From: Harriotta raleighana
Taxonomy: Eukaryota
DNA length: 64,000 nt
Direction: 5' to 3'
Assembly: GCA_050575255.1 (NCBI GenBank)
Contig: JBNZDD010013707.1
Span: forward strand, 3,854,596 to 3,918,595
Part shown: one piece after another, positions 1-64,000 of the stretch
Layout: every line of letters starts with the position of its first letter
Position numbering within the stretch: position 1 is the first letter of the stretch
Notes under the pieces: model-generated
What the model was told of the DNA's origin: nothing
Databases searched by the model: none
The model's input: only the letters and a program-made list of their open reading frames with translations
Translations under genes and position numbers: made by a program

Positions 1-229
1 TGGGATCTAAATGGGGGATCAATCTCTTTGTTGTGAACTGAAAACTACTTTCCATCGTTCAAATGTGCTGTGTTTCGAATAATCAATAATAGAGTTGCTA
101 TTACTCTTTCAGTCCACCTCAACCAAGGAACACATTAATAAAGTACTGTATTGACTTATTCAGTTGGTCATAACAAAAAATACATTTTTAATTTCACACC
201 TTTCCTTCCCCTAACACCCACCCCACTGT

Positions 230-450
230 GTCTCTCATTAGAGGCTTTAATTCAAAGGACAGTATTTATTTGAGTTACACCAGTGCCAAGATTTGAAGCC
301 TCTCGGCCTGAAAGCTCATTTGGCACTCGGTCTCCAAACTCAAAGCAGGTAGTCGATGTATAACAGATAGCGTTAAGTGCCAAATCCGCAGTAATGGATC
401 GCTAGCAAGGAGCTGTTTATGCATTCATTATAGCAATACATGAAGGAAAA
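230..450. promoter_or_regulatory. candidate conserved non-coding element
   Basis: TE-free, complex sequence with TCF-like TTCAAAG/CTCAAAG, TAATGG and CATTA motifs; conservation not tested. Confidence 0.3.
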
Positions 451-1445
451 AAATATTTAAAGTCTTCCTCATTCCTTGCTTTCATCATTTAGAGCAGTCT
501 TTAAGGTTGAAAAAAATGTTGATCAGTGATCCCCAGGAATGGTAATTCAATCTTGTATTGGATTGACGATGGATTCTGGATGATTGTGGTGTGAATCCTT
601 TTATTCTTCATTCAGAACATAAGGCCGTTTGTTCTTTAGTATCTGTTTTATGAGGAACATTATTGACTTTCTGCTGAAATGACCCTGGAATCTAAAATAA
701 TGTGTGCTGATCCTCTGTGCCCTTCACGCAAACTGAAGCTGTTTTAAGCCTTATTACTGAGTGTTCTAAAAACTTGCTTTCATTCCCAATAATATGATTA
801 AAAGCTTCTGACTTTGGGTGTTTGGCATTGACCAGCTGACTCCTGCGTTGCAAATATCTTGTCTTTGTGGAATGAACACTGTCAGACACAAATCACTCAA
901 TTTAGGAAGACACAATTACATTATTTATCACCAAGTGCTCTAGGGGCAAACTCAGTGATTCTGGTCTCAATAGTGACATCTGTGAAGCCAGGTCCACAGC
1001 CTTGGACTTTTGGCACTTAGATCACGGCTTTCGATTGCATGATACCTATCTTCTCCCCTATTGCCTTGTTGGGTTAAGAGAGGATCATGATAAAATAAAA
1101 CATTGGTTATGATCTAATGAAATGGGGGAACAGATTTGTTTGACCTAATAGTCTTTTGAAGCACCTTTGATGTGACATTTATTTTATCTTTGGGGATGGG
1201 ACTTCCCCAAAGATCTGTTGACAAAGACACTTGCTGCTGTAAATCAAAGGGCCCAATGTGCAATTCCTGAGTAATGTTGCATTTAGCTTCCAGAGCTGGT
1301 TCAAATAGCACTGATAGCTCTAGGCTACTGGTACCTGGAATTGTTCACATTTACTCTGCTTGGTAGAACAGTACTAGACACATTTGTCCATTGTACAAAC
1401 TTCTTATCCCCCAAATCAATCAACCGCCTGTTTCGATTGAGCAGA

Positions 1446-1505
1446 TGAGCCATAGGGACCAGGGAAGGTCCTAGGTTTGATTCCAAGTCTGTGTTGAGCT
1501 AGTTC
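1446..1505 (+). mobile_element. ancient tRNA-type SINE fragment (AmnSINE2-like head)
   Basis: TGAGCCATAGGGACCAGGGAAGGTCCTAGGTTTGATTCCAAGTCTGTGTTGAGCTAG; similar segments at 13097, 32640(-), 54220. Family name is from recall. Confidence 0.5.
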
Positions 1506-1554
1506 TGAGTTAAACCCTACCTCTAAACCTACCTTCAGATAATTATTTGGGGAG

Positions 1555-1692
1555 GACAAGTTTGCAGGGCTATGGGGAGAGAGTGGGGGAGTGGATTGAT
1601 TTGGACAACAGATTTGGACAATTTTTCAAAGAGCAGACACAGACTTGATGAGCTGAATGGCCTCCTCTGCGCTGAATAATTCTATGATTCTT
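1555..1692 (+). mobile_element. CR1 LINE 3' end
   Basis: GGGCTATGGGGAGAGAG...GCTGAATGGCCTCCT...ATTCTATGATTCT, the CR1 3' UTR with its 8-mer tail. Confidence 0.85.
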
Positions 1693-1723
1693 CATTGACT
1701 ACTCCCATGCTCCCCTGCTCATT

Positions 1724-1971
1724 ATTCCTGGCAAGGCAAACCCTTGGGCAAGTTTTCTTATTCCACACACTGATAATAATCCCTCAAAAAAAACAATTGG
1801 TCATTTCAATCCACGACAGTTTATGGGACACAACTGAGCGCAAATGGCTGCTGCGTTTTGCCCACAAATATACAGTCAATTCACTTTACAATATATTCTG
1901 GGAAGTGCTTTGTGGACGTCTAGAAGACGCTATAAAAGCGCTATATCAAATGCAAGGATCATTATTATTAT
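1724..1971 (+). mobile_element. tRNA/CORE/Deu SINE, 5'-truncated
   Basis: CCTTGGGCAAGTT core, TGGCTGCTGCGTTTTGCCCACAAATATACAGTC body, L2-type tail and (ATT)n; matches about 20 other copies in the window. Confidence 0.92.
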
Positions 1972-2200
1972 CTTTCGAATGTATTCGCTTTCTGTCTGAC
2001 TAGCTTCCTGCTCAGGGCATATAGGCACAACAGGACTCTATGAGGTCAGCGGTGACCCCGGCAACCCCAGAGGTGATTACAGGCAGTCGAGATAGAACAC
2101 AGTTTCATTTTAAGGACTCCCTGACTACTGTGTTATAATGAGGCTGCACTTGACTATTCATTTACATTGTGAAGCTGCCATTGATGTCAGCACTGCTATG

Positions 2201-2237
2201 GAAACACATCATGAAACACATCCTGAAACACATCCTG
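2201..2237 (+). repeat. 12-bp tandem repeat x3 (GAAACACATCCT)
   Basis: directly visible, one mismatch. Confidence 0.9.
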
Positions 2238-3171
2238 CTTGAGATTTGTGCATAAGTTACATCTTGAGCCAAACCCTCAATAGCTGGTAGACTATGAGGG
2301 ACCTATTTTTACAAAACAAAAGGCAAATGCAAAGCCAGGAGTAATACATATGTGTGTGGTTGAAGATTTTTCCACAATTTCCACAGTATCTTGAATGTTC
2401 AGAGAAAACAGTCTGACGGGCTAGGACTAGGCGGAATTTCAGGCCTCGGCTTCTTGAATTCCCTATTCTGTTTAAATTTTAAAAAGAGCTCCCTCATGGG
2501 TCTGCTCGAATCACTCACAATTAAAGCCCAAGATTAACTAACACAAGGCTTGATACAAATTGAAATTCTCTTGACATTTCCCAGAACGATCCACCACTGA
2601 CACCATTCCCACAATGTGGATCCAGAAGTACATGCAAATTGGATGTAACTGCAGACAACCACCTGCACCACCGTGGGAGGAGGTGGTCATTTCCTAATCA
2701 GTATTGTGTTCATGCTCTTTACTAGCTGTCATGTAAATGGCGAGAACATCTCGATCAGATCAGCTCAATTGCGTCAGACTGATTTGAACCGGATCTCAAT
2801 GGATAGTGTGGCCGATGCAAAGAGCACCTGTGATTAGTACCAGGTTACTCAGGGAAATTCAAACCTTTTTTTTTCAACAAAGCTTTCATTTTTTTCTGCC
2901 GAATCAGAAGTTGAGGTTAAAACAGCTTAATGAACTGGTTTAAAATGTTTGGAAATTTTCATCATATGAGGCTTTTTGTTGGCAATACAATTCAGAGACC
3001 TCAAAACCAGCTAATATTAGCCTGTGAGGCCATTTTATCATTTGAAATTAAGATGGCATAGATTTGTGCAAAATCCTTCAGTTTATTCTTATCTGGAAGC
3101 CGGTTTCTTTTTTAAGAACTGGGGAAAATCATCTTCCAAATTCAGATTGAATTTAATATCTACAATTTAAT

Positions 3172-3321
3172 ATCTTGACTAAAGACCTTTCTCTTCGACC
3201 AAGCCTTCGGTCACCTTTCTCCCCCTGCCCTTGGCTCGCCCATGGGATCTGTTATTGTGAAATGCTCTGAGATGCTGTCTGGCGTGGAGGCTGATATATA
3301 AATCAAAGTTGTTGTTGTTGT
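3172..3321 (+). mobile_element. L2 LINE 3' end (tail type C)
   Basis: AAGACCTTTCTCTTCGACCAAGCCTTCGG (KTFLFDQAF, end of ORF2), 3' hairpin and (GTT)n tail. Confidence 0.85.
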
Positions 3322-3803
3322 ACAATTCTGTGCGGCTGACTCTTTGAAGGCAAAATGGTCTTTCTGGTTAAATCAAGGTGGAATTATAGGTCTCTGGTAT
3401 TCTGAATCAGAAATTTCTGAAGGAGATGAAGATGTTAATATGGACAGGAGTGACTGCATTATTAAATGGTTTAGAGGTTACTTCACCAATAAAGTATGCG
3501 ATTGCACTCAGTTCAGTAGGCAGTGGAGGAAGAAAGTATCGGATGAAACCTGATTTGGAATCCGTTCTGGCAAGATTATCTAATTACTGTATCTCAAACT
3601 AGTCTCTCCCTTCAAATCGTGTGAAAGGTTATCACTCTGTTCATTGACATGTATTTTTTCTATTTTAAACCCTCTTGTTATTGTGAATCTAGTTTAATTA
3701 AATGTGTGAGTGGTTCCGGAATATGGGATTCTGGTTAGATGTAGGATTTTCTTTTGAAATTGCGGGACATGTTACTTGTCTGATATATAGGGCGAAAGAA
3801 AGA

Positions 3804-4176
3804 ACAATTTTGCATTTTTTTGGATGGTTTAGCATGTCAAATTACATCAAAGAGATTCACAGTAATTGACTGTCAAGGGCTAAGATATTTTTATTTAGGA
3901 TGCCCACAGCAATGTCCTGCAAACAACCGTAAAGTGGACGATCAATTGATATGGAGGATTATTGGGAAGGACGCCGGGTAAACCTCTCTTTTTCAATAGC
4001 ATCTCGGAATATTTTATGTCCATCAGAACTGGCAGTTGGGACATCGGTTAAATGTTTCATCTGAAGGACAGCCATTCCAACAATGACACAGCAACCAAGC
4101 TGAGACTATGAGATCAATACGATTGCAACCTCTTGACCCAGAGGCAAGAGTATTACTGACTGAGCCAAGCTGACAC
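3804..4176 (-). mobile_element. old DeuSINE (SacSINE1-like), near full length
   Basis: reverse strand: tRNA-like head GTGTCAGCTTGGCTCAGTC, Deu domain GCTGTCCTTCAGATGAAACATTTAACCGA...CCCGGCGTCCT, L2-like tail. Confidence 0.75.
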
Positions 4177-5186
4177 ACTGAAACCCATATGCATCTTATT
4201 AAATTCAACGAATTGGGTTTCCCTGAAGGTCTAGCGGGACTCTACATGCAGAGTAACATCTTGGAGTGCTTTGTTACAGTTGTAATCAAGCAAAAGATTT
4301 ACAGCTCAAGATTTGAAGAACTTTACAGATTGGTCAGACACCCACTTTTACAATGATTTAATATGGAAATGCTCTATATAATCAAATGAATAATACAAGA
4401 AGCATGCTTACACTGTCACTCTCATTCCAAATAATGTCTCCAAATACAGGGGCTCCTTCTTATGCCATTTGACCCTTTCGAATCTCCGCAAGAGTGTTTA
4501 AAAAATGTGCAGATCACACAACCAATTGCTGTGGATAAAAAGGCACTCACCAGTGTAAATTGGAGTTTTCTCCAAAATAAATTGGATGTTTGGAATGCCA
4601 CCATCTGCATTCACCTTCCATAGGGTGACAAGGTACCACTGTCACAGTATACAAAATTATTGTTCATGTAAACAATTCTCTATTGAATGAATTATTTTTT
4701 GATTTTCACACAAACTTACTTAGATCTACTTTTCAAAGAAATTCATATAAAAGGTTTTTTCAGCTAAGACAATGAGAAGTGTGTAGCCTTTAAGGCAATA
4801 GGGATTTTGTCAAAAAGTTCATTCCATCCCTCTCTGTCAGAGATGAACTGCTTGGACATGAAACAATTCGTTGACAATATAACAAGCCATTTCCAAGATA
4901 GAAGATTTTTTGAACCCGTCAAATTATTTTTCTGCAAACTCCAACCAAGCCGCTTTCTAAATTGAACCTTAAAAAACTTGGAATGGAGTTCTATTTTCTC
5001 AAGTTGAACAATATTCAGAAAATCGGTTGATCCAGTTTCCCATTGAGTTCAATGGTCATTTCTCCCCCCACCTCCATGTTGGTGACGATATCTTGTGTGG
5101 TGACACCCATGAGTGTATGGTCCAATAACAATTATTACAATAAATAAATAAGTAACATGCTTCTATATGAATTAATTGGAGCATTT

Positions 5187-5493
5187 GGAATCCTGTAGCT
5201 CTGTGGTTAGAGCATTCGCCTTGCAACCCCTACCTGGGTTCGATTCCAGGTAGGATGAAACCTTGGGCAAGTTTCCTTACTAGACACGTTCGATAATAAT
5301 CCCTCAAAGAAAAACCAATAATAAATTGGTCATTTCTATCCATAACGTTTGTGGGACACAGCTGTGTGCAATTGGCTGCTGTATTTCGCCCACATATGTA
5401 CAGTCTTTTCACTTTAGAGTATATTCTGTGAAGCGCTTTGAGACGTCTAGAAGATGTGAAAAGCGCTATACCAAATGCAAGGATTATTATTAT
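5187..5493 (+). mobile_element. full-length tRNA/CORE/Deu SINE (short form)
   Basis: box A TAGCTCTGTGG, box B GGTTCGATTCC, CORE-like CCTTGGGCAAGT, type-B 3' hairpin, (ATT)n. Confidence 0.95.
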
Positions 5494-5806
5494 AAGAGTA
5501 TTAAATTCTGAATGAGCCATTTCTGGAATGAAGTAGGGGGAACGCTGACAGGGAAGTTGCTTGAGCTTCAGATGACTCTTGGCCTCCACTACCCTTATTT
5601 CAATACAGTTCCTGTGTGTCATGGGCTCCAGTAAAATACACATGATTCCATCGCAATGCATTTGCAGTGATGCTCCCATAAGTAGGATATTATCATGAAA
5701 GGAATGGGATAGCATTATTGGTCTTGTGTATGCTGGAAATCAAAGCTGGTACAAAACTAACATTTTCTGGCATGTAGGGCTATAATTACTGGCATTCATT
5801 GGTGTA

Positions 5807-5893
5807 TAATAATAATTCTTAGTTTTCATGTGTTCTAGATGCCTTAAAGTGCTTCACAGAATATACTGTAAAGTGAATTAACTGTATATATGT
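5807..5893 (-). mobile_element. SINE 3' fragment
   Basis: reverse complement of the SINE tail (GTGCTTCACAGAATATACTGTAAAGTGAATT). Confidence 0.8.
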
Positions 5894-5984
5894 AGAGCTG
5901 TGGTTAGAAAAGTATTACCAATCTGAAAGTGCCTTCACTTACTGTCCCTCATAATCCACACAGCACTTTATCATGAAAATAAAG

Positions 5985-6125
5985 AAAGATCTGGATCAAT
6001 TAAACAGATGGGCTAAGGAGTGGTAAATGGATTTTAAGATGGACTAATATGATGTTATGCATTATTGGATTAAGAAACAGGAAATGTTTGTATGCGATAG
6101 AAGGGTGAACATTAGCAGAGCTAGA
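5985..6125 (+). mobile_element. CR1 ORF2 RT fragment (decayed)
   Basis: translates DLDQLNRWAKEW*MDF..D*YDVMH, like CR1 DLD.L..WA..WQM.FN..KC.VMH. Confidence 0.75.
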
Positions 6126-6214
6126 AAAGCAAATCACTGATGATTTTGTAAAGGTTTCCAGTGAGTGTGAAACTGACTGGTAACTCCCTCAACTCCAGGA
6201 CTACTGGCATCCTG

Positions 6215-7066
6215 ACTGTGCCTGTTTTAAATTGAGTCCTGGACGATGGACAACTTTCTTCAACTGAACGTCAGCAAGACGGCTTGATTGGCTTGCCTCA
6301 GCGCGTCCGCACCTCAGGCACTAGCAGCATCAGCATCCAAGTCTGCATACTCCATCTCATGAAGCAAGTCAGGAACCTGGGTACTTGTTTGACCCTGCAC
6401 TGCTTTCTACCATGTCTGTAACATTGCCAGACTCACCCCTCAGGCTGCTGAAACCCTCAGCCTTACATTCAACCAATCAAGGCTTGACTATGGAAACACC
6501 CTCCTCGTCGGCCTTCCTGGCACTTCCCTTCCCAAGCTGTAGATCATCCAGAGCTCTGCAGCTCGTGTGCTCTCCCACACTAGGCTCCACTACCCCTTCA
6601 CCCCTACCTTCACCCGACTCTATTGGCTCCACATCCCCCAGAGGATCGAATTCAAGATGCTTGTCCTGACTTTCAAGGCCATTCACGGCCTTGCCCCTTG
6701 CTATCTCTCCAACATTCTGAATTCCTACCAACCTGCCCTCCGCCTCCGTTCAGTGGGGTCCGGACTGCTTCATGTCTCCCACATGACCCATCCTACCATT
6801 GGTGGCTGCACTTTCAGCCTCTCTGCCCCCACACTCTGGAACTCCATCCTCCAGTCCCTTCACCTCACTTCCTCCCTTGCCTTCTTTAACGCCGGTCTCA
6901 AGATCCTCCTTTTTGATCGTACCTTCTTCCGCCCTCCCACCTCTATCCCTCCCCTCCTCCCTATCCTGCCCCTCCCCCAAGCTCAGGTAACGACTTCTGA
7001 CAGTTCAGTGCCTTGGGATGTCCTCCTGACATGAAAGGCGCTCTATAAATATAATTTTGTATTGTA
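6215..7066 (+). mobile_element. L2 LINE 3' portion (tail type A)
   Basis: NFLQLNVSKT; ORF 6567-7034 LYWLHIPQRIEFKMLVLTFKAIHGLAPCYLS...APTLWNS is the L2 ORF2 C-terminus; tail TGCCTTGGGATGTCCTCCTGACATGAAAGGCGC. Confidence 0.93.
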
Positions 7067-7115
7067 ACTTTCCTACACAAAGCCAATCAAACTCAATCTC
7101 AGTTGATCAACCTAA

Positions 7116-7320
7116 AATTCCCTACCCCAAAGGGCTGTAGATGCTCAGTCCTGGAACACATTCAAGACTGAGATTGATATATTTCTTGTGGATAAACGGG
7201 TTAAGGGATATGGGGATAAGGCGGGTAGGTGGAGTTAGATTAGAAGATCAGCTTCATGATCTTATTGAATGACGGGGCAGGCTCGAGGAGTTGAATGGCC
7301 TACTCCTGCTCCTAATTCTT
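7116..7320 (+). mobile_element. CR1 LINE 3' end
   Basis: NSLPQRAVDAQS...FKTEIDIFL, then GATCAGC...TTGAATGGCCTACTCCTGCTCCTAATTCTT 3' UTR. Confidence 0.9.
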
Positions 7321-7434
7321 AACATAGAATCATAGAATTTTACAGCACAAAAAGAGGCCATTCGGCCCATCTAGTCTGCGCTGGCTCTTTGAAAAGAGCA
7401 ACTCAATCCCACTGCCTAGCTCTCTTCCCATAAC
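7321..7434 (-). mobile_element. CR1 LINE 3' end (second subfamily), tail-to-tail with the previous element
   Basis: CATAGAATCATAGAA tail followed by GAGGCCATTCGGCCCATC. Confidence 0.9.
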
Positions 7435-7555
7435 TTAACCGACCTGTTCTCTGTAAATAAAGATTTATGTTCTAAAATAAATGATTGCATCTTTGAGTAG
7501 ATCACTGTGTGGTGACATTTAGAATACTGTGCAAAGTTCTGGTGACCTTTAAAAC

Positions 7556-7810
7556 CATAACAACGCATTTATGTAGCACCCTTCCTGTAAGATAATGTTT
7601 TGGAGTGTTTTACAGTGGCTGAGTTGGACACCGATCAAGGCGGATGGGGCAGATGGGAGAGATAACAATAGTTGCAGTCAAAGAGGTAGGTTTTAAGGTG
7701 AGATTTAATGACAAATAGAGAGTTGGTGAGGTGAAGGGATGGAGGCATGTTCCAGAGTTAGGGCTGAAATGCTGATGGTGGCATGCAGGGGCCGGGGGAT
7801 GTGCAGAATG
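7556..7810 (-). mobile_element. old L2 3' end
   Basis: CAACGCATTTATGTAGCACC tail, GTCAAAGAGGTAGGTTTTAAG (reverse: LKTYLFD). Confidence 0.7.
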
Positions 7811-7844
7811 ACTATATTAGCTGACCTACTGTCAGCCAGAAACA

Positions 7845-8090
7845 TTGAAGAGGTGAAAAGGGTTCAGAGAAAAGCTACAGGGATGATTCAAGGATTTCAA
7901 GCTCTTAAGTTATGAGTAGAAGCTCACAGAACTGAATTTGTTCTCACTGGAGATGGGGGGGGGCAGAGGAGTAAAGAATTCAAGGGTGAATGTGATCCAA
8001 GTTTAAAATGCTGAGAGGAATAACTAATGTAGATGTAAAGCAGCCTGCAGAGGAGAGAATGTATTTGAGAGGGCACTGGTTTTAAACTAA
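7845..8090 (+). mobile_element. CR1 ORF2 C-terminal fragment
   Basis: RVQRKATGMIQG...LSYE*KLTELNLFSLE, matching CR1 VQR.ATRM...LSYEERL..L.LFSLE. Confidence 0.8.
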
Positions 8091-8091
8091 C

Positions 8092-8816
8092 GATAACAAT
8101 AACAAAATTACACTAGTATAGGGCCTATCATGTAAGGAGGATGTCTCAAGGCCCTGGGTAGTCAATTTTTCAGACCTGAGCTGGGGTCGGCAATAGGGAG
8201 GGTGGAGGGAAAGGAGGGGATTTTGGGTGACCAATGGGACCGTCGAAAGAGGAGGGTTTAGAGGAGGAACTTGAACTGAGCTAGGGAGGGGGCAAAGAGG
8301 AGGGGTCTGTCGGATGGAATTCCATAGGTTAGTGGCAGAGTGGCTGAAGGCTTGCTAGCCGGGTGGGACGGGGGACAGGCTGGAGCCTGCAGAGTGGAGG
8401 GGGCAGGCAGGTTGGTAGGGGGGGTAGAAGGTCGCATGGTAGGGTAGGACGAGGCCATTGAGGGCTTTGAGAGAGAACCAGGATTTTGAACTGAATCCTC
8501 TGGATGGTGGATAACCAATGGTGGTTGAGAGAGAATGGGGGAGATGGAGTCACGGAGCTTGGAGTGGTAGAGGACAAGGATCGCAGAGTTCTGGATGATC
8601 TGCAGCCTATGGAGGGAGGAGTTGGGAAAGCCTACAAGCAGGGTGTAGGCGTAGTCGAGCCTGGATGTGATGAAGGCATGACTGAGGGTTTCAGTGGTTT
8701 GAGGGATGAGGTAGTGGCAAAGTCTGGCAATATTACGAGGTGAAGGAAGATAGTGTGGGTCATGGCTTGGATGTGGGGGAAGAAAGACAGTTGAGGATCG
8801 AACAAGACATCTAAGT
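8092..8816 (-). mobile_element. L2 LINE 3' portion (tail type A)
   Basis: reverse frames HWLSTIQRIQFKILVL and SRLDYAYTLLVG; AACAAAATTACAC tail; truncates the CR1 fragment. Confidence 0.92.
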
Positions 8817-8880
8817 GAAGCCTAGCGATTATAAGAAACTTTTATAATTTTTATAAATTTAATAATAATATATAAAATAT

Positions 8881-9064
8881 ATAATAAAGAGGTCATTTCA
8901 ATGCACGACTGTTTGTGGGACATTGCTGTGCACAATCGGCTACCATGTTTTGTCCACAAATATACAGTCAATTCACTTTATAGTTTATTCTGTGAAGCAC
9001 TTTGAGATATCTGGAAGACATGAAAAGTGTTATATCAAATGCAAGGATTATTATTATTATTATT
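8881..9064 (+). mobile_element. SINE 3' half
   Basis: GGTCATTTCAATGCACGACTGTTTGTGGGAC through (ATT)n. Confidence 0.9.
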
Positions 9065-9581
9065 AGCATTATTTTTTCCCAAGAAAATATGTGCAGCGGA
9101 ATCCCAGGAAGAGATATTGACTCTTGTGGCTGGATATTCTTTCCCAATTTAGGGAAAAATGTGTGACCTCCTTTGAGTGAAATATATCCACCACATCCTG
9201 GATGCAAATGGAGATGGTTGAACGGCCTTGAACTGTTAACGTTGTCAATTCTTCATGATGCCTAGGAAGATCCTAAATCAATGGCATTTTACTGCCACAA
9301 AAAGAGCACATGGAGATATCAAGGTTCCGAATGCAATCAAAATTTAAAATGTCTCAGTGACTATATAAATAAAGTACTTGCTCTTTCTTAGCACCTTATT
9401 ATCCCAAACCATCTCAAACAGCAATTATTGTCAAGTAGTAGCAGATTTTTTTTAAAGGAATTTAACTAAATTTATACCAGCAAAGTCCCACAAACAAAAT
9501 GACAGATAACATTTGAAAGATAACATCTTTGACAATGTACAGCACTTCCCCAGTACTGCGCTGGTGCAACAATCTTTCAAG

Positions 9582-9798
9582 TAATAATAATAGTAATAAT
9601 AATCCCTCCAAAAAAACCACAATAATAAAATTGGTCATTTCAATCCACGACTGTTTGTGGGACGCTGAGGTGCGCAATTGGCTGCCGCGTTCCGCCCACA
9701 AATATACAGCCAATTCACTTTACAGTATATTCTGTGAAGCGCTTTGGGACGTCGATAAGATGTGAAAAGCGCTATATCAAATGCAAGGATTATTATTA
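9582..9798 (+). mobile_element. young SINE 3' two-thirds
   Basis: CpGs intact; near-identical to 18696-18862. Confidence 0.95.
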
Positions 9799-10599
9799 AG
9801 TACAGAAGGCAGACTTCAAAGTCAAAACTGAAGGCAGGCAAAACTGAATTTGCCACTTTTGCACCCTCTGAATCAATCAAACCTCAGGTGGAATTTCTGC
9901 ATATAGATATACAGTAGTTGAGGTCGGCTGGATAGAGCGAGTCATGTGATAGTGATGTATAAATATTTTTGTTGAATTACTGTCCAACATGCAAAAAGTC
10001 AATTGATTTTCCACAAATTCTTCATAAAGGCTAATTTTAGATCATTGCTGAGCCTTGCTGACTGATGACTAAACACCAAGAGTGGATTGTGATGTACTTG
10101 TGACTTGATCAATTAACATTGGCAGCATTTGGAACTGTTCATTTACAAATTGATTGGATTTAGATTCTAAATGTGTCTTTTGCTCAGCGGCTTCTGTTGC
10201 AAATCACCTAAGTGATGGCTTAAAAAAAAATTAATTGCAAAACAATTTATTAATGCTTCTTGCAGTTCAGATCATTGTAGGCAGCGCTGCAGTGGTTACA
10301 AATCATGCATCTTTTCACTAATTCCTTGCAATCTCTTCAAATTCTTTTCGATGCCATTATTATTGCCCGAAGTGCACGATTCAGTCTGAACTTCGTTAGG
10401 TTCTTGGAATAAATGAGAAGTAAGAGAAAGAAAATAAACAGCACTAGCAATCTAGTTTTTTTTGTGAGTGGGGGGATTGTAGGGAAACAGGGTTTGTCAT
10501 CCCATATTACATAGTCATAGCAGAACATGCTTTATTTAAACAGTTCTTTTCCATGAAAATGTCAAAATCACGCTTATTATTCCATTTAAAGCTCCACTG

Positions 10600-13090
10600 C
10601 CTCCGGCTGTCACGTATAAAATTGTTGTGACACAGAGGTTGAAGCTAAAGATGGTAAAATGTTTTCTTCTCCTACTGCAATCCATTTTAAGGACAGACAC
10701 ATTTTTTTTGTAGCAAAGGTCACTTTTAGGAGCATGCAATTTATGTACTCATGCCACTGACCTCAGCTGAGTTCTGGCTTTGTGATTGGCAGGAAACCAA
10801 AGGGCAAAGACCGAAGGTCAGAAAACGTGAGTACACAGAACTACACTTTTCCTGAAGTAGGCTCGCCCTTCCCCCCACCCCCCAACTCCCTGCTGCGTAA
10901 AATCACCCTTACAAAACAAATCATACTACAAAGTTAGCTCCAATCTAGGTGTCTGAATAAATGTAATTGCAAGGCAATTGAATGTTTAATTGTTTTATTT
11001 GCTTGGGGGTGGGGGCAGCTTTCCAGTGATTTTAGTGTGAGGAAAATTGGCCATCCTGATCTTTTGTGACAGACACCAAGTTGATTTGTTAACGTAACCA
11101 TTGTTAGAAAATTCACACCAGGCAAACAAAGGCTTGGAAACGGAAAGGCTGAGGAAGGGATTTCTTCTGGGTGTTCTGAGCTGGGTGAATATTTCAGTGA
11201 AACCAGAGAATGCCAATGTTGTACTTACAATCATCTACACGAAACCTCTTCCTACGCTTGTCTGTCTATTATTCCATTCAAGCACAGTTGCAGCAAGAGA
11301 AACAAGTCTGTTTTGTATTGTTTTTCGCCCATACCAATCCCCGCACTGACTCAGTGATTAAGACTGGGTGGTAAGCAATTAAGCCCAGTTGATCACCGTC
11401 ATAAAACATTGCACTGGAGTGTTGTATTTGCTATAGAGGCACCAACTGTACAGTAATTGTGGCACAAATCGGTTTAATTCCAGCACTGTTGTGTTATATG
11501 GTTCTACAAATGAGGTTGTGCAGGCTTGACTGGCTTGCTCTCTGTCTGTCTGATTTTCAATGGAGTCTTGACTCTCTGTCCCTGCTTTGCGCCCATTACC
11601 TCAGAGGTTCCTCTCTTTGACAGATGAAAAAGGAGAAATAGCATTTTCCCTTGTCGTGAAATAAAGTCCTTAATGTCATAATGCCTCCAGTCACATTTCA
11701 CCGTTGATTTTCCTGTCAGTGTGGTGAATGTAGCCGGCCCTCATTCCCACACAGCTGTTTCCCTTTGTCCTTCTCAGCCCTCTTTCCTCCCTTCCATTGC
11801 TTAACATTAATAAAGCTTTTCCTTGTTTTTCATCAACTCGATTTACACTTCATCCCCGGTTGAGGAAAAGAAAAAAGAAGGGAATTCCATAAATTTCATT
11901 ACCCATGATAAGAGTAATGAGCAAGCAATGAATTATGAAGTAGATGCAGAATAATGATAACATTTTAATGAGATAGGGCCTGACAAAAAAAATGGAAGCT
12001 TTGCTCGTTTGATTGGCTTGGCATCACTCCCAAAAATTTCCTGTGCGCTGCTCTTTCACAGGGGAACTGTCAAGCCTTGAAACATAAAAGCTAATGATAC
12101 TCTGATGTGATTTGTAAATTTATATCTATATATTGTAAATATATGTGTGTGGTGTGCACAAGGCTGTGCATTGATATTTCATGCGTTTTCAGATATCTTA
12201 ATAATTCAACAACCTGGGTTAAAAACAAAACATCTTTTCATGCTGGGTAGATGCCAGTAATGTGCCAACGAATTATGTAGGTTCGTTTTTCACTTCCCTC
12301 AATCCAGTTCTGCCGGGTGACTGCAAACAACACCATCATTTGACTGAGAAAATGAGGCAAACGTTCCCGAGCCAGGTATTTGTCTAGCTCTTTCAGGCTA
12401 GGGTTCCTTCTGGTCAATGTTTTCACAGCAGGTCGTTGTGAAAACTGAAGCTGTCAAGTGTGAAAGATTATGTCCTGTGTCTACAATAGGGGTGCTTTAG
12501 CCCTTGCTGCTAATAAAAGAGACTTCTAATTGCCCCCAAAACAGCCTGAAACAAAGCTAATTTTACACTACACAAGATAACACTCTGTGGGCGCTAATTA
12601 AAGGCTTGGAAAGCTTTTATTTTCAATGTAATAAAGCTGGGAACGAAATATCTGAATGCAGCTCGGGAGATGAGAAAATTTGCCAACTCCTTTGGGAGTG
12701 AGGTTCCTCATAATACACAAAGCCAATTCAGTCTCAAGTCATCTTGAGTGAAAGAGACCTTGAAGCCAGCATGGCAAAGTCTGACTACCCGTGTGAATGT
12801 CAGATCAAACCAGATCCGCAAGGTGATTATTCTCCCTGGCTTGTTCTCCGATGACAAAGCTGCTTAAAAAAAATCCAAACCACAAACAAGGTTTTGAGCA
12901 AATGTCACGCAAGTATTCAATCAGCCCCTGCCCTGCTCTGAATTTGTTTTCTGCGCAGCTGTCCTCACATTACAAAGAGTAAGTGAAGTACAATCTGCAA
13001 CACCACAAGTGAGCAAGCACACAAAAATGAGTTTGCCTCATCGTGTGGAAAAGAACACTTGCTTTGTGTGCCTTGTGAAGGTTTCAAATA
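10600..13090. promoter_or_regulatory. TE-free island, candidate cluster of conserved non-coding elements
   Basis: ~2.5 kb with no recognisable repeat; CCATAAAT, TAATGA, TGACAG/CTGTCA, ACAAAG, GCTAATTA motifs. Confidence 0.5.
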
Positions 13091-13096
13091 GCACAT

Positions 13097-13375
13097 CTGC
13101 TGATGGCTCAGTTGCTAAAACTGCTATTTAGTGCCATACTGAGCCGTACAAACCCAGAGGATATCAGTATTTGATATCCAATCTGTGTTGCAATGGGCAT
13201 ATCTTACCAGTAACAGCAACAGGGAAGACATAAGGAACATCAATATACCTGGACTATGGAGAGGAAAGACTTGGTATCTCTATTCAACGAGAGCTGCTTT
13301 GTGGATGTTGAGAGAACTGGCTTGATTTACATTGATTCTTTCCCCTCCCCCATTGCACATATCCTGCCAACAGCA
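13097..13375 (+). mobile_element. ancient AmnSINE2-like SINE (highly diverged)
   Basis: ATGGCTCAGTTG...ACTGAGCCGTACAAACCCAG...TCTGTGTTG...GTGGATGTTG...CCTGCCAACA. Confidence 0.5.
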
Positions 13376-13399
13376 ACTTATGTAGTTATGTAGCAACTT

Positions 13400-13590
13400 A
13401 ATAATAATTAATACAGTGTTTGCATTTGATATAGGGCCATATCACACTGTTGAGATATCTCAGAGCACTCCACTGAATACACTGTAAAGTATAGTGATGT
13501 GTATTTCATGGGCAATTGTGTACAGCAGTGTCCCACAAACAATCATGAATTGAGTGACCAATTTTTTTTGCGAGTAGGATGGTTGTCTTG
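13400..13590 (-). mobile_element. old DeuSINE 3' part
   Basis: TTGCATTTGATATAG tail, ACAGCAGTGTCCCACAAACAATCATG body. Confidence 0.75.
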
Positions 13591-13619
13591 AAACGCTTCA
13601 CGAAAATAAATAAAGATCA

Positions 13620-13732
13620 CTTTCACCCATAAAGATACAGTCAATTAATTTTACAGTATATTCTGTGAAACACTTTGAGATGTTGATAAGATGTGAAAAG
13701 CGCTATATCAAATGCAAGGATTATTATTATTA
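13620..13732 (+). mobile_element. SINE 3' tail fragment
   Basis: TACAGTATATTCTGTGAA...AAAAGCGCTATATCAAATGCAAGGATTATT. Confidence 0.9.
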
Positions 13733-14699
13733 GAAAAGAAAGGAATTGAATTTACGGATGTTGTGCGAAGATATAATCAAAAAGATGTTTTTAAGAATGT
13801 TGTCAAGGTGGAGAGGGCCACTTATACTGGGTGACAAAAAGTCGTGATATCCAACGTATTATCTAAAGAAAATCATAATTCATTTCTTTAAGACTTATTA
13901 GACATTGTAATGGTATTACAAGGTTTTGGTCATACCGTAGAACAAATGGTAACAAAAATTTTCTCTTGGTATAATTTTTCTTTTCACATTATTATGAGGA
14001 TCTTGTCTCAGCGTTTTCAGCTCAGGTTATTTATATGTAACGTTTGGTCCTTGGCACTGGCAGTCCTATGTTCCCGATCTGAATCTTTAGGGATTCAATT
14101 TGCATGTCTGACACCATCACCAAAGCTGGGCTCTCCCTTCTAACATAATTGAATTTGAAAATTTAAACAATCGTAAATTCATTGGTAATATGGCCCGACG
14201 ACTTGACCTGAATCCTAATTTGTGGCAGCCCCACAAAGCTAAATTCCTTGGGCTCTTTCTTTATAGGCTGAAAGCCCTCAGCAGACAGATTGTTTGTTCA
14301 TCAGGATGTGGCACTAATCCAGAGGGATTCTGGTAGCTTTGTCATGTGAAAATGACAGCTCACATTTTCTATTGGCTGTTTCCAGCCCTACTAACATCCA
14401 TCCTTGTCATGAGGGCACCTGCTTGTGTATTGTAATACTTGAAATGCACTTAAATTGACTGTTGCTACTGAAATGGGGGTTACTTAGCCAGTGCCTGATA
14501 TTGGATCTACCTCCCCGAGAAATATATTTCCTCTATAGAAGTGCATGCTTAATGATGAGTCTACGTGCCCATGTGTGGTAGTGTGTGGTGGGCAGCTGAA
14601 TAAATATTCCAGGAAATTAGAAATGGGTTGTTTTTGTGCCTTTTGATGCATGAAGCAAGTCAGGCACACATCACTTCTGGCTGTAATTCAAAAAGTGTT

Positions 14700-15800
14700 G
14701 CACTCTCAACATCAAACAAACTGAGCACAGTGCTATTTAAACAGGATGAAGTTTTCCGATAATGAATGGGTCAGGGAGGGAGAAAATCCAAAATATCTGC
14801 AGACAAATATGGCAATGCTATGGGTGTGGAGCTGGGGAAGTGGGAGGGGAGAACGCACAAAAAAAGTACTAAGCAAGCACTCTGTGCTAAGGTCACTCTG
14901 GTCTGAAGCTGTCAGTGCGCTTATCATTGTTCGAAAAAAGCGTTACCTTCTTAAATTGAACATCGACTGCTTTTAGTAGGCGTTTTCGGAAAACTCTTTT
15001 TAAATGGTAAGGATCCAGTTGCAGCAACACAATGCACTGGTTTGCCCAATTCATTGTTGTGCACACAAAGCAGAAACGGCTATGCTGTTTTGCTTAAAAG
15101 TGACTAAAAAGCTTTAATCATTTGTGGGAAGCTTCTGAGAAAAAGAAGCACATTTTTTTCCCCCGAGATTTTCATCTGTACTGCATGCTTGAGAAGAGTG
15201 TGATCATGAGATTAAAAAAAATACTGCTAGGCCGCTGAATGTTTAAGTTTTACAAATGATTTGTTTCAGTTCTGCGTCTAATTACAATCTAGTGTTGAAA
15301 GGATGAAAGCTGACAAGGGACATATAGTCGAGGCAAAGCAAGAAATATTAACTATTGATCGCATTGATTGGGGAGGTTAAATAGCACAGTGCTTCGGTTC
15401 AGCTTCTACCATCTCTCAAAGCTGAGTAACAGCTTTTAAATGCTCGGAATTTCTCAGCTGACATCTGAAACTACATATGGTTTGACTGTGTGGTGAGCAT
15501 TAAAATGCACCAATTGCAACAAAGGCTGAATTCAAAGGGCTCCAGGACTGTGCTGTGAAAGAATGCTTCCTTCCCACATCCATTTATGTTGGAGGAGGTG
15601 GGGATGGGAGGGGAGAGAGAAAATTCAGTTTGGCTGCCAAATTATTGAAGTCAACAATCTATGAGCAATGTTTTCCTGTTAAAGCAAAACAAAGGATAAG
15701 TCAATGAGCACAACACACCTATTTGTGGCTGGTTAGCAGGCCAGCGGAAGAATATATGGGAATACCATCGCTGATGCTGCAGGGTTTTTTTTTGTTCTGA
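14700..15800. promoter_or_regulatory. TE-free segment, candidate conserved non-coding elements
   Basis: CATTGTT (Sox), CTAATTAC, ATTGATTGG, TTCAAAG motifs; no repeat recognised. Confidence 0.35.
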
Positions 15801-15899
15801 GCAATGTGTTTGTTCTGAGAAGTCTGAGAAATTTACTACCAGTGAACCCTATCGTGACAGCCTTCTGGTATTTTTTCCTGTGCCAAATTATATTGGAAG

Positions 15900-16310
15900 C
15901 GCCACATCACTCAACCCAATTCACCGCATTCCACCTTTTTCTTCTCAACTCACAGACATCATAAACTTCTCCTTATCCACTGGCACCGTTCCCACTTCTT
16001 TAAAAATGGCTGTCATCTCTTCTATCTTGAAAAATCCTTCCCTGGACAGAGCCCTGCTGTAAAATTACCAGATTATCTCCAACCTCCCTATCCTTTCCAA
16101 GATCTTGGAACAAGTTGTTGCTTCCCCGATTCATTCCTTCCTCTCCTGCCATTCCCTTCACAAATCCCTCCAATCGGGTTTCCGTGCCATCCACAGAATG
16201 AGAAAAATTTGGTGAAAGTAACAAATTACATTTTGCTTCTGGCTTCTCGTCCTCCTTGACCTATCTGCAGCCAGCGATATCACTGACCACTCTATCCTCT
16301 ACCACCTTCT
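15900..16310 (+). mobile_element. L2 RT-domain fragment
   Basis: IINFSLSTGTVPTSLKMAVISSILKNPSLD...ISNLPILSKILEQVV...QSGFR...LVLLDLSAA. Confidence 0.9.
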
Positions 16311-16314
16311 CTTA

Positions 16315-17105
16315 CCTCAATAGTTTTGTTAATAGTGAAGGGGAGACCAATGAGGTGGGCATTTGAATAAGCCAGCCAAGATGACAAAGGTGTAGACAAG
16401 AGTTTTGGCAGCTTATGGAGTGAGGTATTTTCAGAGGCAGGCAATGTGACGGAGGTGGAGGAAAGCAATCCTGGCCAAGGATTGGATATGGGGGAGGAAT
16501 GATAATTGGGATCAAATCCGACACTTAAGTTGCCCTCAGGTTCAGAGAGTTTTAAGTACAAATCAGATAGGCAGAAGATGTCGCCAAGAGTATGGCTTTC
16601 GTCTTGTTGACGTTTAAATAAAGATAGTTTGTGCTCATCTAGGTCTTGATGTCTGAAAGACAAGCTGACTGAACAGAGGAGGATTGGGGGCTACAGCTGG
16701 AGCATGAGAAGTAGAGTTGAGTGTAATCCGCGTACATGTGGAAGTTAACCCCCGCGAATGATGACAGCACCGGGAGCATATAGATGAGGAAAAACCATTT
16801 GCAGAAATGTTGTGCTGGGGCTTGCAAGGAAGGACTTACAAATGAATGTGAACCAAGTGAGTGCAGTCCCACTGAGGTGGATGATGGAGGAGAGGCAGTG
16901 GATGAAGATAGTGTGATTGACTGTGTTAAACACGGCAGAGAGATACAGGACGACAAGGAGGCAGAGTGAGCCCTTGTCATGGATAGAGAAGACATTGTTT
17001 GTGACTTTCACAAGCACTGTCTCTGTGCTGTGGGCTGAAAACTGGACTGGAGTGGTTATGAATAGGGTATGGAGGGAGAGGTGTGTGCACAGTTGGTTGG
17101 CAACA
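16315..17105 (-). mobile_element. L2 RT-domain fragment, opposite orientation
   Basis: HSTETVLVKVTN...LSAVFNTVNH...GTALTWF and HMYADYTQLY (degenerate YADD motif). Confidence 0.92.
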
Positions 17106-17149
17106 AATATACATTTAAAAATAACACATCCAGCACACCGTGCAAAATA

Positions 17150-17203
17150 TATACAATTTACACTTATATAGTGCCTTTCCTGTTGGAAGAATGACCCAAT
17201 GCT
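17150..17203 (-). mobile_element. isolated L2 tail (type A)
   Basis: ACAATTTACACTTATATAGTGCCTTTCCTGTTGGAAGAATGACCCAATGCTG. Confidence 0.65.
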
Positions 17204-18099
17204 GAAATATAATCCTAGGAATTGGGAATCGTTTACACATAGTCACCACAGAGTGTTAAGATGGTGCTTGAGAAACTACAGTACTCTGGCAGGAATAAGC
17301 TTTTCATGAGAGAAGAGTGAAAAAAGGGAAGAAAATTGAAGAGGAATCAAAATGCCTTGTAATCTCACAGAAACTGTCATGTTGTTTTTCAGGTCAATCT
17401 TTGCAATCAGTTATAATAAGCCTTTCTCCTGCATTACACTTCCTTTAAATGTCTAGTTATATTCCCACACAGAAAATTAGGAAAATTATATAATATGTGG
17501 CCGCCAGGTAAAAGGTTGCAAACCAATCCTGAGGCATGGATATGATTTACAAACCATTATCACCTTACGTTCACAGTCCATGATATAATGTCAGCGACTG
17601 GATTGAGTTGTAGCCTCAAACTGATCTTTTTGGGGGCATATTGTACAAAAGAGGTTTTCTGATTGCATTGCCATCAAATAATACATTATCTTAACAAAGC
17701 CGTGCTTTATCATTAGATGTGGTTATTTAAACACAGCAAATGGTTCACTTCAAAAAAGCTAGGAGATACTTTTGTGATTGCAGCAATAACTGTGATTGCT
17801 TTCCGTTTGCTGTTGATTGGATTTGGTGCTTACATTGAAAACAGTCAAAAATCCTGTAATAAATTCCCAGCTCTCTGGCTTCAAATGGATTGTGCACACT
17901 TCATATTTTGGATCTGAGCTAATCTAGAATAGTGCATCCCACCAAATTGTTGAAAAAATATTTCACGTATTTCTTGCTATGTTTTCCTCTCCTGACTTAT
18001 TGCCTACATTTAGTTCCAAAGGATGCCTTCCTGTACCTTGCCATTCTTCACAGGTGACCTGGACACTGAGCAACGATAGACCAGTCCGTATTCATCAAC

Positions 18100-18335
18100 T
18101 TACCAGGACAAGAAAGCACAGATTCAGAATTATGAAGGGCAAGTTTAGGGCAGATGCCAAGAAGTATTTTTCACATGGAAGGGAATTAACTGCTGAAACA
18201 GGTTACTGAGTACGTTGGTAGGGGCCAGGATGCTGGAGTCATTTAAGAAACAGCTGGATACTGTAATGGGAAGAAAGGTATTTTGCAAGGCTGACAACAC
18301 CAACTAAGGTGTAGGGACTTCTTCATCTGAACCTC
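18100..18335 (+). mobile_element. CR1 3' end
   Basis: TRKHRFRIMKGKFRADAKKYF...SFKKQLD. Confidence 0.8.
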
Positions 18336-18626
18336 TCTTTTGAATGTGTACCAGTGTACTCTGCTTATAATGCAAATATCAAACTGCACTATGTGTTATA
18401 ATTCTAACCTTCATAATTCATCAAAAGAAAAAATGAACAACATGCCCTGGAAAAATGTGTAGTATTTTATGTCGTATTTTATACTAGATAATGTTTTGAA
18501 ATATTCAAATTTAATCTATTGGAACCTTAATTTGCATAACATACATCAAATACACAGATGAATCTGTTAACGTGACCATTAGTGTTCAGTTTATTTGTCT
18601 CTGTGTCTTAGAGGGGGAGGGGAATT

Positions 18627-18693
18627 ACAACCACAATAACAAACTTGCATTTACATGGTGCCTTTTATGTCCGGAAGACATCCCAAGGCACTG
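18627..18693 (-). mobile_element. isolated L2 tail (type A)
   Basis: GTGCCTTTTATGTCCGGAAGACATCCCAAGGCACTG. Confidence 0.8.
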
Positions 18694-18695
18694 AT

Positions 18696-18862
18696 AACTT
18701 AAATCCACGACTGTTTGTGGGACACTGCTGTGCGCAATTGGCTGCCGCGTTCCGCCCACAAATATACAGTCAATTCACTTTACAGCATATTCTGTGAAGC
18801 GCTTTGGGACGTCGATAAGATGTGAAAAGCGCTATATCAAATGCAAGGATTCTTATTATTAT
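18696..18862 (+). mobile_element. young SINE 3' half
   Basis: intact CpGs, hairpin loop GATAA, near-identical to 9582-9798. Confidence 0.95.
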
Positions 18863-18864
18863 AA

Positions 18865-19016
18865 CTAAGCTAATTCTCACCTGATCCCGACATGTGCATA
18901 TTTTCTACCAGTGATCATAGTGATCACAAGCAGCAAGTTAATTTTCTCCGTCCCTAGCCCAAGTGCACCAAGGCCAATTGCAGTGCAACCACTTCTGCCC
19001 TGGTTGAGATCAGCTG
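18865..19016 (-). mobile_element. AmnSINE2-like middle fragment
   Basis: reverse: AGCTGATCTCAACCAGGGCAG...CAATTGGCCT...GGGCTAGGGACGGAGAAAAT...TGTCGGGATCAGG. Confidence 0.55.
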
Positions 19017-19181
19017 GGAATAAAGGATGACCTTCAGGATCATAATAACCTGCAAATACAACAACGGCTGGTAATAATATCTACTATGCATGTATTTAGG
19101 GTTTTCGGGACATAGGTTTGCTTGAAGCCACAAAAGAGCATTGAGGTCCTTAGATAAAAGCAACTTAATTTGCTTAATCAT

Positions 19182-19460
19182 AGAGTTCTGTAGTTCAGTG
19201 GTTAGAGCACTTGCCTCTCAAGCTAGAGGCTTGGGCTTGATTCCCGGTAGGTTTCCTTAGCCACACTCCTAATAATAATCCCTCAAGAAAAAACTTAAAT
19301 CCACAACTGTTTTGTGGGACACTGCTGTGTGCAATTGGCTGCCATGTTTGCCCACAAATATACAGTCAATTCACTTTACAGTATATTCTGTGAAGCGCTT
19401 TGAGAGGTTCAGAAGACATGAAAAGCTCTATATCAAATGCAAGGATTATTATTATTTATT
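19182..19460 (+). mobile_element. near full-length SINE (short form)
   Basis: tRNA-like head, internal deletion, type-B tail. Confidence 0.92.
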
Positions 19461-19519
19461 ATATTTATTTTTATAAAAGGACAATTTAAATTTAAAAAGC
19501 AATAAATAATCTTACACTA

Positions 19520-20690
19520 AATTATAGCTCATGCCCGTCAAATAAATTATTTGCCAACATTGTTTGTGAATTTGCTGGTACTGTACAATCTACCTCCGCC
19601 ACCTCACTGTGTTTCTATTGGCTGTATTTACCCCCCTCTCTCTGCTAAATAATTAAAATAATCATATTTTCATTTAAACTTGGAACTGAGATGTTTCATT
19701 GTGGAAGTTAAAAAAGAATATCGTTTGGGCTGAATGCCAGAGGCTTCCAGCCCAAGTGACAGACTATATATGGGTTCATGGAGAACCTCCAGATGTCTCC
19801 TTGTTTTGTTGCCTTTCCTGTTGACAGTAGGGAAATCACTCATCAGAGTGCATTTGCCACCCAGCTGTTCAGATTTGTCAGCCTTTTATACAAAGTTTAC
19901 TCAATTTTAGCCTTAAATACTGCGCTTGCAATTTCGTTCCTGTCACCAGCAATTCAAAAAGTATTAATAAAGTACAACAGAGAGAGCAGCCAGCTTGGAT
20001 AATGAATGGTTGCCGGGCTATTTCCTACGAAGAGAGCAGGTTTTAAATTCTACCGAGCCAAGCAGAAAGCAAGGTGAATAGGATTAAATTACAGGAAAGG
20101 ATTAATGAGCATTTGCTAAGATTGCATACAGTTGCCACGCTTCTTAGTCGCTATACCAACCATCCACTGTGTTTTTTCTCTGTCTTTTAGTGCTTCTAAA
20201 ACTAGAGCAGACCTGCTATCTGTGCATTTGAGCCTATGCAAACAAAAAAGGAAGCTGAGATCTTAATGCCTTGTGCTTAGTTCATTTATTTTGCATCTGC
20301 TCTAGTAAATTAATCATTCCCAGTAATTAATCATGCAGGGAGGAGCTCAGTGATTCCAGTGATATGCAGCTCATTACTAGTGTGTCATTTACTAGGCTTA
20401 TGCAACGCTTATGCACAGCTCCTGTCAGTTGCTAGGAACATTGCGATGTGCACACAGTCGACGAAAGTGTAAAGTGCAACACAAAATGTATGTTGATATA
20501 CAACAATATCTCAAAAAGATGAATAGCTGAGATATTTTGGGTTTCTGTCTTGATGATATAATGAGAAAAGCATTATTGTTGCCATTACCTGTAATATAGC
20601 TTATACAGCCGGGCCCATTTCACTCTTACAAGATAAATTCTCTCTCATTGACGTTTTATGGCTAGCTTTTGTCAGCATGTTCTCGTCATG
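19520..20690. promoter_or_regulatory. TE-free island, candidate conserved non-coding elements
   Basis: AATTAATCAT twice (20308, 20325), GGATTAA twice, TGACAG/CTGTCA sites. Confidence 0.5.
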
Positions 20691-20704
20691 TGACCTTTCA
20701 ACTT

Positions 20705-21300
20705 TGCTGGTATGTTTGCTTGTTCAAGGGACATTAAAGATCCGACTGCCCGTCTTAAAGAGAGAAGGGAATTTCCCTTGGTGTTTTGGTGAAAATTCTC
20801 TCAGTAAATTGGTTTTACTTGATACAGATGTGTAACTTTGCTACACCAATTTAACTGTCCGCATCTGATTAGAAATAATAAATAATAATTCTTACATTTG
20901 ATATAGCATGTTTCACGTCTTCCAGATGTCTCCAAATGCTTCACAGTATGTACTGTAAAGTGAATTGACAGTATATTTGTGGGCGAATAATAAATAATGA
21001 TAATTCTTGCATTTGATATCGGACCTAAAAACATTTTACAGGAAACAGTTTTCTGTAAAGTGTAGTGACTGTGTATTTGTGGGCAAATATGACAAGCCAA
21101 TTTGTACATAGTAAACATCCACAAACAGCCATGAAGTGAATGACAATTTTTGTCTGGAGGATTGTTGGCCAGGACACCACGGTAACCTTGCTTCTCTTTT
21201 TTGTCTGGTGCCATGGGATCTTTATGCTTGACAGCAATTTCCTATGAAATGCTTTGAGACATTACAGGAGTTATGTCAAAGGCGAGGATTATTATTATTC
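20705..21300. mobile_element. nested DeuSINE/SINE fragments, both strands
   Basis: Deu + at 20705-20800; SINE tail - at 20873-20987; DeuSINE - at 20990-21235; tail + at 21240-21300. Confidence 0.75.
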
Positions 21301-22175
21301 TAACATTGATGTGTTGCTCAAGGTTGGCATTTAGATTGTAATCACTCCGCTTTCAGAGGAGCAAAGAAAATCTGATCCAAACTAGTTGTCTTTTTTCTTG
21401 CATAGTGTTTATAATTGTTGCTGTCATTCAGGCAATTGCATTAGCTATGATCCTAGTTCATGTGACCGTGGCACGGAAAAAATCAATTCATGCAGTTCAG
21501 GCCCGAAATCTGCAATAAGAATCATACTGTCAGCACTCGATCAAACTGCACATTGACTTAGTCTGAAGAAAATTACTTTTGTTTGTATGCACAGTTCATT
21601 ACTTTTCAAATGTCCATAGAGGTTGGATCTACAGCACATGTAGCACCTATGCATATTAAAAATCCCTGGGGCACTCACAGTGTAAGCATAGATGGTAAGA
21701 TGTTAATTGTCTCAGACCAAATTTGCTCCTTTCCCTTGACAATGTGTGTTGAAGTGCACAGCAAAATACAGAGTCAACAGCTGTTTTGCAGGGCAGGCAG
21801 AATGGTCTGAGGCTAATTCCGAAACCAGAAGTTAATGCACGGCAAGCATACCTCATCCCACTGGAGATTATGTGAGTTTATGGAGTTGCTGCTGAGTACT
21901 CACTATCCTAGCAGCCGTCAAAAGCGCTTTGTGCAGTAGAAATTTCAAGCTTATTTACATTTGCCTGAATTGTTTCCACCACCACAGATATACGGTATGG
22001 TACAACAACAACTTGAATTTATATACTGTAGCACCCTCCATGTGGAGCAGCATTGTGGAACGCTATAGGATTACATTAAATTGATTGATAACAAACCTGG
22101 AATGGTTTATTGTGAACAAGTTTGTTTCTTCTGTAATCTGCATGAAAAAATGCCAATACATGACCCATATGGACC

Positions 22176-22305
22176 ATCAATCAATCATCAATCAAAATTT
22201 TATTTATATAGCGCCTTTCACGTCGGGAGGACGTCCCAAGGCGCTGTACAATCATGTAGGGGGGGGTGGCTCAGGGAAAGGAATAGGAAAAATTGACTGT
22301 GTTGT
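22176..22305 (-). mobile_element. SINE variant with type-A L2 tail and (TTGA)n end
   Basis: GCGCCTTTCACGTCGGGAGGACGTCCCAAGGCGCTGTACA...AGGAAAAATTGACTGTG; same structure as 49900-50063. Confidence 0.85.
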
Positions 22306-22620
22306 GGAGTCCTGTAGAGTATCAGTTAGAACACTTGCCTTGCAAGTGAGTGTACCTGGATACGATTCCTGGACGGGATGAAACATTAGACAAATTTCCT
22401 TTACTCCACTGGCCTCTGTTTACCTACCTGTATTGGTGGATCGTTTTTCTGGGGTAATAATCCATTATAAAAATTTTATCACTCAATCCTCAACTATTTA
22501 TGGGACACACGCCAACAAAATATTCAGTCAATTCACTTTACAGAATATTCTAAGAAATGCTTTGAGATGTCTTGGAAAACTTAATGAGGAACTGTATTAA
22601 AGGCAAAGATTACTATTGTT
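22306..22620 (+). mobile_element. older long-form SINE (extended CORE)
   Basis: GGAGTCCTGTAG head; extra GCCTCTGTTTACCTACCTGTA absent from short-form copies. Confidence 0.8.
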
Positions 22621-23211
22621 ATGTTTATATGGATCACCTCTACTAATGCAATAATCTTGTATAAATAATGTAATCCCTGAATTAAGAGGAGCTGTTAATC
22701 ACAAATTAACCTAAATGGGGAATTTGACAGCGGGGGGAATCAGAGTTCACACCTAAATCTGTTTCTCTTCTCACCTTTGACTGCACTTTTGGCCATCCCT
22801 CTCCCTTTCATCGCAAGATTTCACAAGATTTTACAGCAGAGTGTAGTGACTATGGATTTGTAGGTGAACTATGTGAAAAGCGCCATATACATACAAGCTG
22901 TACCAAATGAGCTTTTGGTGAAGCTCAACAGAACAGAGTATGGAATGACTATTTTTTTTCAACCCAAAGGAATTTCACTGCAACTTGTACATTTTGTTAG
23001 ATATTGGATTATAATGGCTCTGAGATGCCACCCTGTGTAGTGGGTACTGTGTAAGTGCATATAGTTGTTGCTGTGTCTAAATTGGATTTGTAAACAGCTA
23101 ATTGTGGATGTTGCTACTAACTCTCTGCAACTCAATTTGGTTGCCAATCTCATCTTTCACATCTGTGAGGCCGGTGTCCAGATGACGTTCCTGCAACAAA
23201 CACATCCAGGA

Positions 23212-23318
23212 TTTCCTATCTGCAAATTTGTGGGTACAAATTCCTCCATAGTCCTTTTCAGTCATATCTCCAGCCCCAGCAGAGATCTATCTCCCTGTGA
23301 TTTTTCCTATCTGCAAAT
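23212..23318 (+). repeat. 75-bp insert flanked by a perfect 16-bp direct repeat; insert is a copy of ~23972-24048
   Basis: TTTCCTATCTGCAAAT at 23212-23227 and 23303-23318; 23225-23286 aligns to 23969-24031 with few differences. Confidence 0.85.
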
Positions 23319-24243
23319 CCTCCTCTCACTTCAAACATGCTCATCACCGATAATAGAAGATGTTCTCCACATGCTCAGTAACTTCACTGATCTTTACGAT
23401 CTGCGCGTTCCACTTTAAATCAATTTAGATGTGAAGAGAGAATCACACCCCAATATTTAGTTATGTTTGATTCCTTCCGATTCGAAGGCAGACTGAGTAG
23501 TTGTGTTGGACAGAACAGTGGAATTCAAGTGGTAGATTCACCTTTAGTTTACCTTTTCTTGCGTTAATCACCATGGCTGTGAAACCTATGCTCTCAATCT
23601 GCAGGTTAATCTGATTGAACCTTCACCAGTGTAGTGTTGAGAAGTGAAACCTCTGGTGTTTCATAATGCATTCCGTATGTTTAAACACAAGGTTATGAAA
23701 TGGCAAAAACTTCACCTCGTAGTATTCAGCCAATTCTGACCTTTACTTGACAGTACACATGGTGCAATTTTGTGGAGCCCAGCTTTGTGTACATACATGC
23801 CTGCAGGCAAACAGTGAAAGTAAAATGACTTTACTAGAATTTTTCTATTCCTATTTCACCGTTGGATTCATTTCATGAAAGACATTTCTAACCTCATTTA
23901 TTTCTATTCAGCCCAGATCAGCCTCTGATTCAGAGCAAAGATATGTGTACTGGTAAAGGCATGAAGGGAATTTGTGGTTACTAATTCCTCCTTAGTCCCT
24001 TTCCAGTCATATCTCCGGCCCCAGCAGAGATTTCCTTTGAATTTTTCCAATTTTAGCTATGTCTTTGCCCTGACAGATGTGGCTTTTCCTGGTGACCTGA
24101 TATCTCAGTCCTCAGTCATAGTTTCTCACAGTCAGTATTGGAGCATTCCATACAGTTGCTACCAATTTCATCTACTACAGAGTGGTGTAACTTCAGTAAG
24201 TGAGCTGTGATCTTTAGTCCCTCAAATTCCAAGGAATTTGCAA

Positions 24244-24995
24244 TCAACAACAATAAAATTACGGTTGTAGAGCATACATTTCACATTGGAAAGATGTCCC
24301 AAGGTGCTGGACTGTCAATGTTTTGGACCCGAGTTAGGACCAGGATCGGGGAGGATGAAGGGAAAGGGGGGAAGGTAGCTGTGACGGTGTGGAGGACACC
24401 ATAACGGTGCAGAGGCTGGAAGAGAAGCCATTAGTGGCGACAAAGTGGAGATAGTTGGAGTGGTAACATTCTAACCAGGTGAGGGCAGGTGTGCGAAGAT
24501 TGAGCTGAGAGGAGAGGCGGAGTAGGAGGATGGACTGGTTGACAGTGTTGAAGGTGGCAGAGAGGTCAAGGAGGACAAGGAGGCAGAGAGATCCCTGATT
24601 GTAGATATTTAGATGTCCTTAGAGACAGAGGCGTTTTTAATACTTGAAATTACTCGTTTAAATTTTCTTAGGGGGCCCATCACTGACTTTTGTTTAATAA
24701 GTGCGCATGAGCATTGAGCACCTAATATGAGGGGCCCATCGATGTGTTGCGCTGATTGTACTGGCATTAAAAACGTCTCTGCGTAAAGACTTTGATCAGA
24801 GCTGCCTCCGTGCTGTGGGCAGCACAAAAGCCAGATTGGAAGCGTTCAAAGAGGGAATGGAGGGAAAGAAAGGATGAATCTGGGACATGACGACTTGTTC
24901 CAGGGCCTTGGAGAGGAATGGGAGGTTGGAGACAGGACGTTAGCTGGAGAGTAGGGATGGGTCCAGAGAAGATTTTTTAGGGAAGACCAAGCAAC
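24244..24995 (-). mobile_element. L2 LINE (internally deleted), interrupted by a MITE
   Basis: reverse: RPVSNLPFLSKALEQVV...FQSGFCAAHSTEAALIKV|SKDI...SLCLLVLLDLSATFNTV; type-A tail at 24244-24310. Confidence 0.88.
24626..24781. mobile_element. 156-bp MITE, hAT-like
   Basis: 18-bp TIRs CAGAGGCGTTTTTAATAC / GCATTAAAAACGTCTCTG (2 mismatches); 8-bp flanks CTTAGAGA / CGTAAAGA; internal GGGGCCCATC x2. Confidence 0.85.
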
Positions 24996-25439
24996 AAATG
25001 GATGTGTACTCTGCTGATACTCACTGTCCAGACATGTACACAAAGAATTATCATGTGGTATTAGAGAGTGGTCATCCTCATTCAATGTATCTCAGTAAGA
25101 TTCTAAAAATCGACTTATTTGACTGTACCGTGAGCCACCTCTTGCCCCCTGTCCTATCTCTCCCACTCATAATCAGCTCCTACTCTATCCACGTAAAAAA
25201 AACTTTAAGGTATACTCCTATGTAAAAAGTGTTGCATTAGTGCAAATTGTTGTGGTTGAGACACGTCTTTCTGCTGGCGTGGAAGAAGAAAAATACATGA
25301 AAACAAATCTTTTAAGTGTGTAGCAAACAGCCAAAGAGATATTCCAGTCGGCAAACAACCAGCATTGTGCATTTTTATCATCTTATCTAGATGTGATAAA
25401 AATGTTTTGAAGTGACTGCTTTCCACTTAGTAAGATATT

Positions 25440-25546
25440 TCCCCCATTCCCGATCCAGCTCAGGTATGAATCATTGATTGTCCAGCACCTTGGGACGTCC
25501 TCCTGACGTGAAAGGCGCTATACAAGTGTAATTTTGTTGTTGTTGT
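25440..25546 (+). mobile_element. L2 3' end (type A)
   Basis: CAGCACCTTGGGACGTCCTCCTGACGTGAAAGGCGCTATACAAGTGTAATTTTGTTGTTG. Confidence 0.9.
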
Positions 25547-26049
25547 ACAAGGGATTGATGCGAAGGATTGACTAGTTAGCAATCTTTTATCACCAGATGT
25601 TAGTAACACACTGTTTACCACTGTCTCGAACTCTATAGAAATCTGAGGCTTAAACTGTCTCATCGTTTTAGCTTTAATCCCAAATTTTACATTTTTAAGT
25701 CTTAAAATGCAGTTTTAAACCATTAAAATTGTGCAGAATTTTGGAAAATTCATCCAAACAGTTTTATCTTGGAAGCTGGATCTTAATTTAAATAATTTCT
25801 GATCATCTCCGGAGGTGTTGCCATTTCCTAAATGCAGTGTGGACTTTGCCCACAGAGGCAGTGTCTTATGAACATAAAAGTCTAAACAGTGATTTTTTTA
25901 AACAGTATTCAACAACCAGAAATCCCAAGTCATAAAAATTGAGATCTCCTTCTGATGATGTGTCAAATTGACCTGCAGGAATTCCACAAGGAAGATCACA
26001 AAAATCGACAAGAATTCTTCAATAAGCAATCCAAAGAAAATCACAAATC

Positions 26050-26590
26050 TTGTCCAGATGAAGAGGGCCCTGATCTCATCCCTCCAGAACACCCTACTCT
26101 ATAGTCCCTCCAACATACCAGATGTTTTTTAATTGAGTCAGTGTCCTGGTCTCTACCACCTTTACTGGCAATCTGTAGTTGATTATCCTCTGCAAAAAAA
26201 CTCCTGGTATCTATGCTGAAATTGCCCTTCTATGTCTTCTTGTTATATCTTATAATAATGATGATCTGGGTTTATTTTTTCAATCCCATTTAAAATTTGA
26301 TACACCGCTATGAGGTCCCATCTTCTGTCCCAAGGCTGAAAGGCGCTACACAAGTGTAATTTTGTTGTTATTGTTGAAGAGCCCTATAAATCCACAAAAT
26401 AGAACTTAGATGGACAAGAGGAGGCCATTCGGCTCTTTGAGCCTGTTCCAGGTATTTTAGTATATCATTGCAATTTTTAGAATTCCATTTTCCTGGCTTT
26501 ACTTCATATCGCTCATACCCTTCTTCCCACTTATCCATCCATCAATCTCTTTTTTAAACATCCCAGTCAATTCAGCATTCACAGTCTTAT
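26050..26590 (-). mobile_element. two CR1 3' fragments separated by an L2 tail remnant
   Basis: 26050-26325 resembles the reverse of 18100-18335; 26398-26590 has GGAGGCCATTCGGCTCTTTGAGCCTGTTCC; L2 tail at 26325-26375. Confidence 0.65.
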
Positions 26591-27169
26591 TGTCTTGCTC
26601 TGAAGTATTGAACCTGCTCATACAAGTCAGCGAAGCAGGTATTCACTTGCTCCCGTGTACATTCCACAACTATTGAGTAAGGCAGAGAAGAGAGAAAAAA
26701 GTTGTGAATCAGATTTAGAATGACAACTGTTTATACTTTAAGACGGAATTTGTTTTTCTGTTCCTTCAGCGTTGGAATATGAAGGAGCCATTATGCTTAT
26801 TTTGTTTATTTTTCCTTCTGTTTTTCTGCTCTCTTGGCCTCTGACACCTGCTGTGTACATTTCCACAGGGTGCACCCAAAAGGCCATTCTTCATGTATAA
26901 CTTTAGGCTTAGTGCTCAGGGAGGCCAGCAGACTCTTTGACCATCGAGTTTGATGTCTGTTCAGAGTCTCAAAGGCTATGAATTGGCACAGAGCAGGGGA
27001 GTCACTGGGTAACAATAACAATAAGAAGTGGACCCTCTGACAACTCAACACATACCATAGTAATGCAAAGACAATAGCATAGTAACCAATGTTGAGTGGA
27101 TTTTCCTGCCTCAATTTGGAGCATTCTTTTCTCTGGGTTAGAAAGTTGGGGGTTCACATCACATGTTGA

Positions 27170-27333
27170 TACAACAACAACAAAATTATATTTGTAAAGC
27201 ATCTTTCACATCGAGGAAATCCTAAGGCGCTGAACTGTCCGAATTAGGGGACGTGGGCAAGGCTCAGGTGAGGGAGGGCGGCAAGGTAGGAGGGTGGCTG
27301 AAGGCACATTCGAAAAGGAGGGTCTTGAGACAT
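27170..27333 (-). mobile_element. L2 3' end (type A)
   Basis: (AAC)n AAAATTATATTTG...CCTAAGGCGCTGAAC...TCGAAAAGGAGGGTCTTGAG. Confidence 0.85.
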
Positions 27334-28000
27334 ACAACAACAACAAGAACAACAGCAACTTGGATTTACATAGCGTCCTCCTCGCCGGATGAGAACGCTC
27401 AGAACTCTTCCCAATAACAGATCCCGGGGCCGAGCCAGGGTGAGGGGGAAAAAGGTGACTGAAAGCACGGTCGAAAAGAAACGTCATTAGCAGAGACCTG
27501 ATAATAAGGTGGGGTGGGGGGCGAAGGGAATGAGGAATGGTTCCAGAGCCTCGGGGTGTAGTGGCTGAAGGCACATCTGCTGATGGTGGAGCGGAGGATT
27601 TAGGGGACAAGGAGGAGGCCAGACCTGGTAGAGGCCAGACCCGGTCGGACCTTGAGGGAGGCAAGGGAGGTATTGTGGGATGGAGTTCCAGAGTATGAGG
27701 GCAGAGAGGCTGAGGATTTTGAATTATATCCCCTGAGGAACCAGAGTGGGGGTGATGAGCTCACAAAACTTGGTGTGGGAGAGGATACAAATTGCAGAGT
27801 TCTGCCTGAGCTGCAGCTTGTGAAACAAAGAGTTGGGGAGGCTGACAAGGACGGACTTCCCATAGTCTAGTCTTGAAATTACATTTGCATGTTTGAGTGT
27901 TTTGGTGGCCTGAGGGGTGAGGCAATGTTTTGATCTCACAATCCATGATGACAAAGCAATGTTTGGGGAGTGTTGCATTGTCAAAGGTAGAGTAGTTCAG
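27334..28000 (-). mobile_element. L2 3' portion (type C tail)
   Basis: VISRLDYGKSVLVSLPNSLFHKLQLRQNSAICIL; MTFLFDRAF. Confidence 0.9.
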
Positions 28001-28039
28001 ATTAGATGTTAAAATAAGATACAATATGTTCAAGTGGAT

Positions 28040-28255
28040 ACCACATGACTCTATTCAGAAAGAGAGGGGAATTTCTCCCATCGTCCAACCAACAATCCTG
28101 CCAGTAAATTGATCATTTGCCTCCTGGCCCTTTTTGCTTTGCGCAGATTGGCTGCTGCGATCACCTACAAATGCACAGTCACTGCACTTCACAGAAATTA
28201 TTCCAAAGTGTTTTTGATATTATAGGCATTATATAAAATGCAAGTATTTAATTTA
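28040..28255 (+). mobile_element. DeuSINE 3' part
   Basis: AGAGGGGAATTTCTCCC...CCAACAATCC...GCGCAGATTGGCTGCTGCG...CAGTCACTGCACTTC. Confidence 0.7.
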
Positions 28256-29279
28256 ACGTGAAGGGGTAGATCAGTCAGTGGGGGCAGGGATTCTTCCCAC
28301 TTGGTTCCTGTTAATCCTGCAAGCCAAAACTTTAATGGGCAGAATGGTTCTAGTTGAACAAGCAGCGGAAAGCTTCCCAAACAATTCCCTCAATGTCAAA
28401 CCATGCAATCTTAGTTGGTTAAATTCCAGGAGTATTTCAACACACACTTTGAGGTCCCCAACCCTTGAATCCTGCCAATCTGTGGCCAATACGCTCTGGA
28501 ATTAGGTTGGTGGGTAGTCCCTCTGGGAAAAAGTACACCTTCCATTCTAGACACAAGGAAATTTCTATGTGTAGGTAGCAATACCGATGTGAAACTCTCA
28601 GCCTGGTATGAAATATGGTATTTCTGCATGTGTCAGACATCCAGCTGATCAAAGAAAATGGAAGTTTTAGTACTTTGTGGGTTAAATATTTTTATATGTT
28701 GATCAAACCAGTAAACTCGTATTTGAACTCATGGTTGAGATCTCTAAAAACAAAGGCATTGATTGTACATGAAGCCCACAGGGAGAACTATCCTAGACTA
28801 CTAGATAAGTGGACCCATCAGATGGTCTCCTCTCCCTATGCCCTCCCTTCAAACAGATGCATCTAATCCATAGCTACTGGGGGCAACATGAAATCCTGAC
28901 AGATTGGATGCACACAATAACATCACTTTATTTATTTGTCTTTGAACCAACTACCTGTCAGATATTCCCTTCCAGCCTCTGACATCAGAAGCCCAAAACA
29001 TGGAGCATGTAAACATTTTGACACCCAAGTGCAAATATCACATTACAAGCGGGCAGCTCTTGGACAAACAAGCAGCCGTCTGTCCAAATCCTGTGAGGCA
29101 TTCATTGTCTAAACAGGCCAGGCTGAACAGCATTTTACATAATACACAACTTCAAGGAGCTCACATGTAAAGGTATTGGATACAATATCAATAAGACAAT
29201 AAGGATCATGCATAATAATAATCGTTGCATTTGATATATAGTGACTTTCATGGTCTCAATAAGCTTAATGGGATTTGCT

Positions 29280-29550
29280 AAAATGCTTAAACCGAGGCTG
29301 TGTCAATTCAGTTAGACATTTAAGATCCCATGGGACTATTTGAAAACTTAAGGGAGCTTCTTGTTGTCCTGGCCAACAATCCTTTGTGGAAAAAAATTGA
29401 TCACTCACTTCCGAACTGTTTGTGAGACATTAATGTGTGCAAATTCGGTGCCATGTCTGCCTACAAATACAGTCATTATAGATTGTAGTAAACTCTGTGA
29501 AGCACTTTGAAGCATTTTGATGAGACGAGGAGCTGTATTAAATGCGAAAA
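29280..29550 (+). mobile_element. DeuSINE (Deu domain and tail)
   Basis: TAAACCGAGG...GACATTTAAGATCCCATGGGACTATTTGAA...TGTCCTGGCCAACAAT. Confidence 0.85.
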
Positions 29551-29634
29551 TTTGTTCTCTCCAACACCACAACTTGTTTTGATTGTTAATCATACAAGGA
29601 AATGTAATTTTCACTATGCATCATTTAATCATAA

Positions 29635-30112
29635 TTCTAAATAATCCTTGCATTCGCTTTAGTGATTTAACTTCAGGAGCAAGAGTTCACATGATTTACT
29701 CAAGTGTGGTGACTGTGTATTTGTAGGTGAAAACTGCAGCCTATTTGCACACAGCAATGTCCTACAAACAATCATGAAATGTATCATCAATTTTATCCTG
29801 AGCAATCGTTGGGCAGGACACCGGGAGAAATTCTCTTTGCTTTTTGAATAGTGCCATGGAATCTGTAATGTCCATCTGAACAGGCAGATGTTTAGCATCA
29901 GTTTGACATCTAAGTAAATCCCATGAAGTGCATTGAGACATGAAAGGCGCTACGTCAAATGCAAGGAAGCACCTCTGACAATGCAGTGTACCCTCAGCAC
30001 TGAATTGGAGTGTCAGCCTACACTATACGAGGTCAAAGTCCCGATGTGCAGCTTGAGGCCACAATCATCTGACTCGGAGGTGAGAGTGCTATCGACTGAG
30101 CCAGGCCTCCAC
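29635..30112 (-). mobile_element. near full-length DeuSINE with a nested L2 tail (29915-29968)
   Basis: reverse: GGCTCAGTCGATAGCACTCTCACCTCCGAGTCAGATGATTGTGG head; Deu domain; tail-to-tail with 29280-29550. Confidence 0.85.
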
Positions 30113-31229
30113 AGTTAAATTATATTTTCCTGGTCTACAGAGAAAAAGCACATCCAGCTTTCATTGAAAATCCTTCACTAGCACATTCTGCATCTTGTCA
30201 AAAAGGTCAAATTAAAACCATATGTGAATCCTCCTCCAAAGTTGTGTGTGTTACACTGTGATCAGCGCCCCCACCCCCAACACGTTTTCCCCAAATGGTG
30301 TCAATTTACATCAGTTTAGGTTTTACGTTTGCTTTGAAGCCCGTTCAGAGTGGAAACAGACATATTGTATATAAAACCGATAGGATAATCATGATGAGCC
30401 GCACAGAAATATAGATTAAAAGAACCACAGCACAGCTCTTCTGGATACATAATGGTTTCAGGAAAACAATTATTAGGAGCACTAACAGAGTACAGATGCA
30501 GTTTTATACTTAAATCCCTCCTCTGACCTTTTGCTGTAAGTCACAAAGATTGATAGGAAGGGAGAAAAGGGAGGAAAGGAAAAGGAGAGGAAAAAGGAAT
30601 AAAGGAGAGAATGGGGGTTGGGGGGTGGCAGGAATTGACTGTGAACATTTAAGACGGACAAGTATTTAAATATTGTGTGTGTATTCTAATTTATTTAAAG
30701 TTTCATAGGATCACAAGGAGAAGTTTATACGAAGTATAGTAGAATTCCTGTGAGGCGCCTTGAGACATTTTGACGATGTGATAAGGAGCTAAATCAAATG
30801 CTAGGATTATTCTATTGGAGAACATCATTTGGAACAGTCACAGTCTAGCTCATTACGAAGGCTGGAGCATTCAATCAGTTCTGATGGAGCTTGACAATAA
30901 TTGGCACCAAACTGATTCGAACTGGCACCTCATTGTGAATTATGTGATGGTTTAAACTGTTAGAAACAGGAAATTGCAAACTTTTGGTTAATGTAGATCT
31001 GGGAAAAGGAGACACGGGTTGAAAAGCATTCCTCCACAGATAGTTAGTATTCATGATTTTTTACCACATATGCCTCACTGTATGAACTCTATCTCAATCA
31101 GCCCCCACCCTCAGCCCCCACCACTCCATATAAGTCATGCAGATTTGTGAAAACTCCCAACTGAAAGCACCTGAACTGAGTACTTGTGAGTCAGAATGCA
31201 TACCTGGGCTTGCTGCTGGAGACAACAAT

Positions 31230-31750
31230 AGTTTGGATTTATCTATCTCACACAATTTACATAGGAGACCAGGTCAAAGCATCTACAGAGACAGTGGAAG
31301 CCTGAGTAGGAGAGGGGATGAAGGGAAGTGGGGGAAAAAAGCAGCAATCAACAAAATTGTTTTTTTTCATACAGTGTTTTGAAAGCACTTAAAGGGAGGG
31401 AAGGAAGAGAAACGATTTAGGGAGTGAGTTCCAGTGAGAGGGGCCCTGTTTCAGTGATGTCCATTTCTATGTTTATATGGTTCTATACCGTGGCAGGGGA
31501 CATGAAGCAGGTCTGACTGAACTGTTTACAGTTTACATTGCCAGCCAATTATTCTGGCAGCAAGGCACCAGTTCTCCTGAGGAGAATTTTGTCAACCCCC
31601 ATAACAACAGACAAGAAACAATACAGTACACATTTACATTTATAAAGTGCCTTTCATGTCAGGAGGATGTCCCAAGGGGCTTAGCAATGCTAAATTGGCA
31701 CCCAGGCTGTGGGTGGCAGCCGAGAAGGGTGGGAAGGGTACAAAGGTAAA
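31230..31750 (-). mobile_element. two L2 3' fragments (31230-31450, 31625-31750)
   Basis: GTTTTGAAAGCACTTAAAGGGAGGG...GAGTTCCAG; GTGCCTTTCATGTCAGGAGGATGTCCCAAGG. Confidence 0.65.
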
Positions 31751-32141
31751 TTGTACCATTAATATAGGGCCACGAACAACAGACTTCAGAATCTTTGGTA
31801 TGAGGTTTGCCTGTAATAAGTGAAAATATGCTTACTTATTATCGTGCAGATAAATTCACTCCCACACACCCAAAACCATTGATGAAACTGAAGCCTGTTT
31901 ACTAGCTACCAAGTAGCTGCCACACAATCTGCTTGCTCCACATTCCTTGCAGTCAACTATGACTGCATCGACTATGTAAACACACCTCATGTCCTAGAGG
32001 CATGTTAACACCCTGCTGAAGCGTGGTGTGGACTTGTCAGTTAATCATCTTATCAGATCAGAGCCCAAGCTTAACAGGAGTAAAGCTGAATCTGGAGATG
32101 TTACAAGAGCGTTCTTGCCAAGGCAAGACAGATAAGTACAG

Positions 32142-32206
32142 ATAAAAAGAAAAACTGTGACTGCTCGAAATCTCAAATAGAAACAGAAAATTGTAGCAAT
32201 GCACCA
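32142..32206 (-). mobile_element. degenerate Penelope-type end fragment
   Basis: AAAACTGTGACTGCTCGAAATCTCAAATAGAAACAGAAAATTG resembles 62075-62125 and the reverse of 55510-55560. Confidence 0.5.
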
Positions 32207-32224
32207 ATTTTTTACACACACTTG

Positions 32225-32440
32225 CAATGGATTGTTAGGATGGGAATTCCCGAGTTAGAAAGGTGGTTGAAGCAGAACCCATATTCACCAACAACAACAA
32301 CAACAAAATTACACTTGTACGGCGCCTTTCACATCAGGAGAAAGTCCGAAGGCACTGGAAATGGTTCATAATTCATGACAGGAATAAGAGAAATGTCCCA
32401 AACGAAGAAATATGAAAGGGTGGGGTGGGGGAACAGGAGA
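32225..32440 (+). mobile_element. CR1 3' fragment with a nested antisense L2 tail (32289-32357)
   Basis: GGATTGTTAGGATGGGAATTC...AAGGTGGTTGAAGCAG; insert (AAC)n...GGCGCCTTTCACATCAGGAG. Confidence 0.7.
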
Positions 32441-32559
32441 TAATAATAATAATAATTGTTTGCAACAAAATGGGTAGATCAAATGCAAGGATTATTATTA
32501 TCATTATATGATTATATTTTACAGAATCAGACAGTCAGACAGGCACAAAGGGCTGGCAT

Positions 32560-32760
32560 CTAGGTTTTCCAGCAGCTGTCATAGGATAGGAACAAATGGG
32601 TGGGACTCACATGTAATGCCTCAGCTGTGGACCTCTGCCCTGGGCTCAGGTCACCTGACTCAGCGCACACTGGGATTAGAACCAGTGACTCATTGTCTGT
32701 GTGGTTTACTGGTACCTTCACTCACATAGGTCACACATTACACACCCAATATTGCACTAA
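32560..32760 (-). mobile_element. AmnSINE2-like 5' fragment
   Basis: reverse: CACACAGAC...CTGGTTCTAATCCCAGTGTGCGCTGAGTCAGGTGACCTGAGCCCAGGGCAG. Confidence 0.5.
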
Positions 32761-32980
32761 ACCTGGAAGGCATTCAGAATAACAAATAAATTGCCCGTAA
32801 AATAACATTTTGTCGTAAAATTAGAATTGCATCATTGTGGCAAATTCTTAAATTCAGTTGTAATTTGCTTCTTGGCCCTTCTTTAATAACCGTGCAAACC
32901 AGTTTCTAAATTAGGATTGAAATAAAGAATTTTTCCACAACCCTGCATTATTTCAGACAAGATAATCTTAACAGTAAGAT

Positions 32981-33081
32981 CAGGTGGAATTTAGGGCTTT
33001 ACATTGGCTGTTGGTCCAGAGGGAACCATTCACCTTCACTTCTGTGTGAAGAACTAATTATTGGGGATAAAATTCCACCTG
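32981..33081. mobile_element. 101-bp MITE-like element (PIF/Harbinger-like)
   Basis: perfect 12-bp TIR CAGGTGGAATTT / AAATTCCACCTG, flanked by GAT on both sides. Confidence 0.55.
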
Positions 33082-33305
33082 GATCTAAATTTATTCTTTA
33101 TCTATCTATACTCGTAGTTTCTTTTATGGTCAGCTGGATATCTAACACATGGACAAATTCAACAAAGTGCTTAAGTGTATTCAAACCAGACTGAAAATTC
33201 CATGTATGTATATGCAAGTTACAAATGAAAATTTGTCTGCGTCTGGAATGGAATGTGCACCCTCTCCCTGGAGGGTCGCACCCTGCTTAGCTAATTCTGA
33301 GTATT

Positions 33306-33990
33306 ACAACAACAACTTGCATTTGTACAGCACCATTCACAATGGGTGACATCCTGGAGCATTTAACAATGACTGAGTCTGACCCCAGGACAGAGGATGA
33401 GGGAGTGGGGGAAGTGTCCGTAAGCATGATCAAAAAGGAAGGTCGTTAAGTGGGATTTGAAAGTGGGGAGGGATGAAGCAAGGCGGAGGGATTGAGGGAG
33501 GAAGGTTCGGGACATAGTGGCTGAAAGCATAACTGCCGATGGTGGAGCAGAGGGGGCAGTGGACAGAACAGAGGTTGGAGGCTGCCGAGCAGAGGCAGTG
33601 GATGGTGAAGTGAGCATGTTGGAAAGGTAGGGAGATATGAGGGCCTGAAGGTACTTGAAAACAAGGGAGAGGATCTTGAAGTTGATCTATTTGGAAATTG
33701 GAAGCGAATGCAGCTTGGCAAGGACTGGTGTGATGGGGGGGGTCTAAAGTTTTGTGTTGGTTTGTACTGTATCTGGGTGGAGGAGTTTTGAACTAATTGT
33801 ATTTTACGTACGTGGAACTGGGAGGTCAGTGAGGAGGGCCTTTGAAATGTCCAGCTGGAAAGTGACAAAGGTGTGGACAAGGGTTTTGGTTGTTGTGGAT
33901 ATGAGGTACGGATAGAGGTGGGCAATGTGGAGGTAGAAAAAGAAGAAAAATTGGGCACAGGTTGGCAAGAGCCAAGAGTTGGGTTTGTGC
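33306..33990 (-). mobile_element. L2 3' portion
   Basis: KTLVHTFVTFQLDISKALL; KIQLVQNS; LPQSLRLASSLPTFKSHLTTFLFDHAY. Confidence 0.9.
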
Positions 33991-34024
33991 ATAAGATAAA
34001 TATCCAGACAATTAAAATCTCCAT

Positions 34025-34203
34025 TCAAAAAAATCCTTCAAGAAAAAAACAATAATAAAATTGGTCTTCAATCCACTGTTTGCAGGACACTGCTGCGCAA
34101 TTGGTTGCTGTGTTTCGCTCACAAATATAGTCAGTTCACTTTATAGTATGTTCTGTGAAGCGCTTTGAGATGTTTAGAAGCAGTGAAAAGTGCTATATCA
34201 AAT
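34025..34203 (+). mobile_element. SINE 3' half whose tail resumes at 34500-34528
   Basis: ends ...GTGCTATATCAAAT; AAATGCAAAGATTATT continues after the antisense copy. Confidence 0.9.
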
Positions 34204-34499
34204 AATAATAATCCTTGCATTTTGATGTAGCACTTTTCGCGTCTTCTAGACATCTCAAAGCGCTTCACGGACTACACTGTAAAGCGAATTGACTGTATAT
34301 TTGTGGGCTAAACGCAGCAGCCAATTGCACAGAAGTGTCTCACAAACAGTCATCAATTGAAATGACCAATTTATTTTTGAGGGACTATTATTAGGCACGT
34401 GGAGTAAAGAAATTTGCCCAAGGTTTCGCCCTGCCTGGAATTGAACCAGGATCTCTCACTTGTAAGGCGAGTACTCTAACCATTGAGCTCCAGGACTTC
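34201..34499 (-). mobile_element. full-length SINE inserted antisense into the previous copy
   Basis: reverse: GAAGTCCTGGAGCTCAATGGTTAGAG...GGTTCAATTCCAGGCAGGGCGAAACCTTGGGCA...(ATT)n. Confidence 0.95.
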
Positions 34500-34539
34500 A
34501 AATGCAAAGATTATTATTTTATTATTATATTCAGTATGT

Positions 34540-36480
34540 TGGCATTTAGGCGATTCTTTCTGTAGCCATGAAAATCTAATACAATCTCTGCCAATCCTGA
34601 CATTTTATGTTATTCGTTTCATAAGGCTCATTACAAACAGCAATTCTTCCAAAAAATAAAACTGCACAGATCTCTGGAGATGAGGCTGGGAGTGTTTTAG
34701 CATCATCTGAAAATGCAGTGAGATTCAAACACAGAGCTCGGAAAAATGAAAATTGGAGACACCACTGCGAATATTACCATAATTGTTTCCTCCCTACACT
34801 TCTATTTAGTTTGTTTAATCCATAAGGACTCTCGCTCTCTCCTTCATCATTTGAGCAAAAACAGATGACTTTAGACCACATAAATCACCAGCCCAAACAA
34901 CAAGAATGCAATATTACTGAAAATAACTGAAGAAGAACTGAAAATGGAAGGATGGCAAATGGATTTTCTAAAATGAGTTATTGTTTCTGATCCTGTAATT
35001 TAAAAAAAATGAAGTAGGTACCTTCGACAATTTAATTTAAGCGACCTTTAATCCAGAATTAGGGATATAAAAAGCTGCTTTGTAATAAAGGATTCTGCTT
35101 TTCTCTGCACAGTATTGATCCAGGCATTAAAGTGAAAACAGAGGAGAAGGCGGACAGACTGGATTAAGAATGTTGACAACCACGGTATAGGATTCCCTTC
35201 AGGAACTGCAGAAAGCACAAGCATATGGGTGGGTATAGGGGAGAGGGCAGAGTAAACCAATCCTCTTGTGAAATGATTTCAAGATCTTCACTTAGCATTC
35301 ATAAAAACCACAGAACAAGTGGCCAATAGCACGGCAAAAAAAACCCAACAAAACAAATCATAAAACAAAATGTAATCCAAGTATCAAATGTGGTGTGAGA
35401 TTCCTTTTTATTCCCTGGGCGAGTTAGGGTCTGTGGTATATTGTAAAACTTGAATTCCTTGAGTAGATTCAAATGGTTGTACTCTCCCAGCTCCCTGACC
35501 TTGCATATTTTGACATAAGTAATAACATGAAATGCTGGTCTTATCATCAGTTGATTTCATAAGCACAGCTGACTAGTCCTCCAGCCACACAATACTCTGC
35601 TCCCTTGGCTGCCTTGGAAAAAATAAGTGGCACAGCTGCAGTGCTGTATAAATTTGTTTCTGCTGCATCTATTACTAAGTCTGAAAACTGTAAAGCAATC
35701 ATTGCCTGCCGGCAGTGACATGCCTCCTGTCAATTCTACTAACAATTTGTTTTACCTCCTACCATATCAAAGCGCTGGTGTCCACAACAGCAGCTCTTGA
35801 AATGCATTGTGAGTTGTCACCGTGGACCTTTATATACCAACTGTGTCATCAGAAAATTACCAGCAGAGACTAATGGTGTCTTGTCTTCAAAGCAAGGTTT
35901 TTTTTTGTGTGTGTGTATGTTTTTTGTTTTCGATTGTTAGTGACTGGATCTCTGAGGAATTTACAGCCTGTGGTTTAAGTTATATTTACCTGAAAACCCC
36001 GTAATAAGCCTGGGGAAGTTGGTGCTCAGGTTTCATCCTGGAAGGGATTCAGAATTACAAATGAATTGCCAGGAAACGATTTCTAGAGCAATTTAAATTC
36101 TAGGTGGCCAACCCAATCTGCATCAGCTGTCCATTACAGCACAGCTAATCTGGTGCTTTTTCCCTATCTTTTATTTGGTGTCGTATTGATGCTTTCAATT
36201 TTGCCTTCAAAACCTTTGTAGGCTTCAATACACATCGATTTGCCCACAATAAATAAATTGCTTCCTCTCCCGGATTATTGGTCACATCGCAGGATTAAGA
36301 GATGTATTTACGTGCTAGAGAGATTTGAAACGCAGATTTGGGAAGAAAATTTTTGTCAATGTTGTGCGTTCTGAGCTGCCTACAAAGGGGTACACCTATT
36401 TCCACAGTGTTTGTGTCTCCAGTCAACATAGTCAACTCAAGGTAGGGCCACTGTAATTGTAGTCATACTAGCTCTCTTGT
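34540..36480. promoter_or_regulatory. TE-free island, candidate conserved non-coding elements
   Basis: ~2 kb without recognisable repeats; GCAATCATTGC, CCTGTCAAT, AACAAT, CAGCTG motifs. Confidence 0.4.
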
Positions 36481-36519
36481 CTCATTTTACACAGGCCCTT
36501 TGCTTGTCTCCAGCCCCCA

Positions 36520-37000
36520 CCACACCACCAAGCCCCGACCGAATCTCTCCAACTCCCAACCTTTATCCCTCCACTCAGCCCTTCCGTCTTTTTATTCCAC
36601 CTTAAAACCTACCTCTTCAAGCACGCCTATGGATAACTTCCCCCTTCTACCTTACTTGTTGTCACTATCGCTCTAAGATGCTAATCTAAATGAAGAGCGT
36701 TATATAAAGTTGTTATTATAGTCTGAGTATTAACAATCCCATTAATACTCCACAAGAGAAAGAAGTTTCTCTCGCTGTCCTGGCCAACAAACTCCCAGAT
36801 AAAATTGGTCACTCACTTCAAAACTTTTGCGGGACTTTGCTATGTGCAAATTGGCTGCCACTTTCACCTGTAAATGCATAGTCAATAAACTGTACAGAAA
36901 ATCCTGTAAAAAATTTGAAGCCCTTTGAGACATTTTGAATGACATGATAAGGTACTATATCAAATTCAAATACTGTATTTGCATTAAGTATTATTATTAT
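36520..37000 (+). mobile_element. L2 3' end (36520-36718) followed by DeuSINE 3' part (36725-37000)
   Basis: CTTAAAACCTACCTCTTC; GCTGTCCTGGCCAACA...GCTATGTGCAAATTGGCTGCC. Confidence 0.8.
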
Positions 37001-37447
37001 AGATTCTGTTGGTTAACCTGGACCTCAGGACTCTGTTGAGAGATTAACAGAGTTATGATGACATGGCTTCATCACATGGAAATATCAAAACACAAGTTAC
37101 ACAAGAGGAAATAGACAATGAGAAGGTGGAGAAACATGTGACAAATGCTTGGATAATTATCACAAAGATATGGTCCGATTTCTGAACACATTCCATTTGA
37201 TATATCTAGGATAGGTTGTCCTTGAAAAAAACACAGAAAACCAGTTAAGCTACATTAAATTTAACAGTGCTGCTATTCATTTCACCTTGAGCTCTGCTAT
37301 AATTATCTTGGTTGTTGTGTTTGGCATATTGCACTGCTATTGTTAAAGAGATACTGTCTAACTTGGCTGGGCAGCAGTAAAGCAGTTACAATCGGCCTTA
37401 ATTGTAATTCTGATTCCAATAATGATTATTCAGTTATCTATTAATTC

Positions 37448-37940
37448 ACAATAAATAACAACAACTTGCATTTATATAGTACCCTTCACTCAGGGAGTGT
37501 CTCAGAGCACTTAACAGTGGCTGAGCTGGGAAGAGGCGATGAATACAAGCACGGTTGAAGAGGAAGCTATTCAGGCTTGATCTGAAAAAGGAGAAAGAGT
37601 GGACAAGGTGGAGGGATTGAAGGAGAGTCCAAAGTTTAGGGTGGGGTAGTGACTGAAAGCATGTTTCCTGATGGGAGAATGGAGGGCACAAGGTACAAGC
37701 AGCTAGAGTTTAAATAATAACAACAATACTTTGGTATTCATTTGGGTGTAGTGCCTTTGATATCTGGAGGATGTCCCAAAGGGCTTCACGGGATATGTTG
37801 TAAATTGTAGTGACTGTGTGTTTTGTGGGTGAATGAGGCAAGTAAATCTACACACAGAAATAATATGTCGCTGTTCATGTCAGGAGGAAGTTTCAAAGTG
37901 CTTCATAGGCTTTGCTGTAAAATGTAATAACTTGGCACTT
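37448..37940 (-). mobile_element. L2 3' end plus SINE/L2 tail remnants
   Basis: CAACAACTTGCATTTATATAG tail; reverse frame LNSFLFNRA; further tails at 37712-37940. Confidence 0.75.
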
Positions 37941-37959
37941 TGTAGCCTATTGCTAGACA

Positions 37960-38150
37960 ATAGACTTAGATGTGATGCCCTTATGGCTGAGTAAGCTGCC
38001 AAAGCTCATTGTCCAAGCTCACACATAAACAATGGACATGTGGTAGAGGTACTGGAGGGCAGCCAAGGCCCATGGAACAAACCCAGCCTTAGCCAATGTT
38101 TTTTGTGGATGGGAACAAAAAGGAAACATTTTTTGGTGGAAAAAAAACCC
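37960..38150 (+). mobile_element. AmnSINE2-like 3' fragment
   Basis: TGTGATGCCC...CTCATTGTCCAAGCTCACACAT...GAGGTACTGGAGGGCAGCC...CCCATGGAAC; similar to 47110-47300. Confidence 0.6.
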
Positions 38151-39213
38151 TCATTGATTTATTGTTGCATCACTTGCTTGGGATACCACTGTATTGAGAA
38201 TGACACACAATTCCTCTAGGTCCTGAAACAAAGAAAGACTTGCCATTCTGGTCATAAAACTAGTTTTCATTGCTGGGAGTGTTATTACAGTGTGCTGAAG
38301 GGCTGGATATTGCTCTCTGGAGACATAATGTGGGCCATTTTGACTCACATTGCCAATATCTATGTCTTTCTCTATCAGTGTTATAAGATACACTACATTT
38401 GCACGTGGTAGAAAAAATACAGCATTTTAATACATTTGAGTCTCTTGTTGACCGTGTTAAAATGAATATTTCTGGGCTAGAATCCCTGCTTTCCACAGTG
38501 TAACACTGCTACTAATGTCAGCCTGACCTCAGCTCCAGTAACCCTGGTGACACACACCACTTCCAGTGGATGGTTACGCTTTGGCCACTCAGCACTCACC
38601 AGCTGTACAATGATGGATCTTAGTTCAAATCCTTGCCTCTGGTGCTTTTCGTTCTGAGCTCCAAAGACCTCAATAAGGTCTGCTACATGCTACGGTTTGA
38701 TCTATGTAATGCTCCACTTTTCATTTGCTCATTTGCTCTGTTTACTTCACAGAGCCCCCAAGCAATCGAAAACATTAGTTTTTTTTCTGAAATGTTCCAT
38801 CATTGGACTGAGTATTGTGTTATGCCGATCTATACATTTCAGGAACTTGTTATTTATACCCACATAGTATGTATGTATAACACAATACTCAATCGAATGA
38901 CGTCACAGTGTGAAGATTGCGACTTGAGATGTGCTAATTAACACTATTAATTAATAAATTGTTGGAAATTCCACCTGGTGAGACAAAGACTTATAACACT
39001 GTTAAAGAAAGACCTCTATGAGGGTCCCCCCACCACCACATATCATCCAAGTGTTTGGCTGGAGCCTGGTCTGCAGAATTACACAGCCAGTCAGTGTGGT
39101 AACTACTCTGATTTCTTATTCAGTAGTTGAGATAAACTGATAGATAGCTCACTCACTAACCATTGTCATGATCTGGTGGCCTGACTTTGGGCTCAACCAT
39201 TTTGATGGTTGTG

Positions 39214-39411
39214 GGGAAGGGGAGGGGTTTACGTCTACAGTTCAGTCACTGTCTTTAGTTATCGAAAAGGTAGAATTTTCAACGAAGTGTTAATTAACAG
39301 AACAAAAGGNGGGAAGGGGAGGGGTTTACGTCTACAGTTCAGTCACTGTCTTTAGTTATCTGTCTTTAGTTATAGAATTTTCAACGAAGTGTTAATTAAC
39401 AGAACAAAAGG
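39214..39411. other. duplicated sequence around a single N (assembly join)
   Basis: 39214-39263 = 39311-39360 and 39271-39309 = 39373-39411; N at 39310. Confidence 0.85.
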
Positions 39412-39569
39412 TCATAACTTGCAAAAACCAACATTATAACATGTGGAATGGTCAATGGTCAGGCTCTCAGCTAGACCACGCCTGCGCTGAAATATTACTA
39501 ATTACCGCTCATATTATACAGCTATATTATTTACCTTGAGATCAGATTTTTCCTTTCCTCAATGATACT

Positions 39570-39760
39570 ACAACAACAACAAAATGATATTTATAGAGCT
39601 CCTTTTACGTCGGGAGGACGTCCAAAGACGCTGAACAGTCAGGGGTTGGGACCCGAGCATGGGAGAGGGGCATGGTTGGGAGTAGGGGCAGGGTAAAGGG
39701 GAGGGGAAGGAGAGAGGAGAGGTGGGAGGGGGGCAGAAGGCACAATCAAAAAGGAGTCAT
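39570..39760 (-). mobile_element. L2 3' end (type A)
   Basis: (AAC)n...CCTTTTACGTCGGGAGGACGTCCAAAGACGCTGAAC. Confidence 0.85.
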
Positions 39761-39779
39761 CTGCTGAATAAACCCAAGA

Positions 39780-41330
39780 AAACATTCTGTGATTGAACTT
39801 GATTGCATTAATTTAAAGTAACCCTGGAATGATATTTTTGTTGTTGTTTTTATCCGAAAGTGAGTCTCTCACTATATTTGCAGATGATTACAGCTTTCAT
39901 TTTTCCCCCCTGAAATCCTGCTTTTAAATGGAGTTTAATGTTAATTACAACCACCCCCAGAAAGTGGAGCTCAGCTCATTAATATGCTAATGTAGTTAAT
40001 TTTTTTGGATGCCATGAGGTGACAAGTAGGAAGAAAGCCCCTTCTCCAATAGGATGTGACTATACGGAGACAGTTTAGTGATTGTTCTCCTGAGGAACAG
40101 CTGCAGTCAGGACGCGCCTCACAAAATGGAAGGTTATGACTGTCAGTAGCTGACATCCCTTAACGCAGTGAAAAGCAATATCAGCCAGGGTTGGCAGCGA
40201 TGAAAAATTAAGGCTTTCAGGATGTTGCGCATGCACTTTTGTCTCCTCAATTGCTGCCGAGTTAATGTAAAACACAATCAAGTGGAAAGGAGGGAAGTAA
40301 GCAGCAGAGCCCTGTGATTTATTCTTAATTAGATGCTGGCACTGCGTTTTGTCAAACAAGGGTGTACTGTACGCTGAGGCGCACACTGACTGGCCTGGTT
40401 ACAGTGACAAAGAATGCAAAGTGCTTTCAGGTTGACATTGAAAAGGATTTAGATAAAGTCCTAGGGCAAAAAAAGCAAAAGAGATATTATTGAAGACGAG
40501 TGAGACATTGGCAGCATGATCAATTTGCATCACAATATGAGTTTATTATCTGCTTATCCAGTCTTGGATATTCGATGGACTGAGCATGTCTGAGCGGTCA
40601 ACTCCCACTCCTCGAATGCACGGATTAAAGGTCAAACCTTTCCAACTGGTCAGGACAGAGAAAGAAAAGATTAAGATTCCACCAAATTTAGCTGTTTGAA
40701 CCCAGGGTGGAATGGAGATGGGTGGGGTGGGGGGGGGAATGGAGGTGGAAAGAATGAGACTGTGGTCAGTGAAGTGAAAGTAATATTCTCTCTCGCTCAG
40801 ATTCAGAGCTGCTTTTTCAGCCAGCACTGATAGAACCTCCAGGAATATGGATTTGGCAAGCAGCCAACTAATCTATGCACTCCAGTGAAGCTCTGATTCC
40901 ATCTGTTTCTGCAGTGAATACTCGCCTTCAAATGCACATAGCCAGCAGTATTAACATTGCCTCGATCTGTAAAGATATTTTAGAGAGGCTGGAAAGTGGT
41001 GCTACTGATGGCTGTAAAACTGCAAAGACTAAGCCACAACACTAATTATCTAGAATATGTGCTTGATATAAACCTGCACTTTCCATTATCACTCTGAGGC
41101 CAATTACCTTTCTGGGAGGTCAGGCTTAATATTTGTTTGACAATGGAAGCGGAGATGCTCATTAAAAAAAACACTTAGGCATAAATTGTTGAAAGAAATG
41201 TAATTATTGTACAGTAGGTTGATAAACGGCTACAAAAAAACTCTATCGTGATGAGATGGCTTCATTACTTGCACCAGCAGTCTTTTCCTCTGTTCTGTAA
41301 ACTGGATTTTTTTTTACTATCTTTGATATT
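39780..41330. promoter_or_regulatory. TE-free island, strong conserved non-coding element candidate (core ~39940-40430)
   Basis: CATTAATATGCTAAT (POU-like), TGATTTAT (Pbx-Hox-like), TTAATTAG, CTGTCA, retained CpGs. Confidence 0.55.
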
Positions 41331-41344
41331 AGAGAGCAAAAAAA

Positions 41345-41600
41345 CCAACAACTTGCATTTATTTAGAGACCTCCACGCAGAGTAGAGTCTCAGAGTGCCT
41401 GACTCTGAGCTGGCGGGGATGAGGAAAGGAAGGTTTTAAGGCAAGACTTGAAAAATGGGAGAGATGGAGCAAGGTGGTGGAATTGAGGGAGAGTGTTCCA
41501 GAGTTTTGGGGGTGTTGTAGCTGAAAGAACAATCTCCAATGGTGGAGAGGAGGGTGGAGGATAAGCAGTGCGAGGTACAAAGCAAGAGAGAGAGAGAGAG
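41345..41600 (-). mobile_element. L2 3' end (type C)
   Basis: CAACAACTTGCATTTATTTAGAGACCTCCACGCAGAG...GTCTCAGAGTGC; GAGGGAGAGTGTTCCAGAG. Confidence 0.8.
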
Positions 41601-42579
41601 ACAGAGCAGAGACCAGTGAGTGTTGGGGTTTTGTGGTTTGCCTGTTATGAGTTCTAAAGCTAAGAGTGCAGTCTTCACATCAGTACCTACTGACATTCAA
41701 ACTGTGCATGGGTGTGGGGGCTCAGATGGGGGGAGGGGAGAAAGTACCAGGGGGAGGGGAGAGATCAGGTTTACAAGATTACAAGGGTAGATTCTGAGTG
41801 TATTGTCTTAAAAGGGTAGATTCTGAGTGCATTTCTGTGCTTTTTTACACTCTATTTACGATTAGTGCTGAAAATACAGTAGGAATTTATTTTACTATGT
41901 CTATATTTTTAGCAATTGGTGTAAGTTAACACCCCCCACTCCCCCACAGTTCTCGTTTTATTATCCAATAGCATTCTAGTGCTATCACTGTTAATATACT
42001 GTATCTATACTGTATATTATGTGCTTTAGAAAGATGAATTACAATAGTTCAAGTGGTAAATCTAACGTATATTCCTTCAATGTACAAGTCACTCTACTTG
42101 TCGTTGTTGTTGTTGTTTACAGTATATCCTGTGAAGCACTTTGAGATATCTTCCTGCCGTGAATGCTGTGGCTTGTTATTTGTTACTTAGCTACCCTAAG
42201 GACACTGTCCTTCAGCAAAAATTGCAACATATCCTGTGAGTTATTGGTGTGCATAGGTTCGCATCCAGCCACTGCATGACTGTATTGCTTTCCTGCAAAT
42301 GGTGCTTATACTGTATTTGGATCTGAGACATAATATTCATAACACAAGAGGTGATACCTGCCAATATTCGCAAGCAAGAGAAGTTCTGAGCCTATTAGGC
42401 TCACTCCCTTATGGTCTAGAGATCTTCATCAAGCAACATGGTCAGTTTTTATTAAATCATTTATTATTCAAAACAGACAAAACACAGCAACTTTATAGAG
42501 AGCCTTTAAGCATTTCATAATCCTGAGAAATAAAGACATTTTGAAAGGAGAGCAGATTGGATAAAGAAAAAGGATAGGA

Positions 42580-42790
42580 TGAAATTCAAGACTCTGGGCA
42601 CAGATTCAACCTGCAAAGAAGGAAAGATGAACAGACAGTTCAGATTGAAGAATTTTACAGGGAGTGGTGAGTTTGTGGAATAGGCTTCCCGAGGAAATGG
42701 ATTGTGTCAGCAATTTCAAGAGAAAATCTGAAGCTATTTGGCTAAGAAATCGATTGAGGAGTGTGAGAAACAGAATAGTGTAAGTTTTTT
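42580..42790 (+). mobile_element. old CR1 3' fragment
   Basis: GGGCACAGATTCAACCTG...GAGTGGTGAGTTTGTGGAATAGGCTTCCC (VVSLWNRLP). Confidence 0.65.
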
Positions 42791-43504
42791 TATAAAACGA
42801 TCAGGACTGACTACTGTTTTTTTTCGGTCCCTGAACATCCCTACTTTATGGTTTAGAGGCAGAGGAAAAGGACAGAAAAAAGAAGCGAGTGAAAAACTAG
42901 GACTGGCAACCATCTCAGGACAGCGAAACATCCTTATAGGACTGAACAATCTGGTCAAAAGACTTTCTTGTCACGTCAATCCCTTTGTCAGTGGAATTAT
43001 CTCAAAATGGGTAGATACAATGGAGCCCTTTTATAACAGTCTCCGGTTGGATTCTGTGGTAAGGATGATGGATAAGGATTGCCTGAGAAGCATTATAAAA
43101 TTGCTGACAGTGTGAGTCAGTCTGTGAACCTTGGGTTTGAATCAGATTTACTGCTCTGAAGTCAATAGAATCACAGACCGCAACTGAAATTTCAACAATC
43201 CTGTTAAAAAAAATGCCGATGATCCAATTAGACAATACTAAGCCCAAAGGTGTTATATTTTCACAGCAGTAAAGTGCATTGCTGTAAAGTCCACTCAGAT
43301 TTGCTTTGTATCACATCAATCCCTCGTGTGTTAAAAGCCACAATACACTTTGGAGTTTTTTTTAATTGTCTGACTACATGGTAGGTATGCACATAGGAGG
43401 TTACTGATTGGAGAGCCTCATTGTAAAGCCATGAAATGTACAGTTTCTCTGAGCATTTCAACAATTCATCCTCACAATGTTGTGAATTCGAAAGAATCAT
43501 TAAT

Positions 43505-43628
43505 CATTTGGCCCACAAATGTACAGTCAATTCACTTTACAGTATATTCTGTGAAGCGCTTTCAGACGTCTAGAATACGTGAAAAGCGCTATATCAAATG
43601 CAAGGATTATTATTATTTATTATTATTA
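43505..43628 (+). mobile_element. SINE 3' fragment
   Basis: GCCCACAAATGTACAGTC...type-B tail. Confidence 0.92.
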
Positions 43629-43859
43629 AGTAGCTTTATCTCCAGCAGGCACATCAACATTTTGAGCAACGCATAGATAAACATATGTACAGTTGCTCTT
43701 AAGTGGAGATAGGCAGGATCGCTGAAGGAATAGACACACAACATTTGTAATGCACTCAAGGTAACAGGCGCTGTGACATTTCATAATATGTCGGCCAGGC
43801 CCATTTCATTTTTTTTCATGTGCTGAAGAGCGAGGCACCCGTGTGAGAGACACATGAAT

Positions 43860-44205
43860 AGTAATAACAATAATAATCTCTCCATTCGTTGCAGCACCTA
43901 AAATGTCAAAATGTCTCACATGACTTCACAGGTAATTGCTGCAAGAATAAATGTCTGTAAACATAGGCAAACGTAGCAGCCAATATGCACAATGCAATTG
44001 CCTTCAAGTAGCCCTGAAGTGAGTTATCTGGGGGAATTGTTGGCCAGGACATCGGGAGAAACTGTTCGCTTTTTGAATGATTTCAAATCAATCTTTAATG
44101 TCTAGCTGACCAGGCAGATCTTGTTTTAATGCCTCATCTCTAACAATTTAGTGTTTCTCCAGTATAAGCCGGTGTATAGACCTATACCTTGATTTTAACA
44201 TCCTG
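43860..44205 (-). mobile_element. DeuSINE
   Basis: ATTGTTGGCCAGGACATCGGGAGAAAC...TCTTTAATGTC...TTTTAATGCCTCATC. Confidence 0.75.
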
Positions 44206-44206
44206 G

Positions 44207-44511
44207 TAATAATAATAATAATAATAATAATGATCCTCGTATTTGACATAGAGCTATTCATGTTTTCTAGATGTCTCAAAGCGCTTCACAGTATATACTG
44301 TAAAAGGAGTTGACTGTATATTTGTGGGTGAAACGTGGCAACCAATTGCACACAGTAGGTCCCACAAACATTCATGGATTGAAGTGACCAATTTATTATT
44401 GGGTTTTTTTCTTGAGGGATTATCCAGCGTGTGGAGTAAGGAAATTTACCCAATTGCCCCCTCCAAGAATTGAATCCCGGTCTCTCACTTGCAATGTGAG
44501 CTGCAGGATTC
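44207..44511 (-). mobile_element. near full-length SINE (short form)
   Basis: (AAT)n tail, body and tRNA-like head on the reverse strand. Confidence 0.92.
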
Positions 44512-45879
44512 AATGCGGGGCTTTGAGCATTGAATGCCAATCATTGGGATGGAAAAATGTTTTGCCAAAGAAAATGTCTCACAATTAAACTCTGTTTTCT
44601 GTAGAAAAATTGTATGTCACATAGACTTGGCTTCAGACCTCCCTGAAGCTGAGGTTTTGTGATTTGGCACAGTATACAGGGGTTTTCCAGCTCAAATTGT
44701 AGTATATGAAGCATCATTTCCAGCAGCAAGGTGCCAGTAATGCTATCATTTGCCCAAGGAGCTCCTTTACAAACCTCCCCATTGTATAATTCACTGTAAG
44801 AGACCAACCAAAATTCAAAAGTGCTATTCAGAAGCAAAAACAGAGCATCAAACAGAACAGATTATCTATCTATTCTGTACTAGCGGAATAGTTAGATGTA
44901 CAGCAAAGCCACATCTGGCATACTCTATAGCTTTCAGTACATTTGTTAATGTTTCTACATCTCACATATCCATGGTAACACACTCCTCCTGGGATATTAC
45001 TATAATGAATAGGCTATCATAGTAATCCACAGAATTATGACTATTTTAATCCTGCCTCTGTAAAATGATTACAAGATATGCTCTCCGCGTATTGTTAGAA
45101 TTTAAAAAATGTTATCCGTAATGATATGGTGCACTAATATTGTCTTTAGTTCTGCGGAGATTTTGGTTTGAGCATTTATTTTTCTCCAGTCATTCTACAG
45201 TTATGAAGCTCAATATTTGAGCTACTGCCTTCCTGTAAAAGTTTTTAATGCAAAAGTCTGCAGTTTAATGGGTGGGAAACTAGGAAGGACTGAGTGCTTA
45301 CTAGAAAATAAGGGAGAGGTGCAATAGTACTTAACACTGGAACATTACATGATTTGTATCCATTTTACAGTATTTCGCAAAGAGATTTCTGAATTAAGAA
45401 ATTCGAAAGGGAGCACCTCTGGGAATCATGTCATGGACATCACATTGACTCGAGGGAATCCCGCTCCAAAAATAGATTGAATTGGGAGAGATATTGTTCA
45501 ATCGGTGTCACTCAGGTCTGGATTTCTTCATTAAAAAATCCTGTAGAGTTACACATTAAATGGAGAATGTTTTCTTTGGTAAAGAAAAGGTCCTTTGTGA
45601 AATATACCATTTAAAACTCAATAGGATCCTTACCCAATTTGAGAATCGAAGGATCAGACTCGTGTTTGTATGAAGATAGGGAAAGTGCACACTGAAAACA
45701 GGTGGACAAATGGAGAGACAGCAAGCCAAAGAAACATAGCCCATAAATGAAACTGTCAGGAGAGGTCAGATAGGACAATACTTCCAGTGCAACCACCCCC
45801 CACTTGTTCTGAAGAGAGTATTTTTGCTCCATTTCCAGATCTCAAAGGGGATTTCCCACCAAAGTGAAGGAAAGGAAAC

Positions 45880-46680
45880 GTTGGGGGACTAAACGTAGTA
45901 GGTTTAGTGAAATCTATTTCTGCCCAACAGTTGCGGCTTGTTTGAACAGTTTACATGATCATCCTTCTAGCAAGCAGCTGGCCCTGACAGTTAGCATGTT
46001 CGTTCTGTTGGATAACAAATGTCGTCTGATTGCAGCTCAAGCTATTCCACATGTAAGAAGGCATTGTTCCTTTTCTTATTAAATGGGCAGCTGTAGATTG
46101 CAAAGAAGGTAATTGCCTTGGCCACGGAACATCTTCACCTGTTATTTCAAGTATGCTAAATCATAGCAGAAATTATTAACAGGCACCGTTTCATGGTAGT
46201 TTAATTTGAGGCAATGCACCGTTAGTGTAACACAGATGAATAGGTGTGTTGGACTTGACTTTAAATAGGGCTGACATCCAATGAATATTTTCTGGCAATT
46301 GCACTGCAGGGAACCTGTCAATGATTGCATTTACAGCCATACAATTGCCAAGCACAGGAGGGGGGAAAAAAGTCTGCTAACACTACTTGTGCTTATAATC
46401 TTAACAATGATTGGAGCATTTGACAGCTAAATCATTTTTCAATTAGGCCTGTAAATGATATGAGCATGTGCTGATGAGTTTTCGGTGGAAATATTTCAGC
46501 ATCAGGATGATCAGGGAATTCACTTACTGTTCAGATTGAAAGTGGCATTAAATTTTAATACGGAACATTCATTTCCCTGCAATCTTTTTCTGATAGAGGT
46601 TTAAAATTCATTATGAATTACACTGTATGCCAGGGCTGGCTAACTCATGAACAGACAACCTTTCATCTACCTTCCATTCA
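45880..46680. promoter_or_regulatory. candidate conserved non-coding element
   Basis: TE-free; CTGACAG, CCTGTCAATGATTG, TACAATTG, AACAATG, TAAATCA, CAATTAG motifs. Confidence 0.5.
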
Positions 46681-46734
46681 TTAATTCTTTCACTTTCTCA
46701 TTCTTTCCTGCTTAACACTCACACTTGTGCACTT

Positions 46735-46796
46735 CTTTCCTCCCATCCTCCCCTTCTTCCTCCCTCCCTTCCTTCCTTCCTCCCTTCCTTCCTTCC
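46735..46796 (+). repeat. polypyrimidine/(CCTT)n tract
   Basis: directly visible. Confidence 0.85.
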
Positions 46797-47109
46797 AGTC
46801 ATTCACTCTTACAGCACTGTGGCGGTTCTTTGTACCTTCGGCAACTCTTTGAAACAGCTATTCAATTAATCACATATCTAACATTTCTATAACCCTATTT
46901 GTGTCAACAGAACATGTAGAGATAGTAGTCAAAATGAACAATGTATCATTACATTGTAGCCTCTGTTTGCTTTGGAACAGATCCCTTGTTTTGCTGTTGA
47001 AAGCACTTGTGTCAACTTGGACTCTGTGGATCACAACAACATGTTCTACTGTAAAGCAACATTATGATTCAGTTCATATAGATCCTGGTGGCTATTCCTG
47101 GCCACAAAT

Positions 47110-47300
47110 ACTCTTGCACTATGGCATTGACATAGAGCAGTTTGCAAACCCTCACTGTCAAGTCTCACATATGAATAGTGGCCACTTGAATCAGAGTTGG
47201 TGATACCCTGTGCCTAAAAGCCATACCCCAGGTGAAGGAAAATTCAGTTTTAAATGCTTTTGGGTAGAGAGGTAATGGAGGAAGATTTGAAAAGGAATAT
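47110..47300 (+). mobile_element. AmnSINE2-like 3' fragment
   Basis: CTCACTGTCAAGTCTCACATATGAATAGTGGCCACTTG...CCATACCCCAG. Confidence 0.55.
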
Positions 47301-48012
47301 TGGCAGGAAATAAAAATCAAATGGACTCTCTATGGAGGAGAGAAGAGCAATGAGGGGATGAGGGAATTCGATGTAGGAACTATTGGTCTTATGGTATATT
47401 TACTCAGTCCAAGTAAAATGGCAGCAAGAAGGTAAACTATGTACGTGAGTCATGAAAGGTCATTTGAAGTAAGGAATAATGCCCTACACATGGGGCCATG
47501 CAATGCCTAGTGAAAACCTTTTGAAAAGAGTGACCTGACTGTTCCATTCTTCCACCCTGAGCAGCACTAGCTCAGAGTCGGCAGGTTATAATTCTGAGTT
47601 ATAAACCGTTGAGTGGAAGGTGATGAGTGGGGAATTACATATGAAACATGGACAGTGCACTCGGCAGTGTTAACAGTTTAAAGAGCTGAAATTTGTAGTG
47701 TAGAATATCCGGCTATTTAAACACTTTAAACACTCTGCTGTCTAAACACACAAGACACCACAACCCTCTCCCTGCTAATTTGTGCATCCTTATTAACATT
47801 AATACTAAGTACAGAATAGACCAATGGTTTGGAAGATGCTTGAATACAGTAATTACAAATAACAGAATTGTTTTTCTTGCTTATAACAATTATGGTCAGA
47901 TGCATTACCTTTTGATTTTAAGCATTAATTTAATAATAATGCACCACAGTCACCAATATTATTTTCACAGTCAAATTGACTTCATAGAAATATAATCTTG
48001 TCAGAAGCGATC

Positions 48013-48078
48013 TGCCTTGGGACGTCCTCCTGACGTGAAACGCGCTCTATAAATGTAATTTTGTTGTTGTTGTTGTTG
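48013..48078 (+). mobile_element. isolated L2 tail (type A)
   Basis: TGCCTTGGGACGTCCTCCTGACGTGAAACGCGCTCTATAAATGTAATTTT(GTT)n. Confidence 0.9.
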
Positions 48079-48849
48079 ATCAGAAACTTTCCATTGTGGC
48101 TGATTAAAAGGCTGTTACAACGCTACTTTTGTTTTAATTTAAAAGGACAGGGCTTGTCTTTTTGAGGCAGTGCTGCGTCTGTTTACTGATCAGATTTATT
48201 TACAATAATTTTGTTTCATGAGAGGATTGAGAAATGTTCACGTTTGATTTTCAATTTATTTCAGATTGAGCTTGTACAGTCTGACCTCGGACCTGCTTCG
48301 TTTATGACCCATTCACTGCTCTCCTGAGTGTTTGCCAAAAGCCTGTCTTATGAAGCCCAGTTCTGGTTGATCTGACATGGTCTGTACAGTTGGGGTTTCT
48401 TTGTTATGTAGCTCAGGCATCTTATTATACTCGAGAACCACGTTTTGTTGAGATCAATGCGTTTGGATTTTCTTTTGAATTTGTGAATAGTTAATCCATT
48501 CTCAGTTCTAAAAAAAGGAATGGAAAGAAAAGTAAATGAAGTGGTGGAGTTAAGGTGGATGAAATGAAGAAATCATTTGAAATATATATGAGAAAAGCAA
48601 GGGCTGTCATTCACTCAGTCTCAGGGAAACAAGGTTGTGCAGCACATTTCAAATCTTTCAATTAGCCTGCCATTCATACAATATCAAACCTAAATGTGTT
48701 TTTTCCTTCCCTCGCTTCCCATCTTCTCGACTCTGACTCAAAAGGTTGTGAGTTCAAGTCTCACATCGAGGTTTTGAACTCAATAGACTGATGAAATTTG
48801 CCAAGGAGGAAGCTGAAAGAGAGTGTTAGTTGACTTGTCATTCACTATG

Positions 48850-49220
48850 TCAAAACAGTATGAGGCAGCAATAAACAAAGCAAATAGGCTGTTTGGGGCT
48901 GCAAAACACTTGAGTTTAGATCCCTAGATGTCATTCGCATATTCTACAGTGATCAGTCCACAACTTGAATACTGTCTTGAGAGAAGGTGATTCAGGGGAG
49001 ACCTCATTAAGGCGTGGAAATTTTTTAATGGGATTAAAAACAAGAACAACAAAATTACATTTGTATTGCGCCTTTCAGGAGGATGTCCCAAGGCGCTGAA
49101 AAATAAAACTAAATCAATACTTTATGCAACAAAATACTATGATTGATGTGTGTTTTGGAAGGATGAGATTGGATGGACTGAAGAGTCTTCATCGTCCAAA
49201 CCAATGTTGTGGTCTTATGT
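48850..49220 (+). mobile_element. decayed CR1 with a nested antisense L2 tail (49041-49098)
   Basis: AAINKANRLFG...PQLEYC...RRR*FRGDLIKAWKF. Confidence 0.7.
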
Positions 49221-49224
49221 GTAT

Positions 49225-49765
49225 GACACTGCAATGTAGTGCTGGGAGTGTGCTGCAGTGCTGGAGATAGCGACCTTCACATGAAACTGAGGTTCCATCC
49301 ACCTGTTCAGGAGTCCTGTAGCTCAGTGGTTATAGCATTCGCCTTGCAAGGAGAGACCTGGGTTCAATTCCAGGCAGGGAGAAAACTTGGGCAAGTTTTC
49401 TTACTCCACATGCCTGATAATAATTCCTAAAAAAAACTTCAATCCACAACTGTTTGTGGGACGCGGTTTGCGCAATTGGCTCCCACGTTTCGCCCACAAA
49501 TCAATCAAAAAATCAATCCAAATTTTATTTATNTGTTTGTGGGACGCGGTTTGCGCAATTGGCTCCCACGTTTCGCCCACAAATACACAGTCACTTCATT
49601 TTACAGTATATTCTGCAAAGCGCTTTGAGATGTCTGGAAGACGTGAAAAGCAGTATATCAAATGCAAGGATGATTATTTTTATTATGTTAGAGACCTCGT
49701 GGAGCTTCTTGAAAACAGAAATTTCTCCTGGGGTGTCCTAGCCACCAATCCTACAGATAAGTGGG
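49225..49765 (+). mobile_element. DeuSINE remnant interrupted by a young SINE
   Basis: Deu domain at 49225-49309 resumes at 49687-49765 (GGGTGTCCTAGCCACCAATCC). Confidence 0.7.
49310..49686 (+). mobile_element. young full-length SINE spanning an N join
   Basis: GGAGTCCTGTAGCTCAGTGG (box A)...GGTTCAATTCC (box B); 51 bp duplicated around N49533. Confidence 0.93.
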
Positions 49766-49828
49766 ACGTCATCCCGATGTGAAAGGCGCTATTTAATGTA
49801 ATTTTTATTGTTTGATTGAAATGGGATA

Positions 49829-49894
49829 GGAGTCCTGTGGAGAATTGGATGGAGCACTTGCCTCATAAGCAAGAGGACCTGAGTTTGATTCCCT
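49829..49894 (+). mobile_element. SINE tRNA-like head only
   Basis: GGAGTCCTGTGGAG...GAGCACTTGCCTCATAAGCAAGAGGACCTGAGTTTGATTCC. Confidence 0.75.
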
Positions 49895-49899
49895 TGCAA

Positions 49900-50063
49900 G
49901 ATTTTTATTTTTATATTTATATATTATATTTATATAGCGCCTTTCACGTCAGGAGGACGTCCCAAGGCGCTGTACAGTCAGGTGGGGGGAGGGGTCGGGG
50001 GAAAAAAAGTAGGAAAAACTGACTGTGTATTTGTGGGCGAAACGCGGCAGCCAAATTGCGCAT
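49900..50063 (-). mobile_element. young SINE variant: shared body joined to type-A L2 tail
   Basis: reverse: TGCGCAATTTGGCTGCCGCGTTTCGCCCACAAATACACAGTCAG...CAGCGCCTTGGGACGTCCTCCTGACGTGAAAGGCGCTAT. Confidence 0.9.
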
Positions 50064-50345
50064 GATATTTTAGGCATGTTTCCTGACTTCAAACATCTCC
50101 GTAATTAAGAACCTGGTTTCCACTGGTTATAATCCTTTGTAGAAAAAATGTGGTGATTGAATCCACGACTGTTTGTGAGGAGAAAGTATATGAATTAATA
50201 GATTTAAAAAGTGTGGTCTATTACAAAACTGAGATATGTTTATTGATTTTTAAATTGGTTGTTTTGTAAGAATCATTACGTTTTTACATTTTCTTAATAG
50301 CTAACCTGAGACATTGCTCTAGAATCTTCACTATTAGTCCCATAC

Positions 50346-50755
50346 AGTCCTGTAGCTTAGTGGTTAAGCACTTGCCTTGCAAGTGAGAATACCTTCCAGT
50401 ACATAAATAAATAAAAACTTGGTCATTCTATCCATGGCAGATTGTGGGACACTGCTGTGTGCAATTGGCTACTGCTTTTCACCCACAAAATATACAACCA
50501 ATTCACTTTACAGTACATTCTGTTAAGAGCTTTGAGATGTCTCAAAGATGTGATAAGGTGTTAGAGATCAAATCCAAGGATTATTATATTTTTATATGAT
50601 TGGTCATTCACATCATGGCTGTTTGTAGAAGATTGCTGGGTGTAAATTGCCTGCCACCATCGCTTACAAAATACACAATCACTACCTATACAGTAAACCT
50701 GTGAAAGTTTTGAGATGTGCTTCCAATATGAAAGATGCTCTATCAAATGCAATAT
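50346..50755 (+). mobile_element. internally deleted SINE (50346-50590) followed by DeuSINE 3' part
   Basis: AGTCCTGTAGCTTAGTGGTTAAGCACTTGCCTTGCAAG head; two successive tails. Confidence 0.85.
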
Positions 50756-50879
50756 CTATCTCGATATATGTTTATGCTGATGCTTTGGCCATACTTCTAG
50801 ACTGCTTTGGGATTCAGGATTTTCTGGTCACACATTTTGCAGGAAATCTTGCCAAACCTGGCACATAGGATTCAGAGTC

Positions 50880-51400
50880 TCACAGGTTAGACCCGGGCGC
50901 TGCCATTGAAGATCTAATTTAAATTTTGCCCGACCTTGTGTACAAGTCTGCAATGCGACCTTGTTTCCTGTAGCTGTTTCTGTGAAACAATCTTTCTGAA
51001 CAAGAGCTAGCATGAACAGAAATGTAGCGAGCGGCAGACTTCGGCAGTCCAGAGGGAGACAGAGGAAATGACTTGTAACTGAGTGGATCTGACCCTGTGC
51101 ATAATTCATAATCATTAGTTTAAATGACAGTTCTATGATATTTGTGTCACTGCTCTGAACCCTGCAGATTTCCAGGCAAATGGTCCAATCAGTTCTTGGG
51201 TTGTGACCTCCTCCCATTGAAAGGCATGACTGATAATAGCAGGGAATGTTTGCTTAATGTGCTCTCCCAGCTCTTTGCTCAACAGTTAGAACCAAAGTGA
51301 AACCGTGGCAATGACTACAGTAAGATGTTAGATCTAGCTGTGGATAAATTGAAAGGGATGAGATGTGATATTGCCACCCATTCATTTTGATTGGGTCAAT
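50880..51400. promoter_or_regulatory. candidate conserved non-coding element
   Basis: TE-free; CATAATTCATAATCATTAG, AATGACAG, CCAATCA motifs. Confidence 0.35.
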
Positions 51401-51420
51401 GAGTCCATAGAAAAGCATTT

Positions 51421-51423
<3 letters not shown>

Positions 51424-51452
<29 letters not shown>
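51424..51452 (+). repeat. (GT)n microsatellite
   Basis: directly visible. Confidence 0.97.
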
Positions 51453-51455
<3 letters not shown>

Positions 51456-52224
51456 CTGGAAATCGTGATTTACTGAACAATAAAGCAGGTGATGTTGAAA
51501 AGTAGGGAGTTCATCAAGGTTAAGCCACTTTTTTTTTTCTTGAACTCTCTCCTTCCCTCTTGCCCTGAGCCTTCTCATATCCACAGACATTCACCAAACA
51601 GGAGGTGCATTTGACAGCAAATGGGAGATTGTTTCTCCTTTATCTTTGAAGCGCACAATTCTTCTAAAATAGACAAGAACTGAGGAAACACAGGCAAGCT
51701 GTGAATGAAGTATTCAAGTGAAAGATTAGCACTGTGGAGAGTGACCATCTGGTCAGGAAGACAACACAGTGACCATCCCAGAACAATAATTATCATATCG
51801 ATCAAAATTGTGATCTAAACCAGTTTAAAATTGTTGGCAAGTTTGGGTGGAAACTGGAAAGCTCTTTCAGACGTTTTGATACTAAAGGCACTATATGACC
51901 AATGGAAATATTTTTTCTGTATCAACTATCAAAACTCTTCAAGATTTTAAATCACCACATATTGGATCCCATCCTTACTCTTCAAATAGTTGTGCAATAG
52001 CCCTTTCAGATGGGTAAGTAATTCTCTGCTTCTGGGTGCTTTTAATGACAATCAAAGAATTGCCCCTTCAGTTGCCAGAGACCTTGACTGCCCGTGCTGT
52101 CAACATGGCATATGCACAAAGCGTTACAACCTTGTGATAAATTCTGATACGATTCCAGAACAATTTACTCGTTGTTGAGTCAGTCACAAAGGGTATAAAT
52201 CCAGGTTTGATACCAGAAGGAAAA

Positions 52225-52470
52225 AAGCAGGAGGTTACAAGAACATTTTTTGTTAGAATGTGTATGCCTTGCAACAGATGTCCGTTGAAGCCATGTCCAC
52301 AACTGCATTTTCAAGGGAACTGGATAAATACTTGAAGAAAATGAATATTAAGGTAAAAGAGCAAGGGCCTGGGATTAGAGTAATAGCTCCTGTGGAGGAG
52401 TTCGCACCAGAACAGACATGTATAACCTCCATCTGTGTTGTATACGTCCACAATTCTATGATTCTATATC
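52225..52470 (+). mobile_element. CR1 3' end
   Basis: VRMCYALQQMSVEAMSTTAFSRELDKYLK-like frame; ATTCTATGATTCTAT tail. Confidence 0.85.
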
Positions 52471-52829
52471 ATGTTTGTGTTTACAAATGGAACAACAGGT
52501 AATTAAAATGAATCATAGAAGTGTTTAAAGTCCACTTTTTTTTGTTTTGTGTATGTGCCCAGTAAGCTTAAAGTCAAAAAGATACCCCTACACTCTTCAA
52601 ACAATTAGCTGACCACCTGCTGTAATGCTGAACACAGCAAATAGTTTTCCCTCATGTTGTTTTGTGAGAAGAGGCCAGTTTTGTTCAGGGTTCAATGTAT
52701 TGCAAAGGAGTATGTAGAATTGCTGTGGTCACAGAGCTATCAGGAAACAGGGAGGGAAAAGACATTTTCTAATGTAATCCATAGGTTCATATCCTTAATG
52801 GGATAGAAGCTAAACGTCTCTTAATTATA

Positions 52830-53115
52830 ATAATCATAATAATAATGGTTGCATTTAATATAGGGTCTTTCATATCAGGAAGTCACTTCAAAGCACAGGA
52901 TTTACAGTGCAGCATGTTAACTGTGCATTATGTTGGAATGTGACAGCTGATTTGCATACAGCAGTGTCCCATGAACAGCCTTGAAATGAATAACTAATTT
53001 TAACTGGGGGATTGTTGGCCTGGATGTCGGGAGAAACTCTATTTTCCTTTTAATCTTTAACGTCCACCTAAACAGACAGGTTGGACCTCAGTTTAAAGTC
53101 TCAGCCAAAGGACAG
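52830..53115 (-). mobile_element. DeuSINE
   Basis: ATTGTTGGCCTGGATGTCGGGAGAAAC...TCTTTAACGTCCACCT...CCTCAGTTTAAAGTCTCAGCCAAAGGACAG. Confidence 0.82.
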
Positions 53116-53809
53116 ATGGAGAGACGGGTTAACTAAGCAAGGTTAATGTCACTTTTTATACACACACCGTTGACACCAGAATGCTGGGTAAGAGTACAGT
53201 ATTTAGTTGACCAGAAACAAAACAAATATCAAGCAGTTGTCTCACAAGCAATTAAGTAGCAGCGACACCATGACAATTTTAAGGCAACGCAGTGGAATCA
53301 GTGATTCAAATGGGATGTACAATTTACAGCTTTGAAATTGGTGGTGTCACAACCCATCCCAAATTAATTATTTATGTTGTTCGCTATTGTAACATGTATC
53401 TCCTTACCATTGCCTACTGTCAGAATATTTTTTTAAAAAAATCTGATTAATAAAAAGAATCCACACTTCTACGTCTTGTGCACTGTATCATTAATCAGTT
53501 ATCCTGGAATCAGCCAGTTCCACCTGACAGGTCAGGTTAGCCTGTTTTCCTGACCTCAGGGCTCAAGTACAAAGGCAAGTAGTGATATCCCGTCTGTCTT
53601 AGTGACTGCTTCATTATGAGAATTGTCAATCACTTGTTCAGCCAGTGATGATGACAAGCGGGTTCGGCAGCTGGCAATGTGATAATACCTCCTTTGAGTG
53701 TTGGTTCCTTTTCTCAGTAGTTGACCCTTGTAACTTAAAGAAAATAACTGGGGATACAACTCAAATAGGGGGTGGGGTGGAATGTGGTTGCAGACCCTAT
53801 CGAAAGATT

Positions 53810-54156
53810 GGAGTCCTGTGGAGTAGTTGCTACCACTCACCTCGCAAGCGACAAGACCCGGATTGGATTCTTGGCAGGCAAAACTTTAGGCAAGTTTCCT
53901 TACTCCACGCTCCTTCGTTTAATTAGCAGCAAGCAGGAACTGGTTGTCAGTCAATTGGCAGATAGCTTTCCAGGGTTAATAATCCCTTCAAAAAATAAAT
54001 AAATTGGTCATTCAATCCATGACTGTTTGTGGCACATGACTGTGCACAATTGGCTGTAGTAGTTCACTCACAAAATACACTTTTAATTCACTTTACAGTA
54101 TATTCTGTGAAGCACTTTGAGATGTCTTGAAGATGTGATAAGGTGCTTTATCAAAT
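53810..54156 (+). mobile_element. long-form SINE (extended CORE)
   Basis: head plus ~65 extra bp (CCTTCGTTTAATTAGCAGC...CAGGGT) between the CORE-like segment and TAATAATCCC. Confidence 0.88.
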
Positions 54157-54389
54157 ACCCACAAATGTTGCTGAAAAAATGTTAAAAATGAATCTAGATT
54201 CTTTCCCACACTCTTCCTAGTTGGTAAAGGCAATGCCCAGTGAGGGGCTGAGCCATACAGACTGACAGTGTGTAGAACGAGATCCCTGAAAACACCAAGA
54301 ATGTTTCAGTATAAACTGTGTGGCTGCATTATACTTGACTCTCAAATGCTGTGTACTGCAACCAATGGCCAACATAAAACAATAATTCA

Positions 54390-54606
54390 ATTTACCGTAT
54401 ATTTGTGGGCAAAACACAGCAGCCAATTGCCCACAGCAGTGACCCACAAACAATTGTGGATTGAAATGACCAATTTATTTTTGAGGGATTATTATTAGGT
54501 GACTGGAGTAAGGAAACTTGCCCAAGATTTCGCCCTGATCTGACTGGATTCGAAACACAGGTCTCATGTTTATAAGGCAAGTGCTCTAACCACTGAGCTA
54601 CAGGGC
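54390..54606 (-). mobile_element. SINE (short form) lacking the 3' tail
   Basis: reverse: CCTGTAGCTCAGTGGTTAGAGCACTTGCC...GGGCGAAATCTTGGGCAAGT. Confidence 0.9.
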
Positions 54607-54974
54607 GTAATTGTTGAGATAGAGTCTATAATGTTAAAAAATGTCAAAGCATTTCACAAGTAATTGCTGTTAGGTAGAACAATTGTATTTTTAGGGCATA
54701 CTGGCAGCCAACTTGCTCACAACAAGATTCCACTAAAATTTTAATAAAGTCTATCTGGTGGGGAGCTGCTAATGTAAGTTAAAATGCAAGTACATGCAGT
54801 TCAGGTGTGAACAACCTGTGATTTTGTTGTTATTCATTACAAATAGACCAGTACAGATATTGTCTCCACTGTTGATTCAATCTTTTCTCATTGCTTTTGC
54901 AACATTTGCAAAGCCCTCTCTGTTATTGCACAATCCACCCTCATAACAAGGCTCTTTGTTCTAGTTTCACCTCT

Positions 54975-55091
54975 GTTATAAGACTGCTGAACCTTGACTC
55001 CTAACTTTTCTCCGCTGTTGTCCTATGTTCGGGCNGTTATAAGACTGCTGAACCTTGACTCCTAACTTTTCTCCGCTGTTGTCCTATGTTC
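54975..55091. other. 56-bp exact duplication around a single N (assembly join)
   Basis: 54975-55030 = 55036-55091; N at 55035. Confidence 0.9.
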
Positions 55092-55310
55092 ACTGTAATA
55101 GACACTTTGTTGATCATGTGAAGTGCTTCAATCCCAAGGACCGATTGTAGCAAAGGCAGAATGTGCCTCCTGTCAGGTTACATCTGTTTGTTTCATCCAA
55201 CTTGCTTTTACTTTTTAATAAATGTGTAATATTTTTCATTCACTGTTTATAAGCTCACTAGAAAGATCAAAATCTGATGGACAAGTTGAACTTGATACAG
55301 TAGTAAGTTA

Positions 55311-55563
55311 AAAACAGAAATTGCTGGAACACTTAGCAGGTCAGGCAGCATCTATGGAGAAAGGAAAGTGAGTCAATGTTTCTGGTCCATGACCCTTCGT
55401 CAGAACTGTGGCATATTGGGTGGGAAGAGTTCTGATGAAGGGTTGTGGACCCGAAACGTTGACTCACTTTCCTTTCTCCTTAGATGCTGTCTGACCTGTT
55501 GAGTGTTCCAGCGATTTCTGTTTCTGTTTCAGATTTCCAGCATCCAGTAGTTTGCGTTTTTGA
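55311..55563. mobile_element. palindromic Penelope-derived element with target-site duplication
   Basis: ~97-bp inverted arms (55311-55407 / 55428-55523), 20-nt spacer; flanks TAGTAAGTTA (55301-55310) / TAGTAAATTA (55564-55573). Confidence 0.85.
55427..55465 (+). ncRNA. minimal type-I hammerhead ribozyme motif
   Basis: GAGTT-CTGATGA-A-GGGTT gtg GACCC-GAAA-CG-T-T-GACTC: helix I, core, helix II, palindromic ACGT helix III, GUU cleavage triplet. Confidence 0.7.
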
Positions 55564-55654
55564 TAGTAAATTATGTCCTTTTGCCTTTTGCATTGGTTCC
55601 ATACCTTTTTCTTTGCACAATTTTACGATTCAAAAATAGCTGTTCTGAATTAAA

Positions 55655-55865
55655 CAGGAATACAAAACGGTAGAGATGCCAATTTTGTTCTGGCCAACAA
55701 TCCCATAGTTTAATAGGTCATTCACTTCATGGCTCTTTGTGGGAACTTGCTGTGAGTGTAAAATGGCTGTCACATTTGGTTTCTAAAAAGACAAAGAATC
55801 GACAGAATTAATTGAACTTAGAGACTTCTGATGTAAAAGTGCTATCACAATGTAAATTTTTTCTT
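55655..55865 (+). mobile_element. DeuSINE 3' part
   Basis: GTTCTGGCCAACAATCCC...GGTCATTCACTTCATGGCTCTTTGTGGGAACTTGCTGTG. Confidence 0.75.
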
Positions 55866-55959
55866 CTTAAATATTATTAGGATGAGTGTACACCACCTTC
55901 AAGGAACTATACAATAAAACAGTTCAAACATTGGTTAATAAGTACCCACTGCACCACCC

Positions 55960-56380
55960 AGATACTAGAAATGTGCTTTATGAAATGTGCATGTGCACTG
56001 TGGAGTTTGTACCTGGAAAATACACACAGTGAGTGCAATGGACTGTATTATGAATGGTTGTTTACTCAGGGAGGCTGGCAGTGTTATTGCTTGTCCTTCT
56101 GGGACAGCTGCTCCGTGGAGAACTGAGGTTCTCTGCCTTACTAATTTCTCCAGCCTCAGTGAAAGGATGACAAGGTGTGCAAACATCTCCATAGTGAACA
56201 AGGGCCGAGTAATTAATTTGCTGAGGATCCTGGACCTGAGGTGGCCTAATGCCTTGTAATCGTTTATCACAGATTGATGCAGATGTTTGCGTTCAGTTGG
56301 TGAATGGTTTCTGTAAAGTTAATAGAGCACATTCGTTTCATAGGAACATTGCACAATAAAATCACGATCATTCATTTTTT
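55960..56380. promoter_or_regulatory. candidate conserved non-coding element
   Basis: GTAATTAATTTG, AGATTGAT, CTAATTTC, ACATTGCACAAT motifs; TE-free. Confidence 0.4.
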
Positions 56381-58159
56381 TCTTCACCAAATATTTTAAA
56401 ATAAATAAAATTACTTATGTCCTTCCTCTCCTGAAGGTGTTGATTTCTACAGTTGTTGTTGGTAATATGTTTGATCAGTATTATTAGTAATGTGCCCAAC
56501 GAGTGTTGTTAGTAACCTGTCTGGTGAATGTCATCAGTAACTTATCTGCTAGGCGTCTTCTGTACCAAGGGGCCCATTGTTTTTGCTTCTCCTTCTGGGA
56601 AGCTGCTGCATGGAGTCATTGAGGTGCTCTGACTTATTGATTTCTCTTCTAATTCCTCCAACAAAATTCTGTTCCATTCCCTCTGCTCTTCCAACTCTGA
56701 TTCATTGCTTGTTCCACAATCTCTCCATCTCACTGTTGTTGGCTGAGCCTTCAATCATTTTGTCCTTGCTCTCCAGAACTCTTTAAAAATCCTTTGCCAG
56801 CTCCTTCTCTTGTAAAGCCTCCTATAAACTTTTTAAAAACATACTGAATAGGTTTGCAGCTTTGAGGTGAACCAAAATTTGTAGATCCAAGCAGATGAAA
56901 AACTGCACCTTCCACAAAATTGCATCAAGTTATATCAACTTGGTCTTTTGAGTAATAGTTATAATAATCCTTGCTTTTGGTATAGGGTCTTTCATATCAG
57001 GAGGATGTCCCAAAGTGCTTCACAGGAATTTCAGTGAAGTAGAGTGATTGTATTTATGGGTGAAGTAATTATTTTTCATTGATTTGGTATTAATCTAAAA
57101 AAAAGTTGCTGTACTCCACAGTAAACTCTGAAACTCTTTGAGAAATTTGATGACATGACAAGGTACCTCTGTACTGTACTATCAAATTCAAAAAATATTA
57201 TTTACTGTTATCTGCATGTTTTCATTCATAGGGAGTTGGAAGAGGGCTGGTGGTAAGCAACAATTGTTGTTAACCAATCCAACAATTTGTAACAACAATT
57301 TTCACGTATCAAAACACTTTTCTTGTAGGAGAATATTTCAAAGTGCTTTTCAGAAAGGGAGTATGAGCCTAGGATGGGTGGAGATTAGGGTGGTAAATGG
57401 GAAGTGGAACCAAGGTGCAAACATAGAGATATGTTTGATGGGTTTTTGGAAGAGAGAGCTCCAGAAGAGTGAGAATGAAAGACATGTAGCACACCCCCAA
57501 CACTACAACGGAGTGGCTGTATGATTATCGAAGGATGACAAGGAATTTGAACCCCCAAACGTCTGATATACTTACACAGAGGCAAATGAGCCAGACTTGA
57601 CACTTAGGGATAGCTTTAGACAGTTGTGCGGAGCAATATTATATACCATTTATGCTTAATAAACTAAAAAGTGAATATTTCTCTAAAATGAATAAGTAAA
57701 TGAGATTCAGCACCAGTCTGCTAAGGTAATAATGGAGGCCAAAAAATGTACAAATTGTTCATTAGAGCTCAAAATTCAAACAAGACTGCAAAATGAGAGC
57801 AATGTCACGGGTTCTACAATCCACTGTATCCATACTGATTAATATAATCATTACAACTTCCTTTCCAATTAAACATGAATAGTTATGATCTCAGCATATT
57901 AAATCCATTATATTGAATCTAATTATTAGTATTTTCCAGATACACTCCCCATATATTGAAATTTTAATTAGTACCAATCCAGTCTTCTTAATAAAGGCTA
58001 ATCTGTAACAAAAGAAAATCCCAATTTCTCTCCATTTGCTTGTGGATGTATTAATAGCAAAGGTCGACTAAAATGTCTATTTGCCAGGCTTCTTTAGCTC
58101 CCTGATACAGAACAAGATCTTCACTCTCACTTCACTATCTGAATCCTTCACTCAGCTGA

Positions 58160-58545
58160 CTTGGGTCGTCTACATTTCAAGGCCCTCCGTAGCCTTGCTC
58201 CCTCCTAACTCTGCAACTTGCTAACCCCATATCAACCTGTCCACACTCTCTATTCAGCAAACTCTGACCTGCTTCACGTACCCCGCCCAACCCATCCCAG
58301 AATCTGTTAGGCCCTCAACCTCTCTGACCCATGCTTTGGAATTCCAACCCACAGTATCTTTGCCTTGCTCCCTCCCTTGCCTCCTTCTTCGACCGTGCCT
58401 TTGTCCACCCTTCTAGACCTACCCTCCCAACACTCCACCGCTCGTGATCTCAAACCCTTGCCCAAATCTAAATCCTTGACTGTCTGGTGCCTTGGGATGT
58501 GCTCCCAACATGAAAGGCACTACAAAAATGTAATTTGTGGTTGTA
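58160..58545 (+). mobile_element. L2 3' portion (type A tail)
   Basis: TTCAAGGCCCTCCGTAGCCTTGCTCCCTCCTAACTC (FKAL..LAPS.L); TGCCTTGGGATGTGCTCCCAACATGAAAGGCAC. Confidence 0.85.
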
Positions 58546-58549
58546 TTTC

Positions 58550-59320
58550 TCCTACGTTGCACCATTGGTGTCTATGGATTCAGCCATCAAGCCTGAATCC
58601 TGGAACTGACTTCCTCAATCCTTTGGTCTTGCCATGCCTGTTTCCAAATTACACCTGAAGACTTTCTTCCTCCTTGAGTTGGGACTTGAGAAAAGGGAAG
58701 GAGGGGGAAAGGTGGAGGGATTGAGGGAAAGTGTTCCAGGGTTTAAGTAGCTAAAAGTGTGACCTCCAATAATAATAATAATAATAATAATAATCCTTGT
58801 ATTTAATATAGTGCCTTATTATGTCTTCTAGATGTCTCAAAGTGCTTCACAGAATATAGTGTAAAGTGAATTGATTGTATATTTTATGGGCAAAATGTGG
58901 TAGCCAATTGCACTCAGCAATGTCCCACAAACCAATTTATTATTTTTTTGAGGGATTATTATTAGACATGTGGAGAAAAGAAATTTGCCCAAGATTTCGC
59001 CCTGCCTGGGATTGAACCCAAATCTCTCATGTAAGGTGAGTGCTCTAACCACTGAGCTACAGGATTCCACAGATTTAAACACAATTGTGAGGATCTTGAA
59101 GTCAATCTGTTTGGTAATGGGGAGCTAATGAAGCATAATCACAACTAGTGAAATATGGGTACGGAGTTTGGTCCGAATCAGTATGAGCTGGATATTTTGA
59201 ATGGCGTAGCTGAGGAGACCAGCAAGGAGTGCGTTTGAGTAATGAAAGCAGGAGGTGACAAACATATGCACTAGAGTGGAGCCAAGCCCAATCTTATACT
59301 CACCCAACATCTGCACCAAT
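58550..59320. mobile_element. L2 fragments (+ 58550-58670; - 58675-58767 and 59083-59320) interrupted by a SINE
   Basis: ORF 59125-59319: TLVHMFVTSCFHYSNALLAGL...IQLI. Confidence 0.75.
58768..59068 (-). mobile_element. full-length SINE (short form)
   Basis: reverse: GGAATCCTGTAGCTCAGTGGTTAGAGCACTCACC...GGTTCAATCCCAGGCAGGGCG...(ATT)n. Confidence 0.95.
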
Positions 59321-59917
59321 ACAACGATAGCTTTTGGATTTTGACCAAGAATGTACAGTCTCTCTGATTTTCTCTACCTAAGCCAAGAACACTGGAGTTA
59401 ATAGTAATCCCCCCTCTGCCCCATCCCCCTCCCCCTCCCCCAAATCCTAAGGCAGCTAACTCAATACAGACTTTGAACTTGCTGGTATTTATGATGTACT
59501 TGACTAAACTATTGGAAAACTATATGTCGATATGTTGTATTCATTTCTGGTGACAATTGTTTGTATATTTAATTATCCTTGTGGACCATTATCTTATTCA
59601 TATGGTGGGATTGGTATTTATTGTGCACATTTGCTCCCACACATGGGTTTCAAAATGACCAGGATGTTCACAATGTGCTATTATCCCATGTTTTGTTTAC
59701 ACAGTGCACTGACCAATAACTGAACTATGCGGAATAATGATGATAGTTGTATTCAGAAGCACTTAGTTGTATTCAGTATGTGTTTAATTGTATTTAGATG
59801 TCCAGAGGATCGGTGTGTGCGCCATCATTTTCATGGCCGATAATGATTCCGTCGCTATGTTCAGTGTGACATCTTCCTTAACATGGATGGAGTAACAAGG
59901 AAGTTATTGATATCAGA

Positions 59918-59985
59918 CAACAACAACTTGGATTTAAAGCAACTTGGATTTATATAGTGCTCTCCATGCCGGATGGTGTCTCATT
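59918..59985 (-). mobile_element. isolated L2 tail (type C)
   Basis: CAACTTGGATTTATATAGTGCTCTCCATGCCGGATGGTGTCTCA. Confidence 0.75.
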
Positions 59986-60409
59986 GACATTGTTACATTC
60001 GATTTATCTGCAAATAAATAAAATAAAAATTAATTGTAAGAAACAAAACAGAAGGTAATAGGACTTTGTGAGCATTGTGTACTTTAAAACCTTGTGTTTT
60101 AGTAATTGAACTCAGCTTAAAAGGTTGAGTTAAATGACTTCTCTCTGATTAGATTAGATTCTGTTGAAGTATTAAAAAGGTACTGTCTTTTGTGAAGACT
60201 TTTAATGTTTCTGAGAGGAATTTAAGGAAATTGGGTTTAATTGGTATTAAGCACAGGTTGTGTAGGTGTGAGTCTCCAAGGAGGTAAAATCCACCCTCAT
60301 TAAATCTCAGTAACACAGTCTCTGTTAGACAAGCATTTTACCTTTATAATGAGGTTTGTGCTGCACAAATACTCTATAATGGGGTCTAATATGCAGCAAT
60401 CGCAAATTA

Positions 60410-60880
60410 CCAGCCAAAAGATCCAGCTGATGCAAAACTCACCCACACCAAACTGCACCCGCCCATCATCCCAGTTCTCACAAGGCTTCATAGAATATAA
60501 ATATAATATATAATAGGCTCCTGTCTTCCTGTCTCCCAATGGATAGACTCCAAGGACATATAAATCTGTCATACCTTACCACCTCCCTATCTCTGTGATC
60601 TTCTCCTACCTCAGTCTTACTTGCCCCTCCACTCAGTTCTGGGCGTTTCCTTCCTCCCTGTGTGCCACCATCAGTGACAGAGCCTTCAGCAACTACGCCC
60701 CTAGCCTGCAGGTCCCTCTTCTTTCCCTCTATTTCACCTTCCTCATTAAATAATGTAAATAATGCCTAAAACTGACCTTTTTTTACTGTACTTATTGTTA
60801 CCTTCTCCCTCCAGCATCCTCCTTTCCCCTCCTCCCTCTCTCCTCCTCCCTCTCTCCGCTTTTCCCCTCCTCGCTTGCGA
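60410..60880 (+). mobile_element. old L2 3' portion with polypyrimidine tract
   Basis: KIQLMQNS; ACCATCAGTGACAGAGCCTTCAGCAACTACGCCCCT (TISDRAFSNYAP). Confidence 0.7.
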
Positions 60881-61299
60881 TGGATCCAACACAGTCCAAC
60901 CAGATTATTGTATTTCTGTGCAAATAAATTATAATAAATAATAACCTTGCATTTTATACCATTTCTTTCATTTCAGGAAGGATGCCTTGAAGAAGCTTTT
61001 CATAGGTTATGTAGGTTATATGTAGTGACTTTGTATATTTCAGCTAAATACTGAATATATTGTACTGCATATTTTGGACCTCATTAGAACATCAAATCTC
61101 AGGGGGCAAAGTCCAATAATCTTATAAATTTGAATTTATTTAAAGACTACAGAGTAAGAATAAATGTACAGCCTTTTTGTTATAAAATCTTAATTCAGTA
61201 GATTAAATATCGCTATTACCCTATCCCATGGTTCATGTGAAGTGTGCATACTAAGACTTTAGGATACCCACAACGATGGAGTCTAAGCGCCTTTAAGTT

Positions 61300-61790
61300 G
61301 CTTCTTTGAAAATGCAATTAATTATTTCATTTGATTTTTTCCATGTGATTGTGATAAATGTTATTCAATATAAAGAGTGAAAACATATGTTTTTCATTTG
61401 ATCTAAATGGTGTCATATTCACATTGATTAGCTCTGTAGGAAATATATTTCTTTGCATAAACGTCTCTGACAGAGCAAGCAGCTGCAAGAGTATTTTTGA
61501 AGGAAAATGACCCTTAATTAAACTCATTTATTCCCAAGGGGATATGGCTCAGCCTCACCATAACGACCACAGATAAATATGACCCTGTTGTAGGTAATGT
61601 CATTACATCTTCATTATTGCCTTTCCATTCATTTCAATTACAGCCTGGAGAGTTAATACTTGTATGCGCCTTGCTGCGCTATGTAGCAGTGTAATTCAGA
61701 GATGACAGAGGATTGCATGTGACTGATCCCATGTTGTTGTGGTTACAAAATAAGACATATTGAATGGGGTTGTTGGATTATTTAGATAAT
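61300..61790. promoter_or_regulatory. candidate conserved non-coding element
   Basis: CAATTAATTA, ATTGATTAG, TTAATTAA, GTAATGTCATTAC palindrome, TGACAG. Confidence 0.45.
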
Positions 61791-61804
61791 GCATTTGGCT
61801 TGTC

Positions 61805-62390
61805 TAGTCAGCTTCGCTCAGTTGATAGCACTTCTCACCTACACCAGAAAGATTTAAGTTCAAACTTCACATCAGGACAAAGCTTTTAGTCTAGGCTGAC
61901 TCTCCATTGCAGGACTAGGGAGAGTGTTGTGTTGGCAGCATTCTTTTGGATGAGCCATTAAAAACTAAGATCCTTTCTGCCTGTTTACTGCTACATTAAC
62001 AATAAACAACTTTATTCAAAAAGAGGAGAGATTTGTCTTGTGTTCTGACCAACAGTCCCCCAACTAAACAAAACACAAAATACTACAGATGCTGGGAATC
62101 TGAAACAAAAATAGAAGTTGCTGGGGAAACTCAGCAGGTCAGGCAGCATCCATGGAGAAAGGAAAGTGAGTCAACGTTTTGGGTCCACGACACTTTGTCA
62201 GTTATTATTAATAACTATTATAATAAAATATATAATAATAAAATAATGCTGCCTGACCTGCTGAGTTGCCCCAGCAACTTCTGTTTTTGTTTCAGCTCCC
62301 CAACTAAACTAATCATTCACTTCATAGTTGCTTAGGAGACTTGCAAAACATAGTTACTTGAAAGGATCTATGAAATGTGATTAAAACTTT
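61805..62390 (+). mobile_element. DeuSINE interrupted by a Penelope-derived element
   Basis: head GTCAGCTTCGCTCAGTTGATAGCAC; Deu domain TTTGGATGAGCCATTAAAAACTAAG; resumes at TCATTCACTTCATAG after 62310. Confidence 0.8.
62070..62297. mobile_element. second palindromic Penelope-derived element with 12-bp TSD
   Basis: long arm 62070-62202, AT-rich spacer, short inverted arm 62246-62295; CCCCAACTAAAC at 62058-62069 and 62298-62309. Confidence 0.85.
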
Positions 62391-63209
62391 TTTTTGCAAT
62401 TTATTTGAATCCTGGACTTCTTTCTGTTTCCTAAAAATATATTTTTAATAACATATTACCTCTGTGCCAAGACTTGTGTCATCACACTATTAATATGTTG
62501 ATGTTAGAGGTTTGCACATGTGTGGCAAGTCTCCAGTCCAGTTGCTTTAGTCGAGATCCTTTTCATTGTGGAGTCAGATCTCCTCTTTGAGAGGTGATGG
62601 GAGATGGTTTTCTCCAATTCGATTACATGAATCCCGTCCGTTTTACATTAGGCATTGCCTTCAGAGGCAGGCTTCTTGCCTTGGGGTGCAAACTCATGAT
62701 GTAAATGCTGCAACAAAGAAACTCAAGCCAACTCATTTGACATAACTGAAACAGTCTGGTAAAATGATCCATATGGAATTAGTTTACTCTCCTCACTTCA
62801 ATTGACTTCAAAGAGAAGGGGAAAAAAACAACGAGTGATTAATAAAGAGACTTGTGTGATGGAAATGAAGAAATGCAAGCTACGTCTCTGAGGGTCACTG
62901 CATGTTGCAGACACAGTCAATAATAACCAGCTGTAGAATCAATAATGAAAAAAAGGAAAATTACTGTTCACCTAAAAATCCAAATGTGAGAGTAATATAT
63001 TCATGATTTGAATTGTGTGGACCTTAGTTGGTGGAGGTATCAATACTTCTAGTGGTAAGAAATTCTTTATGCACAACGTTCAATGAATGATCCCAAGGTA
63101 CATAGAAGCGCAGTGTCTGAAATTTTTGTGTGATTGTATGATCTAAGTCTGCTATTGGATTACAGTCAGAAATGAGCAAGCATTGGTCAGCCTAATGTAC
63201 AAGACCGTA

Positions 63210-63450
63210 ATATCATAATAATCCTTGCATTTGATGTAGCATTTTATCATGTCGTTAAGATGCCTCAAACTGCTTCTCAAAATTTTTTGCTTTGAGGTGT
63301 GAAGTGTACTTTGTCAGCAAATGTGGCATTCAATTTCCATACAGCAATGTCCTACAGCCCGAGCTGAGTGACCAATTTTATTTGGGAGATTGTTGGCCTG
63401 AACACAGGGAAAAATTCCTTTCACTTTTCAAGATCTTTAACATCTGCCTG
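63210..63450 (-). mobile_element. DeuSINE 3' part
   Basis: ATCCTTGCATTTGATGTAGC tail; ATTGTTGGCCTGAACACAGGGA...AGATCTTTAACATC. Confidence 0.8.
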
Positions 63451-64000
63451 TTATAATAATTTAATATATTTTTTAATGACATTGCAAGCCTGTAATTCCT
63501 AAAATGGAACCACATCTTATGGTTTTGCCTGTGTTCCTCAGAAGATTGTGAATGTTGTCGATCTGGACTGAAAGGCCTTTCCTTTTTTCTTATTCCTTTA
63601 ATTTCTTATTAGACCAGTGGCCCTTCAAAGCTACAACTTTGAAGAAATCCAGTGTCGTTGATCGTTAGTATTTTAGATGCAACTAGCTTCATCCATTATG
63701 GACAACAGTCATATAAACCTTAGTAGATTAAGCCCTTCCTGTTGAAAGACCTTTGCAAATAGAAGATGATACCAATACATTAGGGCTGAGATGCAGTTCA
63801 AAGAAGCGCACATTTCATCTTCCAAACCAGCAGGGTTTTTGATATTTAGCTGCCAAAACACACTGTGTGCTACCAAATAGAAGAGGACCTTTCTCTGTAC
63901 ATTTCTTCTTTATGTTCAAACACATTCTCAACACTGACAAATCATCTTTAAGAAATAAGAGGAGAAAAATTCCACTTAAGGCTAGATTTACAGAATTTGT

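What the first reader, a model, noticed from the sequence alone, without database searches (positions are those of the whole stretch)
55301..55573. Short palindromic Penelope-derived retroelement carrying an intact minimal hammerhead ribozyme core
Seen: a 253-bp element of two inverted ~97-bp arms between 10-bp direct repeats (TAGTAA[G/A]TTA). The + strand at 55427-55465 reads GAGUU (helix I) CUGAUGA, an extra A, GGGUU-GUG-GACCC (helix II), GAAA, CG, U-U, GACUC (helix I'), predicting cleavage after 55460 (GUU). Helix III is only the palindrome ACGU. The opposite arm carries the same motif on the - strand with two substitutions (GACC-A-GAAACATT). Known: Penelope-like elements carry minimal type-I hammerheads with a palindromic helix III proposed to cleave as dimers, and they often leave inverted partial pseudo-LTRs. 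Inference: this is a non-coding, ribozyme-bearing unit mobilised in trans, retrozyme-like. A read-through transcript would fold into a long hairpin that sequesters the ribozyme, giving a built-in on/off switch.
Basis: partly seen in the sequence, partly recalled or inferred. Interest (0 to 1): 0.8.

Follow-up and report, generated by a model that had tools for sequence, protein, structure and literature searches.

The report
Truncated Penelope retrotransposon remnant with hammerhead
A short back-to-back remnant of a Penelope-type jumping gene that still carries that family's usual mini-ribozyme sequence; it is real but ordinary, and probably inactive where it sits.

Summary
In detail: 96-bp inverted arms, a 10-bp flanking duplication (7 of 2000 by chance) and a complete minimal type-I hammerhead at 55427-55465. 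Head-to-head arms, a one-sided 30-40-bp tail and a minimal hammerhead are the published signature of Penelope-like elements (PLEs). No RT/GIY-YIG partner was found, so membership rests on architecture.

The retrozyme and switch ideas are not supported. No tandem copy exists. None of 4 arms starts at the cleavage site, so the template was uncleaved. The motif is decaying at CpGs and is broken in 2 of 3 arms, with no compensatory changes. In read-through RNA the antisense arm is made first and disfavours the hammerhead fold by about 50 kcal/mol, which means always off, not switchable.

Best reading: a 5'-truncated, inverted PLE insertion with a passenger ribozyme. Two leads remain: 3 of 4 arms end at the hammerhead's 5' edge, and C>T changes are one-stranded (10:0).

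The parts
55301..55310 (.). Left target-site duplication (10 bp, 1 mismatch to the right copy)
55311..55407 (-). Inverted, tail-less pLTR arm (3' end points outward, to the left)
55370..55408 (-). Degenerate minimal hammerhead of the left arm (C11.1 and G16.2 changed)
55408..55427 (.). 20-nt spacer at the head-to-head junction; not found elsewhere in the window with up to 4 mismatches; its apparent extension of helix I is not significant (278 of 2995 random 20-mers do as well)
55428..55523 (+). Direct pLTR arm, the part mirrored by the left arm
55427..55465 (+). Consensus-complete minimal type-I hammerhead; predicted cleavage after 55460; helix III only as an intermolecular ACGU palindrome
55524..55563 (+). 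40-nt 3' tail present on one arm only (PLE signature)
   Evidence: literature
55517..55532 (+). Splice-acceptor-like pyrimidine tract plus CAG inside the pLTR (rank 7 of 4220 plus-strand AG sites under a crude score); function untested
55564..55573 (.). Right target-site duplication
62058..62069 (.). Second copy: left TSD (12 bp, perfect match to 62298-62309)
62070..62201 (-). Second copy: main arm with 30-nt tail (62070-62099) and a broken hammerhead (62168-62201; G8 and G12 changed)
62202..62245 (.). Second copy: 44-nt, 98% A+T filler at the junction
62246..62297 (+). Second copy: short tail-less inverted arm (about 50 nt, no hammerhead)
62298..62309 (.). Second copy: right TSD

Best explanation
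An old, heavily 5'-truncated insertion of an endonuclease-bearing Penelope-like retrotransposon, reduced to two head-to-head copies of the pLTR 3' end. SHOWN in the sequence: arms, one-sided tail, TSDs, hammerhead motif, second copy, decay pattern. KNOWN from papers: PLE pLTRs carry such hammerheads; purified PLE protein nicks both strands, starts reverse transcription at two sites a tail-length apart, and inserts uncleaved RNA. INFERRED: a PLE RT/GIY-YIG protein made a staggered cut (10-12 bp); one end was extended from the tail-end site and the other from the internal site 30-40 nt upstream; both copies ran through the uncleaved hammerhead, stopped near its 5' edge and were joined with a short spacer or filler. 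The palindrome would thus be a by-product made at insertion. The hammerhead is a passenger from the parent pLTR. In place it is sequestered in any read-through RNA and has no same-strand partner nearby to dimerise with. It decays neutrally and happens to be consensus-complete in one arm.
For: Architecture matches PLE descriptions in both copies: tails of 40 and 30 nt against the published 30-40 bp and 31 bp; TSDs of 10 and 12 bp against 8-10 bp; head-to-head is the commonest PLE arrangement. Pairs of minimal hammerheads on opposite strands 100-700 bp apart, attributed to truncated PLEs, are already reported. Arms group by locus at 4 sites and by arm type at 0, over the 42 columns shared by all four arms. 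0 of 4 arms start at the cleavage site; 3 of 4 run through it, in line with unprocessed RNA being the inserted substrate in vitro. Decay: 7 changes in 24 CpG positions against 6 in 192 others (Fisher p 1e-4); the hammerhead region has 8 changes in 87 positions against 5 in 129 downstream; 0 of 9 pairs have a compensatory change. Sequestration costs about 50 kcal/mol.
Against: No autonomous partner was linked. Pfam found no RT or GIY-YIG domain in the 150 longest of 173 open frames or in 150 of 160 exon candidates, and a six-frame motif scan found no credible hit. Three protein searches with pLTR translations were empty. Only two copies (four arms) were available, so the decay and covariation counts are weak. 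Arm grouping by locus could also come from gene conversion between arms or from several palindromic masters. 3 of 4 arms ending within 0-4 nt of the core's 5' edge is not what random truncation predicts and may point to a short dedicated template RNA. The 10:0 strand bias of C>T changes is not explained by plain neutral decay. PMC3846280 proposes self-priming on an antisense template, not dual priming, for inverted junctions.
Confidence: 0.7

Rival explanations
1. A dedicated non-autonomous PLE derivative (SINE-like). A short RNA that begins just upstream of the hammerhead and ends at the tail, or a palindromic master, is transcribed on its own and mobilised in trans by PLE protein.
For: Two copies in 64 kb, both under 260 bp and with no coding remnant. 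3 of 4 arms stop within 0-4 nt of the core's 5' edge. pLTR sequences suffice for mobilisation in trans. [quoted passage not shown]
Against: The two copies share neither spacer, arm length nor tail length, and arms group by locus. Strong 5' truncation is normal for autonomous PLEs. No promoter or transcript evidence.
Confidence: 0.3
2. One reading: a retrozyme-like unit whose hairpin acts as an on/off switch for an active ribozyme.
For: The + arm motif is consensus-complete. With a 5' end at or after about 55400 the hammerhead fold is within 2-3 kcal/mol of the ensemble. Animal retrozymes are related to PLE pLTRs.
Against: No tandem arrangement. No arm starts at the cleavage site. The motif is broken in 2 of 3 arms. 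The read-through fold is always off. A single minimal hammerhead showed no cleavage and dimers only low cleavage in vitro, and the anole PLE ribozyme needed its protein. 8 of 9 predicted Xenopus retrozyme dimers did not cleave.
Confidence: 0.05
3. A DNA-transposon MITE (Mutator/foldback-like: long inverted arms, 9-11-bp TSD; family traits recalled) with a chance hammerhead-like string.
For: Long inverted arms and a 10-bp TSD. The ends of copy 1 match at 14 of 20 bases if the right end is moved 3 nt inward.
Against: The inverted repeat is not terminal: 40- and 30-nt tails sit outside it on one side. Copy 2 ends match at most 11 of 20 in the same test. TSD length differs between copies (10 and 12). 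A motif this strict arises in 1 of 300 window shuffles.
Confidence: 0.03
4. The insertion arose as in the best explanation, but the + strand RNA hairpin has since been kept by selection (for example as a small-RNA or editing substrate).
For: All 8 transitions between the arms of copy 1 give G-U pairs on the + strand: 94 of 96 pairs kept on +, 86 of 96 on -. Polarised C>T versus G>A on + is 10:0 in the arms, against 90:75, 66:51 and 27:21 in local SINE and LINE controls (the first two sets overlap).
Against: The pattern was noticed after the fact and the numbers are small. Two of the ten changes lie outside any paired region of copy 2. No host gene or transcript was identified. The Rfam microRNA hits are far below gathering score.
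Confidence: 0.07

Closest known systems
Endonuclease-bearing Penelope-like elements (Penelope/Poseidon, Neptune) and their inverted-pLTR insertions (PMC3846280, PMC8557442, PMC11167929)
   Same: Head-to-head inverted arms, 30-40-bp tail on one arm, short TSD, hammerhead within about 105 nt of the 3' end, uncleaved template.
   Different: No ORF or direct pLTR remains; the whole insertion is 253 bp. The clade could not be assigned without an RT.
Minimal PLE hammerheads, min-HHR (PMC4209133; dimer cleavage in Lunse et al., seen only as cited in PMC6765202)
   Same: Complete core, extra base between 9 and 10.1, G10.1-C11.1, 4-5-bp helix I, palindromic 15.2-16.2 with no loop; opposite-strand pairs already reported.
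   Different: Helix II is 5 bp (7-8 bp in the Schistosoma families). Activity is untested here.
Animal non-LTR retrozymes (PMC7229834; bioRxiv 10.64898/2026.07.22.740005)
   Same: Non-coding, 200-300 bp, type-I hammerhead, related to PLE pLTRs.
   Different: Retrozymes are head-to-tail tandem repeats cut into monomers and circles. This element is head-to-head, flanked by TSDs, and spans the cleavage site uncut.
L1 twin-priming 5' inversions (recalled)
   Same: An inverted segment made at insertion, between TSDs.
   Different: L1 inversions flip non-overlapping parts of one RNA; here the same 50-96 nt are duplicated, which needs two templates, tandem pLTRs or fold-back.

Membership tests
EN+ Penelope-like element | Telomerase-like RT plus GIY-YIG ORF in the element or its parent | tested here: inconclusive
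   None in the element or window; protein searches with pLTR frames were empty; the host genome was not available.
EN+ Penelope-like element | Inverted (head-to-head) pLTR arrangement | tested here: met
   Both copies.
EN+ Penelope-like element | 30-40-bp tail on one end only | tested here: met
   40 nt and 30 nt.
EN+ Penelope-like element | Short TSD of variable length | tested here: met
   10 bp (9 of 10) and 12 bp (12 of 12); chance 7 of 2000 and 0 of 2000.
EN+ Penelope-like element | Sequence identity to a curated PLE pLTR (Repbase/Dfam) | not testable with these tools
Minimal type-I hammerhead (min-HHR) | Conserved core C3-A9, G12-A14, A15.1/U16.1, H17 | tested here: met
   + arm of copy 1; broken in the other two arms that cover the motif.
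Minimal type-I hammerhead (min-HHR) | Extra base at 9/10.1, G10.1-C11.1, palindromic 15.2-16.2 | tested here: met
   55439; 55440/55452; 55456-55459; traits.
Minimal type-I hammerhead (min-HHR) | Covariation in helices I and II across copies | tested here: inconclusive
   0 of 9 pairs with a two-sided change in 3 arms; 85% of 27 cells paired; too few sequences.
Minimal type-I hammerhead (min-HHR) | Self-cleavage as a dimer | not testable with these tools
   Needs a bench assay; unconstrained cofolding of two copies did not give the dimeric hammerhead as the lowest-energy fold.
Rfam hammerhead families | Score at or near gathering threshold | tested here: not met
   No hammerhead model listed.
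Animal non-LTR retrozyme | Head-to-tail tandem units, each with a hammerhead | tested here: not met
Animal non-LTR retrozyme | Unit ends set by self-cleavage | tested here: not met
   0 of 4 arms begin at the cleavage site.
Animal non-LTR retrozyme | Linear and circular monomer RNA expressed | not testable with these tools
   No RNA data.
MITE / TIR DNA transposon | Inverted repeats at both termini and a fixed TSD length | tested here: not met
   One-sided tails; at most 11 of 20 terminal match in copy 2; TSD 10 versus 12.

The most novel reading that the evidence does not exclude
These short palindromes are frozen footprints of the unsolved PLE integration step. A dimeric RT/endonuclease holds two uncleaved RNAs, paired through the hammerhead's palindromic ACGU helix III. 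It primes one from each staggered nick (tail site and internal site), and both cDNAs stall just past the hammerhead. The minimal hammerhead would then serve mainly as an RNA dimerisation and stop signal rather than as a cleavage device. If such copies are abundant in this genome, their junctions would give a genome-scale readout of the mechanism. The one-stranded C>T bias might record a single-stranded hairpin intermediate.
Probability: 0.12. Interest if true: 0.65.

Novelty: new member of a known kind. Interest (0 to 1): 0.27.

Why it matters
As it stands it matters little. It is one more example of a described association (minimal hammerhead in a PLE pLTR) in a described architecture (inverted pLTR with tail), useful for repeat annotation and as a warning that such hairpins mimic microRNA precursors and MITEs. 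How PLEs generate inverted pLTRs and what their weak hammerheads do are both stated as open in the papers read. If arm ends pile up at the hammerhead's 5' edge across many copies, this family would make both questions directly testable.

Tried and rejected
Rfam searches gave no hammerhead match; the microRNA hits (29.9 and 26 bits against gathering 70 and 100) only reflect the hairpin.

Searches for outside copies: the GTDB scan gave 12 matches, none extending beyond 27 nt, treated as chance. Phage and plasmid BLAST gave no match.

Protein searches for a PLE ORF beginning in the pLTR were empty, which is weak evidence given the short queries. A search with a LINE-like fragment, meant to identify the host, returned 2 hits with no informative name. 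The host-gene search found nothing, so transcription through the element is unknown.

The idea that the spacer natively extends helix I was rejected as not significant (278 of 2995). The sigma-70 promoter and terminator scan is irrelevant to a eukaryote. A possible third fragment at 32158-32189 (E 0.11) was left out of all counts.

Ten literature searches found no description of this particular short palindromic family. Repbase and Dfam could not be searched, so that is no evidence that it is uncatalogued. The Lunse et al. paper is not held. One of three supplement files of PMC4209133 could not be searched and figures are not held, so a cartilaginous-fish example there cannot be excluded.

Full report
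Observation. The sequence at 55301-55573 is as described. Inverted arms of 96 nt, 90% complementary, lie at 55312-55407 and 55428-55523 around a 20-nt spacer. The element folds at -178.7 kcal/mol against -71 for shuffles. The 10-bp flanking repeats match at 9 of 10 bases; an equal match within 5 nt of both ends occurred in 7 of 2000 random position pairs. The + strand carries a consensus-complete minimal type-I hammerhead. Its core pattern is unique in the window and absent from 100 shuffles. A relaxed descriptor finds only this site, with 16 of 300 shuffles giving any hit and 1 of 300 a hit as strict. Rfam's hammerhead models do not match it, as expected by inference for a motif without helix III.

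The right arm continues 40 nt beyond the mirrored part (55524-55563). A second copy lies on the other strand at 62058-62309. It has a perfect 12-bp TSD (0 of 2000 by chance), a main arm of 132 nt with a 30-nt tail, a 44-nt A+T filler and a tail-less arm of about 50 nt. An nhmmer profile of the four arms finds no other copy above E 0.1 in the window. The window is repeat-rich eukaryotic DNA with about 23-25 copies of a tRNA-headed SINE. By recall of the repeat types it looks like a cartilaginous fish; no call shows this.

Identity. PMC4209133 (parts 1-2 of 4 read) defines PLE minimal hammerheads by an extra base between 9 and 10.1, a G10.1-C11.1 pair and palindromic 15.2-16.2, all present here. 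It also reports pairs on opposite strands 100-700 bp apart, attributed to truncated PLEs. PMC3846280 (passages) describes inverted pLTRs, most often head-to-head, a 31-bp tail on one of them and TSDs of 8-10 bp. PMC8557442 (passages) gives the tail as 30-40 bp, often at one end only. Both copies fit all of these. The missing piece is a coding partner. Pfam found none in the 150 longest of 173 open frames or in 150 of 160 exon candidates, a motif scan was empty, and three protein searches with pLTR translations returned nothing. The assignment therefore rests on architecture plus motif.

How it arose. Over the 42 columns shared by all four arms, the two arms of a locus share a variant against the other locus at 4 sites, and no site groups the arms by type. 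The copies also differ in arm, spacer and tail length. This fits palindromes made anew at each insertion from one source pLTR; gene conversion between arms or several masters are not excluded. None of the 4 arms begins at the predicted cleavage site: 3 run through the whole core and stop 0-4 nt upstream of it (spacer not counted), and 1 begins 23 nt downstream. The template was therefore uncleaved. PMC11167929 (parts 1-2 of 4 read) shows the same in vitro for the anole PLE. Its protein nicks and extends both strands, starts at two sites that delimit the tail, and inserts unprocessed RNA whether or not the ribozyme is active; that ribozyme cleaved only with the protein present. From this I infer priming at both staggered nicks, one with and one without the tail, followed by early termination and joining. 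The published alternative is self-priming on an antisense template. I cannot separate the two.

State of the ribozyme. Against the majority of the three long arms, 7 of 24 CpG positions have changed against 6 of 192 others (p 1e-4). The hammerhead region is no better kept than the sequence downstream (8 of 87 against 5 of 129). The left arm has lost C11.1 and the helix III palindrome, and copy 2 has lost G8 and G12. The two changes in the + arm's motif fall at the free position 7 and at a helix II pair that became U-G. No pair shows a compensatory change (0 of 9), though three sequences give little power. The motif is best read as intact by luck.

The switch. In a head-to-head layout the antisense arm is transcribed first whichever strand is read. 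With the hammerhead helices enforced, the ensemble is about 50 kcal/mol worse in the full transcript (P about 2e-36) and about 38 kcal/mol worse when the polymerase has just passed 55465. Only 5' ends at about 55400 or later bring it within 3 kcal/mol. Even the isolated motif takes the hammerhead fold at about 10%. No same-strand partner for dimer formation exists in the window. This is constitutive silencing, with no evidence for an on state.

Retrozymes. PMC7229834 (passages) and bioRxiv 10.64898/2026.07.22.740005 (parts 1-3 of 5) define animal retrozymes as tandem repeats with a hammerhead in each unit. The preprint derives them from PLE pLTRs and finds them in the one chondrichthyan it sampled. 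This element fails the tandem and cleavage-defined-end tests. It is a sibling product of the same pLTR kind, not a retrozyme.

Loose ends, against a purely neutral reading. First, the clustering of arm ends at the hammerhead's 5' edge (3 of 4). Second, all 10 polarised C/G transitions are C>T on the window's + strand (binomial p 0.0008, noticed after the fact), whereas local SINE and LINE fragments give 90:75, 66:51 and 27:21. As a result the + strand hairpin of copy 1 keeps 94 of 96 pairs and the - strand 86. Two of the ten lie outside paired regions, so hairpin selection alone does not explain the bias. Both points need genome-wide copies.

Literature coverage. Ten searches found no paper on this specific short family. 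Repeat databases were not searchable. From recall, short Penelope-derived palindromes are common in shark genomes and are probably catalogued. Other papers were seen only as passages: PMC6155905, PMC6765202, PMC2377424, PMC8969392 and 10.1101/596502. Lunse et al. was seen only as cited in PMC6765202. Supplements: 2 of 3 files of PMC4209133 and 3 files of PMC11167929 were searched without hits; bioRxiv supplements are closed.

Verdict. The feature is real and was well spotted, but it is a new member of a known kind. Interest 0.27.

Noticed in passing
window 62058-62309: Second copy of the same family on the - strand, with a perfect 12-bp TSD, 30-nt tail, A+T filler and a broken hammerhead.
   Followed up: yes
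window 55312-55523 and 62070-62297: Strand-biased decay: C>T on the + strand 10 times, G>A 0 times; local repeat controls are near even.
   Followed up: partly
window 55517-55532: Strong splice-acceptor-like site inside the pLTR (rank 7 of 4220 under a crude score); the short arm of copy 2 ends 2 nt past the equivalent CAG. PLE pLTRs can hold introns.
   Followed up: partly
window 55311-55330 and 55541-55560: The tail-less end and the tailed end of copy 1 resemble each other (14 of 20), as two priming sites with a shared motif might.
   Followed up: partly
window 39310, 49533, 55035: Three single N positions; those at 49533 and 55035 lie next to exact duplications (49451-49501 = 49534-49584; 54975-55030 = 55036-55091) and that at 39310 between 89% identical copies. 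These look like contig-join artefacts of a draft assembly, not biology.
   Followed up: partly
window 34200-34497 (-) and about 22 more copies: tRNA-headed SINE family (Rfam tRNA hits at 19184, 34426, 54535, 58997); DeuSINE-like by recall. The ARAGORN tRNA-Val call at 34426-34497 is the SINE head.
   Followed up: partly
window 6543-7031 (+), 8261-8821 (-), 27209-27760 (-), 33449-34024 (-): Decayed LINE fragments, L2-like ORF2 C-terminus by recall; no Pfam hit.
   Followed up: no
window 32158-32189 (-): Possible very decayed 3'-end fragment of the same pLTR (nhmmer E 0.11).
   Followed up: partly
window 56079-56150 and 56575-56646; 56454-56540: An 82% identical 72-bp direct repeat 496 bp apart, enclosing three loose 25-bp-spaced repeats; unidentified.
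   Followed up: no
window 54011-54074 and 54402-54465: 64-nt, 73% inverted repeat that overlaps two oppositely oriented SINE copies.
   Followed up: no
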